NCBI GenBank assembly: GCA_000165425.1
Contig: CT867994.1
Span: 124,001-188,000, forward strand
Length of the DNA stretch: 64,000 bases
Source: Paramecium tetraurelia
Taxonomy: Eukaryota
Direction: 5' to 3'
In this document: piece after piece, positions 1 through 64,000 of the stretch
How the letters are laid out: every line of letters starts with the position of its first letter
How positions within the stretch are numbered: position 1 is the stretch's first letter
Made by a program: the position numbers and the translations under genes
The notes under the pieces: generated by a model
Databases searched by the model: none
Told to the model about the DNA's origin: nothing
The model's input: the letters and a program-made list of their open reading frames with translations, nothing else

Positions 1-588
1 TATAGACCAGTTTATCGATTAATCAGAAATAGAATCTGCATCGAGCATTAAAGACTTTGCATCTTGGAATAGAATATTAAGACATAGTTATAGAAGACTT
101 AATTTAGGAACTTGGGAATATTCATGTAGTTTAAAAAAGGAATGGAGAACATTATTCAGGTCTGATTTAATTAATTAATTCTCTTAGTAATAGTTCTGGC
201 AACAATCAAACAGAAGTCTAGAATAGTAGTGGACAATGCAATTTAGAGATAGGCTCTTCATAAAGCATATGTATTGAAATATCTTATTAAATTAGTATCA
301 ACTGAAAATTATACTTAAGATTGTTTTGGAGATCTTTGTAATATGTAATCTAGTGTCGATCTTGGTATTACAGGAAATACAGGAAACAATATTCAAAATG
401 AGGAGAAGAAGAAATAATCATCAATCAACTAATTTGCAAACGAAATAGGTAGCAAGATCGAATGCAGTATCGACATTAATTTGGTTGAGTAAGAATTTGG
501 ATCAAACAATAAATAAAATCAATTTATTTCAAATCTAGATGTTTTGGGAATAAAAGAATGTAAAGAGGAAGTAGAAAATACAATATGA
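1..588 (+). CDS. Hypothetical protein, 5'-truncated by the window edge
   Basis: Open frame in the ciliate code with a 28-nt GT..AG intron at 160-187; ends ...KEEVENTI-TGA (586-588). Confidence 0.6.
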
Positions 589-611
589 TATGATTTATAA
601 TTCATTTTTTC

Positions 612-1370
612 TTCATTTCTTGGTTTGTTACTAAATTAATAATAAATTTGGATTTATACGTTAACGAAGAATTCAGAGAATATTTATTTCATCTAAACTC
701 CTTCTCCAAATCTAGGAGAGATTATAGTGATTGGTTTATTCCTGGGACTGTTCTAATCCAAAGTATTCACAAACCCTTGTGATGAATTAGCCTATTTAAA
801 TATTTTTATGCCATTTTTATTTTACTTTTTTGGTACCTTATCAAATTAAGTTTTCTTTGTCTAAATTTAAAAAATGATTATTACAGGTCTGTATTTTTTA
901 CCAGAAGAGGGTGATAATATTGGATTTCTTGATTGTTAGCAAATTTTGGGTTTCTAATTCGTAGGGGGTGAGACTGATTTTTGGGTGATTTCTGTATGAT
1001 AGGTGCGAATAGATGATTTCCATTCTTTTTCAATTGATTCTCCTCTTGGTTAATACTTTTTCAAATGGAAATCATTTCTGTGCATCATAGTTTCGTAGTT
1101 TTATGGTCCTCTTGAGCTATGGATATTCCTTTTAGGATCACTGATAGTATCGATATAACTATAGATAGTTTTTTTGAGAGAAGTTTTGTGTTGAGATTGA
1201 TTTCCAATCAATGCATTGTTATTAACAAGAACTTTTTAATTCAATAGTTGTGAGCTATTTATTTTATGATGTCCTTTGATTGACTTGCTGGATTCTTAAG
1301 GTTAATGGTTGCAATAAACACTATCAGTGATGTGTTTCAAACCAGAAATGTGAAGTGAATACACTGACAT
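612..1370 (-). CDS. Hypothetical protein
   Basis: ATG at 1370 (MSVYSLHISGLKH...) opens a long frame. Short introns near 861-884 and 631-659 are likely; the 3' exon structure is uncertain. Confidence 0.5.
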
Positions 1371-1390
1371 ATAATTAATATAATAAGTGA

Positions 1391-1951
1391 ATGGATTTTA
1401 AAACTCGATTCTAAGGGAGAACTACTACGATGGATAAAAATGGTGTTATTGGGATAGTATCAAGGGCTTCATAGCCAATCAATAAGTAAAGCGAGGCACC
1501 CCTCATCACAACCAACGTGAATACGTATTAAAATCCTCCATCATACTATTTTCAGAAGTTCCAAAGGAATGCTCAGAAAGTGTTATAATCGGATACGGAT
1601 ATCGATTTAACACCCTCAACGAGATCTGATTATCCATCTTATAAATTTAGACATGACTTCCAAAAATTGAATATGGATGAATATGAGATTGTTGCAATTC
1701 CTAAAAAGGCTTTGGAAGGTGAGAAATATTCAATGACTCACTCCTTTGTTCCACTCATGAATAAGGGAATGGGTTACATGCCGAATTCAAATGTGGCTCA
1801 GAGTTAGCAGCTGATGAAAACTCACTCGAATAACAGCTATTCAAGATAGTTGAAGAATGCGAATCCAATTCAGAATGCAAATCCTTTTATTTAGGCAGGA
1901 TACGGAGCACTGAAACAAAAATAGTTATATTTACAGAATCTAAAAAAGTGA
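1391..1951 (+). CDS. Hypothetical protein (186 aa)
   Basis: Uninterrupted ATG-to-TGA ORF: MDFKTRFQGRTTTMDKNG...YLQNLKK*. Confidence 0.65.
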
Positions 1952-2056
1952 TTTTGACTAAGACTATTTATTGTTATAAATATCAAAATAGTTATAAGTT
2001 ACATATCCTTGTTTTCAATCCTCACTTTTTATATAATTGCATAATATTAATAATTA

Positions 2057-5000
2057 ATGTAATCTGTTGATTTTGCAAAGCAAGTCCTGGGAGAACCGCT
2101 GCGTTGCATTGTCCGAATTAAGCCCCCTTCCAACTTTCAGAAGGAGGACGTGCGAATCAACAATTAACAAATACTACTTACTGACAACAATAGAAGTATT
2201 GCTCATCGTTGATTATTAATCCTCTAGTTTTGGAAGAATTCGAATGTCCTGAAGCTTATGGGCCTGAATTCTCCATGCATCAAATCTACGAGCAGTTCTT
2301 GCAATAATTTACGGGTCCCTTCATCCAAGGATTGAACGTAAACATATTCGCATATGGGTAGTGAAATTAAAAATAAAACTTAGATCTACAGGAGCAGGCA
2401 AAACGTAAACTATTGAAGGGAACAAGAAAGAACATGGACTTATATTGAACTATGCATCCTCAATATTCTCTTTATTAGAAAACAAGAAATTTCATACCAA
2501 TCAATCTTAGGCATCCTAACTTGTCAATTATTCATATGGACTCAGAGCCAGATACGTTGAAATCATAGATGAGGAAGTGTCTGATCTATTTGCCCCTCCC
2601 AATAAACGATTGAATGATCAATTATAAATCTTAGATCATGCATGGGAAGGACCCACAATTGCCAATGCCACTTGGGTGACTGTCAACAATGAAATCCAAT
2701 TATAGGAAGCCCTTAACAGTGGATAAAGAAACCGTAATCAAACTACAAATGAATTTGGTAAAGTGTCTAACAAGTCCACATCCTTCTTTACCCTCGAACT
2801 ACTACAAAGTTCACTCTAAAAAGACACCAATGAACCTTTGATTATGTTATCCAGACTATGTTTCTTTGATTTAGCAGGATCTGAGGTTCTGATTGATGAC
2901 CCAGAAACCATAAGGATTAAACAAGGATCTACTTTGAACAAATCCATAATTTCATTTACTCAATTACTCAAGGAATTGGGATAGCCATAAACTGCAGATC
3001 ATGCTGCTTATGATACTTCTGCTCTAACTTCTATAGTGAAAGAACTAGTTGGTAGTAATTCACTTTCGATTGGCATCTTTTGTGTATAGCATGGAGATCC
3101 GAAAGGAACCAGTTTGACTCTAAACATATACAAATATTGCAAGAATATCAAAAACTTCCCAATAGTCAATGACAGTAAGGTCCTAGGTCTATTGCACAAA
3201 TTTCGATTGGAATGCCAAGCAGCTAGATTGTCTGGGAGAGGTGGTTATGGAGATACTGGAAACAATAAGATGTTGGAGTTGGAGAAGAAATTGATAGAGG
3301 ATAATTTGGATAAAATGAGGAATGCAGATGAAAAACAAAGAATGGCTTAGAAATTATCAACGATGAGGGAGAAGTATAATGAAATTGTGAGATAGAAGGC
3401 AGAATTGTAGTAGGAGTTGATTAGGAGTGAGGAGGAGAAATTAGAAGTCTCTAAGGCTTTGGTGGAGTTACAAATTGAGAATACAAGGTTGATGGAAATT
3501 ATATAGAATGAGAAGTATGATATGAATAATAAATTGTTGAATGCAGAATCAGATCTATTGTCCTTGAATATAAGGGAGGAGAAAGCCTTGAAGTCTATTT
3601 AAGAGTTGTAAGATAATTTAAAAGAAACCAAGGATGACAAGAGAGCCTTGGAGATTGAATTTGTTGCTCTCAAAAAGAATTACATCAATATCTCTACTGC
3701 TTTAGAAACTGAGAAAGCCAAAAGCGAGAACATAGGATTAGAATTAATTAATGTAGTTAATGAAAACAAATCTCTTCATTAAGAATTGAATGATATCTAC
3801 AAGAAATCTGGAAATACAAACGAAGAAAATGCTAGATTTATGAAGAAGTATACTTATCATTTAGTTTAGAATTGAAAAATTAGAGCAAGAAAACCGAGAA
3901 CAGAGAGAAGCTCTCATTTATACCAAGGCTGAAATTGAGAGATTGAAAACTGAAATGCTTAAATACGAAATCCTAGATTAACAACATAGAATTGATCTAG
4001 ATAACAAGAAGTTGGAAATTGAAAAAGGATTTCTTGAAGCAAACAGAGAAAAACAGAATGAAGTATATAAAATGAATAGAGAATAAGATGATGCTGTCAA
4101 AAAAATGAGAGATGAAAAATTACTATGGGAAAGTCAAAAAATGGAATTAACCCATAAAATCAAAAGCATGCAAAGAAGAGTCAATGATGAAGAAGAAAGA
4201 GTTAAGGAACTAGAAAGATAAGTGCAAGAATTACTATCAGAAAACTAAAAAATGGATCTACAAATGAATGAAATGAGATCACTCTATAGAAATAAACTTA
4301 TGCAATTTGCTACAGATGGTAAACCAGATAAAGCAAGTAGAATTGGATATGATTTCAATGCCAGAGAAGATCTCATTAGAACATATACTGAAAAAGAAAT
4401 TGAATTAAATGAAAGATTGGAAAGAGAAAAGAAAAACTCTAAATAAGTTTCATTACAAGTCCGATAACTTAAAAGCTATGCAAGGAATTTAAAATATCTT
4501 TGTGAAGATTGGGCTCCAGTCGGAATTCCTTTACCAGATATACTCACAAAAGATGTTACCTTCTTAGATGATGAAACCTATGGTACTTTATAAGGAGATC
4601 ATATGGCTGAGATTGAAAGATTGAGAATGAGGAATAAAAAGCTGGAAAATGAAGTTAGAATTCTATAGGAAAACATCATGAATGGAGTTGGAGGAGGTAG
4701 TATGGATTTAAGTAAAAGAATATCTAATGAAATGGATATGTTAAAATAAAATAGAAATAAATAATCCATAGATGGAGACTTTTAGATTGATCAGTTGAGA
4801 AAAGAAAGAAACGACTTACAAGAAGAAAATAGAAGATTAGTGACTTTATTGAAAGATAATAAAAAGTGGGATGTTTACATTTTATAAAGAGAAAATGAAA
4901 GGCTAATGAGATAAATGAAAGAATAAGAAGTAGGATTAAATTCAGTTGGACCTATGTCTGGAGAAGCAAAGGGTGCTTAATAAAGGGTATAATATATTCC

Positions 5001-5187
5001 TTATAAATTCTAGTTACAAATGTACGAAAGATCACTCAAACAATTAGAAAAAGAGAGATCTGAACTAATTGTTAGAGCCACAATGGCTGAAGAGTAGCTT
5101 AAAGCATTACAGGAACATTTATCAAAATAAAGCTAAGATTATTAAAGAAAGCTCTTAGAAATTAAAAGAGGTGGTAGCATATTCTGA
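2057..5187 (+). CDS. Divergent kinesin motor domain plus long coiled coil with CCDC78/DUF4472-like segments (~1007 aa)
   Basis: CIVRIKP, P-loop FAYGSTGAGKT, switch II FFDLAGSE and LNKSI. Introns 2196-2227, 2358-2383, 3848-3869 and 4987-5013 give an exact reading frame. Tail motifs EEEKLEVSKALVELQIEN and LEKERSELIVRATMAEEQL. Confidence 0.85.
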
Positions 5188-5746
5188 TCAAATTATAATT
5201 ATTTTATTATAACAAATGAACTTAAATATAAACATTAAGTATAAAAGTAAGTCAATTCTACTTATAATGGCTTAAATTAATAGAATGACTACTTTCCCTC
5301 AAATTCACAATAATTTTATATTTTTCTATTTAATTGATAAATTAGTGATAATTAGTAAATATAATTCTAAGATCAATATTTATATTAAGAAATTGTCTAT
5401 ATAATTTTATGAAGTAATAAGTTAATTAATATTTTTAATTCTGAATTATCAACAAAATATCATAAAAATTTATCATAAATGCTGAATGAAAAATGCAAAG
5501 CTGCTTTTATCAACCTGGAAATTTGATTCATTCTTTTTATGTTAGTCTTTTCGAATAACTTACTAATAGCATTAGCAATATTCTTTCATGATGTTTTTGT
5601 TTTAAATTACTGAATTCATCATATATTGAGTTGCACTATCTTGTCTTTACCCTAAATTACGCATGTATAAACAGAATTATAAAAACTTAAATAAGTAACA
5701 TTAATTTGTATTTGAAATAATATTCATTATCTAAGTCTTTAATAAA

Positions 5747-7979
5747 ATGAGATCTCATAATGAAGATGGTAACTATTTATCTACGATTAGTGTTACACAA
5801 ACTTGAATTCAAGAAAATTATTAAAAATTCTCCTAAAACCAATTTTGAAGAATGCATAAATCCTCCATCTTTAGACGAAAGCTATTTGTTAGTTAAATCC
5901 AACTTACTAGATCTAAATTTCAAAGAAAATAAGGAATAATAATAAATTAATCAATACCTGATTGAGAATTGTGAAAAATGGATCGAAACTTAAGAATCCC
6001 CTTAATAACCAGCATCTCTTAAATAAAAATTTATCAAAGAAAAATTTTCACCGTTTTCTCAACTTATTAAGATACTCATTTTTCTAAAGTATCTGATAGA
6101 TTTTTTTAGCATTTTGCTCAATATTTTTTGTGGAATATGTATCCCTTTCCTTAATCTCATAGAAGACTATGAAAATATTAGAAATACCCTATATTTTCTA
6201 ATATCTTTTCATTTTTTCACCATAATAATTTAAAATCAATTCTCCTACTTATAACTTATCAAAACAAAACAACCATTTTGTGAATAAAAGTTCTGTTTTT
6301 TAAATGAAATTACTCTAAAAAATCTAGCAATTATAATTTTGATGTTAATTTACCTTTTAGAAAAAGTCGATTTGGTGCTTGAAATAATTTCACTGTATTA
6401 TTTTAATTTGGGATATAAAATGGTTGAAATATTTACTATTTGTTTAATTATTTAAAGAAGTAAAATATGAATATTAAATAGATTAGAAAAATTTTATAGA
6501 ACTCTGGGTATTTAGAAAGCAATCGTTTATTATATTTACTTTCTTCATCTGTTTACAAGTTTTTTTCAAAACTCTAAAGGAGATGGAGATTTTTTACTTA
6601 AATATCAAGAATCCTTAATTATCAACATTAACTTTTTGACCTTCTAGGCTAATTATACTGTCTAAGATTCGACATAGAATTTTGATGTAATAATTAATTA
6701 GATTACGGCGTTACTTCTAATGTTTTATGCAATAAATAATTTAATTTAGATTTAATCTTATCAGGGTTGTATTCAAAATTAAATTAAATTTGATATTCAT
6801 GTACTACAATTTTACTTTTGGCACCATAAAGGATAAATCTTAAAAAAATTACGACTTTACTCAGAAATTTCAAATAGAGAAATTAATAAGGAATAAGTAT
6901 TTTTTTATTTTTATATAAGTTGGCATAAAAAGCAATAATTAAAAAAATATATTTGTAAATTTTGAAAGACAATTTGAAGGTTTTAGAATTATTTTCGAAA
7001 TAATTTAAGATATGTTTGTCTTCAAAAGTGTAATCAATTCGAAGAAACAAAGAAAAACTAAAAAAGGATAAAAATGGATTGTATCTAATTTTGAAAGGGA
7101 AGGGATACCAGAATCTCAGAAGAATTTTTAAATGCTAAAAATAAATAGAATCAGAAAAACGTTATTATGGACTAATTAATTGCTTCTAGAAAAACATTTC
7201 TGAAGTTGAATTAGAATTGGATGATCATTTTTTATTGCTATACATTAAGCAAGAAGATTTTTACTCAAGTCTAACTCTCGAATAAGATATTGTATAATAT
7301 TCATCTAAGCTTAGGAATCATATCATCTGATAAAAAATAAAATCATTTTTGAAGGAGAAACAAGTCTATTAGATTATAGATGTTTGATTTGTAATCAATT
7401 TCATTTAGAAGGAAGATGTAAAGTTATAAAATTAGAAGTAAATCTTAATTTGCTTAATGAACTTAACATTCGAATGAAGTTTAAAAATAGATTGATGAAA
7501 AAGAGACAAAGAGCCTTTAAGACTTATGTAAAATTCAATTTGAATAACATTTAGGCGATTCACAAATAGAATGGCGATGCAACTATAGATTGGAGTGAGA
7601 GCAGCGCAAATGATAGTTGTGATTAATTTGAAATACATCCTGAAGATGGCAGCACAAGTCAAAAATTTACAGATAAAAACTCAGTAACAAGTAAAGGAAA
7701 TGTATAATTTTTCTGTTATTTAAAAAGGATGGATTTGCAGATTTTAATAAACTTTATGAAAAATTTCGGAATTGCCACACTTAACAATAGGCATCTAATC
7801 ACTCAAGTTAATATATGGGAGAAATGATTCGATCTGATTTTCGAAGCATTCCTTTACAATCCTCCTAATATAAATTTTAAGAGATATTAGCTGTTGATGA
7901 CATTGATTCTCTAAAAGAGTATGCATATTTTTATCCAGAATTCAACATTAGCTACATCATAAAGCTATTTGAAAATTGA
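5747..7979 (+). CDS. Highly divergent cyclic-nucleotide-binding-homology cation channel family protein (~703 aa)
   Basis: Series of hydrophobic segments, a CNBD-like block (GLYLILKGKG...RYYGL), CLICNQFHLEGRC, and a C-terminal DIDSLKEYAYFYPEFNI motif typical of the expanded ciliate K+/CNG-like family. Introns 5769-5790, 6460-6486, 6897-6919, 7292-7314 and 7702-7727 give an exact frame. Confidence 0.7.
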
Positions 7980-8354
7980 ATTTATTAAATATTCTAATAT
8001 TTCTTTAATATCTTAATATTTTTGTTATATTTTGAATGTAGCTATCTTATTTTTTTGGAAGATTGAATAAAAATGGAAAGAAAGAATGACTTATATTGCA
8101 TTCATATATTTTTAAAGAAAAATTTATCACAAAATCTATTTAATGTTATAGCCATATTTTGATTTTTGCTAATCCAATTCATTTTATTTAAAATAAATGA
8201 AAACTAGTTTAATTCAAAGTAGTAGAATACAACACAATACAATTTGATTCCTTAATTATAGGTTGTATTGGGGTAGTAGTCTTACTCTAATTTGAATAGT
8301 TTGAATTTGTAATTGTAGTTGATACTTTATAAAAAATATTATTTATATTCAGTT

Positions 8355-9999
8355 ATGAAAAAGGAGGATGCTCTAATAGTTTTGAAGAAATATACTAAAT
8401 AGGAGGATTGTCTATTTTGTTAGAAATATGGAAGAGTAACAACAGATAAGATTAATTTTGCACCTCTTCTCAATCGAGTAAGAAGCAATCAAATAGCAAT
8501 TAGGCTTTGTACACGAAATATTCTTAATCTTAATGGAATGGAAAAAAATATGAAGATTTATTTTCTACGAAGCCAGTATCATGGGTCATTCAATTCAAGG
8601 ATCAATTAACATTTGAAGATCTTGATGAATTTCTCAAAAGGTATAAAGAAAAAATATGTGTGTGTTTATTAGGTTTTATCCGAAGAGCGATCATTAATCT
8701 AAATTTGATTAATTGTTAGAATACTACAAGTATCACAAGGATGTTCCTAGGATGTTTTTAACAAGGGTTTCTGATTTGGCAATCTATTTTTACGAGAAGA
8801 AGAAGTAACATATTCTTAGATTAGCACTTTAGATAGATAGAGTATAGAAAGATAAAATTCATGTTGGGCATTCCTGTTGAAGATGCTAGTAATTGTACCT
8901 GTAATCATATAGAAATAATTAGAATATGAGAAATTGAAAGAAGATATCAAAGTATTAAATAGCATAACTCAGCAGACTTAAGTTTCTAGTCTTTCCCTAT
9001 TAAGAGAAATCTTGAAATCTAAGGCCAGCGATGAAATAATTGTAATCGTATCTAAAATATCCTTAGAATATCGATGCCACATGGATGACTATGAATTAGT
9101 AACAGCAGTAAAAGTGTTAACATCCCCCTAATTTAAAATTGCTTAAATAACTAATCTCCAAAAATACTCAATATTACAAAGACAAATAAAATATTTATGT
9201 TGCTGGAATAAGTAAGAAGGCCATTCAAAATTCACCTTAACAAAAAGGGCATCTCAAGACTTTAAGTAAAGAGACATCCCAAAAATCCTTACTTTCCTCC
9301 AATAAAATAATTAACAATAGTAATGGAGATACAGACTTATAGAAATTCTTAAAGCAACAGATTTTAGGTTTCAATCATGCAAATCCATGTATATCTAGTT
9401 CAAAATAATCATCAGCTAAAGCAAATCACATATCCAATTATTAATCTAAACAAAATAGCATTCATTACATTACTAGCACTCGAAGTATATCTTCAGAGTA
9501 ATTAAAATTAATACAATCTTAATAACCATTGAAACAAAGCAATAGTCCTAATTTAGTTATTCCATCACACAAGAAGAGCTAGACATAAACTCATTACACT
9601 GAAATAAATTCACCTAATAAGCATTAGAAATAAGCCTCTATCAAAATGCATACAAATATGGGATAGGATCTTAAATAATAATTAACTCACACAAAATCTC
9701 CTGAAAAACTTTTTAAAATATATACTACCCAATCTTCTGTACCTTTATCAGCAAACATTAATATCAATATTAATCAACTTAATATGAACAATTTAAATCT
9801 TAAGACTCCCTTTTAACAATACAAAGCCATGCTTGACAGTCCCAAAATGAATACTAAATAAAAAACACAATCTAACTTTGAAACTCAACGGATTACTAGT
9901 GCTCAAAAGAGTTCGAGTTCTTAGAAAAAAACCTAAATCTCCGTTTAATAGTTATATGTCTAAAAAATCAAAACTAAAAATAAAACTATGAAAAAATGA
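8355..9999 (+). CDS. Conserved ciliate hypothetical protein (EYYKYHxDxPRxF family)
   Basis: FKDQLTFEDLDEFLKRFY...LLEYYKYHKDVPRMF after removing short introns (e.g. 8641-8672); low-complexity Q/S/N-rich C-terminus; TGA at 9997-9999. Confidence 0.65.
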
Positions 10000-10512
10000 T
10001 TTACTTTTGTAGAATTTAAAAAATAATTAATTTTATTTTTTTTCTTTATATTTATTAAATAATTGGCTCTATCAGTTTATTATATTTGAGGGTCATTTTA
10101 AATCTAAATCAAACATATTTTGAATTTAGAGAGATTCTTAATCTGAAGTTATTTTTCTTATCTAAAATAATCTGATTGATTTTATTCCTCTTTTAGAAAA
10201 AATTATTAATCTCAAAAATATTGATTCATCTTAAACAGCTATAATAATTGGAATACTCATGATGTCCATCCATAAAATCAAATATGAACAGATTAATTAA
10301 GACACTAAAAAAATAATCTATAAATCGGAATTGCAGCTCTAATATCAATTTTATATATTTTAAATAGAATTTAAAAATGTTAAATACTAATAATGGTGAC
10401 AGTATTTATTTAAAAAGTGGCATTTTATAAATATAAGATTTAGAAGAAAATTTAATCTAGATAATATTAGGATTAATACTAAAATTTATAAATAAATGTA
10501 GTATTAAATGTA

Positions 10513-11802
10513 TCACTTCCATACAGGTTTACTGTTGATGATTGATTGTATGAAAGTCTCATCAGTTTTCAATTATCCTGGGGATGGATATCTAAATCCT
10601 TTGGCTTTGTTGGTTTGCATTAATTAGGTCAATTTAGGAGGATTGTTACCTGAGGAATAGAATTAAATGAAAGTACCTTTTACAACAGGTGAGAATTGAC
10701 GATATGGAAAGGGTACTGGTTTAGGTATATTTATGGGAGGTTGAAATTCAGGCTATCTAGAATAGGGAGTATTTATACACATATGCAGATCTAGGTCTGT
10801 CTGTAGGATCTCTTTTTTGTTACTTCAGAGATTGAGATTTTCCTGATTGTTTAAGTTTTTGTTCTTAATGTTTTTTTAGACTATCATTTTATTGTCTTTT
10901 GATAATACTATTATTAGGCTTGATTAATTGATGATTTTCCCTGGAATTCAGAATGGAATTACATTTTTCTAGTTCTTCTTTTAGAGTGACATAATTATTA
11001 ACTGTAACATGATAGATATTTCCATTGATATTATTTTGGCTATTTAATTTAACAGCATGTTTTGGATTTGTCTATTTCATTTTTTTAAATGATTTTTTAG
11101 CAATAGATTCATCTGCCCAAGAAATAGCTCTTATTCTATTTTCATTGAGATATTAATTGAATATTCTTCTATCTAACCAGCAAGAATCAGCTGGACTAGA
11201 CTTTGCATTCATAAATGTATTCCTGAGAAGTTGTTCATCCTCTTCTAGAGGTAGATCCTGCTCTTCATTAGGTTACCATGAACTAGATAGACCTCCGAGT
11301 CCCTTCTTACATAATTTGGATTCCAATTAAGATAATTAATGATAGAAATTCGCCCTAATTTCAAGATCTGGTCTTCTAGAGTTGAGGAATTCCAAAGTCT
11401 TATACAGTTTCCATTTATATTTTCTCATAAAGTAGGCAGTAAGTGCACAACAAGAACGAGATTGTCCTCTTACTGAGTGAACCAGAACAGATTCTCCATT
11501 GTTATGCGCTTATTCAATAAATTGATAGATTTCATTAGCAGTTTCATTTGGAAATAGTATTTACTTATTCATGATATAAAGGATGTACTTGTTCATTCTC
11601 TAGCCAATTAAATTTTAGATAGATAACACCGTAGTTTTCGAATACGCATGGTAGTTGTTTGGCTGCACAGTTAATAATTCGAGTTACTTTGTTCTGGATG
11701 ACAAATTCAAGATCCTTTTAAGTTATGATGATATGCTACTTTAGAGGCTAATTCGTCTCCTATGAATAGACCATCCTTCACTTTAATTGCTCCAATTATC
11801 AT
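10513..11802 (-). CDS. Dual-specificity phosphatase-fold protein with catalytic Cys replaced by Ser
   Basis: IKVKDGLFIGD, KVTRIINCA, GESVLVHSVRGQSRSCC, AYFMRKYKW and RRPDLEIRANFYHQL; ends PVWK*. Confidence 0.85.
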
Positions 11803-11840
11803 TATTTTTTTAATTAGTAATAAATTTTGAAATTTGAAAA

Positions 11841-13494
11841 ATGGAATCGATGCCTAAATTGTCAGAAATTCAAAAAGAATTGCAATTTTACACTAGATTC
11901 TTCTAAGAAAACAAGCTCTATAATTCTAGCAAGTGGACAGGTGAGTTACTATTGGGATTGACTCAAGAAGAAGATTTATAATAATCTTAATTTGCAATGC
12001 AATTTATCCAAAACAATACAGATTACAATTATCATTTCATAAGAGAGTTCGTTCCTGAATACAATGATATCATTTTGGTAGCTAGAAATCTATTTGATTT
12101 AAGAGAGTTCAAGAAATGTGCATCATTATTATAAAATCTAATTCATAAAAATGAATCAGCAATGTTCCTCTATTATTACTCTCAATATATGTATGGAGAG
12201 TTGAGAAAGGAGGAAGAAATGTTTGAGAATGAAAACTCAAAAACAGCCACAAATCCAGAGCTTAAATTATTGGAAAGGGAATTATCAAAACTATATAATC
12301 AAAAGCATTTAAATTCATTGAATCTGTATTTGTATGGACTAATACTAAAGGATACAATGCGATTAAGAGAAGCAAGAGAAGTTTTCATTTAGGTTTTGCA
12401 TTAATTACCATGTTTTTGGAGTGTTTGGTTAGAATTATGTAAATTATTAACAGAAGAAGACACTTTAGACGAATTACCTAATCATTGGATGAAATCCTTT
12501 TGGAGTTCCAACTTTAATTTGGAAAAGTTTAAAAATGCAAATTGCGTTGAATAATTTTAGACATTACTATACTACTTTAGAAATTCAAATTTTATAATAA
12601 ACTAAATTGCTAATGCTTATTATAATAATCAAGAATTTGAATTATCACTTGAATGGTTTGAAAGATTGTTGAGTATTGATCCTTACAGATTTGAGAGTTT
12701 AGATACATATTCGAATATATTGTATATAAAAGAAAATTAAGGTGAATTAGCTAATTTAGCATTATAATCCTTTACTAATAACAAGTATGTACCAGAAACT
12801 TGTTGTGTAGTCGGAAATTATTATTCTCTAATGAATGAACATGCTAAGGCAATTAATTATTTCCAAAGAGCACTCAAATTAGACAAAGATTGTCTGGCAG
12901 CCTGGACTCTGATGGGACATGAGTATTTAGAAATGAAAAACGTTGCTTCTGCCATTTAATCATATAGAAATGCTGTTGAAATTGATCCTAAGGATTTCAG
13001 AGCCTGGTATGGATTGGGTTAAACATATGCTTTATAAGGAATGAATCAATATGCTCTGTATTACTTTAGTAGGGCTGTGATTAGTAGACCGAAGGATGCA
13101 AGAATGTGGAATGCCATGGCAGAATGTTATGACAAGATGGATAAGAAAAATGAATCAATGAAGTGTTACGAAAGGGCTAATCAATGTAAAGATAAGGAGG
13201 GCATTGCTATTCATCAACTGGCAAAGTTGTATGATGCAGTGGTAAGCCTATGCATTTCTTATGGATTAGGGTAAAACAGAGAAGGCTTTGTCAGCCTTTG
13301 AGGAGAGTTTGAGGAGGAAAGATGAGGAATAAATAGTCGACAAAGAGTTGTCAGAATCTTTAGTGTATTTGGCAAGGGCTTTCTTGAGGAGGGGAGATAA
13401 GGAGAGGGCTATGCAGATGGCTAAAAGATTATATGATTTCAATGGGCCAGAGAGAGACGAGGCCAATTTAATAATGAGTTAGTTAAATAAATGA
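11841..13494 (+). CDS. CDC23: Anaphase-promoting complex subunit 8 (TPR protein)
   Basis: [59 protein letters not shown] and [12 protein letters not shown]; intron 13242-13269. Confidence 0.95.
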
Positions 13495-13512
13495 AAATAA
13501 ATATTATTATTC

Positions 13513-15746
13513 ATGAATTAGATTTATCATGATTCTCTTCTATTGGCTCTGAAAACGTAAATCTTAGTTCCCATCACCTTGGACTGTAGATATCTCAAAG
13601 AAGCCCTATGTGAAATTTCTAACGAAAAATAGTTTTTATAAATTGAAGACTATGTCTTAAACTAGGACTTGATCGATAAGGTTAATGGACGAACAATTAA
13701 CTTGTTGATAGAGTGTATTAAAATTCTCCGAAAGTATATGTTCATAGGGTGGAATGCTAGCCCTTAATTTATTGAGGTATTTACAATTCTAAAAATAGGA
13801 CATAGTATATGAATTCATTGATAAAAGTACTGAGGACTGGGTAGAACCGCTCTTTTTTGTGCAAAGACTCCCAGAAATCAGAGTACAATTAAAAGCATAT
13901 TATAAGACATTTTAAGAAAACGCATTCGAGTAATTTATGTTGGTCATTAAATAGATTGTGTGATACTTTAATTGCCGAACTTTGTGATGATTTCTTAAAT
14001 AGTGCATAAATAAATGTGCTATTAAATGAAATTTTGGAATCTCAATTAAAAAGGGTTGCATTTGATCTTTTTGAGTTTGCCTATCTTGATACCCAAATTA
14101 CTAATGAATTTTTGGACACCCTGCAAAAATTGTTTATTGATTTGGTAACTGATTTCTTCAACTATCTCATTGATGTTGCTTGTCATGCCAACTATAAAAT
14201 GCAACAATTAGATAAACTACTCAAGGTTTATGGAAGCTTAGCAAATCAAGAGAATTACAAATATATGTAGAAGGAAATTTCATAAAATATCATTGATTAT
14301 GGTGATATCTCATTAGTAGGCCAATCATTTTAAGTGAATCCAGAGAAACACTCTGTTATTGTCAGACAAACAATCAAACATTTCTACTATGTAATGGATG
14401 AATGCAAACATTATTTTACAGCCAAACAACATAAGAATTTTGATGAATTGATTAATAATGCTCAATTTAATATCATCAAACCTCTTCCTTAAAATATTCA
14501 AATTATTCAGGATTCAGATGACCTTCCCTTAATGGAATTATGTAAAGAAATCAAAGTAATCAAATCAGTGAAAGTACAAAAAAATGATTTGAAAGGATTA
14601 AAAATTGTTGTTAAATAGGAGAAAACAAATAAAGTTCAATAATTTATTTTGAGTCTATCATATCATTATTTGATGTTTCATAAATTTGAAGAAGGTTGGG
14701 AGCCATTCGATGAAGAAAGAGAATTAAACATCATACTAGCCAAGTTTCTCAATGAATAATTTGATTATCTTCATTGTGGACATCCTGAATTTAAAAAGAG
14801 AGTTGCTAGTGAAAAGTCTATTGATAGAACTACTGATGATGTTTCTGGATTCAAAAATGCTGTCATTAAATTCAAAAAAATTAGTGCTCCTAAAAAACCA
14901 ATTAGATATGGAACATCCAATAGAGTTATAGGTGGTAAAGCACTTGGAATGGGTATTGGTGTACTTATTGTTGATTGTCTTGATGAAGATATTCCTTGGG
15001 ATGATAAATTAAAAAATGCTGGATTTACAGCTATTTCTTTTGGTGTTCTTGGCATTCTTGCATCCAGATTACCAATTGTAGGTATTATCATATAACAAGT
15101 CATTTTTGCTATGGCTGTCAAATCTATTCTAGCCAATAAGGTCATTAATGATTCTTAAACCGCAAAAAATCTTGGGCATTTGGGTCTTATTATTACTATT
15201 GGTGTAGGCATGACGATAGCAGGTAGCATCATGTTTCCAATAGCCTTTTGGGGAGCCTTTTTTGGAGGTCTTCTTGGTGGTGTAGGCATGGGTTTGTATT
15301 AAAAGTTTTTGATTCCTTATTATATGGATAATATTGTCGAGATGATGAACAAGGCAAGCAGACTGATTAGGCAAAATGGAGCAGTAAGATACAAATAGTA
15401 TGCATTACAAAAATTATAAATTGATGAGAAATTTTTAGGTACTCACAAACCATCTAATTTGGAAGATGATTAATATTTCACATTGCTTATGTTTTGTCTT
15501 AGCAATGAAATAAGGTTGATAAGCAATGCTTCATATTCAAAATAATTGGAAAAGTTGATATAAAAGAAAGCCACGGAGGAGGAGAAGTCCAATTTATTAT
15601 AAAGATAATGTTAAATTGAGGTTTCATTGAAAATTTGGAATGAAACCTATGATTATCTAAAATCACAAAATATAAGTTTGGTTGAGAATGCTAAGACCTG
15701 TGCTGAATTCGTGGATGGTATGCTCACAAATTACAAAGTTGAATGA
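13513..15746 (+). CDS. Hypothetical membrane protein with glycine-rich hydrophobic helices
   Basis: Long ORF with short introns near the 5' end. C-terminal GGKALGMGIGVLIV, GFTAISFGVLGILA and FWGAFFGGLLGGVGMG segments. Confidence 0.7.
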
Positions 15747-16174
15747 AGGAATATTTATATTTATATATATATATTTTATTGGTTATATTAAATTATTGAT
15801 ATAATTATTATTTAATTATTAAAGTATAAATTAAATACATAATAATTTAAAGTAACTAAATTATAGGACTGCCTAAAAAATGGAGGAGACCGAAGATTAT
15901 GAGCCAATTTGAAAGGTTTTCATACATTGGTTTTTTCATAAGTATATAATAGTTTTAATAAATGTTTACAATTACTTCATTTTGGAAAAGTGATAAATTG
16001 ATATTTTAGAAAAATTAAGAAAATTTAATAATTACGTCATTGGAAATAAATTAAGTTTTAAAAATAAAAGAAGAATTGAAGATTAGGAGGATTAAGATTT
16101 AATTGCTGATTAGTTATAATAAGATATAGGGCATATTTTAGTATTTGCTGAGGTTTAATTTTTAATTAAATTTA

Positions 16175-17326
16175 ATGTTCAATAATTCCAGAGATCCTCC
16201 AAGTTAAATTCTTCTACTTATTCTAACTTAATTGCCTCCTTCTTTCCCATTGACGAATGAGTACTTGCACAAGAAGTTTAATGAGTTTGGAGACCTTAAG
16301 AAAATACTTATTTTCGAAAGAGGAAAGACAAACAAGGCTTTTGTGGAATTTCATAATTTAAAGAGTGCAATAGCAGCCAGAAAACAACTGAATGGGTTGA
16401 ACATTCAAGGGGGAAAGTATTAACTTAATTTGTATGTAGAATGATAATCCATTACTCTCGACTTAAAAATCTTAATCTCGAAATCGTGGATAATTCAAGA
16501 GGAACGGATTATACTTAAGCTAGCAGCAATAGTCAAAATTCAGATTCTATACTTCATTCTAAAACAGACGACAACATCCGAGTCAACTTAACTAATCATA
16601 TTAGTCAAAGCTCGTCTTCAAGAGCGAACTCAAGTCCTGTTAGAAATGAGGAGATCAATCGGTTACTCGATTATGATGATGATGATTTTGATATTTGGAA
16701 ACAAGAAATTCAACTTAATTTGACTGACATGCATCCAGAAATACAAACCCTACTAAGATAGAAACAATCTAAATTGCTCAGAATTGCATCAATAGACACT
16801 AAAGTAACTGCAAAGATGATTTACAACGTCTTTACCAAATTTGGGAATATTGAGGAGATTCTGTATTAGAAATAATTGCAGAAGGCATATGTGAAATTCC
16901 AGACCATTAATTAGGCAACCATAGCTAAAGAATATCTCAATAACGCTCAATTCTTTGATTCAATTGTAACTATCCCCAATATTACATGTAGTTGCGCATC
17001 TATTTTGAACCCCTATAGCCGTTATAGCCAACTTCGTTGTAAGATGAATACATGATTTATTACAATGAAAACTGTACATAGAAAATTATGCCACTCTCAC
17101 CTAATCTCTTAATCACAGGAGTCTAAGATCCTACGGAAATCTCGGAATTAATCAAAATGTTTGCCAAAATTAAAGGTAAACTATATAAAAATAACTCATA
17201 GACATCAAAATTCATGTAAATAGTCTTTAACTATCAATGTGTTCCATTGCAGATACGCTTAAGATAATGGCAGTGTTTTCAGATTATGAATTTAAGAATT
17301 AGAAGTTAAACATCATTCTCAAATGA
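16175..17326 (+). CDS. PTB/hnRNP-L-like RRM protein
   Basis: FNEFGDLKKILIFERGKTNKAFVEF...IHYSRLKNL, plus a second RRM (IYNVFTKFGNIEEI...KAYVKF); three short introns. Confidence 0.8.
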
Positions 17327-17384
17327 TGATTTATTATAATATTATATAAAACAAAATGGAAAATTTATGAATAAGTTTCTAAAA

Positions 17385-18710
17385 TCACTTCTAAGCAATT
17401 TTTGTCTTCTCTCTTTACTACGAAATTATCTGATTTAACAAGTTCTATTCTTTGATAGCTTCCAATCCAGACAGTTGTTGAACTCTCTTGAGCATTGAAA
17501 TATTCAGTTTATTGGCAGTAGGTTTATCCTTGGCTACTTGAGGGTTATTATATTCTTGTGATAGAAGTTATCTTGGCAATTCAACTGAGTGATTAAGATG
17601 CTGCAATTGTTGTTTTTATTGTCTTAACAATTTTTATTTGATTTAATTTGAGTTAAGTTGTTACAAGGAGATGAAATTATTATTCTCATTAGATTCTGGA
17701 TTGTTGGTTGTTGATTTAAATTTGAGTATTTTGCCTTGAATTTCAAAATCGTTTATTCTTTCAATTGAATGTTATTTATATCTTGGAACTTGTGTTATTT
17801 GTTTGTGATCAGAAACGGATCTCTTTTATTTCTCATTTTGATATCCCTGCACACTGTGATACCTATTACTTTTGACAATTTTCAAGGGGGAATTATTCAA
17901 CAGCCTTTGCTCCTAATATTCTTTTAAATATAAATCATCTTCTTCCTATTCTTATTCTTCCATCAAATCCTAAAGGAAATCTGTAACCATAGGTAATTGA
18001 TTTAAGCTTTCCCATGTCAGACCAGTATGTCTTTATTGTGAAGAGACATTAAAACTCTAATCCTATTCCTTTATAGAAAAGGTTTTGGGTTTGGAAGGAT
18101 CAGGTAATTTCTCAATCAGTTCTTTTAAGGCTGGGTATTTAATTAACAGTTATGATTTAGTAAAGTGTTTCAGTTCAAATTACAACTTATAAAAGGCTTT
18201 CTTTTTTCTTTCTATGAGTTTCAATTATTCATTTTATTGTTTCCTTTATAATAAAATTTATTTGATTTATTCATCATTTTTGACCTCTGGATGATATATT
18301 TTAAATTGATATTTGATATCTTTAATTCTTTCAGCTTAATCTTACATTTAAAATGGTCTTTGAAATGTTTTCATTTTTTAAACACAAGCTTTCCAGTTGT
18401 CCAATCCTAAACTTGTTAAATATTGTCCACAATTTGTCCCTTCTTCGCCTGCCAAGATATTTAACAATTAAACAAACTAATCAAAATTTAGCTCCTTTGA
18501 ATTTTTAGCTTGCCTTTTGAATAACTCCAATAGTTTCGAAGTATTTATTTTCACTTAAAAATCCCTACAAAAATGCATCCAGTTACCAACAGTAAATACA
18601 GTGGCTTCATATTATTATCTATCAAAGGTGGCAAATTATCCTGGAACATACTACTGTTTGCAATAGAAGTCAAAAACTCTGCGTAAAACTTCTTTGTTTT
18701 GCATAATCAT
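17385..18710 (-). CDS. Conserved ciliate hypothetical protein
   Basis: MIMQNKEVLRRVFDFYCKQQYVPGQFATFDR...WMHFCRDF. Start is 18710 or 18704; TGA at 17385-17387. Confidence 0.65.
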
Positions 18711-19552
18711 TATTTTTATATATATAATTGCTAAAATTCTTCAATATTTTCATCCTCCTCTATCCATCTAACCCTTTTCCCCATATTCCATTCCCCTCTC
18801 TTAGTAATTCCATCTTTAGTAAATAAGCCATAACCATGTTGCTTCCCCTGATGCCAAAATCCAACATATACTCTACCATCTGGCCAAACAAATCTTCCTA
18901 TTCCCTCTTTTAATTCATCTTCATAGGGTCCATCATATAGACGACCATCTGGCCATTTCATAATTCCATTAACAAACTGATTCTTTACCCACTCTCCTCT
19001 AAATTCACTCCCATCAGCCCATTTAAAAATGCCTTATCCATGAATATCCCCCTCAAAAAAGTCTCCTCTATAATAAGATGAGTCCACAAATTCAATGTAG
19101 CCTTTGCCGTGTCGCTTGCCATCTTTATAATTCCCCTTATACACAGCCTCATCAGAAAATCGTTCAGAACCACTGCCATTTTACAAATTATGTTCCCATT
19201 TGCCTTCATAAATTGACGTATTGGTCTTCAATTAGCCCTGTCCATGGCATTCCCCCTGTTAAAAGGTGCCAATATAGAGATAGTTTTCAGCCGATAGTTT
19301 TCCTTATCCATGAAAAAGGCTATTCTCAAAGAAACCCTCATATCTCCTGCCATCATCCATAACCAAAATACCCCAGCCATGCATTCTATTATCCTCCATT
19401 TAACCATGATATCGTCCGCCCTCCACTATAATCCAATCTCTCTATGTTTGCTCATCATCCTCTTCTGTTCTATAGAGGTGATGCAAATTTAAATAAGTCT
19501 CATGCAACACCAATTCTCTTTAATTAACAGACTAAGATGTGCAACAACCCAT
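18707..19552 (-). CDS. MORN-repeat protein with N-terminal MGCC acylation-like motif
   Basis: Repeated YEG..W/F.....HG.G...WPDG units; the frame continues past the ORF-track end through TAG/TAA codons to TGA at 18709-18707. Confidence 0.9.
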
Positions 19553-19576
19553 TCAGTTAATTTAAATAATTAAAAA

Positions 19577-19909
19577 ATGGAACAAAATTTAGATGAAAAG
19601 ATGTATGCCATAGATCAAAAATAAAAAGATAAATTTCCACTCACGAATTAGATATCTTAGGATTTTGAAGACGATACACACATATACCGAATAATAAGAC
19701 TGGGAAGGGAATCTGTGAGACTTATGCAGGAGTTTAAATGGGAGAGTATCATATTTAATTATTCTTTTCTAGAAAAGCTTCTCAAAGAAGAAGAATGGAG
19801 ACGACTGAGAGTGTATTAACGTCGAGGATGGTTACATTATGCCATTTTTGAGAAGGAACCATACGTTTTGTTATTCAAAAGAAAGATTACCAAAAATAAG
19901 AGATCCTGA
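19577..19909 (+). CDS. Divergent cyclin-dependent kinase regulatory subunit (Cks/Suc1 family)
   Basis: DDTHIYRII...LLKEEEWRRLRVYQRRGWLHYAIFEKEPYVLLFKR; one short intron. Confidence 0.85.
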
Positions 19910-20019
19910 AAAACTCTGATTTTAGATGTTTGTATCATTAAGTATTTCTATTTTATTAAGTTTCATATTATCACTATTTGATTTAATAAATTATTATTAT
20001 TTAATAATTAAATCTAATA

Positions 20020-20953
20020 ATGTCTAACATATTAAGACTCTGCCCAAAATGCTAAGCAAGTCCTGCCACAATCTAGTGCATTGATTGCGAAGAAAAAATG
20101 TGCTATACTTGTGATCAGAAGGTACATACAAAATTGAAATAACACAAAACTGATATAATCCCGTATTCATGTACAATATATATTAAAAAAGAGATGAAAT
20201 AGATTAAATCAGCCTAATTTATAATTAGTGGCATCAAAGACCACTCTAATGTATCATTAGAATTGCAATAAGAACTTAATGAATTAGAAGCTATGATCGA
20301 GGCCAAATAATCATTCCTAAGCAAGTAAGAGTAGAAGTGGAGCACATAAATCAGTTCTCTTGAAACCTAATATGAAAAGAAATTATTAGATTTTGAAAAA
20401 GAAATTGAAAACAATGAAAATTAATTTAAGAATTATTAGTCTAGTGGAAATACAACTTTTACAATTGCTGACATAAAATAATCAATGGAAGCATAACAGC
20501 AGTAAATATTTATATTTTATAAATAGATAAGCTTGGAAAGAGCTGAATGAGAGGAAAGCTGCACTATAAGATAAAGAAAATCTACTCTAAGACATGATTG
20601 AAGCTGAGAAGATTTGTTTAAAAGAAATTGCATAGAAGGAGAAATTGATCAATCAGTTTAAAGATTTATTATCTTAGTAATAAGCTGAAAGAGATCTTAT
20701 AAAATAAGAAAATCAAAAAATACTGGCATAATTAGAATCCATAAAGGCCTTATGTAAGAAAAGTTTGCCTTAGTATGGAATTAAAGTTGATTTTTTGGAT
20801 AAATTGGGAAAAGGGAATAAAATTAAGAAAAATGAATAAGTAGATGAACAAGATGAAGAATATGAGGAGGATGAATAATAAGATTAAAATGGAGATGAAG
20901 AAGAAGAGGATGAAAACTAAAATGATGATGATTAATAGGAAGAATAATAATGA
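20020..20953 (+). CDS. B-box zinc finger plus coiled-coil protein with acidic tail
   Basis: CPKCQASPATIQCIDCEEKMCYTCDQKVH, followed by a heptad-rich region and a D/E/Q-rich C-terminus; TGA at 20951-20953. Confidence 0.75.
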
Positions 20954-20999
20954 TTTTATATTCATTTTTAAACAAAATTAAATTTATAAATTATTACAA

Positions 21000-23647
21000 T
21001 CATTTATATCCAACAAATAAATTAAATGCTACAACAATTAAACCAATCGAATAATTTCTCAAAAGTACTGAGATACTGTGATAATCTTAATTTGACTAAT
21101 TAATGAATTAATTGATTAAATTAATTATCAGACCATATATAATACCTTCAATTTATTATAACACCTATTTAATAGGTTTAACCATAATAAAAACATGTTT
21201 GCTAAATAGCAATCCTATATAGACATCTTAAACAGACTTAAAATATCCATAGTAATAGGCAACCAGCAATTCAACAATTAAAATAGAATGCAATTTATAT
21301 AGTTTCCTAGTGGTATTCCTATCAATGATTCTACCTTGTTTCATATATGGACCTCTGTGCATCACATAGGTTTGCACATCTGAATTGCATTATTTTTGTA
21401 CTTAATGTGAAAAATGATTCAAAGCTAAATAGAAGATGATGAAGGTTGGAATTGGCATAATGAAAATGTTATCAGATAAAATGGCAGAGGCAATTGCAAA
21501 TATCATTATAGTTTATGAAGTACAAGCCTAGGCATAGGAGTATGACAAAATATAGAAATACACCGCCCTTCCTTAACTTATACACTCGTACATGGAGGAT
21601 ATGTAACTGTAATCAGTTTACTCGAGATGATTAAATAGTTTGATGCAGGATCTAGACTCATGTGGTCCAATACTAACATGAGCCATTTCCATAGCTTTTC
21701 CATCATTTTCCTCTCCTTTGATAAATATTATCTTGTCATAGAGTTTAAGCAAATTTATCAATTGCTCTTTTCTATCAGCATTCCCTCCAATGATAATGTT
21801 TTTATTTTTGATTTCCTCATATAGCTTTTATTAATCAATAATTCCTTAGAATTGGAATTTCTACTTTTATTATTCCAACCATTCCAAAGTCTTGCTCGAT
21901 TAAATCTTTTCTAGTTTCAAATGATCCAAAGTGGGACAAGCAAGTCTTCTACTCAAAAATACAAATTTATTCTTCTATTCAAAACTACTGCTAAGCAATG
22001 TACCTTCGACATATCTATCCTCAATTTCATCTTCTTTCACAAGACCTGTTTGAATTGCTGTTTTTTAAGCCTCTTCCAATTATAATTGAGTGAAGTATCT
22101 AATATTTATTTATGATTTACTAAACATAGTCACTTTATTATCTATCTTATCAATAATCATTTCGTTTACTTACCCCAACCAATATAATGAAAGATAATCC
22201 TATATATAAATACTTCTGTGTCTGCATTTCTTTATCACATAAATCATAAACAAATTGATCAATGAAAGCAATTAAGATGGAATAGTAATAATTGATAATT
22301 ATGATAAATATAATAGGATTTGAGTAATGTTGATCAAATAAGTATTCCTGAAAAGTAATATTATTAATAAAATAAGTAAGCTAATGATACATTGTATTCC
22401 AATCTTATTCATAAGGGATTCAATCTTAAAAGCAAAAGGATTATACATAGAATTCTATTTCAAATAGGTTGTTCTTTATTTTTCTGTCTTTGTGTCTTCT
22501 AAAAATGACTGTTTGTATTAAATGTAATCAGATGATTGTTATCCAACACTACAAACAAGCAATTATCCAGATCCCTTTATTATTTGAGAACCAGCAAAAA
22601 TGAAGTTGTCAACCAAACTTAAGTTGGATTGTAATTACTCATCATGTGAACCATTCGATTCTTTGACTTCATCTATGTTTTTGACTTCATGAGTGTTAAA
22701 AAGATTAGGAAATGGTTACAACACCTCAATTCCATTACATTTAGATAATTTAGTTATTATACCATCACATTATATAAAATCTCCCTGCTTGAAAATCAGT
22801 ATGTCTCCAACAACCAATTAACTATTATGAATTTAAATTGTGTCATCTCCATTTCTTAATACATTACAACGCTTTACTAAATGCTTACTCCTCTCTTTTA
22901 TATCATTCTAGTGTTACACTATCTCTTTGTTGTATTATTATTTGATCACTCCCTTATAGACAACCATTATTATCAACATTATTATATAAAACAAGTAGAT
23001 CTACATGTTTTCATGGAAATATATTATGATATTGATAGTTGTTATTATCAATAATAATTAAAATAATCTTTCTTTTTGAAATTGCTCAATTATAATTTAC
23101 AGTACACTTTTAATTGCTATCTAAGGCTTTTCATTCTTTCCAAAGTACTTTTCTCTCATTTTCAAGTCTTAATCGTTGGTGTCATCCAAGCCTTACTTTA
23201 TGCAAGTCTTTAAAAAGTTCTATAAACCATAAATGCCTCCTAGTTGATTGAGTTTTTCTAATTAGATTTTTAATTTTTTCTCTTTCAAATCCTTCTCTTT
23301 ATCATGTTTTGTTAAAGTGCTTTGAGCTTCTTTTAGTATTTAATTCATATCAAATATTTCTAATAATTTCTCATATTAAAATCCAAAATAATGATCATCA
23401 TTTTGCTATTATTTATTTTCATTTTTCTTCCATCCTTTTAGAAGTGTCTTCCATTAACCTTTTGCTTCCAATATCTATTACATTTATTGGATTCTATCTC
23501 TAAGATTTCATCCTTTTTTTAATGCTTCTCAAAATCATTCAAATCTAAACTTCTAAGAACTTGCATCTCTATCATTTAAGCTCTTTGTTCCGATTCTCGA
23601 TGGAGTTTTAATAAGGGACTGTGTAATTAATCTGTCTCATTTTACAT
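21000..23647 (-). CDS. PMCA-like P-type ATPase homologue lacking the N domain, with degenerate catalytic motifs (874 aa)
   Basis: LGGIYGLQNFLKT...REKYFGKN, VLRNG...LVVGDI...GDFIQCDG, FIFAGSQIIKGSG, GRAVY and MHRGPY. One 23-nt intron (23459-23481); no internal TGA. Confidence 0.85.
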
Positions 23648-24734
23648 ACTTACTTAATTTATTATATTATATCAAAGTAATAATTAAATTAATATACATA
23701 ATAGAATATAGTCTTAATTGTAAGTTCAATCTTCTCGTTACATCTACATACATAGTGTTTATAAAACATAAATATTTCAATAATCAAATGTGAAGTGAGC
23801 TTCTATTTCTAATATTGTTGAAGAGTTACCTTCTAGGAAACTAATCAATAATTTATCTACTTAGGTTTTTGGTATTATTATATATTATATCTAAAAAAGT
23901 TTAAATTCAAGAATTGCCTTTTTATAGCCATAAATCAAAGTTTTACTTAATAAAATTATTATGATAGAACTAAAACTATCCAATAAATACACTATAATTA
24001 GTTGTACTGTCCTATTAGAGTAAATTGTATGCATACAACATTACTATTTAATCATTTGGACAAGCAATCAGTAAATACAATGACTAAAGGATGATTATTT
24101 AATAATTGATTATTCTCAGAACTATAATGTAATTAATACTCTTTAAATTTTAGTAGATAATAATCAAAATCAAAGGAACATGTGGAGTTCACTTTAAAAA
24201 AAGAAAAAAATTTCTTAAATAATTAATATTACACCAGTATTTTGTAAAACTGCATAAAATACATTCATTAAAACTGTTACATTTACAAATTATATACCAA
24301 CTTAAAATTATTATTAAGCTAGCGTCCTTTATCAATTTGCGAAAATATAATTGTTAAGTGACAAACCATGATTTCATAATTAAATTATTTCTACAAAATC
24401 ATTTGTATTTACAAATCCAAGAAAAACCTATTTAAAATAATGAAGGTATAATTAGATGATTTAAACTTGATTGACTCCCGTTTAAAAGAGGTGTATAATC
24501 GTCATTCTTTGACGAAAGGTCATCATTGTCAGAAATTAAGTTCATTTCATTATTTAGTCTATTAATTCAGATAAACCATAAACTAAGTTTTGTTTAGAAA
24601 GCTGTGACAAATATTATAATATCAAAGTAACACTCTATATAAATAAATAATGCGAAGGGAAAGATATCTAAAGTTGTAAAATAACTTTACATTTTTCTTA
24701 TTATATATTAATATATATTAGATATAATCATAAT

Positions 24735-26223
24735 TCACTTAATTTTAAAAGTTTGTCTATATTTTTCTTTTCCTTTTTCACCTTATATGTATCCTCATGA
24801 ACAATCTCTGATGCATGATAGTCTGAAACTTATTGTTTTGTTTCAACAACTTTATAGGCATTTGCTGAATCAACATGAAATTTTAGTTTATGATTCAGCC
24901 AATGATATTTATCATTTTAAATTTTCTCATCCTTGAGTCTCTCTTGAAACTTTCTTACTTTTTCCTCAAATGCCTCATTATGGGATTGTTCTTTCATATT
25001 TTGGATAAACCTTGCTCTCCTTTATTCCACAGTAGATTATAGCATTTTTTCATGTTGTAACCTATCTCTAATCATGGGATTATTTGATCCAAATTTATTC
25101 TCTTTAAATTACAGGAAGTCTGCTTTTAATTTTTCATATTCCTCCAACTATTTCTCTCTTTATTATCTTTATTCTTCATCTTCGATTTCTGAGGATTCAG
25201 ACTCAGAAGATTCTGATTCTGATTCATTGAAAATGTATTGAACTTCTCCTTTTGCATTCTTTTTAATTTTGTAATTTAATAATTGTTTATCTTCAGCTGG
25301 GATATTTTCTAAATACTTTTCATTCATTGATATATTTTTATTAGCATACTAAGCAATCTATTCTTTGTTGATTTAAGTGTTACTTTATTGAGTAATCTTT
25401 TATTTGAGTTAGAGAATCTTATTTTCTTCTTCTAATTTCTTCTGTTTTTTAATCCTATGTAAATAATGAGAAATAAATACTCTAATTCTTCTTGGGATAC
25501 AGCAAATTCCTTTTTCAATTTAGGATCATTAAGTACATCATGACTATTGAAGATCTTATTTGGTTATTGTTCCTCATTATCTTCTTCGTCACCAAAGGAC
25601 AAGACATTGATATTTTTTTACTTCTATTTAGGTTTTTAAATTGGTTTCTAGTTTATTTTTTCTTAGACTTAGTTAATTTCTTTTTCAGGAGATTTTGGCT
25701 TAACCCCCTCGGTGATTGTCAAATTAAATGGATCTATAACTACTTATGCACTTTTTATAAAGATTGGTGTCACTGGCTAATCATTTTCATCGGTGTCGAC
25801 TCCATTCATAGCCATCAAATTGAAAATGGTCTTTCCTACTACCATGCCAAATATCGTATGTCTCTTTTACAACCAAGGACAAGAATCCAATGTTATAAAA
25901 AACTATGACTCATTGGTATTAGGACCTTCATTACTATATGCTAGAATTCCCCTTGTGCAAAAAGTGAGTCTGGAATGAAATTCATCTTCAAATGGTTAGC
26001 CATACATTGATTTTCCTCCCTCTCCTGTTCCTGTGGGATCACCTCCTTGAATCATGAAATTAGGAAACAATCTATGAAAGCGACAATTATCATAATATCC
26101 ATTCAAACACAATTGAATGAAGTTTCTGCATCCCTTAGGCACTTCCTTACACCATAATTCAATTTCTAATTCTCCATGGGATGTATCCATAATAATCTTG
26201 CCTGATGTTTATGGAAATTACAT
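24735..26223 (-). CDS. CWC27: Spliceosomal cyclophilin-type protein
   Basis: GKIIMDTSHGELEIELWCKEVPKGCRNFIQLCL...QGGDPTGTGEGG...FEDEFHSRL, then LSFGDEE and a C-terminal HKLKFH. Confidence 0.9.
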
Positions 26224-26230
26224 TAAAATT

Positions 26231-27481
26231 TCAATAAATTAATAATAACAATTTAATAACAATCAATAATAGCAGAGAGGCCCCAGAGAAAATTAAGGTT
26301 TGTTTCATTGTTTAATGGCCAAAAAAATTCACAAAGGGCTTTAGACAATATGCTATAATTATACAATAACATATCTGAATAAGGTACTGATTAAAGTACA
26401 TTCCCAAAAACATTGAAGCTATAAAAGTTAGGTAAAATACAAGTAAGCATGTTCCCATTGTGGTTTTTGCAACTGAAATATTGAATGATAATTACTGAAT
26501 TGCATTAAGTCATCAAACAGATCTATAATTAGGCATTGGGATAGCATAATGAACAAAACTGAAAGGATTGTCTTTTCTTAAACGCCTGCAGTATATCCAA
26601 GTATGATCTGTAGGACGATCAATTCGCCAATTATTAATTTAATTCTCGTTTAAATATGAGTGTCTGGTTTGCTTTGATTGTCAAGAGAGAATGAATTTTC
26701 ATTTAAGACTTGAGAATGAATTGTTTTCAAATTAGCTGGTTTTTATTCTGATTCTTCAATTACTCCCAAGTGTCTTGCATTTGCTAATTATTTATTGCTA
26801 TACTATGAATACAATATTTTTTCAGGCTTTTTACTATCGATTGTCTAAATTAAAAGATTATGATACAAATTATAATTTATTTAGAAGATCTGATTAATTA
26901 TTTAAATAGCTGTTCTTAATTTCATCAATAGACTTCCTTTTTTCTATGTTATTGTTGCGAATATAACTTTCAATTCTCAGAATCTCCTCGCTTCTATCAG
27001 GTATGTATTCTGAGACATTTTTTGCTTGAAAAATAATAGGATTGGTAGGGTATTCATTGGAAACAGCCAAATTATTATTGATTTCCTTTCCCTAAGACTC
27101 TTTGCAATTGATCTGTGCAATCAGATAAATTTCTTTGAACAATAAAACTATAGGAACTAACAACATCAGTTTGTATTTCACCGAAAATTCCTGATTTACA
27201 TAAGCAGAAAGTGTTTCTCGTTGGGCAGTCGAAAGTTAATCTATTAAATGAACTACTCGCAAATATTAGTGGTCATCTAAAAATAAATTATGCTGTAATT
27301 CTAATCCATTAGGAATCAGCAAGGGGAAAATTATCAGAATGGATGAATAAAAAAGCAGTCTTCTGGCAAAGATTAAGATCTAATCTGATATCTATTCATG
27401 CTTAAACTACTTTATCGAATAAACCAAATAGGTAATCCAAATAAATGCCAAACTAGCAACTAAGTTTATAATATAATTCAT
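26231..27481 (-). CDS. Multi-pass membrane protein (3+5 TM layout), possibly a degenerate ZIP-fold transporter
   Basis: Three N-terminal hydrophobic segments, a long polar loop and five C-terminal hydrophobic segments. Introns ~26846-26867 and 26473-26495 give an exact frame (~401 aa). Confidence 0.6.
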
Positions 27482-27699
27482 TATTTAAAATAATATTTAA
27501 TTAGCTTATGTTAATATTAAGAATCGACCAATAACTAAGGAATTATCTTGAGTCTGTAAACAGAGTCTATTTCGATATTTGAAAAATACTTTCTGTTCTT
27601 ATAATCACCTTATCTCTCTGTCAGTACTACTTCATGTTTGTCAATTTAAATAATCGAATGAATTTATGATTAAGTTTATATAAATTAAAAATACAAAAT

Positions 27700-29094
27700 A
27701 TGAGGTTATCTACTGAGGATAGTCAAGAGAATGAGGATCAATAGGAGGATCTCAAAAAGAAGTTCATTTATTAAACTGAAAAAATGAGACTATTACTCGA
27801 AGTACCTATAGAAAAGCGAAATAAAACAATATGTTAGGATATCGCTTAAATCGCAGGAGTAAGTGATGTTATGAGTATTTAAGGAAATTCAATTTCTGAA
27901 ACAGTATAGGGATAAACCAAATTTCTTAGATTTATGCAAGCATCTGTTTCTAAAGACTTATAATAAAAGAGATTATATTTTTTAATAAGGTGAAACAGGT
28001 GATGCTTTTTATGTTATTTTAAGTGGAAGTGTGAAGGTCTTTATTGAAGAGCCGACAGAATTCAGGAATTTTATGTAGTTGGTAACGTATACATTATGAT
28101 ATAGAAAGAAATTGCAATTTTATAAAAAGGAGATGCATTTGGAGAAATTTCTTTGCTTTACAATTCCAAGAGAACAGCTGCTGTGATGGCTGCAGAAAAA
28201 AGTGACTTGATTATTTTGACTAAAGAAAGCTTTGAGGAATATTTAAAGAATGATAACAAATAAGAAATGTAAACAGCGAATTTAAATAAATTAATTCAAT
28301 TCTTAGAAAAAGTTCCAATTTTTAAAATGTTCTCAAAATCCTTATTAGTATAAATTTGTACCAAATGTACAATGGAACATTTCCCCTCCCAATAGATTTT
28401 GATTAAGCAAGGAACTGAACCATCCAATATGTACATAATTAAGTAGGGGAGCGTTAAAGTGATTAGAAAAATTAAATTAAATTATGGTAGTATGACTACA
28501 AGAGAGGAATTGAGTCAAAAAAAGTAGGACTTATTTTATGACATCGATGAACTTAGTGATCACGATGTTTTTGGAGATTATGCAATTTTAAATGAAGTGG
28601 AATCTGAATGTTCTTACATAACAGCTATTCCTTGTTAAATTATATCAATAAGTTCATTCAATGTGAGGAAGCTTCTCCCTATGGACATTGTGTAAATTTA
28701 CAAATCGTAACTTAAACGTTATCCTGACGATGAAGATATTTAGTATTTATTTGAGGAGAAGGAGAGGTGGAATCATTATAAGAGGAAACTCATTCGAAAT
28801 ATCAAGATTGAGAAGTAGAATAAAAAGGGATTTGATCTGAGATTGAGATTGCCAGAACTGAAAACCAAAGAATTGTCACCACCTATCAATATCGTTGACA
28901 TCAAAACGAGTGATAGCAGAATCTATTTTAAATTCTTGGAATCAAAAATTAGTCCCATGGCAGACAGCAAAAAGAAGGTTTCTTAGTTAAGTTAAGTTGG
29001 GTTCAATTCACAGATCATTAAGGATTTGGAATTCTCATAGGCTCAATAAGCCTTTCAAAGAAAACTCAAAAAATTATAATATAAAAAGTATTGA
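27700..29094 (+). CDS. Tandem cyclic-nucleotide-binding domain protein
   Basis: IFQQGETGDAFYVILSGSVKV...GDAFGEISLLYNSKRTAAV; second CNBD LIKQGTEPSNMYIIKQGSV...VFGDYAIL. Confidence 0.85.
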
Positions 29095-29322
29095 ATCAGA
29101 ATGTATTTCATTTCAACAATATTTTAAATTCAATATATTATTTTGTAGTTATAATTTTATTCATTAAGACATATTAAATTATTTTTTGTCATTATTCTTA
29201 AAATATATCAGTCTAATTAATGATACATCGGTGAATTAATAACAGATTTTCCAATATAAAGATTGAAATAATGATTAGTGTAGTTTAAGTTTCCTTTTAT
29301 TTCAATTAATTTATTTATCAAG

Positions 29323-30611
29323 ATGGGAAGCAATTGTGCAACATGTTAGAGTTGTTAGAAAAAAGAAGAAGTTATAATGAGTCAGGAAGAATAGCAATCA
29401 TCGAGATAAATGCATGAATATTCATAATAGCCAAATGAGGAAGATGATGATAATGATCGTATCTCTTTTACCATAAACCCTTAGATCTTGAAGATAAAAA
29501 CCTAGATGGTTCAAGTCAAATTGTACAAAAATATTTGAACTTGGATTTAAAACCAAAAAAAGAAGTTGCACCAATTTAATCGGTTCCTGCCTAAATCATA
29601 GAAATTCCACAAGCATAAATTGTCATAACAAATGGTAAATGAAATTTGTACATCATTAGAATCAAACTAAGATAGTAAAAAAAGAAAAAATGAAATGATG
29701 TTGAGAAATTAGGAAGACATGCATGAAACTTACATAAGCAAATCGGAAAATTCAGTTAGAGAGAGGAGACCTAGACATATATTTAAAGTATTATGGTTCT
29801 TTCATAAAAATATTAGAGTGGAGCTTACTATGATGGTGAATGGATTGGTTAAAGCAGAGATGGGTATGGAATTTAAATCTGGAATGATGGAGCAAAGTAT
29901 GAAGGTGAATGGAAGAATAATAGAGCTAATGGTAGAGGTTAATTTTGGCATGTTGATGGGGACTTCTTTGACGGCGAATGGAAAGATGATAAGGCTTGTG
30001 GAAAAGGCGTTTATACTCACCTCAATGGAGCAAAATATGAAGGTGATTGGATGGATGATCTTCAACATGGATTTGGAGTAGAGATATGGGCTGACAATGC
30101 CAAGTTTGAAGGATAATATTAAAATGGAAAAAAGGAAGGATTAGGAAAATACTTCTGGGCAGATGGTTCTTCTTATGTAGGGAATTGGAGTGAAAATAAG
30201 TTATTTGGATTTGGTGTATATACATGGCCTGATGGAAGAGTATATATATAACTTATTTTAGAAATATTTAGGGGAGTGGGCAAATAATCAAATGAATGGA
30301 AGAGGCATATACTTATGGAAGGATGGGCGAAAATATGAGGGTTTTTATTTGAATGACAAAAAGCATGGCTATGGAATTTACATATGGCCTGATGGAAGGG
30401 TATAGCTAGTATTTAATTCTAGAAATACGAGGGGTATTGGAATAATGGTAAATAATCTGGAAAAGGTAGGTATGTACTACAAAATGGCAAGAGTTAATTG
30501 GGCCTTTGGGAAGATGGAAAAAGGATTAAATGGGTTGACTAATCAGAGTAAAATAAAGACATAAGTCCAAAAGATTGGAATTCATATGTATATCCAACTT
30601 TGTTTTAATGA
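29323..30611 (+). CDS. MORN-repeat protein with N-terminal MGSNC motif
   Basis: [31 protein letters not shown] and further repeats; several short introns. Confidence 0.9.
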
Positions 30612-31158
30612 TTTATGCTTATTACTATAAAATTAAACTATTATATTGATAATTTGCATAAAAATAAAGAAATAGAAACGAAAATTTATTTGCAATAACA
30701 AAAATATTACACAAATTTTAGGTTAGTTTTTATATATGTGGATAAAAATCAATTTCATTTTTAGAGTAGGCTGGCTTGTAAAACAAAGGAAATCAATAGA
30801 TTATGATTTAAAAATTAAATATTTTTTATTTTGATTAACAAAATAATTCATAATTTACTAGTTGACTTATTAAGCTTTACCTTATAATCAGATCATCCAT
30901 GTTAAATACATAGTCTAAGTTCATGAATGTAAAATCAAGTTAAAATCTCTAAGTCCTAAAAGTTGTCACTGACATAATCGAAATATTAACTGTATTCTAA
31001 TATATGGGGTGATTTGGAGACTTAGGGTAAACTTGAAACTCCAAAATTAGTTGATATCCAATAATATAAATTTTGGATACAAAAGGGACTCATATTTTAA
31101 TGAAGAGTTATTTGAAGAATTGATAAATTTAGTTTAATGTTGCCATTTAATTAAATCA

Positions 31159-32266
31159 ATGAGTGATGACGATTCCGATCAAGTTATTCTAGCTATCACT
31201 AAAGTTGGATGTATGATTGCATTTTTCTTGTTGATCCTCATCGTAGGTTGTCTGCCAATTAGACTCAAAGCATTCAAATCCAATAAGGTACAAATAACCT
31301 ATGAAAAGGGCAGAAACTATTGGCAGACATGGGAGCATTTTCTGGAGGTCTATTTCTTGCAGTGGGCTTAGTTCATTTGTTACCAGAGGCAGCGGATAAT
31401 TTTGATTCGTCTTTTAAGGATGATGATGAGCATTTTCCATTCGCTTATGCAATATCAATATTGAGTTTTGCGCTAATACTTTTTATTCAAAAAATAATAA
31501 CAGATCATCATCACGATCATGGACATGATGAGGACCATCACTATCATGAAAGCAATTCCAAAAATACTTAGGTTTAAGATTAAAATCAGCTTTTTGTGAA
31601 TGGTAGTGTCGATACAGAAGCACTTTTGGAGAAACACAATACTGAAGAAACTTTTAAAGATGCTCTAAATACTTAAGTATTAAACTGGTTAACTATGTAG
31701 TTAATAGTAGCAAAGAAAGCATCATTTGTATAAATGGTCAAAAAATAAACAGCGCAGGATCCAAAAAACTCAATTGTTTATTAGGACGTAAACACATGGG
31801 CTCCTTACATCTTGCAGATAGCTGTTGGGATCCATGCTGTTTTTGAGGGATTGTCAATTGGTATTCAGGAGGAGGTTTCTTTGTGCGTAGGGATAGCATT
31901 AGTGGTGTGTTGTCATAAATGGGTAATAAACTATATATTAAATATAGGCTGAAGGGATGACGTTGGGTCTTGCATTTAGGAAGGCAGGAGTCAATAAGAC
32001 AACCTCTACCTATATGATATTGATTTAGTAAATAATGAATCCAATTGGAATAGGAATTGGGTGGATTATGGCCGATAAAGGGCCGTTGTATACAGGGATA
32101 TTTGTATCAATATCAGTGGGGACATTTATTTACATTTCCACAATGGAGACATTGACAGAAGAGTTTTCAATTGCTCAATATAAATGGGAGAAGTACATAA
32201 TCTTTTTGGTGGCCATAGCATTTGTATCAAGTTTGTGGTTTTAGAATAGGCAATGGGAGGAGATTG
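31159..32266 (+). CDS. ZIP (SLC39) zinc transporter; apparent 1-nt deletion just before the stop
   Basis: FSGGLFLAVGLVHLLPEA, His-rich loop HHHDHGHDEDHH, IHAVFEGLSIG, CHKWAEG and GTFIYIS. The end given assumes WFLEQAMGGD*. Confidence 0.9.
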
Positions 32267-32365
32267 AATTGTTATCCATATTAATTATATTATTAAATAT
32301 AGTGTCATAAATGGTAATTAAGTCGGAAAATCTAAGTGCAATTTATTTGAATAATTTATTTAATT

Positions 32366-33728
32366 ATGGATTAGAAACTTAATGATGCTGAAATAGCACT
32401 TGAACAATTCAGACTGAAGAAACTCATTAAAACTTTGAGCCAGGAAAGAACTGCTGGCACAAGTGTTGTGTCTGTTTATATTCCTCCCAAAAGGATCATT
32501 TCCGATATCACAAACAGACTCAATACCTAGTATGCAGAAGCAGCCTCTATTAAGGACAAGGGAAACAGAATATCTGTGCAAGAAGCTATTTAAGCAGCTA
32601 TCCTAAGTATTTAAGTGAATTTATCCAAGGACTAAGACCATACAACAAGGCTCCAAACAATGGATTGGTGGTTTTTTGCGGTATTGTGTAGTAGGCAGAT
32701 GGCAAAGGAGAGAAGAAAATTTCAGTTGTCATTGAACCTTATAGACCCTTGGATCTATCTCTGTATTTTTGTGATCCCCAGTTCCACGTGGAAGAACTGA
32801 GAGCCCTCCTAAACATAGATCCACCTTTTGGATTCATTATTATGGACGGTAATGGATCATTGTTCGCCACAATCCAAGGAAACAGCAAATAAATTATAAA
32901 GTCTTTCGATGTTGATTTGCCAAAGAAACACAACAAGGGAGGTCAATCTTCAGTCAGATTTGCACGTCTCCGTATGGAAAAAAGACATAATTACTTGAGA
33001 AAGGTATGCGAAACAGCAACCACATGTTTCATTGCTGAGGACAGACCAAATGTCAAGGGTTTAGTCTTAGCAGGTTCAGCTGATTTCAAAAACGATTTGG
33101 CTGGAAGTCAATTCTTTGATAAGAGATTATAGCCTTTGATTATTTCAGTGGTGGATATTAATTATGGTGGAGAATAGGGATTGAATTAAGCAGTGTAATT
33201 GAGTTAAGAATCTTTGTTGGAAGTCAAGTACATCAGAGAAAAGAATTTGGTTGGTCAATTCTTTGAGAATATCGATAAGGACACTGGTTTGGTAGTGTAC
33301 GGTGTTTAGGACACAATGAGAGCAGTTGAATCATAAACAATAAAGACTTTAGTTTGTGTAGACACTCTTTAATATTTACGTTTGGAATGTTAGAGCAAAT
33401 AAACTGAATGTATGATATACTATGTTATTCTTTAGAAAAAGCAATTAAATACATTAAAGGTAATGAGGGATATGAGGCTGGTTCATTGATTGAAGAGAAA
33501 AATGGAGAATAATTTGTCATTCTTGTAAAAGAGGACTTAGTTGAACATCTATCTGAGAAATTTAAGGATTATGGATTAGATTTTCAATTAATTACAGATC
33601 ACAGTGTTGAAGGTAATCAATTTATGAAGGGTTTCAGTGGATTAGGAGGATTTTTAAGATTTAAAATGGACATGGATTATTTAGTCTAACAGGAAGATTG
33701 GAAAGATGAAGATGAAGACTTTATTTGA
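32366..33728 (+). CDS. eRF1: Eukaryotic release factor 1, ciliate variant (437 aa)
   Basis: GTS, EAASIKD, YFCDPQF and [19 protein letters not shown]; introns 32607-32629 and 33410-33435. Confidence 0.97.
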
Positions 33729-33776
33729 TAATCATTTTATTTTGTTAAATAAATTTGAAATATGTTTAAGTGATAT

Positions 33777-34564
33777 TCAAGTATTTTTTTTAGATTTTCT
33801 GACCAGTTATTCCATCGTCTATTAAAATTTCTTAAATTCAGCAGCATTCCTATTGTATTTACTGTCTCTCCAAGAATTCACAGTGTTATTGAACATTAAG
33901 ATAGGAGACTTGGTTTCCGTTTAAGTTGGCGTACTCTATCTAACACTAGTGGAAGGACTTTAGGGTCTGGTTGTATAGATGAAGGGATTGGAAGTATGAG
34001 CCTTTGCACTGCCAAATTTGGATGACAAGGTTGGTTCTTTGTAGAATTGAAAGGAGGACTCGGTTCTGTTCATTAAGATTTTATTAATGTCCATTAAATT
34101 AGTAAGTTTAGGTTCAGGCAAGTAAAGTTTTCTGTTCTCCCTTTCATTTTTCTTGATCTCCTCCTGCAGTTTTTGTTTCTGTTTTTTACAAGTGTCTAGT
34201 TCGTGTTATAGCTTGGCATTAGCGTCTAATAAGTGCTGGATTTGAGAGGCTAGTTCGGAATTCTTTCGTTGTAACTACTGAACCTGGGTTTCAAGGTTCT
34301 GTTGATGAATGCGATCACTGTTACTTAACATTTGGTAATCTTGTCCATTAACCTTATATTGCTTGCCATCACTTATTAAAGAATGACTTCATAATTTTGT
34401 TCTTCCAAAAAGGATTCCCTTATACTTCTTTCAGTCACCGTTTTGCTATTGAGTCTGGCAAATGATGTGGATGAATCAACTAAATTCTATCCAACTAAAA
34501 ATTATTTAAAGTATTCTGATTGTTGTACATCACCAAAAGAAGCCGCATTCGATTCTGTTTTCAT
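33777..34564 (-). CDS. Hypothetical coiled-coil protein
   Basis: MKTESNAASF...NLETQVQQLQRKNSELASQIQHLL...; one 26-nt intron; TGA at 33777-33779. Confidence 0.65.
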
Positions 34565-34593
34565 TTAATAAATAACTGAATTTATTTTTTTGA

Positions 34594-35767
34594 ATGAGTG
34601 AAATCAATGAATCCCTAATTGAAGCACCTCTGAAGGCTCTGCTTGAAGATGTAACAATCTCTCATCATCCAAGGTATTGTTCTAATTGGAAGGCTATCTG
34701 GAAGGATAAAATGATTTGAAGATGATCGAACATTAATTGAAGGACTATGACACCTTGTCTGGACTAGTTAAAATAATCGGCAATGTGTTTAAGACTCTCA
34801 TGAAGAAGATTGATAAAAAGATCACTCAACTCAAAATGAATCAGAATGACAATAGTTCTTATAGAAGTTATCAACCTGAAGAAGAGTACGAGAAATTAGA
34901 GTAAATTATCTAAAAACATGAAGCTGAAATCAGAGGACATATCAGTGTAAAAGTCTCCATTCTTATCTAAGATTGAATAGCAACTCAAATTGTATAATGA
35001 AAGTCTACAACAAAAGATTGAGGATATGGAGAAACAACACAAAGATGCCTTAGAATAAATGCAGAAATCAATGAATCTATTGAAGAAGGATTTGGGCAAA
35101 TCTAATCAGAGTTATCGATAACTCATCAAAGAAAATGAACAATTAAGAGAATCAGCTGAACATCCCCTCAATCCTAAGGCTATCATCCACACTGAAGGAG
35201 AAGTCAATGGAAGAATCAAAGACAAAAAGTACACAGTTATAAATTTATTAGTTTTGTCATTCAGATCACAGATTAAAGAAGGTCGATTATAGTAGTGAGT
35301 ATCCTACATCTAGTGTTAATCTGCAATCCTAAAATTCCATGAGAAACTCCACTCCCTTGAAATCACAGTCCCAACATCATAAGTCTGGTGGCAAACTCAA
35401 TACTCAGATACAACATCGCAACTCTCAAGAATAAGATTTATTCACCAAATATAACCAACTCCTAAAATAACATGCCTAATCCATCACTCAAAGATCTCAA
35501 ATCATCTAAGCAAGTTAGTACTTAATCAAAGGTGGCTTTGGTAATCAAAAGAATTAGAGGAGCACTCTTAATGTCATCTCCGATATTTGCAATGCCTAAT
35601 TATTGAGATCTTCCTTAAGAACCAAAAGCCAAGGAAATAGTGCTAAAGCAGGAAATACTAATTCTCAGAACAACATCAATGCAACCAACAAAAATACTAC
35701 CCAAAAAATTATATCAGAAACATCAAAAACTAATGAAGCCATTCAGAGACTACTCAAACTTAAATGA
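34594..35767 (+). CDS. Ciliate coiled-coil hypothetical protein
   Basis: EEYEKLEQIIQKHEAEIRGHIS/IEQQLKLYNESLQQKI; short introns; TGA at 35765-35767. Confidence 0.7.
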
Positions 35768-35817
35768 TTTATTTATCTATTTCTGGATTTCAATTTAATC
35801 ATACACCAAATATATAA

Positions 35818-38800
35818 TCAATAGTTATCATCTGAAGAATAGTTAAGTGCTTCCTTCACCTCGTTGAATCCCTATGGAACCAATTCATCCACCAATTTAT
35901 TTATGTAAATCAATCTTGTATCATTGTCGATTATTCTATAAGATATCCAAATGCTCTGTCTCTTATCTTCACACGTTAAAGCCTAAAATATACTCAGCAC
36001 TAATACTTACTTTATCTAACTTTTTTATAACACTCAGATAATATTCTATCTCCTCTTCTACTGCATATTACACTCTATTTTCCAACCTTAGCTTTACATC
36101 ATTCCAATTTCTGTACAAATCTTCTAACGTTTTTATAGGATCCTATTCATCTACACTATTTGCAAAATTTGTAAATTTCTCTTCAGAAAATAAATTCTAC
36201 TCTATTGAAAATGTTAAGAATCTATCAAATGACATCGCCTTCTCTCCCTCATTATTGGCTGTTAAGTCACATCGAGACAGGAATTCTCTTTCCATTACAC
36301 TAATTGAAGTTTGATTACCTTGATTAACCTCAAAATAATAATATAATTTCTTAAATTCTTGATATTCCATCATATTATCAAGATCCATGTCTGCTGAATT
36401 AAACACTTCTTAATAATGTTTCATGTGCATCTTCTTGATAATTTCATACCCTTTTTATTTATTCAATTCCTTTACCTGTCAAAATCCTACTTATATAATA
36501 ATCATAATCAATATATGGTCTCATATTTCTTTCTATGTAGTTCAACTTAATATCGTAAGTTATGTTGCTCCTATATTCTTATGGAATCTGAGAATGAATC
36601 GTCTCCAAAATTAAAATTGCCTTTTCAACCAGTATAAAATACCCCTAAAATTATAATTTATTTTACCTTATCTGTATTGAGTGTCTAATTATCTTCATCT
36701 AATTGCTTAAGAGTCTTGATATATATATCTAAATCATCAAGTGTTAATGAACTAAACAATTGTAAGAATCTTCCAAATAAATTAACTCTCATGTTATCTC
36801 GATGAACAAATATTGATTCATAAAAATTAATTAATTTCTATTCAGCAATATTCTTAAATCCATATGTGTTAAAAAAGTATTCATAACATAAAATATGTAA
36901 GGATGTTTTGTTTTAATTTTATTTTAATTTCTCCCCATAAAATTATTGTATTAATTTTAACACGGCCCCCTTTTTCATCTTTGCTACAATATCTTTTTAA
37001 TTAGTAGAAGCAAATTTGGTAGCAAGCTATTTTACTAGATTTGTCTTTAGATAACTCAGACCTGGGCTATCAAGTGATTATTTATTTTAAAATTCTAGAT
37101 CTCTATTAAATTTTTACTTGGAACTTAAGAAAATTAGAATTTTTTAGTCTGATTAATTTATTTTTTTCTTTATTTAATTTCTTACAATTTTAAAGTATAT
37201 TCTGAATCTTCACTATCCGAGTCTGATGATGAAAAATTTTAATAAATAAAATTAGATATTGTATCCTGGAGATATTACACTTATTCGTTTTGTTATGGCA
37301 TCATAGATCCTCTTTTCTGCGTTTTTAATTCTTTTTTCTTTGCTTAATTTATTGGGGTTTGCTTAAATATCTTAATTATATTTTACCATTCTTTAACTAG
37401 GTCTGGGTTTATTTAAGTTCTTGTTCCTTGCTGAATTTTATTACAATTCATTTGTATCCTAAATAAATATTGATTTAATTATACATCTTCGCTTAAAAAT
37501 TAGTTAGACTGTTGTTGTTAAGAAAATTATTAAGCAGTCTAATTATCTTATAAAGGAAGAATAGAAATATTATACTAACAATTTTAATTTTTTTCATTTT
37601 AAAAAGGTTATTATTATTATTATTACTATTATTAAGGCATTACGCTTTTTCGATTCCTTTCTGGATTTTAATTAATGTTTTCCTACTAATTTTAAGAATC
37701 CACTTATTCATTTATTATAATTTGAGGTGGGATTATTGATAAATTCTATTGTATTATTTAAGGCTAAACATTTGAAAACCGAGATTTTGGAGTAATTTGC
37801 ATAGGAGTTATTGAACTCATTCTCTTATCTTATATTTTTTTTTTCATAATCTCAGCAAATTTATGTGTTTATGTTAATTGAACAACTAAGGTTTTAGTTT
37901 TATCAACTAAATTTGACTTAACAGATTTTATTCTTTGATATTTTTTTTCTATTTTCTCATTAATCTATCAATAAATAACAGTTTAACCTTTTCATATAAA
38001 TCTAACTGTGCTTCTAACTCAACCATTTCTTAATTGACTAAATCGTTGTTCTTTTCAAGTTCCGACACTCGTTTTTACTATAGATATTAACGTCATATAT
38101 ACATATTACTACAGCTACTATTCCTTTCTTGTGTTCTCATCTTTAAATGTACTATTAACTAAAATCAAATTAGTCCTCGTTTCTTTTTATTAATGAAGAT
38201 TTTCTTTTAATTTGCTTTAAAATTCTTCAAAAAGATCAAAAATGGCTTGAATCTATGGCTGCTCACAATTTTGAGTTTGATTAAAGATTTTTAAGTATTG
38301 ATCTCTTGCCCTTTGAATAGCCACCTATAGTTATTCAAGATGTTATTCCTCCATTTTAATAGATTCCTGTAATTCTTCAGTTAGATCAGTCTAAACGCTC
38401 TTTGATATCCTATTTAAAAACGAGATTTCTGTTTAAATGATTTATTATCTCCTGTCTTTTAATTCAAATCTATTAAATTAATTGAAATTTCTACTTGGGA
38501 ATTTGAATAGATAATTTCTTTCTTTCTATAGTTTAAATTTCTGCCTCTCTTGTCAACTATAATATTTAAATGAGATCACAAGTGTCTGTGGCCTTTTCCT
38601 CTAATAGAATTTCAATATCTCCAACAGATAGACTATCATTTAATACTTTTTTAAGCTTATCTTAATCTGAATCAACTTTCTCAAATTGCAAGCCATTAGC
38701 TCTTTAGATAGGTTTTATTTCAGGTAGTTTATATTATGGAATTTGATGGACTGTTATCCTTCTTTCAGTACCAGCTCTTACTAATTTTGATTTTAATTAA

Positions 38801-39988
38801 TTTTCATGTTCAAAATTAGTTTCATTTCTTTATTATTTTTGAGCTTATATAGAAAATTGTTCAAATTATTACTGAACATTCCTTTAGTAATCTTGTAATT
38901 CATCAGTAATTTTTTCAATTTGATCTATATATTATTTATTCTCATTTTTCAATTCTTGAATTTCATTTTTTTAATTTCGTATTTAAGTATTTAAATATCT
39001 ATTATTTTTTTTCAAATATTTTGCATTAGCCTTTAATTTAACAAATCTTTCCAAAACCGAATCCATATCGGTCTTTTGTTTTTTTTGAATAATCAAGTAT
39101 TTGTCTATTTCTGCTTAGTACAATTAATGTGTTCTCATTACTTCAGATAGATGGTCTTTTTCTAAAATATTATTTTAATTTAAAATTGATTAGTAAACTG
39201 ACGTATTAATATCAATATACTATGTCCATATTTTTTCTAATAGAACACTATGGATAATGAATTTAAACTTAATACCTTTTTTCAATACAATCAAATGAAA
39301 TCTAACGAATTAGTTCTTTCAAGCAAAGCGAAAATATTTACTACAAATCTTCATATATATTTGCTGATTGTCCTTGGTTTTTCTCAATAGCCTATTCAAG
39401 CATGAGATCAGTCCACGCTGCTAGTGCTTTTACATCATGTCTGAATGATATTATCAAAATAGAATACTTTAATGGAATGCCTCTGTGGATTTTATCTTTG
39501 ACTACTCTCTTTGTTAAATTTGAAGAAAATTTAGTTAGTTAGATGGTTCTATCTGTCAGTTCACTTGGCAAAATGACCTGGGCTTAGGAGATTTCTACCT
39601 TTTCTATAGATAAACTTTACTATTGGAGGTAATAAATTAAAGGCCTTCTAATTTTTTGGGGTATTTGTAAGGGTCCTAACTATTCAATTGAGCAAAAAAA
39701 TCGTTTTTATCCATTTTTTTTAATCTATCAATGTAATCGAGCTGTATATCCTTTAAAATAGGAGATTAATAGTAAGACTGAGTTAATATGAATTTAGATG
39801 AATACAGATTATGATATGGTTTTGGATTTTTCAATTCTTTGTTTAATGTTTGGTTAATTAGTATCCGTCTACATTCTCTGGGATTACTGTAAATTGGTGG
39901 GTTTGAGTTAAATTATTCTTTCTGAATTTTGGTGTGAATGTTTTGGAGTCTAGGAGTTTCGAAATTAATGAAATTTTGTCCCTTCCAT
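35818..39988 (-). CDS. Large coiled-coil protein with an axonemal dynein light-chain-like domain and a C-terminal EF-hand-like region
   Basis: LKELIRQISFDCIEKSVLLEKIW resembles the Ax_dynein_light core; YGFKNIAEQKL...NLFGRFL; FNSADMDLDNMMEYQEF. Confidence 0.65.
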
Positions 39989-40024
39989 ACTTATTAATAT
40001 AATAAATAATCTGAACTAAAAAAA

Positions 40025-42833
40025 ATGAAATACGGCGACTTTTAGAGACTAATTTCAGAGGAAGATGAACTAGTTTAAATATCCAAGGCTTAGTTGGAAT
40101 AATTAATTCTAAAAAATTAGCAATCTGAAGTACTTCCAACTCAAAAATAATCCAGCAAAAAAATTGTCATAAAATAGGCCTCAAAGAAACAAAAACATTA
40201 TTAATTTGCTGATGTTCACTATTGGACAATTACGTAATTTGATTGGGATAAAAAAGTACTGGATGCCTTGAAGGGAGCATTTGGTAAAGAATAATTTAAA
40301 GCAAATTAAAAGGCCATAATAAATTGTGTATTAGCAGGAGAGGATGTTTTTGTTTGTATGCCGACTGGATATGGAAAAAGTATAACCTTTTAAATTCCTG
40401 CATTTGTAGAGAATGGTACAATTCGACCTGATATTTAGGGGTTTCGATTATTGTTATGCCATTGATTTCATTGATATTTGATTAAGTGCAATATCTCACA
40501 AGTCTTGGTATTCCAACTCTCAATATGAGTGGCTAAAACAGACTTTTAACAGCATAGTAAATTCTGGATTAAAGAATAAAATTAATTTACACTACTCCTG
40601 GTATTATTTAATTTCAATTTAGAAAAAATTGAGATGATCTGAAGCTTTTAAATCAATATTAGGAGATCTCTTTAATAGAAAGTTAATTAAAAGATTTGTA
40701 ATCGATGAAGCACATTGTGTAAGTAAATGGGGAAGAGATTTTAGACCAGATTACCTAAAATTGAGCAATGTTAGAAATGAATTTCCGGGGGTGCCTATCA
40801 TTGCTTTGACCGCCACTGCTCCAGAAGAGGTTAAAGAAGATATTATAGATGTGCTTTAAATTAAAGGATGCTTATATTTATAATCTTCCTTCAATAGACC
40901 AAATCTTATCTATGAAGTCAAATTAAGAGAAGAATTTAAGAGGACTGTTTAAGAAATTAAAGAATTTATCAACTTAACCTATCCAAAGCAATCTGGTATC
41001 ATTTATTGCCTCACTTAATCTGAATGTTAAACCTTATCATAAAGCCTGATACAACATGGAATAGGATCAGATTTCTATCATGCTGGCCTTACTGAAAATG
41101 AAAGACATAGGATTCATAAGAATTGGCTGATGAATGAAGTACAAGTAATAGTTGCAACAGTAGCATTTGGCATGGGAATTGATAAAAAGGATTGTAGATT
41201 CGTCATTCACTTTCAAATGCCAAAATCCATTGAGAATTATTATTAGGAGAGTGGGAGAGCAGGAAGAGATGGAAAACAAGCACATTGCCTTTTATTTTAT
41301 AATAATAGTGACTATAAAACTAATTTAGTATTCTTTATCATTTATTCTTTTTATAGTGTCTAATGGATTTAAACACAGAAATGACTACTCCAATGAAAAA
41401 GTACAATGTTAAAAAGTTAGATTAAATGCAATAATTCTGTTATGATAGAGTTTAGTGCAGAAGAGTTTTACAACTATCTTATTTAGGTGAAAATTTTGAT
41501 AAAACATTATGTAACAAAAAATGTGATAATTGTCTAAGAGATGATGAGATGACAGAGAAAATTGATTTAACTAAAGAAGCTCTTAAAATTCTTGATTGTT
41601 TGGATAAATTACAATTGACAGAAAATCAATTAATTTAATGTTTAAAAGGTGGACAAGACAAAAAGAAATCCCATAATTCATTGAAGAGTTTTGAATAGAT
41701 CTTTGGACTATTTAAAAATAATCCTCGCTACATCAATCCTTTATTAGATTAGTTAAGAGCATAAAATGCCTTAAGCTAAAAAGTATAATAATACAATCTA
41801 AAAGGTAATTTCAAAACTAAAGTTGTCTATTTAATACCTAATTATGAAGCATCAATAAATAGTGTAATAATATCCCTTCCCAAAGAAAAAGACAAAAAAC
41901 TATCTCTTTTGGATTGCAAATCTAACGATCTTTTTAAAAAGTATTTATCGAAAGATTATAAAAATTAAAATAACAGTGGATCTAATTTGAATGTTTTAAA
42001 AAAAGATTTTACTTGGTAGAATGAAAACAAAATTGAAACTGAAAAGAAAAAATTATAATATGATAAATAATATGGTTATTGTTTAGAAAACTAATTTAAT
42101 GATTTACGTGAAAGATTAATGTTAGTTCGTAAGAATATATATAAAGAAATGACCAATAATGCATCGAATTAAATCATTAATATTGATTTGGTTTTATCTA
42201 CTGATGATATTGAAGAATTATGCAAGAAACTTCCGATCTCTATGAGTGAATTAAATGACCCATTTATTTGTATAGCCTAAGAAATTAAAAAATTGTAATA
42301 TATGAAGCATTTTATTGAAGAAGTTGCTCATTTTGTTGATATTGAAGATATTAATAAGTTATTATTTGAAAAGCGTAAGCATATTTTCTATTCTAGCTTA
42401 ATAGGTTGAAACATAAATTGATTAAGTATTTGAGTTTTAAAAGCATATTAAGCAAGATGATGATGTGATTGATATTACAAATTAAGAACTTATTGGTAAA
42501 ATACAAAAATATAACATTTAGCTAAATAAAAAGAGATAGAAGAATTATTGTTAAATGGTTAAGAGAATGATGAATACTTAGATGAAGTATCAAATTTATT
42601 GAAATTAGCTATTAAATCTTTTTGAAGAAGAAGATATAAATAAATCTCCTCAAGTCGTTATCCATGATTAAGAAAATGGTTAAAATCAAAAATCACATCT
42701 ATAGAAGGTGTAAACTTTTGAGCCTGTAGAATAATAATAGCCATATTAATAAGATCTAAAACAAACTTGTAAAATTGAAAGTAGTTAGTAACCCAAAAAG
42801 CTCAAATTAAATCTCAAAAGATCATTTTTGTGA
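40025..42833 (+). CDS. RecQ-family DNA helicase (BLM/Sgs1-like); apparent +1 frameshift near 40635
   Basis: [57 protein letters not shown] and Zn-binding CRR...CDNC. Confidence 0.92.
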
Positions 42834-43509
42834 TTGTTTATGTAATATTTTAATTTATTATCTGCTATTTTATTAATGTAGTTTTCAAATATATATCATA
42901 AATCTTCTGATTTCACTAAATATAAATTTTATTGTTATAATACGGTTAATTGAATATTTTTTCATTTGAGAAATGGTATTATAAAATGAATATTATAATG
43001 AAATAAATTCGGTAGATTATAGGCTAAAATATAAAAAAATACATCCATTTTATACGTAAAATTTAACTGAATATCATAAGAAATCGTGCTGAAAGTATGA
43101 TCATATAAATTTTGAAATATGAAAAATGATTCAGCAATTTCATTTCACACATTTCAACATTGTTCCAAATAGAAATTCATAATATTATACTTTATAAATT
43201 TAAAGCATTTCACTTCTCAATTCATATTGTTTTTTATCCAAGTAGGATTTTCGATTCTGCAAATTTATTTAATGAAATATCGGATAATTGGGAAAAGTCG
43301 ATGAAATAATGGATATTAGAAGTTTAAGGATATAAATATATTAAATTCATAAAACTTGGAATATGAAATTTATTGTATTATTCTCAAGATACTAAGACTT
43401 TCCCTTTCATTCTGATATTTTTCATTTTCCAATTTATATACGAATAATTTAAATTGATAAAGTATTTGATGAATAATATATTATATTATTATTTTAATTG
43501 TGAGATTTC

Positions 43510-44197
43510 ATGAAATTAGAAAGAGTAATCACATTCGTCTTTTTTGCTTTGATTGCATACGATATTTTTAGAGCTCAACCAAAGCCTTAATCACAGGCTC
43601 AAGAATAATAATAAGATAACTAATCTGAATAAGGATAAACAAATTAAGACAAGGATTATTAAAAAGAAAGAACATTTTAAGAAGATATTGATTTAGAGAA
43701 TGCTGAATACATTGAATCAACACTACCAATAAATGTAGAAATATTTTATTGTAATCGTACTGGATTACATACACAATATTTGGAATTGGAAAGAAATATC
43801 TATCTCACATTCCCAAAAAATAAAAATTTAATTGTAAACCCGGGAGAATATCCAGTGCCAGAAATGAATTCACAGTTATCAAAGGTTATAAAATAACATT
43901 ATTTTGTAGTTTGTTAATTATGGTCAATATGGTTTGATGGCAGCTATGTTTTTCCATAAATAATTATTTGCTATGCTATCCATGCCTGTGCCTGGAATTG
44001 TTGAGAAGATAGTGGAAAAGAAGATATTCGTGTTGATAGGAGCTATTTTCCTGGTGCAATAATTGCAAAACTCATTGCTCACAACAGGTAAAATGATGGT
44101 GTATGTGGATTCAAAATTAATTTTGGATTAAGCAGCCCCAATCTAAGCAGATAAAGTGTTTTAATTAATAAAAACTGAGTTATTATAATTATAATGA
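43510..44197 (+). CDS. Selenoprotein T-like thioredoxin-fold membrane protein with CxxT in place of CxxU (220 aa)
   Basis: N-terminal hydrophobic signal, EIFYCNRTG...GEYPVP, two hydrophobic helices and LLTTGKMMVYVD; intron 43885-43909. Confidence 0.75.
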
Positions 44198-44774
44198 AAC
44201 CAATATTTCGTGGAGTCTTAATTATGAAATACACAGATAATTAAGAAGAAGTCACTCTTGATCAACTAAAGGAGTATCTGAAAGACTAAGGAAATTACAA
44301 TGAAGAAACATTCTCTCAAAACGTAGACATTTTCCAATAGTTGATCGATGATCTGATCTAAAATGATTCAGAGCAAACCTATGAACAATATGTATCCAAT
44401 AGCCATTTGATTTTAGGGAATATCTCCCTAAGAATTGCATTAGACTTGGTTAACCGAAAAAGATAGGGTGTTGTCCTATTATATAAAAAAGAGGACTCAA
44501 GGATAAAAAGTAATAATCTATGTAATTCATGTTAGATTGAAAAGTTTCAATGGTCAGTAAACAATTAGTTCTATTCAAAAAAAGCTAAAAATATTAATAA
44601 ACCTGTTTGCATAATGAATCTGAAGGTATGACTTGTAAAAATGTGCAATAGTCAAAAGATGTTGTCAACAAGACTTATAAATTTCACACGTTCGAAATAA
44701 ATGAGGAGGATTTAAATTACATAGAAGATCAAATGAAAAAAATAGAGTAAACTATAAATGCATTGCTTTTGTGA
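44194..44774 (+). CDS. Hypothetical protein
   Basis: Open frame MKPIFRGVLIMKYTDNQEEVTLDQLKEYL...; start is 44194 or 44224; TGA at 44772-44774. Confidence 0.6.
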
Positions 44775-44805
44775 TGATTCATAAATCAATATTAATAATT
44801 TATAA

Positions 44806-47673
44806 TCATTTTATTTTGACACTTGATTTAAATTTGGCACTGAGTAATGAACTAATGAAACTATAAAATTTGTTCATCTTTTTCCTAACAAATTTCTATA
44901 TTTTTTTGGCTGCAATTTGTTATCCCATTTCTACCTTCTTTCTCATTAGATCTTTAGAGTCAAAATAATTTGCCAGATGTTACAGACAATCCAATTAACT
45001 TTTGATTAATTCAACCTCATGAGTAAAGTCATCCTTTTTAACGTATTGTCTATTAAAATTCTCTGAACTAATGATCACAGCATCTCTATTCTATTATAAC
45101 TATTGTTTCTGCTTCTCGTCATGGAGTTTCTAGAATGTAGAACCTTAAGGAATACTATAATCATTAATAACTCATACATGTCTTATATGTACAATCTACA
45201 ATTGAGAAGGTGATTCACATTCCTAATAATACTCATATATTTGTCAGTCATTTACACAAAACTCAATTAACTACTTTGGAGAGATGAAAATTTGGTTTCT
45301 ATGAAGTTATCTAACTCTTCGAAATCATTAAACAATATCTCTAGACCGATTTCTACTAAAAGTTCTTTTACTGGTTTCTATTAATTGATTAGCTAATATA
45401 TAGATAGTAAATGATACTCTTTTATAGGCTTCAGACACAAGGATGAATGGTTATTAGGATGGATCAAATGCAAATTATTCCTCAACCAAATGAGGCAATT
45501 AAGTCAGATTTTGTATTTTTAAATTTTTAGTAAAGAATCCATTTTCACTTGCAATAGTATAGAAAGAGTCTATTGAAACTCCTGTTCCTGTAAAAGAATA
45601 AGCTTCTCTGTAAAGAGTGGCCAGTTCCAAGTCTGTAATTTTAGGATAATTACTGATTAATACAATTCTAAATTATTTGAAACTGATATTAGTTGCACGA
45701 CTTCCAAATGCAATCTTGAACATTTTGTATCTATTTCTTCTTTCCACTCTGTAAAATTCAAGCAAAATTCTCAAAACAAAAGCAGCTTCAATTATATATA
45801 TGTTTTTATTCTGTATTTTTCTGACAGCTCTTTCCTTAAGCACTCGTTTGACTTACTGGATAGTAGAGACTTCATATTAAGAGAATAAATGAGTGACCAC
45901 AAAATCAGCTTACAACAATGGAATATAATGATGAGGCTCATAGAAGGCTTGATGATTTTAACATTGAGGACCTCTAAACAGTAGACTTCTTGCATACAAA
46001 AAGAAGTAAATTTCATCATGAGATGAGAAGTCATTCAAAAATTCCTAAAATGTTATGCATTCCCAATTCTTTTCTAAAACAGGATTAGAGAAATCAACTA
46101 TAAATTTAACAATTTAATCATCCACTCTTTGATTGTCATATTCGATCTTTTTAATACATTTATGATTGTAATCCACTTTAAAGTTCATTAACCAAGAATA
46201 TACAAATTCTGGAAATCTAGATTATTGATTCATTTAAATCTCATTCCATTTAGCATCTAAAATATGTCTCATTATTACTAGCAATTATAGACTTGGTCTT
46301 TTATATTACAAACCTGCAAATTCACTTTCTAAGGTTTTTTTATGATGTTCAATAAAAATAACAAATGGTGAGTAACCAATAGTGAATTTATCTAATTAAA
46401 TATCCTAGGAATTGAAGTGAGATTCCATTTAAATAATGCTATGTCCAGTTCTCTACACTATTCTACCTTTATCCTACAATAGTGATGAATGAGTCAGTCT
46501 AAAGAAGGTCTTATCATTAGAGAATAAGCTGGCAAACTTTTCTAGTCCAGTTTTCTCTTTTTCATGCTATTAGTTGGGTTAAGGTTCAACTTCCTTGGAT
46601 TTTTCAATTTAAAATCTATCCAATTTATTCTATAATTAAGATAACTTTTCTCTTGCCTTGGCAGCAATGGCTAGTTCCTCTTTGTAGTAGTAGAGTCTTT
46701 GTTCAAAGTCTTCCCTTTGCATATTGGCAATTTCCCTGTATCTATTCATTAAATTGGTATGCTTCTCATTATCCAAAATTAACTTATCCAATTGGTATTT
46801 ATTGGCTTCGAAGACAGTTTGATAGGCTTTAGATTCATTTTCCAATTTAGTATACTAAGACTTAATATTCTGATAATGTAGATTGAGTTTTTAGAGTTAT
46901 TTCTCTTTGATTTCGTTTTCCTTCAGCAATTCATTGATTTTAAATTAGGCATTTTATTTGATGTTGATTATGTCCTATTAGAGTTTTTGAACATCGGATA
47001 GTTATTCAAGGATTTATAATCTCTCTTGTATTTTTTCAATTTCATTCTTTAACCTGAAATTTTCCATATACAACTCACTCTATTTCTTGTAGTCGCCTTT
47101 CCTCGATTTAATTGGTCTATCTGTATGTGAGGATTTATTGAACATTTACTATAATTCTTCAAATTTCACAGTTAAGTCATTGATTTAGATTTCTTTTTCT
47201 TTTGCTTATTATTCAGCAAATTCAGTTTTTGATTTATATTCTTCAATATTATTTATAACATTTCTCATAAATTTTTGCATAATCTATTGATAACTATTGT
47301 ATTTATCAACTAGATGCTATAGATTTAATTTGGTATTCATTTAATATAATTCAGTTTCAAATTACTATTATATAATATCAAACAATTCTCTTTTTACATT
47401 AGTATTAGTTTTAGAAAAGACTTCATCTACTAATTGTTTCTTGTTCGAAGTGTCATTAGATATGGAGTATTGTCCACAAACTAATTCCTTTCTGAACGTA
47501 TCCAGTGAATTATAATTACTAACAAATCCAACATATTTAGGGGACAACACACCCTATCGATTCTTAAAGCTCCCCAAATAGGGATGATTACTTTATTGAC
47601 TCTAGGCCTACCTCCTAGCTTCGATTTGTCTTTAAATTTCTCTCTTGGCTTATTATTTCAACACAGTAGACAT
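44806..47673 (-). CDS. Large coiled-coil protein with a C-terminal IQ-like motif
   Basis: MSTVLKQQAKREIQRQ... joins ORF-track fragments 47368-47550 and 46636-46845; C-terminal AAKKIQKFVRKK; TGA at 44806-44808. Confidence 0.7.
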
Positions 47674-47956
47674 TTATGTATATAATTATTAAAAAATAAT
47701 TCATTCTGATTTAGATTAGAACATACCAAATCCACCTAAAAGCCTTCCATTTAAGAAAAACCAAAAATCACTCGTGATATGGGAATAGATGCTGATCAAC
47801 AATTCAAGTCAATTTAGAGCTAAGGAATACTAATAAATGGATGATGAAACTGATTCTAAGTGTGAATATTGTGCATTAGACTATATCTGAGAAGTAGATT
47901 ACAAAATGAAATGAAAAATCTAGGATTGCTTGTATATAATTTAAGATTAATAATAA

Positions 47957-56137
<8,181 letters not shown>

Positions 56138-56167
56138 ACTTATTAAAAATGTTATTTATTTATTATA

Positions 56168-56881
56168 TCAGATTTTAACTTTCGATTTTAGGTGTTATGT
56201 TATCTTCTCAACAAATTGTTCATCTTCTGCAGACAATTATTCTTTCTTCAATTCTTGAAATGGCAATTACTCGCTCACTTCAAATTAAGCCAGTTGATTT
56301 AGGAAATTTTGTTTAGCTAAAGGATTAGCCAATTATTCCATTATTTCTGATTTCTTTTCCCTCAAGAAATCTTTCACTTACATCATCACGAGCTATTTCG
56401 AGTACTAATCTAACTTTTGTTATGTCTCTGTCAGAGTTTAACCATTATGAGAAATCTCGGAAGATTACTAATTGATTCGAATCATAGGATGAAGGAATTA
56501 TAAATTTTCTATAGCATAATCGCTATTTCTATAAGAAATTATAGTCAAAATGTAATATTACTTAGTTTTGTCAATCAATGCAATCACAGTTGTATTTAGA
56601 AGTTTTACCTTCCTGTCCCTGGTTGACTTTTTCCCAATTCTTCCTTCCTTCAAGTAGACTTGCAATATAGCCTTAACTGTTGATGGTTTCAATTGAGTTT
56701 CTTCAGAGACCTAAGGTAAATTTGAGGTTTACGTACTTCTTTCAAAGTCTTAGCATTCTTGGTGAGTTCATTAATTATGTGAGTTCTTTGATCGTGACTA
56801 ATCTTCTTGTACCTAATGATTAGGTCCATAATCCTACTTCATATTGCGAGATCCCTTTCTTATTTTTTGGCTGCTATTCAT
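56168..56881 (-). CDS. Ciliate helix-turn-helix (homeodomain-like) protein
   Basis: YKKISHDQRTHIINEL...TLKEVSEETQLKPSTVKAILQVYLKEGRIGKK; short introns. Confidence 0.65.
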
Positions 56882-56908
56882 TATTCTGTGTGTTTTTATT
56901 AATTAATT

Positions 56909-58019
56909 ATGATTCCCTCTACTCGAATTTGTATAACACCAAATTGTTAAGCATAATCCCGATTAATTTAATCTATAAAAGAGCTTGAATATCATCAAGG
57001 TCATAGTTCCTCAAGTCTGGGCCAACTAACCAAGAAATTGAAGGAAGTCCTACCCGATTTCCACTTTACTGCAAGTATCAAATAAATCATCGAATCAAAA
57101 TTTCAAATTATTCACTCCTACTTACAGAAGAAATAAAATGTCTATTAGAAGTATAACTCATTGATGTCATTAGAAAAGGAAATGTGATAAATATGAACTG
57201 ATTGAGGCAGCATCCAAATTTATCAATTCCGAATATTCCTTATTGAATGAAAAGGCAATAGATTTAATTATCAAGTCATTACCCAATAACTTCTCTGAAA
57301 CTCTACAGTCACACACTGCTCAATATTTTAATTTACAAATTCAAATTTAAAAAGAATTGGATGATTTTATTCTTTTTATTACTTCAGATACAAAACAAGA
57401 AACAATTTAATCAACTAAATAATAACAATCCAAAAATTAGAAACCATCAACATTAATTGCAATCACCCAAAAACCAGAATTCCTTAAAATGCCTTCAGAG
57501 TTAGATCAACTCTCCAAATTCGAAATTAATAACCAAATGGCTAAGCATTTAGAAGGATGTAAGTTCTATGATCTCAACTCTAGATCCTTCCATTGTCATG
57601 ACCAATCAATTACTCAAAGAAGGCACTTAAATTAAGTTTGAAATCGTTAAGATTTAAAATGACTATGTAAGTGTAGGGATCGGTGCTATGGAAAGAGCAT
57701 CTATTGAGAAAAATGGCTTGATTCTTAATGGAGAACAATTGTAAGTCGCAGGTCATGGAGTATATATGAATTTTAATGATAAATGTGTCTATCATAGTGA
57801 AATTGGTAATGGACAAATTTAAGGAAAAGACAAAGGTATTGCATTTTAAGAAGGGGATAAAAGTAATTTGAAAATTGATCTTTAGTTCAGTGCAGTTATA
57901 CTTAAGGACAATTGACCTTATAAAATCTAAATGCAAACTCATCATACTCAATGAAAATTAATTTGAGTGATATTATTTTAGTGGTTTGGTTAGACCTGAG
58001 TGAAATTAATATTATATGA
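56909..58019 (+). CDS. Hypothetical protein with a C-terminal SPRY/B30.2-like region; frame break near 57179
   Basis: N-terminal CITPNC; C-terminal IKFEIVK...VGIG...GHGVYM...GIAFQEGDKI. A 1-nt indel or an atypically long intron is needed near 57075-57185. Confidence 0.5.
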
Positions 58020-58118
58020 TCATCAAAGTCTCCTAAGTAGGCGGCATTTTTATCTTAGATGGCTTACATTCAATAAATAGATTCAAAATACACATAATAT
58101 ATATATTTATTATTATTA

Positions 58119-59862
58119 ATGGAAACTAACCAAAACATTTTATAATAGGATCAAGAAAATGACCTTTAATTCATCTGCACTAGTTCTCAATGTAAATTTC
58201 GAGGATGTACCAAATCAAGGGATATTCAAAGCAAGCATAAAAATTGCAATGTGCTGCCATATAAGGAATTTGTAGAGTCAATTGAAAATTATACGGATTA
58301 AATTTTCCCATCAGAAACCTTTAAGATGTATATAATCCTATTATAAAATTAGTTATGATCAAAAACTAAAATAATATCTAAAGAAGATCAATAAATTACA
58401 AGAGGAGGTGAATGACAAATCATTAATGTTTAATAAGTAATCACTTAGCTTATATCTAAAGAATAAAAAAAGAATTAAATAACGCGAATGTTTAAAAAAA
58501 TAAATTATAGCAATTACTGTAATAATTCAAAGATAAAACTACTCAATTAAACTTTGAGTTGTTGGAGAAAACATATTAATCATCCAGTATATTTAATATA
58601 CATAATTTAGAATAATAAAAAACTATCGACAACGTTCAAAGAAATTAAAAAAAGATTGACCATGAATTGACAACAAACTAATTTAGATTAGCAATAAGCC
58701 AAGTTGAATTTTAGGATGATGACTAATCAAGTGATGAAGACTCTAGCGATGATGAATCTAGTGATGATCAAAGTTAAAGGATCTCAAATCAACAACTAGA
58801 CCCTGAAGTATAAGAACTAGAAAATAAATACAATTAAGCTTTTAATTTTTTAAGGAATAATGCTATTACCTAAGTTAAATAAAATAAAGAGGAATAACTA
58901 TCTTAATTACAAGAATAGATTTAATCCTAGTAATATGAAGAATAAACTAATATTAAATTTATTGAAAAATTCGGAAACAATTCAATCTTAGTTGCAACTA
59001 AAAGCCAATTAGGAATATACGATTTAATATCTAAAAGCTTATAATGGATTAAATAAGTTGATACTAAAATCACTTCACTTTAAGTTACAAATTTTGAATA
59101 AGTAATTGTTGTTGGGAAGAAGGATGGAAATATAGAAGTTTTGGAATGGAACTCAGAATCAAAGGATAAATTAAAGTATTTATAGATATTATGTGTTGTA
59201 GTTCAAGCAACTTTAGAGTAAGTAATGAAGAAGGAAGGTTATTCGTAGAAAAATTGCAGCCAAGACATATTGCATGTTTAGGGAGAGATGGAAATTGTAA
59301 AATCTATGAAACACCCAATTTCAATGTTGTAGACAACTATAAATTAGATTAAGGAACCAAAATAGTTCCTACTTGTTTTTTTGCAATATCTGAACAATAA
59401 TTCATTATTGGAGCAGAGAAAACGTTGTTTTTTAATAAAACAAAAATAGAATACAAATTTAATGGAAAAATAAAATAAATTTGTTAATTTGGCAACAGAT
59501 GGTTGGTAGCAGATAAAGCAACTATTTACATCTTAGTATAAAATGGGGAACTCATTTCTGTATTCAAAGAATATCCTTTTTCTCCAAAACAAATCATTTA
59601 TATGACTACATTTTATGAAAGTCAATTCATTTACATTAATACTAAATCTTCAAAATCTGATGATTATTAGAATCAAGTTGCTACTATATAGACATCAGGC
59701 GAATAATTAGATCTTCAATTATAACAGCTAGATAAGAATATTCAAGTAAAGTTGCTGAAAGGATATTAAAATAAGAATGAAACTTTTCTATATGGAATTG
59801 ACGGTTCTAATATCAAAGAGTACAAAATGATTAGAGAGAATGATAAATTTATAGTTTTATGA
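58119..59862 (+). CDS. Hypothetical protein with a WD40-like C-terminal region
   Basis: N-terminal Cys/His cluster, coiled coil, then IVVGKKDGNIEV and IACLGRDGNCKIYE beta-propeller-like motifs. Confidence 0.6.
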
Positions 59863-59895
59863 GTATTTGTTGGCAGAATTATAAATAATTAATAA

Positions 59896-60968
59896 ATGCA
59901 CAAATAATCCTTAATTCTTTAATAGAAAGCTCCTAAGAATATTAATGAACTAGATTAAGCATTTAAATTAATAGATCAGAAATTAGATGCTCCAAGTTCG
60001 CAATTATTGCTAATGAAAACAAGATACATATCCATCGACCCAATTATGAGGGTGTGGATATCAGGAGCGAAAACGTAATGTTCATATTCTAAATTCTTAG
60101 ATACTTGCCTGCATTATAATAAAACGACATTATACATGCGTTTACTTTGAGTTCTCCTGTGGATAATTAGAATGACATCTATTTTGGCCCAGCTGGATTA
60201 CAAACTCATTTCTTATATGATAAGACTAACAAAAAGAAGCAGCTAATTAAAGTCCCACGCTAGATGTTATAAATACTATAAAAATGTGAATTGTAGAATT
60301 CCAACTTACTCACCATCATATTGAATGGTTTACCAGCATATTATGGATTAGTAGATTTCTGTAAGATTCAGAAGGGATAACGAGTTGTAATATCAGCAGC
60401 AGCTGGAGCCACAGGGTTATTTTGTATTTAACTTGCCATAAGCATGCAATGTGATGTTATAGGGTTCACAGGAGACATAGAAAAAATAAAGTTCTTATAA
60501 AACTAATTTCCAACTTTAAGAATCATAAATTATAAATTGGATGATTGGGATAAACAAATCGAAAATAACAGTGTCGATTGTTATTTTGATAATGTTGGTG
60601 AGTATATGTTAGAAAAAATGATTGAAAAAATGAGGAAAAATGGAAAGATTGCCTTATGTGGATCAATGGGAAGCTCATCAAATTATAATGAAAGACAAGG
60701 CTTGAGTAACATGAATCAAATAATTAATAAGAGATTAAAACTGAAGGGCATAACTTTTAATTAAGAATTAAATAAGTAATAATTATGATATTCTAGAATT
60801 TAAGCTGCATTTGATTATCTATTTTAACAATTTCAATAAAAAAAACTAAGAATCTTTTAGGAAGAATATAATTAATTAAATGATACTCCAAAAGCATTAA
60901 AGCGACTATTCAAAGGTGACAATATAGGGAAAATAATTATTAATTTAGATAATTAAACGAAGTTATGA
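59896..60968 (+). CDS. NADP-dependent MDR oxidoreductase (prostaglandin reductase / alkenal reductase-like)
   Basis: YISIDPIMRVWI, GLPAYYGL...VVISAAAGATG, VDCYFDNVG, GKIALCG and GDNIGKIII; ends TKL*. Confidence 0.9.
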
Positions 60969-61788
60969 TTATTATTTTATGATTTTAAGTTATGTAATTA
61001 TTTATTCATAAGTGAATAAAATTAATTAGATTAAGATCTTTACATTTTATTACCAAATTGTAATGTTGAATTAATAAGAATTCTTAGCTCAGCGATGAAA
61101 TCCTTGAAATAATTTAAGGAAATTTAATATTCTTAAAAGAGACATTTAATTACTCTATATTTAATGCATAGTAAATATGTTTGTTAAATAGGAATAAATT
61201 AATTTATAAACTTAAATACCATAAATTCATATTTTGATGAATCCCTACCCCAATCTTGAAAATCAATAAATTCAACATCCACTTGATTCGTAAAACAGAG
61301 AATAATATGTCCAACCTTACCCCTAACAATAATCTCCAATATTATTTACATAAATGATGCATAGGAATAATGCAAATGATTGTGATTTTCCAGCTGATAT
61401 TATTTGTCCATATTGCTAAAGAATGATTTAAACACATGTTCAATATAAAATGGGTGTTTACTCCTGGATAGTGGTATTTTTATTATTAGTGCTCTTTTTC
61501 CCATTATTCTTTTTGCCATTTTGCTTCTTGGAATGTCAAGACAAAGAGCATAAATGTCCACATTGCAATAAGAAAGTTGGATATAAATAATATAGAATAG
61601 TATGAAAGCAAAGCATGAATTTAAAATAATCAACACTTCTTTATATAATTATAATTATTTCACTCTAACACAAATCACATAATGAAATTAAATAATGAAG
61701 AATTACTTTTGAAGATATCTATAAAGGAAATTAAATTGTAAAAAAGAGGATACCAAATATTTGCTATAGTAATTTATATTCAAATTTC

Positions 61789-62481
61789 TCATTAGAGTCT
61801 GTATTCCTCGCAATCTCTGCAATCTACCCAACCTATCTAATTCTTTTTCAAAACAATATCGTTATCTACTTCAATCAACATCTTCTCATTTAAATTTTGA
61901 ATATATGGAAATTTCTATTTAACATCATCGAAATTCAGGAGTCTATTTCTAATTTAAAGACACTCAGCTTTATCCTTATAATTCACTATTATTTCTCCTT
62001 TTATTTCTTTTATTTTTACAGTTCTAATGATGACATAAGTGAGGGGTTTTTCAACTTCTACTTTTGCTACTTCTTAATTTATTTATATTGATTCCTCTAC
62101 TTTTGGTTTTATTTAAGGCAAAGGTTTTTTTATTTTTTTATTTTTCGTTAACTTAGGCTTTTAACAGATTGTTTTCTTCTCTTCAATTATTTTAACTTTT
62201 TCAATCGTTCCCTATGATTATGACTGTTGTTATTATAATTATGTGCTGAAATTATTTTATTATTTTTTAATAGGAACAAACTTTCTCTACTCAATTACTT
62301 CAGGTTTAGATGCACTTATTTTAGGTACAAGGGGTATGAGGATTTGAGTACCAAAGGCTTGAAAGTTTTATTGTTTTTTCTGATTGATCATTTTCGATAA
62401 GTTATGATTTTTGATATTATTTATAACAAAGAGGGGAATAGGATAATAATATTATAATTGAATAATTTTTGATTTGGACAT
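61789..62481 (-). CDS. Hypothetical protein (3' end uncertain)
   Basis: ATG at 62481 (MSKSKIIQLQYYYPIPLFV...) is open to TGA at 61789-61791 unless a terminal intron extends it. Confidence 0.5.
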
Positions 62482-62516
62482 GAATGAATTGAATTTTAAT
62501 AAAAAAATTAATTATA

Positions 62517-63653
62517 ATGGCTTAGGTTAATAAGAGGAAGCAATCTAAATCTTTGGATGATAGTGAAGTAGCAATTATCAAATTAAGTGATAGTATAGGG
62601 TGAAGCAGTGTAAGGTCGGTGGATAAAGGAAGAGCATTAGAGATTCGTAGAGGCATTGAGCTTACATGGAAAGAATTGGAAGAAAGTTGAGGAATATGTT
62701 GGTACAAGAAGTGGAGCATAAATCAGGTAATTTTGTATACGATAGTTTCATCAGATCTCATGCTCAGAAATTTTTCAATCGTTTAGAGAAAGAGTTTAAT
62801 TAATAATTTAATGGACTGAAGAGTTCGGAGATCAAGGAAATCTTCGAAAACAAGAAATTTCATTAATTTTCTGAAGGAGATTACATGCAAATGAAATAGA
62901 AGAACAACTCTATCATGGGTATGACATCATATTTTTATATTTATTTTTAGATGTATCTGACGATGAAGTCCAGATAAATGTGGAGTCTATGCAAATGGAA
63001 TCCAACCAATAATAGCAATAAATTAAAGCCCAATTGCAATAAGGTATACTTGACCTCAATCTGCCTGACTCCCAAACTCATAATCCTACTAAAGAATAAG
63101 TCACGAAATATTAGTAATAATAAAGGAAAATCCAAAAAAAACTATAAGATGTTTAAGACATGAATCAACTACCAGATGAACTCCTTAAAGAAATTTGCAT
63201 TTTGCACAAAGAAAAAGGACAGATCATGGCTATTTAACAGATTCAAAATGCCTATCAATCCATCTCAGAAGTCAATCTGAATGATGAATTGCAGAATCAA
63301 CAAATACATCAAGAGTAGAAGCAACCCTCCACCCTGGATCAAGATAAAAACTAAGAATCTAGGCCAGGAAATGATGAGTCCTTTTTTCATTTTATCATGT
63401 ATTCAATACATCATTAAAATCCAGGGCCAAAATTTCAAAGTATTTAAAGAATAGGAAATTGAGTTTATCTGATTTAATAAATGTACCTAAATCTGAATAA
63501 GAGATCCAATTAGATTCTCATCCACAAAAATGTGATCAACAGCAAGAGGCTGAAGGACAAAGAAGTAGAAAACAATCATTTACTTTTTATAACGATTAAG
63601 ACGAAGATAACGAAGCTCGATATTAGAATCTTAAGAAAACTAAAAAAGATTGA
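62517..63653 (+). CDS. SHAQKY/F-class Myb DNA-binding protein
   Basis: GRWIKEEHQRFVEALSLHGKNWKKVEEYVGTRSGAQIRSHAQKFF; short introns; TGA at 63651-63653. Confidence 0.9.
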
Positions 63654-63707
63654 GATGCAACTATTTAATATAGTTTATTTTATATTTTATTTAACAGAAT
63701 CCCTTAA

Positions 63708-64000
63708 ATGAACACTTACCCCGCTTCTCAATAATTCAGCCCTTACTCTGTTACCAAGCAGCCTTAAGCATAACAAGTTTAACGATCGACACCATTTGAT
63801 GAAGATAATGAAACTTCTAATAGTGGATCTTAAATATTCAATTAAGTTTAAGTCGGAGCCTAAAATGGTGTTAATTTGGATGAGTTATTTGATGATAACC
63901 CAGTCAAATCCAATCAAGATTTCCCTTTTTGGGAATAAGACTCACAAAAAGGATAACCTTAAATAAATACTAAGAATGCTGAAAATTCTTTGTTTAATTT
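63708..64000 (+). CDS. Hypothetical protein, 3'-truncated by the window edge
   Basis: MNTYPASQQFSPYSVTKQPQ... remains open to the end of the window. Confidence 0.55.

What the first reader, a model, noticed from the sequence alone, without database searches (positions are those of the whole stretch)
2057..5187. Kinesin motor fused to a CCDC78-like (deuterosome-type) coiled-coil tail
Seen: one continuous ORF joins a kinesin motor to a tail containing EEEKLEVSKALVELQIEN (~3429-3483) and QLEKERSELIVRATMAEEQL (5041-5100). From memory these closely match the DUF4472 region and the C-terminal RATMAEEQL segment of animal CCDC78, which has no motor domain and has been implicated in centriole amplification in multiciliated cells. 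Inference: a motor-linked CCDC78 homologue that could act in basal-body duplication or positioning in a multiciliated protist.
Basis: partly seen in the sequence, partly recalled or inferred. Interest (0 to 1): 0.75.

Follow-up and report, generated by a model that had tools for sequence, protein, structure and literature searches.

The report
Paramecium kinesin with CCDC78 tail
This expressed Paramecium gene joins an unusual kinesin motor head to the coiled-coil tail found in animal CCDC78; the same protein is already known from Tetrahymena cilia, where it points to a role at the ciliary tip, not in basal-body duplication.

Summary
Window 2057-5187 (+) is one gene read with the ciliate code. 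It has five exons and four tiny GTA..TAG introns, and encodes 1007 aa. All 1007 residues match Paramecium tetraurelia XP_001425228.1. Pfam finds a Kinesin motor (E 2.7e-37) and a full-length DUF4472 (E 7.5e-35) inside a single exon. The C-terminal RATMAEEQL box also occurs in vertebrate CCDC78. Spliced transcript contigs span the whole gene.

It is not new in kind. It is a Paramecium co-orthologue of Tetrahymena I7LVY1, a "kinesin with a CCDC78 domain" that is at least four-fold reduced in FAP256/CEP104-knockout cilia (2023). A 2025 paper cites I7LVY1 as the motor-bearing homologue of vertebrate Ccdc78, a protein of the extreme ciliary tip that bundles microtubules. A ciliary-tip role is therefore better supported than the deuterosome or basal-body reading.

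My survey adds three points:
- The fused form is widespread: ciliates, oomycetes, Plasmodiophora, Cyanophora, Mantamonas, a choanoflagellate, amphioxus, a hemichordate and a crinoid. Bony-vertebrate CCDC78 looks like the headless derivative.
- None of 48 family heads keeps the SSRSH switch-I motif.
- The standard kinesin phylogeny excluded the Paramecium gene as "divergent".

No localisation or motility data exist for Paramecium.

The parts
2057..5187 (+). Coding region of the kinesin-CCDC78 gene. Five exons: 2057-2195, 2228-2357, 2384-3847, 3870-4986, 5014-5187. Product 1007 aa; TGA stop at 5185-5187.
   Evidence: sequence and frames. (comparison with the annotated Paramecium protein); spliced product is 1007/1007 identical to P. 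tetraurelia XP_001425228.1, with 29 TAA + 12 TAG in frame and 0 TGA; transcripts.
2051..5228 (+). Minimal mRNA extent seen in spliced transcript contigs (5' UTR at least 6 nt, 3' UTR at least 41 nt).
   Evidence: table 8: contig of run X4 covers 2051-2195 + 2228-5228; contig of run X7 covers 2063-2195 + 2228-5227. Stranded oligo-dT reads have the first mate on the - strand, so the RNA is on +.
2196..2227 (+). Intron 1, 32 nt, GTA..TAG, shifts the frame.
   Evidence: joint 2195>2228, GT..AG, in 2 contigs and 2 raw reads..
2358..2383 (+). Intron 2, 26 nt, GTA..TAG. It lies inside the P-loop codons. The deposited P. tetraurelia model has one extra residue (Q91) here, as a 23-nt intron would give.
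   Evidence: 26 letters left out after 2357 in both contigs; the only difference from P0430 is the extra Q91; the 23-nt length is inferred from that residue.
3848..3869 (+). Intron 3, 22 nt, GTA..TAG, shifts the frame.
4987..5013 (+). Intron 4, 27 nt, GTA..TAG, in frame and without TGA, so it is invisible to ORF reading.
   Evidence: annotated orthologue lacks these 9 residues; 27 letters left out after 4986..
2057..3179 (+). Divergent N-terminal kinesin head, aa 1-355, including a neck-linker-like end NFPIVND (3153-3173).
   Evidence: PF00225 E 2.7e-37 on exon 3; whole protein P0430 scores 159.8 bits over aa 42-348; best solved relative is the KIF1A motor at only 89.6 bits; coordinates.
2356..2405 (+). 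P-loop GSTGAGKT (canonical GQTxxGKS/T). Intact GxxxxGKT; spans intron 2.
2766..2780 (+). Switch-I position reads SNKST instead of SSRSH (Arg to Lys, His to Thr).
   Evidence: alignment to KIF1A; 0 of 48 family heads keep SSRSH; 3 of 3 reference kinesins do..
2868..2885 (+). Switch II DLAGSE, canonical.
   Evidence: exact DLAGSE in 1 of 48 family rows, the Paramecium row; DxxGxE in 15 of 48..
3426..3746 (+). DUF4472 (PF14739), the signature domain of CCDC78, aa 438-544. It follows the head after a spacer of about 85 aa, in the same exon.
   Evidence: E 7.5e-35, profile 1-107/107...
3747..5025 (+). Long E/L/K/R-rich, proline-poor stalk with no Pfam family, presumed coiled coil. It has short Gly/Pro breaks, including a block EDWAPVGIPLPDIL (4504-4545) that survives in the majority consensus of the 35-row family alignment.
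   Evidence: no Pfam hit above threshold; consensus keeps EDWAPxGxxLPxIL; 5 Pro in the 652-aa tail; aa 474-752 aligns with Xenopus CCDC78 aa 4-257. Coiled coil is inferred from composition, not folded.
5026..5163 (+). Conserved C-terminal box (aa 955-1000), LEKERSELIVRATMAEEQL..LQEHL....YQRKLLEI. Shared with vertebrate CCDC78 and with the fused proteins of Mantamonas and Cyanophora. Not covered by any Pfam family.
   Evidence: E 5e-6 to Xenopus CCDC78. [RK]AxxAEEQ in 133 of 456 stored proteins...

Best explanation
The gene is Paramecium tetraurelia GSPATT00028865001. It is one of two Paramecium co-orthologues of Tetrahymena I7LVY1 and belongs to an old eukaryotic family in which a divergent N-terminal kinesin head is joined to a CCDC78-type tail. 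The tail has DUF4472, a long coiled-coil stalk and a conserved C-terminal box.

Most likely mechanism:
- The protein dimerises through the stalk.
- It sits at the distal (plus-end) tip of motile cilia, probably on the central-pair or cap microtubules and downstream of CEP104/FAP256.
- It holds on to microtubules through its head.
- Its tail bundles microtubules and recruits tip partners of the CCDC33/C2D1 type, which stabilises the tip and helps set ciliary length.
- Because the head has an intact P-loop and switch II but a non-canonical switch I, I expect a nucleotide-gated anchor or a slow tip-seeking motor, not a long-range cargo transporter.

Shown here: the gene structure, the single mRNA, both domains, orthology to I7LVY1, homology to CCDC78 at two separate regions, and the state of the motifs.

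Taken from papers on other species: dependence of ciliary abundance on FAP256 (Tetrahymena); tip localisation, microtubule bundling, the Ccdc33 partnership and length control (vertebrate Ccdc78).

Inferred: that the Paramecium protein does the same, that it dimerises, and how the head behaves.
For: Identity and structure:
- Searches give the gene model.
- One search shows spliced contigs with all four introns removed, and RNA reads across every bin of the gene.
- One search finds Kinesin (E 2.7e-37) and DUF4472 (E 7.5e-35) in one exon.

Orthology:
- the best non-Paramecium hits are Tetrahymena P0002 and Pseudocohnilembus, 58% identity, E about 4e-169, same Pfam pair.
- P0002 is UniRef100_I7LVY1.
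- in the head-only tree the window gene and the second Paramecium paralogue group (98) are sister to Pseudocohnilembus + (Tetrahymena, Ichthyophthirius).

Homology to CCDC78: (two colinear regions); the amphioxus fused protein's tail hits vertebrate CCDC78 at E 1e-94.

Function in relatives:
- (PMC10522465, passages): I7LVY1 is among proteins reduced at least 4-fold in FAP256A/B-KO cilia. It is described as a predicted kinesin likely to bind central-pair microtubules in the cap, with a CCDC78 domain.
- (PMC12796433; abstract, sections 8 and 9, passages): Ccdc78 marks the extreme distal tip in frog, mouse and human cells. [quoted passage not shown] The authors name I7LVY1 as its motor-bearing homologue.

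Head:
- P-loop GSTGAGKT and switch II DLAGSE are kept; switch I is SNKST.
- The head sits at the N-terminus with a neck-linker-like N..VN end, as in plus-end-directed kinesins. That link is established kinesin knowledge, not tested here.

Distribution: every named taxon with the fused form builds cilia or flagella at some stage (the cilia statement is my own knowledge).
Against: - There is no localisation, knock-down or biochemical datum for the Paramecium protein.
- In the passages I read, the Tetrahymena evidence is mass spectrometry of isolated cilia (mutant against wild type), not imaging. The 2025 paper's phrase 'observed in the distal tips' rests on that study.
- The preprint on the tip central-pair structure has no occurrence of 'CCDC78' and only two of 'kinesin', both in its reference list. 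The Protein Data Bank holds no relative of the tail. So it has not been seen on the central pair.
- Vertebrate Ccdc78 also acts at deuterosomes, and its knock-down lowers basal-body number. A cytoplasmic or basal-body role in ciliates is therefore not excluded.
- Ciliate heads keep more catalytic motifs than other lineages, so real motility is possible.
- Dimerisation and the coiled coil are inferred from composition only.
Confidence: 0.6

Rival explanations
1. First reader's reading. The protein works at basal bodies in a multiciliated protist, in duplication or positioning, as a motor-linked counterpart of deuterosomal CCDC78.
For: Vertebrate CCDC78 localises to deuterosomes. It is needed to recruit CEP152, and its knock-down reduces basal-body number (the Klos Dehring 2013 paper itself was not held). 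Cep104 and other tip proteins are also present at basal bodies, so dual localisation is common.
Against: Ciliates make new basal bodies next to old ones and have no deuterosomes (my own knowledge). Deup1 arose within vertebrates. The Tetrahymena orthologue was detected in isolated cilia and depends on a tip protein. The fused family also occurs in organisms that are uniflagellate or biflagellate to my knowledge and need no centriole amplification, such as Mantamonas, Cyanophora, oomycete zoospores and a choanoflagellate (taxa; flagellar number not from a call).
Confidence: 0.1
2. It is a fully active, plus-end-directed transport kinesin. It either carries cargo along the axoneme or delivers itself and partners to the tip. 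The divergent motifs are merely lineage noise.
For: The head is N-terminal. P-loop GxxxxGKT and switch II DLAGSE are intact. In ciliates switch I keeps Ser-x-Lys, a conservative Arg-to-Lys change. The end of the head looks like a neck linker. Motorless vertebrate Ccdc78 pulls down the IFT kinesin subunit Kifap3, as if it now needs a lift that the ancestral head provided.
Against: 0 of 48 family heads keep SSRSH. Only 30 of 48 keep the P-loop and 15 of 48 keep DxxGxE. Oomycetes have lost the P-loop yet keep the protein, so the family's conserved job cannot need ATP turnover. The L12/alpha5 microtubule-binding motif YRDSKLT reads YDTSALT here. The best match to any solved kinesin motor is only 89.6 bits.
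Confidence: 0.2
3. It acts on non-ciliary microtubules, either cortical or cytoplasmic arrays or endosome traffic. The 2023 table lists Kif16B, 'early endosomes', as the human homologue of I7LVY1.
For:: the table gives Kif16B at 29.75% as the human match. In my PDB search kinesin-3 motors (KIF1A) are the nearest solved heads. Over-expressed Ccdc78 bundles cytoplasmic microtubules.
Against: The resemblance to kinesin-3 is confined to the head and is weak (84 bits to KIF13A against 132 bits to the Cyanophora family member). No FHA, PX or PH domain is found. The tail is CCDC78-type. The protein was found in cilia.
Confidence: 0.06
4. The fusion is an artefact: two neighbouring genes, or a mis-joined gene model.
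For: None found.
Against: Head and DUF4472 share one uninterrupted exon. Single spliced contigs of 3071 and 3058 nt from two runs cover start to stop. The same layout occurs in 55 of 77 relatives, including ORFs derived from transcriptomes. One alignment runs through head and DUF4472 between Paramecium and amphioxus (E 2e-59).
Confidence: 0.01

Closest known systems
Tetrahymena thermophila I7LVY1 (XP_001020566.3), 'kinesin motor catalytic domain protein' of the ciliary tip/cap proteome
   Same: Same domain order and spacing (Kinesin, then DUF4472, then a long stalk). 58% identity over exon 3, E 4e-169. Same switch-I type (SSKAT/SNKST) and the same DLxGSE. Sister ciliate clade in the head tree.
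   Different: Paramecium has two divergent co-orthologues: this gene, and a 983-aa group at 45% identity. The deposited T. thermophila model ends in an unrelated C-terminus and lacks the RATMAEEQL box, which T. malaccensis has; this is probably a model error. Functional data exist only for Tetrahymena, and only as mass spectrometry.
Vertebrate CCDC78 (deuterosome and extreme-distal-tip protein of multiciliated cells)
   Same: DUF4472 is matched over the whole profile. The stalk is colinear (E 7e-10) and the C-terminal box matches at E 5e-6, with RATMAEEQL identical in a cat-family CCDC78. Both are linked to motile-cilium tips.
   Different: Bony-vertebrate CCDC78 starts about 40-50 aa before DUF4472 and has no head (4 of 4 scanned). 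Its deuterosome role has no counterpart structure in ciliates (my own knowledge). Microtubule bundling by the tail alone is shown only for the frog protein.
Fused kinesin-DUF4472 proteins of other eukaryotes (amphioxus 'CCDC78-like' 925 aa, Glandiceps, Antedon, Salpingoeca kvevrii, Cyanophora, Mantamonas, Aphanomyces/Saprolegnia, Plasmodiophora)
   Same: Same architecture, with DUF4472 starting near aa 405-510. The heads fall on one side of a branch against kinesin-3/-7-type references (SH-aLRT 100). The C-terminal box is present in Mantamonas and Cyanophora.
   Different: Their heads are more decayed. Amphioxus has switch II RLPGAE. Oomycetes lack GK[ST] in the P-loop. My motif search did not find the C-terminal box in amphioxus, the hemichordate, the crinoid, oomycetes, Plasmodiophora or the choanoflagellate.
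Tip-localised kinesins that organise the cilium tip or regulate its length (kinesin-4 KIF7, kinesin-8 KIF19A, kinesin-13)
   Same: It may work like them: a kinesin head used at axonemal plus ends to shape the tip, not to haul cargo. The families are named in the introduction of PMC10522465. That KIF7 is essentially immotile is my recollection.
   Different: It is not a member of those families. The P. tetraurelia gene was left unassigned ('ND, divergent') in the 2010 kinesin phylogeny. Its tail is CCDC78-type. No depolymerase signature was looked for.
Kinesin-17 and Kinesin-9 (cilium-restricted kinesin families in Wickstead et al. 2010)
   Same: The phylogenetic pattern is tied to organisms that build cilia.
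   Different: The 21 Kinesin-17 rows (14 assigned, 7 near-identical duplicates in brackets), 7 of them Paramecium and 3 Tetrahymena, are other genes with canonical heads and 2010-scale Pfam scores of 330-540. This gene scored 7 and was excluded.

Membership tests
Kinesin superfamily (PF00225) | Significant match to the kinesin motor profile over most of its length | tested here: met
   E 2.7e-37 on exon 3 (profile 84-326), with a weak match on exon 2 (profile 42-81); whole protein 159.8 bits against a cutoff of 29.3, over aa 42-348. The score is well below the 197-204 bits of the best-scoring relatives in the same scans.
Kinesin superfamily (PF00225) | P-loop GxxxxGK[ST] | tested here: met
   GSTGAGKT at 2356-2405. 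Kept in 30 of 48 family heads.
Kinesin superfamily (PF00225) | Switch I SSRSH | tested here: not met
   SNKST here. 0 of 48 family heads have SSRSH; 3 of 3 reference kinesins do.
Kinesin superfamily (PF00225) | Switch II DLAGSE | tested here: met
   Exact DLAGSE at 2868-2885. DxxGxE is kept in only 15 of 48 family heads.
Kinesin superfamily (PF00225) | Microtubule-stimulated ATPase and motility | not testable with these tools
   Needs the purified head.
CCDC78 family (PF14739 DUF4472) | Full-length DUF4472 match above the curated cutoff | tested here: met
   120.2 bits against a cutoff of 26.6, profile 1-107/107, E 7.5e-35.
CCDC78 family (PF14739 DUF4472) | Similarity to bona fide CCDC78 outside DUF4472, in the same order | tested here: met
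   aa 474-752 against Xenopus CCDC78 aa 4-257 (E 7e-10), and aa 960-1002 against aa 399-441 (E 5e-6); the C-terminal box is shared.
CCDC78 family (PF14739 DUF4472) | [quoted passage not shown] | tested here: not met
   A kinesin head precedes the tail. This feature defines only the bony-vertebrate form: 55 of 77 relatives carry the head.
CCDC78 family (PF14739 DUF4472) | Localisation at the extreme ciliary tip and/or deuterosomes; microtubule bundling; binding to CCDC33 | not testable with these tools
   These are experimental properties.
Orthologue group of Tetrahymena I7LVY1 | Closest relative outside Paramecium, same architecture, and a tree consistent with species relationships | tested here: met
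   Paramecium has two co-orthologues (98 support for their pairing).
Kinesin-17 (considered and rejected) | Assignment in the reference phylogeny | tested here: not met
   GSPATP00028865001 is 'ND / divergent'. The Kinesin-17 rows are other Paramecium and Tetrahymena genes.

The most novel reading that the evidence does not exclude
Kinesin-CCDC78 is an unrecognised, ancient kinesin family that dates to near the last eukaryotic common ancestor and is tied to motile cilia. Standard kinesin classifications dropped it as 'divergent'.

Its head gave up the canonical switch I everywhere and serves as a tip anchor, a pseudo-motor, not a transporter. 'CCDC78' of bony vertebrates is this kinesin after losing its head, with delivery to the tip taken over by IFT kinesin-2 through Kifap3. 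On this reading the deuterosome role is a late vertebrate add-on, and the ciliate gene shows the ancestral job.
Probability: 0.4. Interest if true: 0.6.

Novelty: new member of a known kind. Interest (0 to 1): 0.4.

Why it matters
For this locus, the result gives an anonymous Paramecium 'kinesin motor domain-containing protein' a name, a corrected gene model and a testable job at the ciliary tip. Paramecium allows RNAi by feeding and easy read-outs of swimming and ciliary length (my own knowledge).

More broadly, CCDC78 has been called 'mostly limited to Vertebrata' and is proposed as a candidate locus for motile ciliopathies. Two findings here reframe what the human protein is: the same tail is attached to a kinesin head from ciliates to amphioxus, and that head never keeps a canonical switch I. 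They suggest that the tail's microtubule and partner binding is the conserved core. They also flag a kinesin family missing from the standard nomenclature.

The basic fusion was already published for Tetrahymena, so the locus itself is not a surprise to the field.

Tried and rejected
- Literature search for 'DUF4472': 0 papers.
- Search for the Paramecium gene identifiers plus one Tetrahymena identifier: 0 papers. The Tetrahymena identifier was my unverified guess and nothing rests on it.
- Kinesin-17 hypothesis: rejected. The single 'kinesin-17' mention in PMC6406257 calls it an anterograde IFT motor (which I take to be KIF17), not the family.
- The Tetrahymena orthologue could not be traced in the 2010 table by accession.
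- Word-index search with the Paramecium tail among shorter proteins: 111 hits, none carrying a CCDC78 name; mostly short unnamed entries that look like pieces of relatives of this gene. Vertebrate CCDC78 was reached only through the amphioxus tail.
- ESM Atlas: best feature score 0.89, no usable lead, no structure model.
- Protein Data Bank by sequence: no relative of DUF4472 or the stalk at E up to 0.01.
- No whole genome is held for the window, so paralogues and a CCDC33/C2D1 orthologue could not be sought in the same genome.
No fold and no dimer test were obtained.
- The look-up of sequencing runs listed no holder on record as RNA. The laid contigs and raw RNA reads are what I use.
- Earlier notes of this scan: none for this genome, and only unrelated giant-virus kinesins by words.
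- Papers not held: PMC12258958 and PMC3816757. I used the preprint PMC11642885 and secondary accounts instead.
- Head-only similarity does not by itself tie the Paramecium head to the animal heads: 82 bits to amphioxus against 84 to KIF13A. The link rests on the shared architecture, the single through-alignment and the tree. That tree has only kinesin-3/-7-type outgroups and long branches.
Full report
**What is there**

The window has about 28% G+C. It has no ORF of 80 aa or more in its first 8 kb under the bacterial code, but it opens up under the ciliate code.

Between 2057 and 5187 on the + strand lies one gene. I rebuilt its model from the sequence, from the annotated Paramecium protein P0001 and from transcripts.
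- Exons: 2057-2195, 2228-2357, 2384-3847, 3870-4986 and 5014-5187.
- Introns: 32, 26, 22 and 27 nt, all GTA..TAG and 66-81% A+T.

The spliced product is 1007 aa, with 29 TAA and 12 TAG sense codons and a TGA stop. All 1007 residues are identical to P. tetraurelia XP_001425228.1 / GSPATT00028865001. That model carries one extra residue, Q91.

The phrase 'one continuous ORF' is not literally true, because three introns shift the frame. However, most of the head and the whole DUF4472 share exon 3.

**Is it one expressed gene?**

I laid four runs on 1800-5500.
- Two runs kept as contigs each gave a single spliced piece of 3071 nt and 3058 nt. These reach from 2051/2063 to 5228/5227 and lack all four introns. 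They must therefore be RNA-derived.
- Two stranded oligo-dT RNA runs of 2026 cover every bin from 2048 to 5147 (X21 depth 1.3-8.3; X22 3.0-18.9), on the orientation expected for a + strand mRNA.
- A different transcript ends at about 1977-2005, so the intergenic gap is only about 50 nt.

The transcripts support a 26-nt second intron, which gives the P-loop GSTGAGKT. The deposited model has an extra Gln there.

**Domains**

Pfam on exon 3 gives Kinesin (E 2.7e-37, profile 84-326) and DUF4472 (E 7.5e-35, profile 1-107 of 107). The last two exons have no Pfam family. On the whole protein the scores are 159.8 and 114 bits.

The tail (aa 356-1007) is E/L/K/R-rich with only 5 prolines, consistent with a long coiled coil. 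I could not fold it.

**Homology to CCDC78**

The tail aligns with Xenopus tropicalis CCDC78 in two colinear pieces. Stalk aa 474-752 matches aa 4-257 (E 7e-10). The C-terminal aa 960-1002 matches aa 399-441 (17 of 43 identical, E 5e-6).

A motif search over all 456 proteins stored at that point found the box [RK]AxxAEEQ in 133. These include ciliates, the fused proteins of Mantamonas and Cyanophora, and vertebrate CCDC78. The tiger protein has the exact RATMAEEQL.

**It is already known in kind**

The closest non-Paramecium relatives are Tetrahymena P0002 and Pseudocohnilembus (58% identity, E about 4e-169) with the same Pfam pair. Of 33 hits in that search, 15 carry Kinesin + DUF4472 and 18 are ordinary kinesins at 70 bits or less. 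P0002 is UniRef100_I7LVY1.

Legal et al. 2023 (PMC10522465, passages read) list I7LVY1 among proteins reduced at least four-fold in cilia of FAP256A/B knock-outs. [quoted passage not shown]

Hong et al. 2025 (PMC12796433; abstract, sections 8 and 9, and passages read) report the following for vertebrate Ccdc78:
- It is needed for the other tip proteins.
- It binds Ccdc33.
- It bundles microtubules in vivo and in vitro.
- It controls ciliary length.

[quoted passage not shown] The same work confirms the deuterosome localisation and the loss of basal bodies on knock-down.

The preprint on the structure of the Tetrahymena tip central pair has no occurrence of 'CCDC78' and only two of 'kinesin', both in its reference list. 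No solved structure contains a relative of the tail.

**How widespread is the fusion?**

A full HMMER scan of 1.84 billion cluster representatives with the DUF4472 region found 265 proteins at E up to 1e-3 and listed the best 150. Of these, 77 are 400 aa or longer, and I scanned all 77 with Pfam.
- 55 carry Kinesin followed by DUF4472.
- 21 carry DUF4472 alone.
- 1 carries neither.

Several of the 21 are pieces of fused genes, since cluster mates of 1072 and 1103 aa exist.

I looked up names for 30 representatives, 19 of them fused. The named fused proteins (apart from Tetrahymena and Paramecium themselves) come from:
- Mantamonas plastica
- Cyanophora paradoxa
- Aphanomyces (two species) and Saprolegnia
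- Plasmodiophora brassicae
- Salpingoeca kvevrii
- four Branchiostoma species and two Branchiostoma hybrids (annotated 'CCDC78-like', 924-927 aa)
- Glandiceps talaboti
- Antedon mediterranea

One BLAST alignment runs from the head through DUF4472 between Paramecium and amphioxus (aa 15-549, 28% identity, E 2e-59). The amphioxus tail hits vertebrate CCDC78 at E 1e-94.

Two elephant-shark models keep only the last part of the head (profile 223-306) before DUF4472. Four bony-vertebrate CCDC78 proteins have DUF4472 alone, starting at aa 3-48.

I built a quick maximum-likelihood tree of the first 400 residues, using 32 family members and 8 references of kinesin-3/-7 type.
- The family falls on one side of a branch (SH-aLRT 100).
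- Holozoans (91), oomycetes (100) and ciliates (99) each group together.
- The second Paramecium paralogue group is sister to the window gene (98).

There are caveats. Only two or three kinesin families served as outgroups, branches are long, and six rows have odd composition. Head-only scores also tie Paramecium to Cyanophora (132 bits) and Mantamonas (119), but to amphioxus (82) no better than to KIF13A (84).

The simplest reading is one old fusion inherited vertically, with the head lost on the line to bony vertebrates. A 2021 survey had called CCDC78 'mostly limited to Vertebrata'.

**The head is unusual**

The best solved relative is the KIF1A motor, at only 89.6 bits. The head compares with KIF1A, KIF13A and CENP-E as follows:

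| Motif | Canonical | This gene |
|---|---|---|
| P-loop | GQTxxGKS/T | GSTGAGKT (intact) |
| Switch II | DLAGSE | DLAGSE (intact) |
| Switch I | SSRSH | SNKST |
| L12/alpha5 | YRDSKLT | YDTSALT |

Across 48 family heads:
- 30 keep GxxxxGK[ST].
- 15 keep DxxGxE.
- None keeps SSRSH, which all three references keep.

Oomycetes have no GK[ST] at all, and amphioxus reads RLPGAE at switch II. The family's conserved function therefore cannot depend on a canonical ATPase cycle. Ciliates kept the most, so some nucleotide-dependent behaviour is possible here.

In the reference kinesin phylogeny the P. tetraurelia gene is listed 'ND, divergent' and was excluded. The cilium-restricted Kinesin-17 family consists of other genes.

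**Most likely function, and rivals**

I commit to a ciliary-tip role. The protein would be a coiled-coil dimer whose heads hold plus-end or central-pair microtubules. Its CCDC78-type tail would bundle microtubules and recruit a CCDC33/C2D1-type partner, downstream of CEP104/FAP256, stabilising the tip and helping set length (confidence 0.6).

Shown here are the gene, the mRNA, the domains, the orthology and the motif states. Everything about place and activity is carried over from Tetrahymena mass spectrometry and vertebrate experiments.

Rivals:
- An active self-delivering or cargo motor (0.2).
Ciliates lack deuterosomes (my own knowledge), the Tetrahymena orthologue was found in isolated cilia, and the family occurs in organisms that are uni- or biflagellate to my knowledge.
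- A non-ciliary microtubule role (0.06).
- A gene-model artefact (0.01, excluded).

**Verdict**

The locus is a new member (the Paramecium co-orthologue) of a published kind. The added value lies in three things: the corrected model, the evidence that the fused form is the ancestral and widespread one, and the family-wide loss of switch I. I could not see Supplementary Fig. 11 of the 2025 paper, which may already cover part of the evolutionary comparison.

Noticed in passing
window 2358-2383: The deposited P. tetraurelia protein (1008 aa) has an extra Gln inside the P-loop (GQSTGAGKT), as a 23-nt second intron would give. Both spliced transcript contigs remove 26 nt, giving GSTGAGKT as in the sibling Paramecium species shown. 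The public model is probably off by one codon.
   Followed up: yes
protein P0002 (Tetrahymena thermophila I7LVY1), C-terminal ~110 aa: The T. thermophila model ends in an unrelated sequence and lacks the conserved RATMAEEQL box. The 1024-aa T. malaccensis protein in the same 90% cluster has the box, as do Pseudocohnilembus and Ichthyophthirius. The published I7LVY1 model probably mis-reads its 3' end.
   Followed up: partly
proteins P0336 and P0414 (Callorhinchus milii): Elephant-shark models carry only the last third of a kinesin head (profile 223-306) in front of DUF4472. They may mark an intermediate stage of head loss in vertebrates, or they may be incomplete gene models.
   Followed up: partly
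protein P0261 (unnamed, 1998 aa): One relative extends the kinesin-DUF4472 core with EF-hand pairs and DUF4116 repeats at the C-terminus, which suggests a calcium-linked variant of the family.
   Followed up: no
window 1800-2056: The upstream + strand transcript ends near 1977-2005, and the kinesin mRNA starts by 2051. The intergenic spacer is therefore only about 50 nt. The upstream ORF (1391-1951) has no Pfam family.
   Followed up: partly
window 32404-33489 (+): ORF with eRF1 domains 2 and 3, the stop-codon recognition factor, in an organism that reads TAA/TAG as Gln. Domain 1, which reads the stop codon, was not in the piece scanned.
   Followed up: no
window 47915-55815 (+): A run of very long ORFs (367, 992 and 1316 aa) ends in PH-BEACH, BEACH and WD40 domains. 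It is probably one giant BEACH-domain gene.
   Followed up: no
window 10748-13301, 18707-19552, 25324-26262, 28048-29094, 40638-42409: Ordinary neighbours: dual-specificity phosphatase (-), APC8/Cdc23 TPR protein (+), MORN-repeat proteins, cyclophilin (-), cyclic-nucleotide-binding protein (+) and a RecQ-type helicase (+). None has an evident link to the kinesin gene.
   Followed up: no
window 2999-4236 (- strand): Long antisense ORFs (258, 194 and 183 aa) overlie the coiled-coil coding region under code 6. They are most likely by-products of having a single stop codon and repetitive composition. RNA reads are almost all in the orientation of a + strand mRNA.
   Followed up: partly

Follow-up and report, generated by a model that had tools for sequence, protein, structure and literature searches.

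P-type ATPases are defined by an architecture in which A, P and N domains are combined with a membrane part. A gene on the reverse strand of a 64,000-nucleotide stretch of Paramecium tetraurelia DNA (contig CT867994.1, positions 124,001 to 188,000; hereafter the window) appears to keep this body without its N domain, which raises the questions of whether the deletion is real, whether the gene is maintained, and what such a protein might do.

Gene structure and assembly

The gene is most likely intronless and encodes 882 amino acids once a one-base deletion in the assembly is allowed for (Table 1). In the window, the frame that ends at 21000 is open for only 835 codons: it is interrupted by a TGA at 23508-23510, its first in-frame ATG (23483) would yield 827 amino acids, and the ATG at 23647 lies in a different frame. 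The 874-codon frame without internal TGA described by a first-pass annotation is therefore not present. Subtracting a 23-nt GT..AG stretch at 23459-23481 from the span gives 874, which is presumably how the figure arose; as an intron this stretch was rejected, because it codes for residues conserved in the orthologues and is not skipped by the RNA-type contig.

The contigs of both contig runs (X3 and X15) have an additional base behind 23481 and also show G>A at 23504 and 23557. The extra base is seen in none of about two raw X20 reads. By arithmetic it brings the gene to 882 codons, in line with orthologues of 881-883 amino acids. The gap relative to the genome-duplication paralogue falls at the same site, and the frame upstream of the split is 92.7% identical over 55 amino acids to the N-terminus of protein P0013. 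We conclude that the gene is mis-annotated owing to a probable assembly error. The paralogue (contig C64) is likewise frameshifted in the assembly (L006 5618-5619), where it is 98.0% and 98.9% identical to the P. octaurelia orthologue on either side of the shift.

Table 1. Features of the gene in window coordinates.
Feature	Position	Strand	Basis or remark
Whole gene, ATG 23647 to TGA 21000	21000..23647	-	Genetic code table 6; orthologue lengths and P0013 N-terminus
Probable one-base assembly deletion, frame split	23481..23482	-	Contigs of X3 and X15
A-domain N-terminal helices (PF00690)	23040..23237	-	Pfam E 4e-06, above cut-off
M1 and M2	22944..23066	-	Hydropathy, model
A-domain beta part (PF00122)	22539..22874	-	E 2.7e-06, just under cut-off; profile, model
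Degenerate phosphatase motif, TGES to THEV, Thr and Glu kept	22683..22694	-	Register depends on preceding 4-residue insertion
M3 and M4	22218..22406	-	Hydropathy, model
M4 ion-site motif, PEGL to IPSQL; Pro kept, Glu lost	22269..22283	-	
P domain (HAD fold), cap-less; HAD-motif Thr (22089-22091) and Lys (21768-21770) kept	21564..22181	-	Alignment, model
Phosphorylation motif, DKTGT to DKIDN; Asp and Lys in register, T-G-T lost	22137..22151	-	Alignment
Deletion junction: 13-residue linker and short helix in place of N domain and DPxR hinge	22107..22145	-	Profile alignment, model, contigs
Family-specific P-domain insertion, about 55 aa	21810..21986	-	45% identity over 58 aa to P. bursaria protein; low model confidence
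TGDGxND to KGEENDG: Gly, Asn, Asp kept; Mg-binding Asp to Glu; one residue deleted	21699..21719	-	
M5 and M6	21393..21605	-	M5 Asn, M6 Asn/Asp ligands not in register; polar N-H-x-S-H-Q in M6
M7-M10 equivalents, weakly hydrophobic, poorly modelled	21006..21320	-	Hydropathy, model

Loss of the N domain

When the 882-amino-acid P. octaurelia protein P0012 is aligned to a profile built from 38 intact P2 pumps, columns 17-385 correspond to residues 113-501 and the match resumes at column 610 with residue 502, which leaves about 225 columns without residues. The empty columns (386-609, including the ATP-site KGA at 516) represent the whole N domain. Four motif-degenerate pumps, used as controls, align straight through the N-domain columns of the same profile. 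In the Paramecium protein the acceptor Asp and the TGD-equivalent Thr are separated by 20 residues, compared to 170-527 (median 230.5) in 92 intact pumps. Pfam matches are confined to PF00122 and PF00690; a missing match alone was not counted as N-domain loss, as the N-retaining P0038 lacks PF13246 too. The junction is crossed without difference by one DNA-type and one RNA-type contig, so the deletion is not a product of mis-assembly, an explanation that the first-pass annotation had named. Its claim that the N domain is absent is thus borne out.

The N domain binds ATP and brings the gamma-phosphate to the Asp (PMC13466520, accessible part). As both steps need this domain, an ATP-driven cycle would be impossible, and judged from its sequence the protein almost certainly cannot pump.

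In the predicted model the junction forms a strand (431-434), a helix (439-444) and a second strand (450-455) with pLDDT 80-86. The best structural match of the model is mouse PMCA (Z 27.8, rmsd 8.1, 658 aligned), a likeness that is partly circular since the model alignment contained PMCA fragments. The A, P and membrane domains are predicted to retain the P-type arrangement. A first fold from a 12-row alignment was unusable (pLDDT 37, pTM 0.24), and a global alignment with full-length pumps (A3) was left aside as it spread the residues behind the junction across the N domain.

Degenerate motifs and the membrane part

The first-pass annotation had located its motifs exactly (Asp at 22149-22151, IPSQL at 22269-22283, KGEENDG at 21699-21719). 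DKTGT, the phosphorylation signature of P-type ATPases (PMC10654040, accessible part), is DKIDN or DKIDD in five aligned aurelia proteins, and of the TGD of the P domain, here TQL, only the Thr is kept. TGES had been called missing: the motif is indeed degenerate, but not absent, as the aurelia copies read T-[HYQ]-E-V with the Glu in register, beside a low-confidence loop of the model. The M4 motif is IP[ST]QL among these copies.

In total 32 of the 69 pump-invariant columns are kept, and identity to the pump consensus is 24%. Residues equivalent to catalytic ones stand in register at D500-K501, T520, K627, G645, N648-D649 and T319-x-E321 (882-aa numbering). We found no enrichment of catalytic residues among the kept columns (9 of 17, versus 23 of 52 other invariant columns; Fisher p 0.58, a test of low power). 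That much of the phosphoryl-transfer core of the P domain survives had escaped the first reading, and leaves room for residual chemistry.

The M6 Asn is a Ca2+ ligand of P2B pumps. The M6 Asp is another (PMC10654040, accessible part); its column holds a Phe in the Paramecium protein, where M6 (668-687) has no acidic residue, with a register uncertain by one residue. The polar motifs T-S-Q in M5 and N-H-x-S-H-Q in M6 are invariant or nearly so in the five aligned aurelia proteins. Six segments exceed the hydropathy threshold, compared to 9-10 in three comparison proteins, and PF00689 has no match in P0013 at E up to 0.1. The model places helices at all ten membrane positions, but with pLDDT of 42-52 from residue 741 onward. 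The stop codon follows one residue past the last helix, so there is no C-terminal tail; Paramecium PMCA is described with a calmodulin-binding one (PMC9608856, accessible part).

Copies, selection and expression

All five aurelia species seen possess two copies of the gene, which in the four species other than P. sonneborni form two clean duplication clades. Eight full-length orthologues occur in four other species, and mean column identity among the aurelia copies is 93%. Against the genome-duplication twin dN/dS is 0.039 (dS 1.17, dN 0.046; 817 codons), and it is 0.010-0.053 in all five segments of the gene. The most constrained part is 22200-22500 (M3-M4), with the lowest dN (0.011). The RNA-type contig and read mapping indicate low-level transcription; read depth over the gene is low (0-3.3), and a separate look-up listed no RNA data set containing the gene. 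The maintained, non-pumping PMCA derivative proposed at first reading is supported by transcription, dN/dS, intact orthologues and the spanned junction, and the same evidence speaks against decay. A natural, selected and expressed member without N domain shows that the P-type scaffold can be kept for work without an ATP cycle.

The stem branch carries about 4-5 changes per column, as opposed to 0.08 between P. tetraurelia and P. sonneborni, a pattern of a burst of change followed by stasis. In the distant fragment P0113 the M4-P stalk is 63% identical over 43 amino acids and the acceptor Asp is kept, while identity in distant fragments is 35% in the M1-M2/A stretch and 25% in M5-M10 (P0051). 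The best-kept stretches are roughly the cytosolic M4-P stalk and P-domain insertion, a comparison across fragments from different organisms. Two metagenome scans for DNA of the distant orthologues (P. bursaria and the other fragments) returned nothing.

Descent and other proteins without N domain

The protein descends from a PMCA (P2B) pump. Trees place it inside the P2B branch with support 100; after removal of other long branches it stays on the P2B side of the outgroup branch (95) without a resolved sister. Its branch is very long, and any placement inside P2B would be tentative. For the single placements we dropped the motif-dead pumps P0038, P0102, P0124 and P0050, as well as L049, L054 and the N-less groups not being placed. 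L071 entered no tree, and four fragments entered one tree only.

The same deletion occurs in other lineages, which the first-pass annotation had missed. PMCA derivatives without N domain are also present in Blepharisma stoltei (CAG9318535.1, P0024, 726 aa) and in 21 ENA/Logan/JGI metagenome clusters (P0052 family); here too the deletion lies after the first strand of the P domain and ahead of the helix that precedes the xGIxV strand. Linker lengths differ (Asp-to-Thr-type spacing 27 and 34 residues), identity to the window protein is just 20-23%, and none of 22 P0052-family proteins tested has any canonical motif. The acceptor Asp is lost or shifted: Blepharisma has a Ser at this position, and all 21 rows of the metagenome family have an Asp at the next one. 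Unlike the Paramecium protein, which has neither, the Blepharisma and metagenome proteins keep the M6 Asp, and Blepharisma also the M4 Glu.

In the free tree five N-less rows fall on one side with support 78, with a long-branch warning. A constraint uniting the Blepharisma protein with Blepharisma's own PMCA is better by 12.6 log-likelihood units (p-AU 0.77), and singly placed, the three N-less groups go to different tree positions. A single ancient origin is not favoured on either count; the trees favour separate losses of the N domain in Paramecium, Blepharisma and the P0052 family, as far as these sequences allow. That the deletion seems to have recurred with almost identical boundaries suggests a common end-point. 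A profile search with alignment A4 returned P0024 as sole N-less protein and missed known members, and is uninformative on range. The searches yielded no Tetrahymena orthologue, which is not evidence of absence as code-6 ciliate proteins are fragmented in the collections. In inventories of ciliate Ca2+ pumps such genes would be miscounted as pumps or missed.

Possible functions

We consider it somewhat probable, and the best reading, that the protein is an ATP-independent pseudo-pump serving as membrane scaffold or regulator; the scaffold role is reached by exclusion. A duplicate of a PMCA gene would have lost its N domain in one clean deletion and, after a phase of fast divergence, been held to a new role by strong purifying selection. 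Residing in a membrane with little change of conformation, the protein may serve, without catalysis, as a scaffold or regulatory partner and bind other proteins via the exposed cap-less P domain, the conserved insertion and the M3-M4 stalk. The most plausible setting would be Ca2+ or ion-handling complexes like those of its pumping paralogues. Working PMCAs of Paramecium are found in co-precipitates with Ca2+ channels of the cilia, so the P2B family has protein partners (PMC8964087, accessible part). The surviving Asp, Thr, Lys and Asn-Asp would be residues that hold the fold and not a working active site. Counting against a scaffold are the constraint on M3-M4, which fits a transport path too, the acceptor Asp, Thr, Lys, Asn-Asp and A-domain Glu that are all in register, and the Asp of ERMA, reportedly required for transport despite broken motifs (PMC13322241, accessible part).

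The M3-M4 minimum in dN, the kept M4 Pro and the polar M5 and M6 motifs would likewise suit a passive, uncoupled carrier or leak, which lets an ion, a small solute or a lipid move downhill via the membrane domain, with the A and P domains perhaps acting as a gate. The M6 Asp and M4 Glu of the other N-less proteins and the lipid beside M4 in TMEM94 (PMC12134183) point in the same direction. We regard such a carrier as doubtful: in the Paramecium protein neither M4 nor M6 retains its acidic ligand, fewer segments exceed the hydropathy threshold, M5-M10 is the least conserved part in P0051, and at 93% identity among the aurelia copies invariance is weak evidence.

Phosphorylation of Asp500 by Pi or acyl-phosphate, by ATP at a new site or by a partner in trans, with dephosphorylation by the A-domain Glu, might drive signalling or slow transport. 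The aligned catalytic residues, the Asp of P0113 and the shifted Asp of the metagenome family are in agreement with such residual phosphoenzyme chemistry, which we nevertheless hold to be improbable. The protein has lost T-G-T from DKTGT, G-D from TGD, the Mg-binding Asp from GDG and the DPxR hinge, catalytic columns are kept no more often than other invariant ones, and Blepharisma has its Ser. Motif I of cap-less HAD phosphatases is DxD. D-K-I-D differs from it, having the second Asp at +3 and not at +2. The atypical animal members give a divided picture: ERMA is reported to depend on its Asp with an occluded N-domain pocket and without TGES (PMC13322241, accessible part), but TMEM94 has no detected ATPase activity or phosphorylation cycle (PMC12134183).

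It is conceivable, if rather speculative, that deletion of the N domain yields a distinct and repeatedly evolved membrane protein, a cap-less HAD on a P-type body, in which the exposed Asp site would be phosphorylated by a donor other than ATP or by a partner and so switch the state of ion, lipid or partner binding. The Paramecium, Blepharisma and P0052 proteins would then have reached one undescribed function independently, and Paramecium would be the first place for knock-down and assay. P. tetraurelia is amenable to knock-down, tagging and behaviour assays, and only two near-identical copies have to be silenced.

A decaying pseudogene or assembly artefact is very improbable: both P. tetraurelia copies are frameshifted in the assembly and read depth is low, but the window frameshift is absent from both contig runs, the junction is spanned, the eight orthologues are full-length, dN/dS against the twin is far below 1, and the C64 paralogue matches its P. 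octaurelia orthologue on both sides of its shift.

Comparison with known systems

In the literature covered (mostly outside subscription journals, and without supplementary tables such as those of the Paramecium ciliary proteome) no paper turned up on the gene, on the Blepharisma accession, on the identifiers of the paralogue or on any P-type ATPase without an N domain.

The domain order M1-M2, A, M3-M4, P, M5-M10 is shared with PMCAs (mouse 9gsf/9gse, human PMCA1 6a69, Arabidopsis ACA8 8qmp and Paramecium PMCAs). Unlike these, the Paramecium protein has no N domain, DPxR hinge or C-terminal tail; DKTGT, TGES, TGD, GDGxND and PEGL are all changed, and the M5/M6 ligands are out of register.

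Animal TMEM94/ERMA (PDB 9JJK series) is likewise a stand-alone P-type fold that keeps Asp-Lys in a broken motif (DKQGI, here DKIDN), has no canonical TGES, an altered GDGxND and the M4 Pro without Glu. The PDB matches listed for the protein and its model were other P-type pumps and did not include TMEM94, from which we draw no exclusion. TMEM94 has 1356 amino acids with a large N-like domain (residues 427-830; PMC12134183), whereas the Paramecium protein has none and is P2B-derived. ATP-driven pumping by TMEM94 is disputed (PMC12134183 against; PMC13322241, in its accessible part, for). The present protein bears on this dispute, as it retains the same Asp-Lys yet physically lacks the canonical ATP site.

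The P4GC module of alveolate guanylyl cyclases (Paramecium, Tetrahymena, Plasmodium) is another P-type module of ciliates whose catalytic motifs have eroded; the accessible part of PMC13466520 describes it as without demonstrated ATPase activity and proposes a supporting role. It is of P4 type, forms part of a cyclase fusion and retains its N domain, whereas the Paramecium gene is P2B-derived, N-less and ends after the last membrane helix. The known atypical members considered here, TMEM94/ERMA and the P4GC module, retain the N domain (PMC12134183; PMC13466520, accessible part) that the Paramecium protein has lost.

Reading frame and surroundings

Under genetic code table 6, by which the region reads, the minus strand of the window (C11:124001-188000 of the Paramecium tetraurelia assembly G000; 72.09 Mb, 697 contigs) holds an 835-codon frame closed by a TGA at either end. 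The 874 open codons claimed in the first-pass annotation are absent from the window, the ATG at 23647 lying in another frame; the three motif coordinates given there proved exact on re-reading. Four sequencing runs were aligned to 19500-25500, among them X3 (presumed RNA) and X15 (DNA-like, with even coverage) as contigs and X20 as raw reads. Both contig runs carry one extra base and two G>A substitutions near the 5' end; the raw reads have the substitutions (1/1 and 3/3) and, at a depth of about 2, 0 instances of the extra base. Every run covering the substituted positions differs from the window, reflecting poor assembly quality at the 5' end or a strain difference. Adding one base yields a span of 2649 nt (882 codons and stop), in line with orthologues of 881-883 aa, and the upstream frame and the N-terminus of P0013, a P. 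octaurelia copy, share 92.7% identity across 55 residues. The extra base, the orthologue length and this identity therefore make it most likely that the gene is intronless and its frame broken in this assembly only.

No functional link was seen between the gene and its three neighbours, of which the plus-strand one is kept in synteny at the paralogue on contig C64. None of the listed loose contig ends of X15 lies at the N-domain junction; they may stem from germline sequence that is eliminated, from paralogues or from noise in the assembly graph.

Coordinates of the gene, its surroundings and other loci (window positions unless another locus is named)
Feature	Position	Strand	Remark
Start codon, corrected gene	23647	-	
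Stop codon TGA	21000	-	
Upper bounding TGA of 835-codon frame	23508-23510	-	
First ATG of 835-codon frame	23483	-	827 aa
Extra base	behind 23481		X3, X15
G>A substitutions	23504, 23557		X3, X15, X20
X15 record 5	21018-22455		spans junction
X3 record 10	21032-22306		spans junction
Interval with oligo-dT depth	21108-23720		
Interval empty in oligo-dT runs	23721-24725		
X15 loose contig ends	incl. 19929, 20815, 22307, 23805, 23930, 24150		
X15 joint	20525-23835		
Neighbour	18707-19552	-	presumably MORN-repeat protein, read by eye
Neighbour	~20020-20953	+	presumably B-box/coiled-coil protein, read by eye
Neighbour	25324-26223	-	presumably cyclophilin, read by eye
Intron skipped by X3	25454		26 nt
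Frameshift in C64 copy	L006 5618-5619		2 bases
Motif-dead pump L059	1619-4894 (G000:C43 ~219700-223000)	-	
Broken gene L071	G000:C677:649400-654600		

Loss of the N domain

Pfam finds only PF00690 and PF00122 in the protein, and its sequence matches in the PDB are all P2 pumps (37/37). Against a profile built on 38 intact pumps, the P. octaurelia copy P0012 aligns over columns 17-385 (residues 113-501) and resumes at column 610 with residue 502, whereas four motif-degenerate pumps used as controls align continuously through the region missing from P0012. Spacing between the acceptor Asp and the Thr at the TGD position is 20 residues, compared with 170-527 in intact pumps (n=92). The deletion removed the T-G-T of the signature, the entire N domain and the DPxR hinge, and left the tail of the helix preceding the xGIxV strand. 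Because contigs of X15 and X3 cross the junction with zero differences and zero gaps, mis-assembly and a hidden intron both fail as explanations, and together with the profile gap and the short spacing these contigs bear out the absence of the N domain noticed in the first-pass annotation.

A small spacing by itself may be artefactual: P0119 (601 aa), a PMCA with DKTGT and GDGxND intact and sizeable stretches missing inside the A and N domains, is probably a faulty gene model. P0038 (an ENA record), P0102, P0092, P0124 and P0050 are full-length, PMCA-like, keep the N domain and have lost DKTGT and other motifs; they are possible intermediates toward N-less forms.

The fold model, built on an 86-row alignment including N-less homologues and half-length PMCA pieces (pLDDT 67, pTM 0.67; residues 741-817 modelled poorly), predicts strand-loop-helix-strand at the junction (pLDDT 80-86). 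Mouse PMCA heads its structural matches (E 6e-21 in Foldseek; Z 27.8, rmsd 8.1, 658 aligned), a likeness that is partly circular.

Intact pumps (n=28) share 69 invariant columns, 32 of which the protein retains. It has lost the M4 Glu, M5 Asn, M6 Asp, the Gly of TGES, the G-D of TGD and D-P-x-R, and the Mg-binding Asp of GDG has become Glu; T319, E321, P457 of M4, D500-K501, T520, K627, G645 and N648-D649 (numbered on the 882-aa protein) are retained in register. To call TGES missing is therefore an exaggeration: its Gly is gone, but T319 and E321 still align. Retention is 9/17 at catalytic columns versus 23/52 at other invariant ones (p 0.58; T-G-T, lost as well, lies outside both sets), which suggests that the surviving residues need not reflect catalytic selection. 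The P domain carries an insertion of ~55 residues, and the C-terminal tail is absent.

DKTG and an N domain occur at 35/37 of the other PF00690 loci fetched in the assembly, a census that is a lower bound since the window gene itself escaped it. The remaining two are L059, a motif-dead pump of P2C (Na/K-like) type with a degenerate N domain (DKTGT to NKEAV, TGES to TGDC, TGDGVND to GFDTID), and L071, a P2C-like gene broken into pieces across several frames that looks like a true pseudogene. Three long-branch pumps on the P2B side (L049, L054, L055; G000:C61, C678, C45) have DKTGT, PEGL and GDGxND intact and no match to TGES, L049 reading SGLT; judged by sequence, they may be pumps with changed dephosphorylation.

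Expression and selection

Two stranded oligo-dT runs from a single study indicate low transcription of the gene from one strand only (depth in 12/13 and 11/13 bins, maximum 3.3; opposite strand 0 in 13/13 bins); the plus-strand neighbour has the reverse orientation. The C64 copy, a syntenic genome-duplication paralogue (81% over 4.2 kb, 84.6% across the gene), gives dS 1.17, dN 0.046 and a ratio of 0.039 over 817 codons (0.010-0.053 in all five segments), far from the pseudogene expectation near 1. P. primaurelia, P. pentaurelia, P. octaurelia and P. sonneborni each hold two full-length copies; two duplication clades accommodate the four species other than P. sonneborni, whose pair stands apart.

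The frameshift of the C64 copy is either an assembly error or a very recent loss; on its two sides the copy is 98.0% and 98.9% identical to the octaurelia orthologue, which argues that it has not decayed. In public data the copy figures as a partial protein of 470 aa annotated as an ABC transmembrane domain protein. The family reaches past the aurelia group through partial sequences: a P. bursaria protein (45% over 58 aa), P0113 (63%/43 aa), P0017 (35%/148) and P0051 (25%/226).

N-less relatives

The aurelia family is the single cluster at E < 1e-30 in the all-against search; among the 150 matches listed are other N-less proteins, P0024 (Blepharisma stoltei CAG9318535.1), P0052 and P0077. Querying with P0052 gave 54 matches, of which 21 are clusters 45-100% identical to it whose contigs measure 2-6.5 kb; DKTG, TGES, PEGL and GDGxND occur in 0/22 proteins of this metagenomic family tested, and their C-halves begin at profile columns 600-650. 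All N-less proteins lie on the P2B side of the trees. The free tree unites them with a support of 78 and a long-branch warning; constraining the Blepharisma protein to group with the PMCA of Blepharisma raises the log-likelihood by 12.6 units (p-AU 0.77). Placed singly, the Blepharisma protein again joins that PMCA (97-98) and the P0052 family joins the intact pumps P0023/P0029/P0109 (94; common composition may contribute); the Paramecium protein falls at the P2B base without a settled position. Linkers of 20, 27 and 34 residues, and the retained residues too, differ among the groups. The higher likelihood of the constrained tree and the divergent placements disfavour a single shared origin; separate losses in Paramecium, Blepharisma and the P0052 family appear favoured, though not proven.

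In the ESM Atlas, the top feature hits include two cyanobacterial clusters (629 and 653 aa); these, like Bacillota clusters of 517-538 aa, have P-type A and membrane families and lack hydrolase and N-domain families, and both sets are candidate bacterial N-less forms.

Function and comparison with known systems

The N domain binds ATP adjacent to the Asp (PMC13466520, PMC10654040). With this domain and the M4 Glu gone, an ATP-driven Ca2+ cycle is not credible, and we are confident that the protein is no ATP-driven pump; these losses, with expression and constraint, uphold its first description as a non-pumping PMCA derivative. The stem branch carries 4-5 changes per column and hardly any change comes after it, as would fit a changed function under tight constraint thereafter. 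Its function we infer, leaning slightly towards a non-catalytic partner within a membrane complex, a role fitted by the cytosolic location of the stretches best kept in distant relatives, low expression and retention of both duplicates; working Paramecium PMCAs co-precipitate with ciliary Ca2+ channels (PMC8964087). A passive carrier, to which the very low dN of M3-M4 points, seems unlikely. A residual phosphoenzyme would account for Asp, Thr, Lys, Asn-Asp and Glu being intact and has a parallel in the Asp dependence reported for ERMA (PMC13322241); it is quite improbable, catalytic columns being retained much as others are. That the gene is a pseudogene or artefact is scarcely conceivable: it is real, expressed and selected.

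It is also apparently undescribed. The literature search, outside subscription journals and supplements, found no description of such a protein, and the accessible portions of PMC9608856, PMC7016017 and PMC10654040 make no mention of one.

PMCA is the ancestor of the protein, which departs from an active PMCA pump in signature, N domain, M4, M6, GDGxND and tail. Pump-like pseudo-enzymes already have precedents. Closest in working is TMEM94/ERMA, with Asp-Lys kept in a broken motif and no TGES; TMEM94 retains an N-like domain, unlike the window protein. ATPase activity was not found in TMEM94 (PMC12134183), and Asp-dependent Mg2+ uptake is reported in PMC13322241; the present case, in a tractable organism, tests this current dispute. 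In the second precedent, the ciliate P4GC module, the N domain is present (PMC13466520). Compared with these, the window protein is a P-type pseudo-ATPase whose distinguishing mark is that the entire N domain is gone, a form that probably arose more than once.
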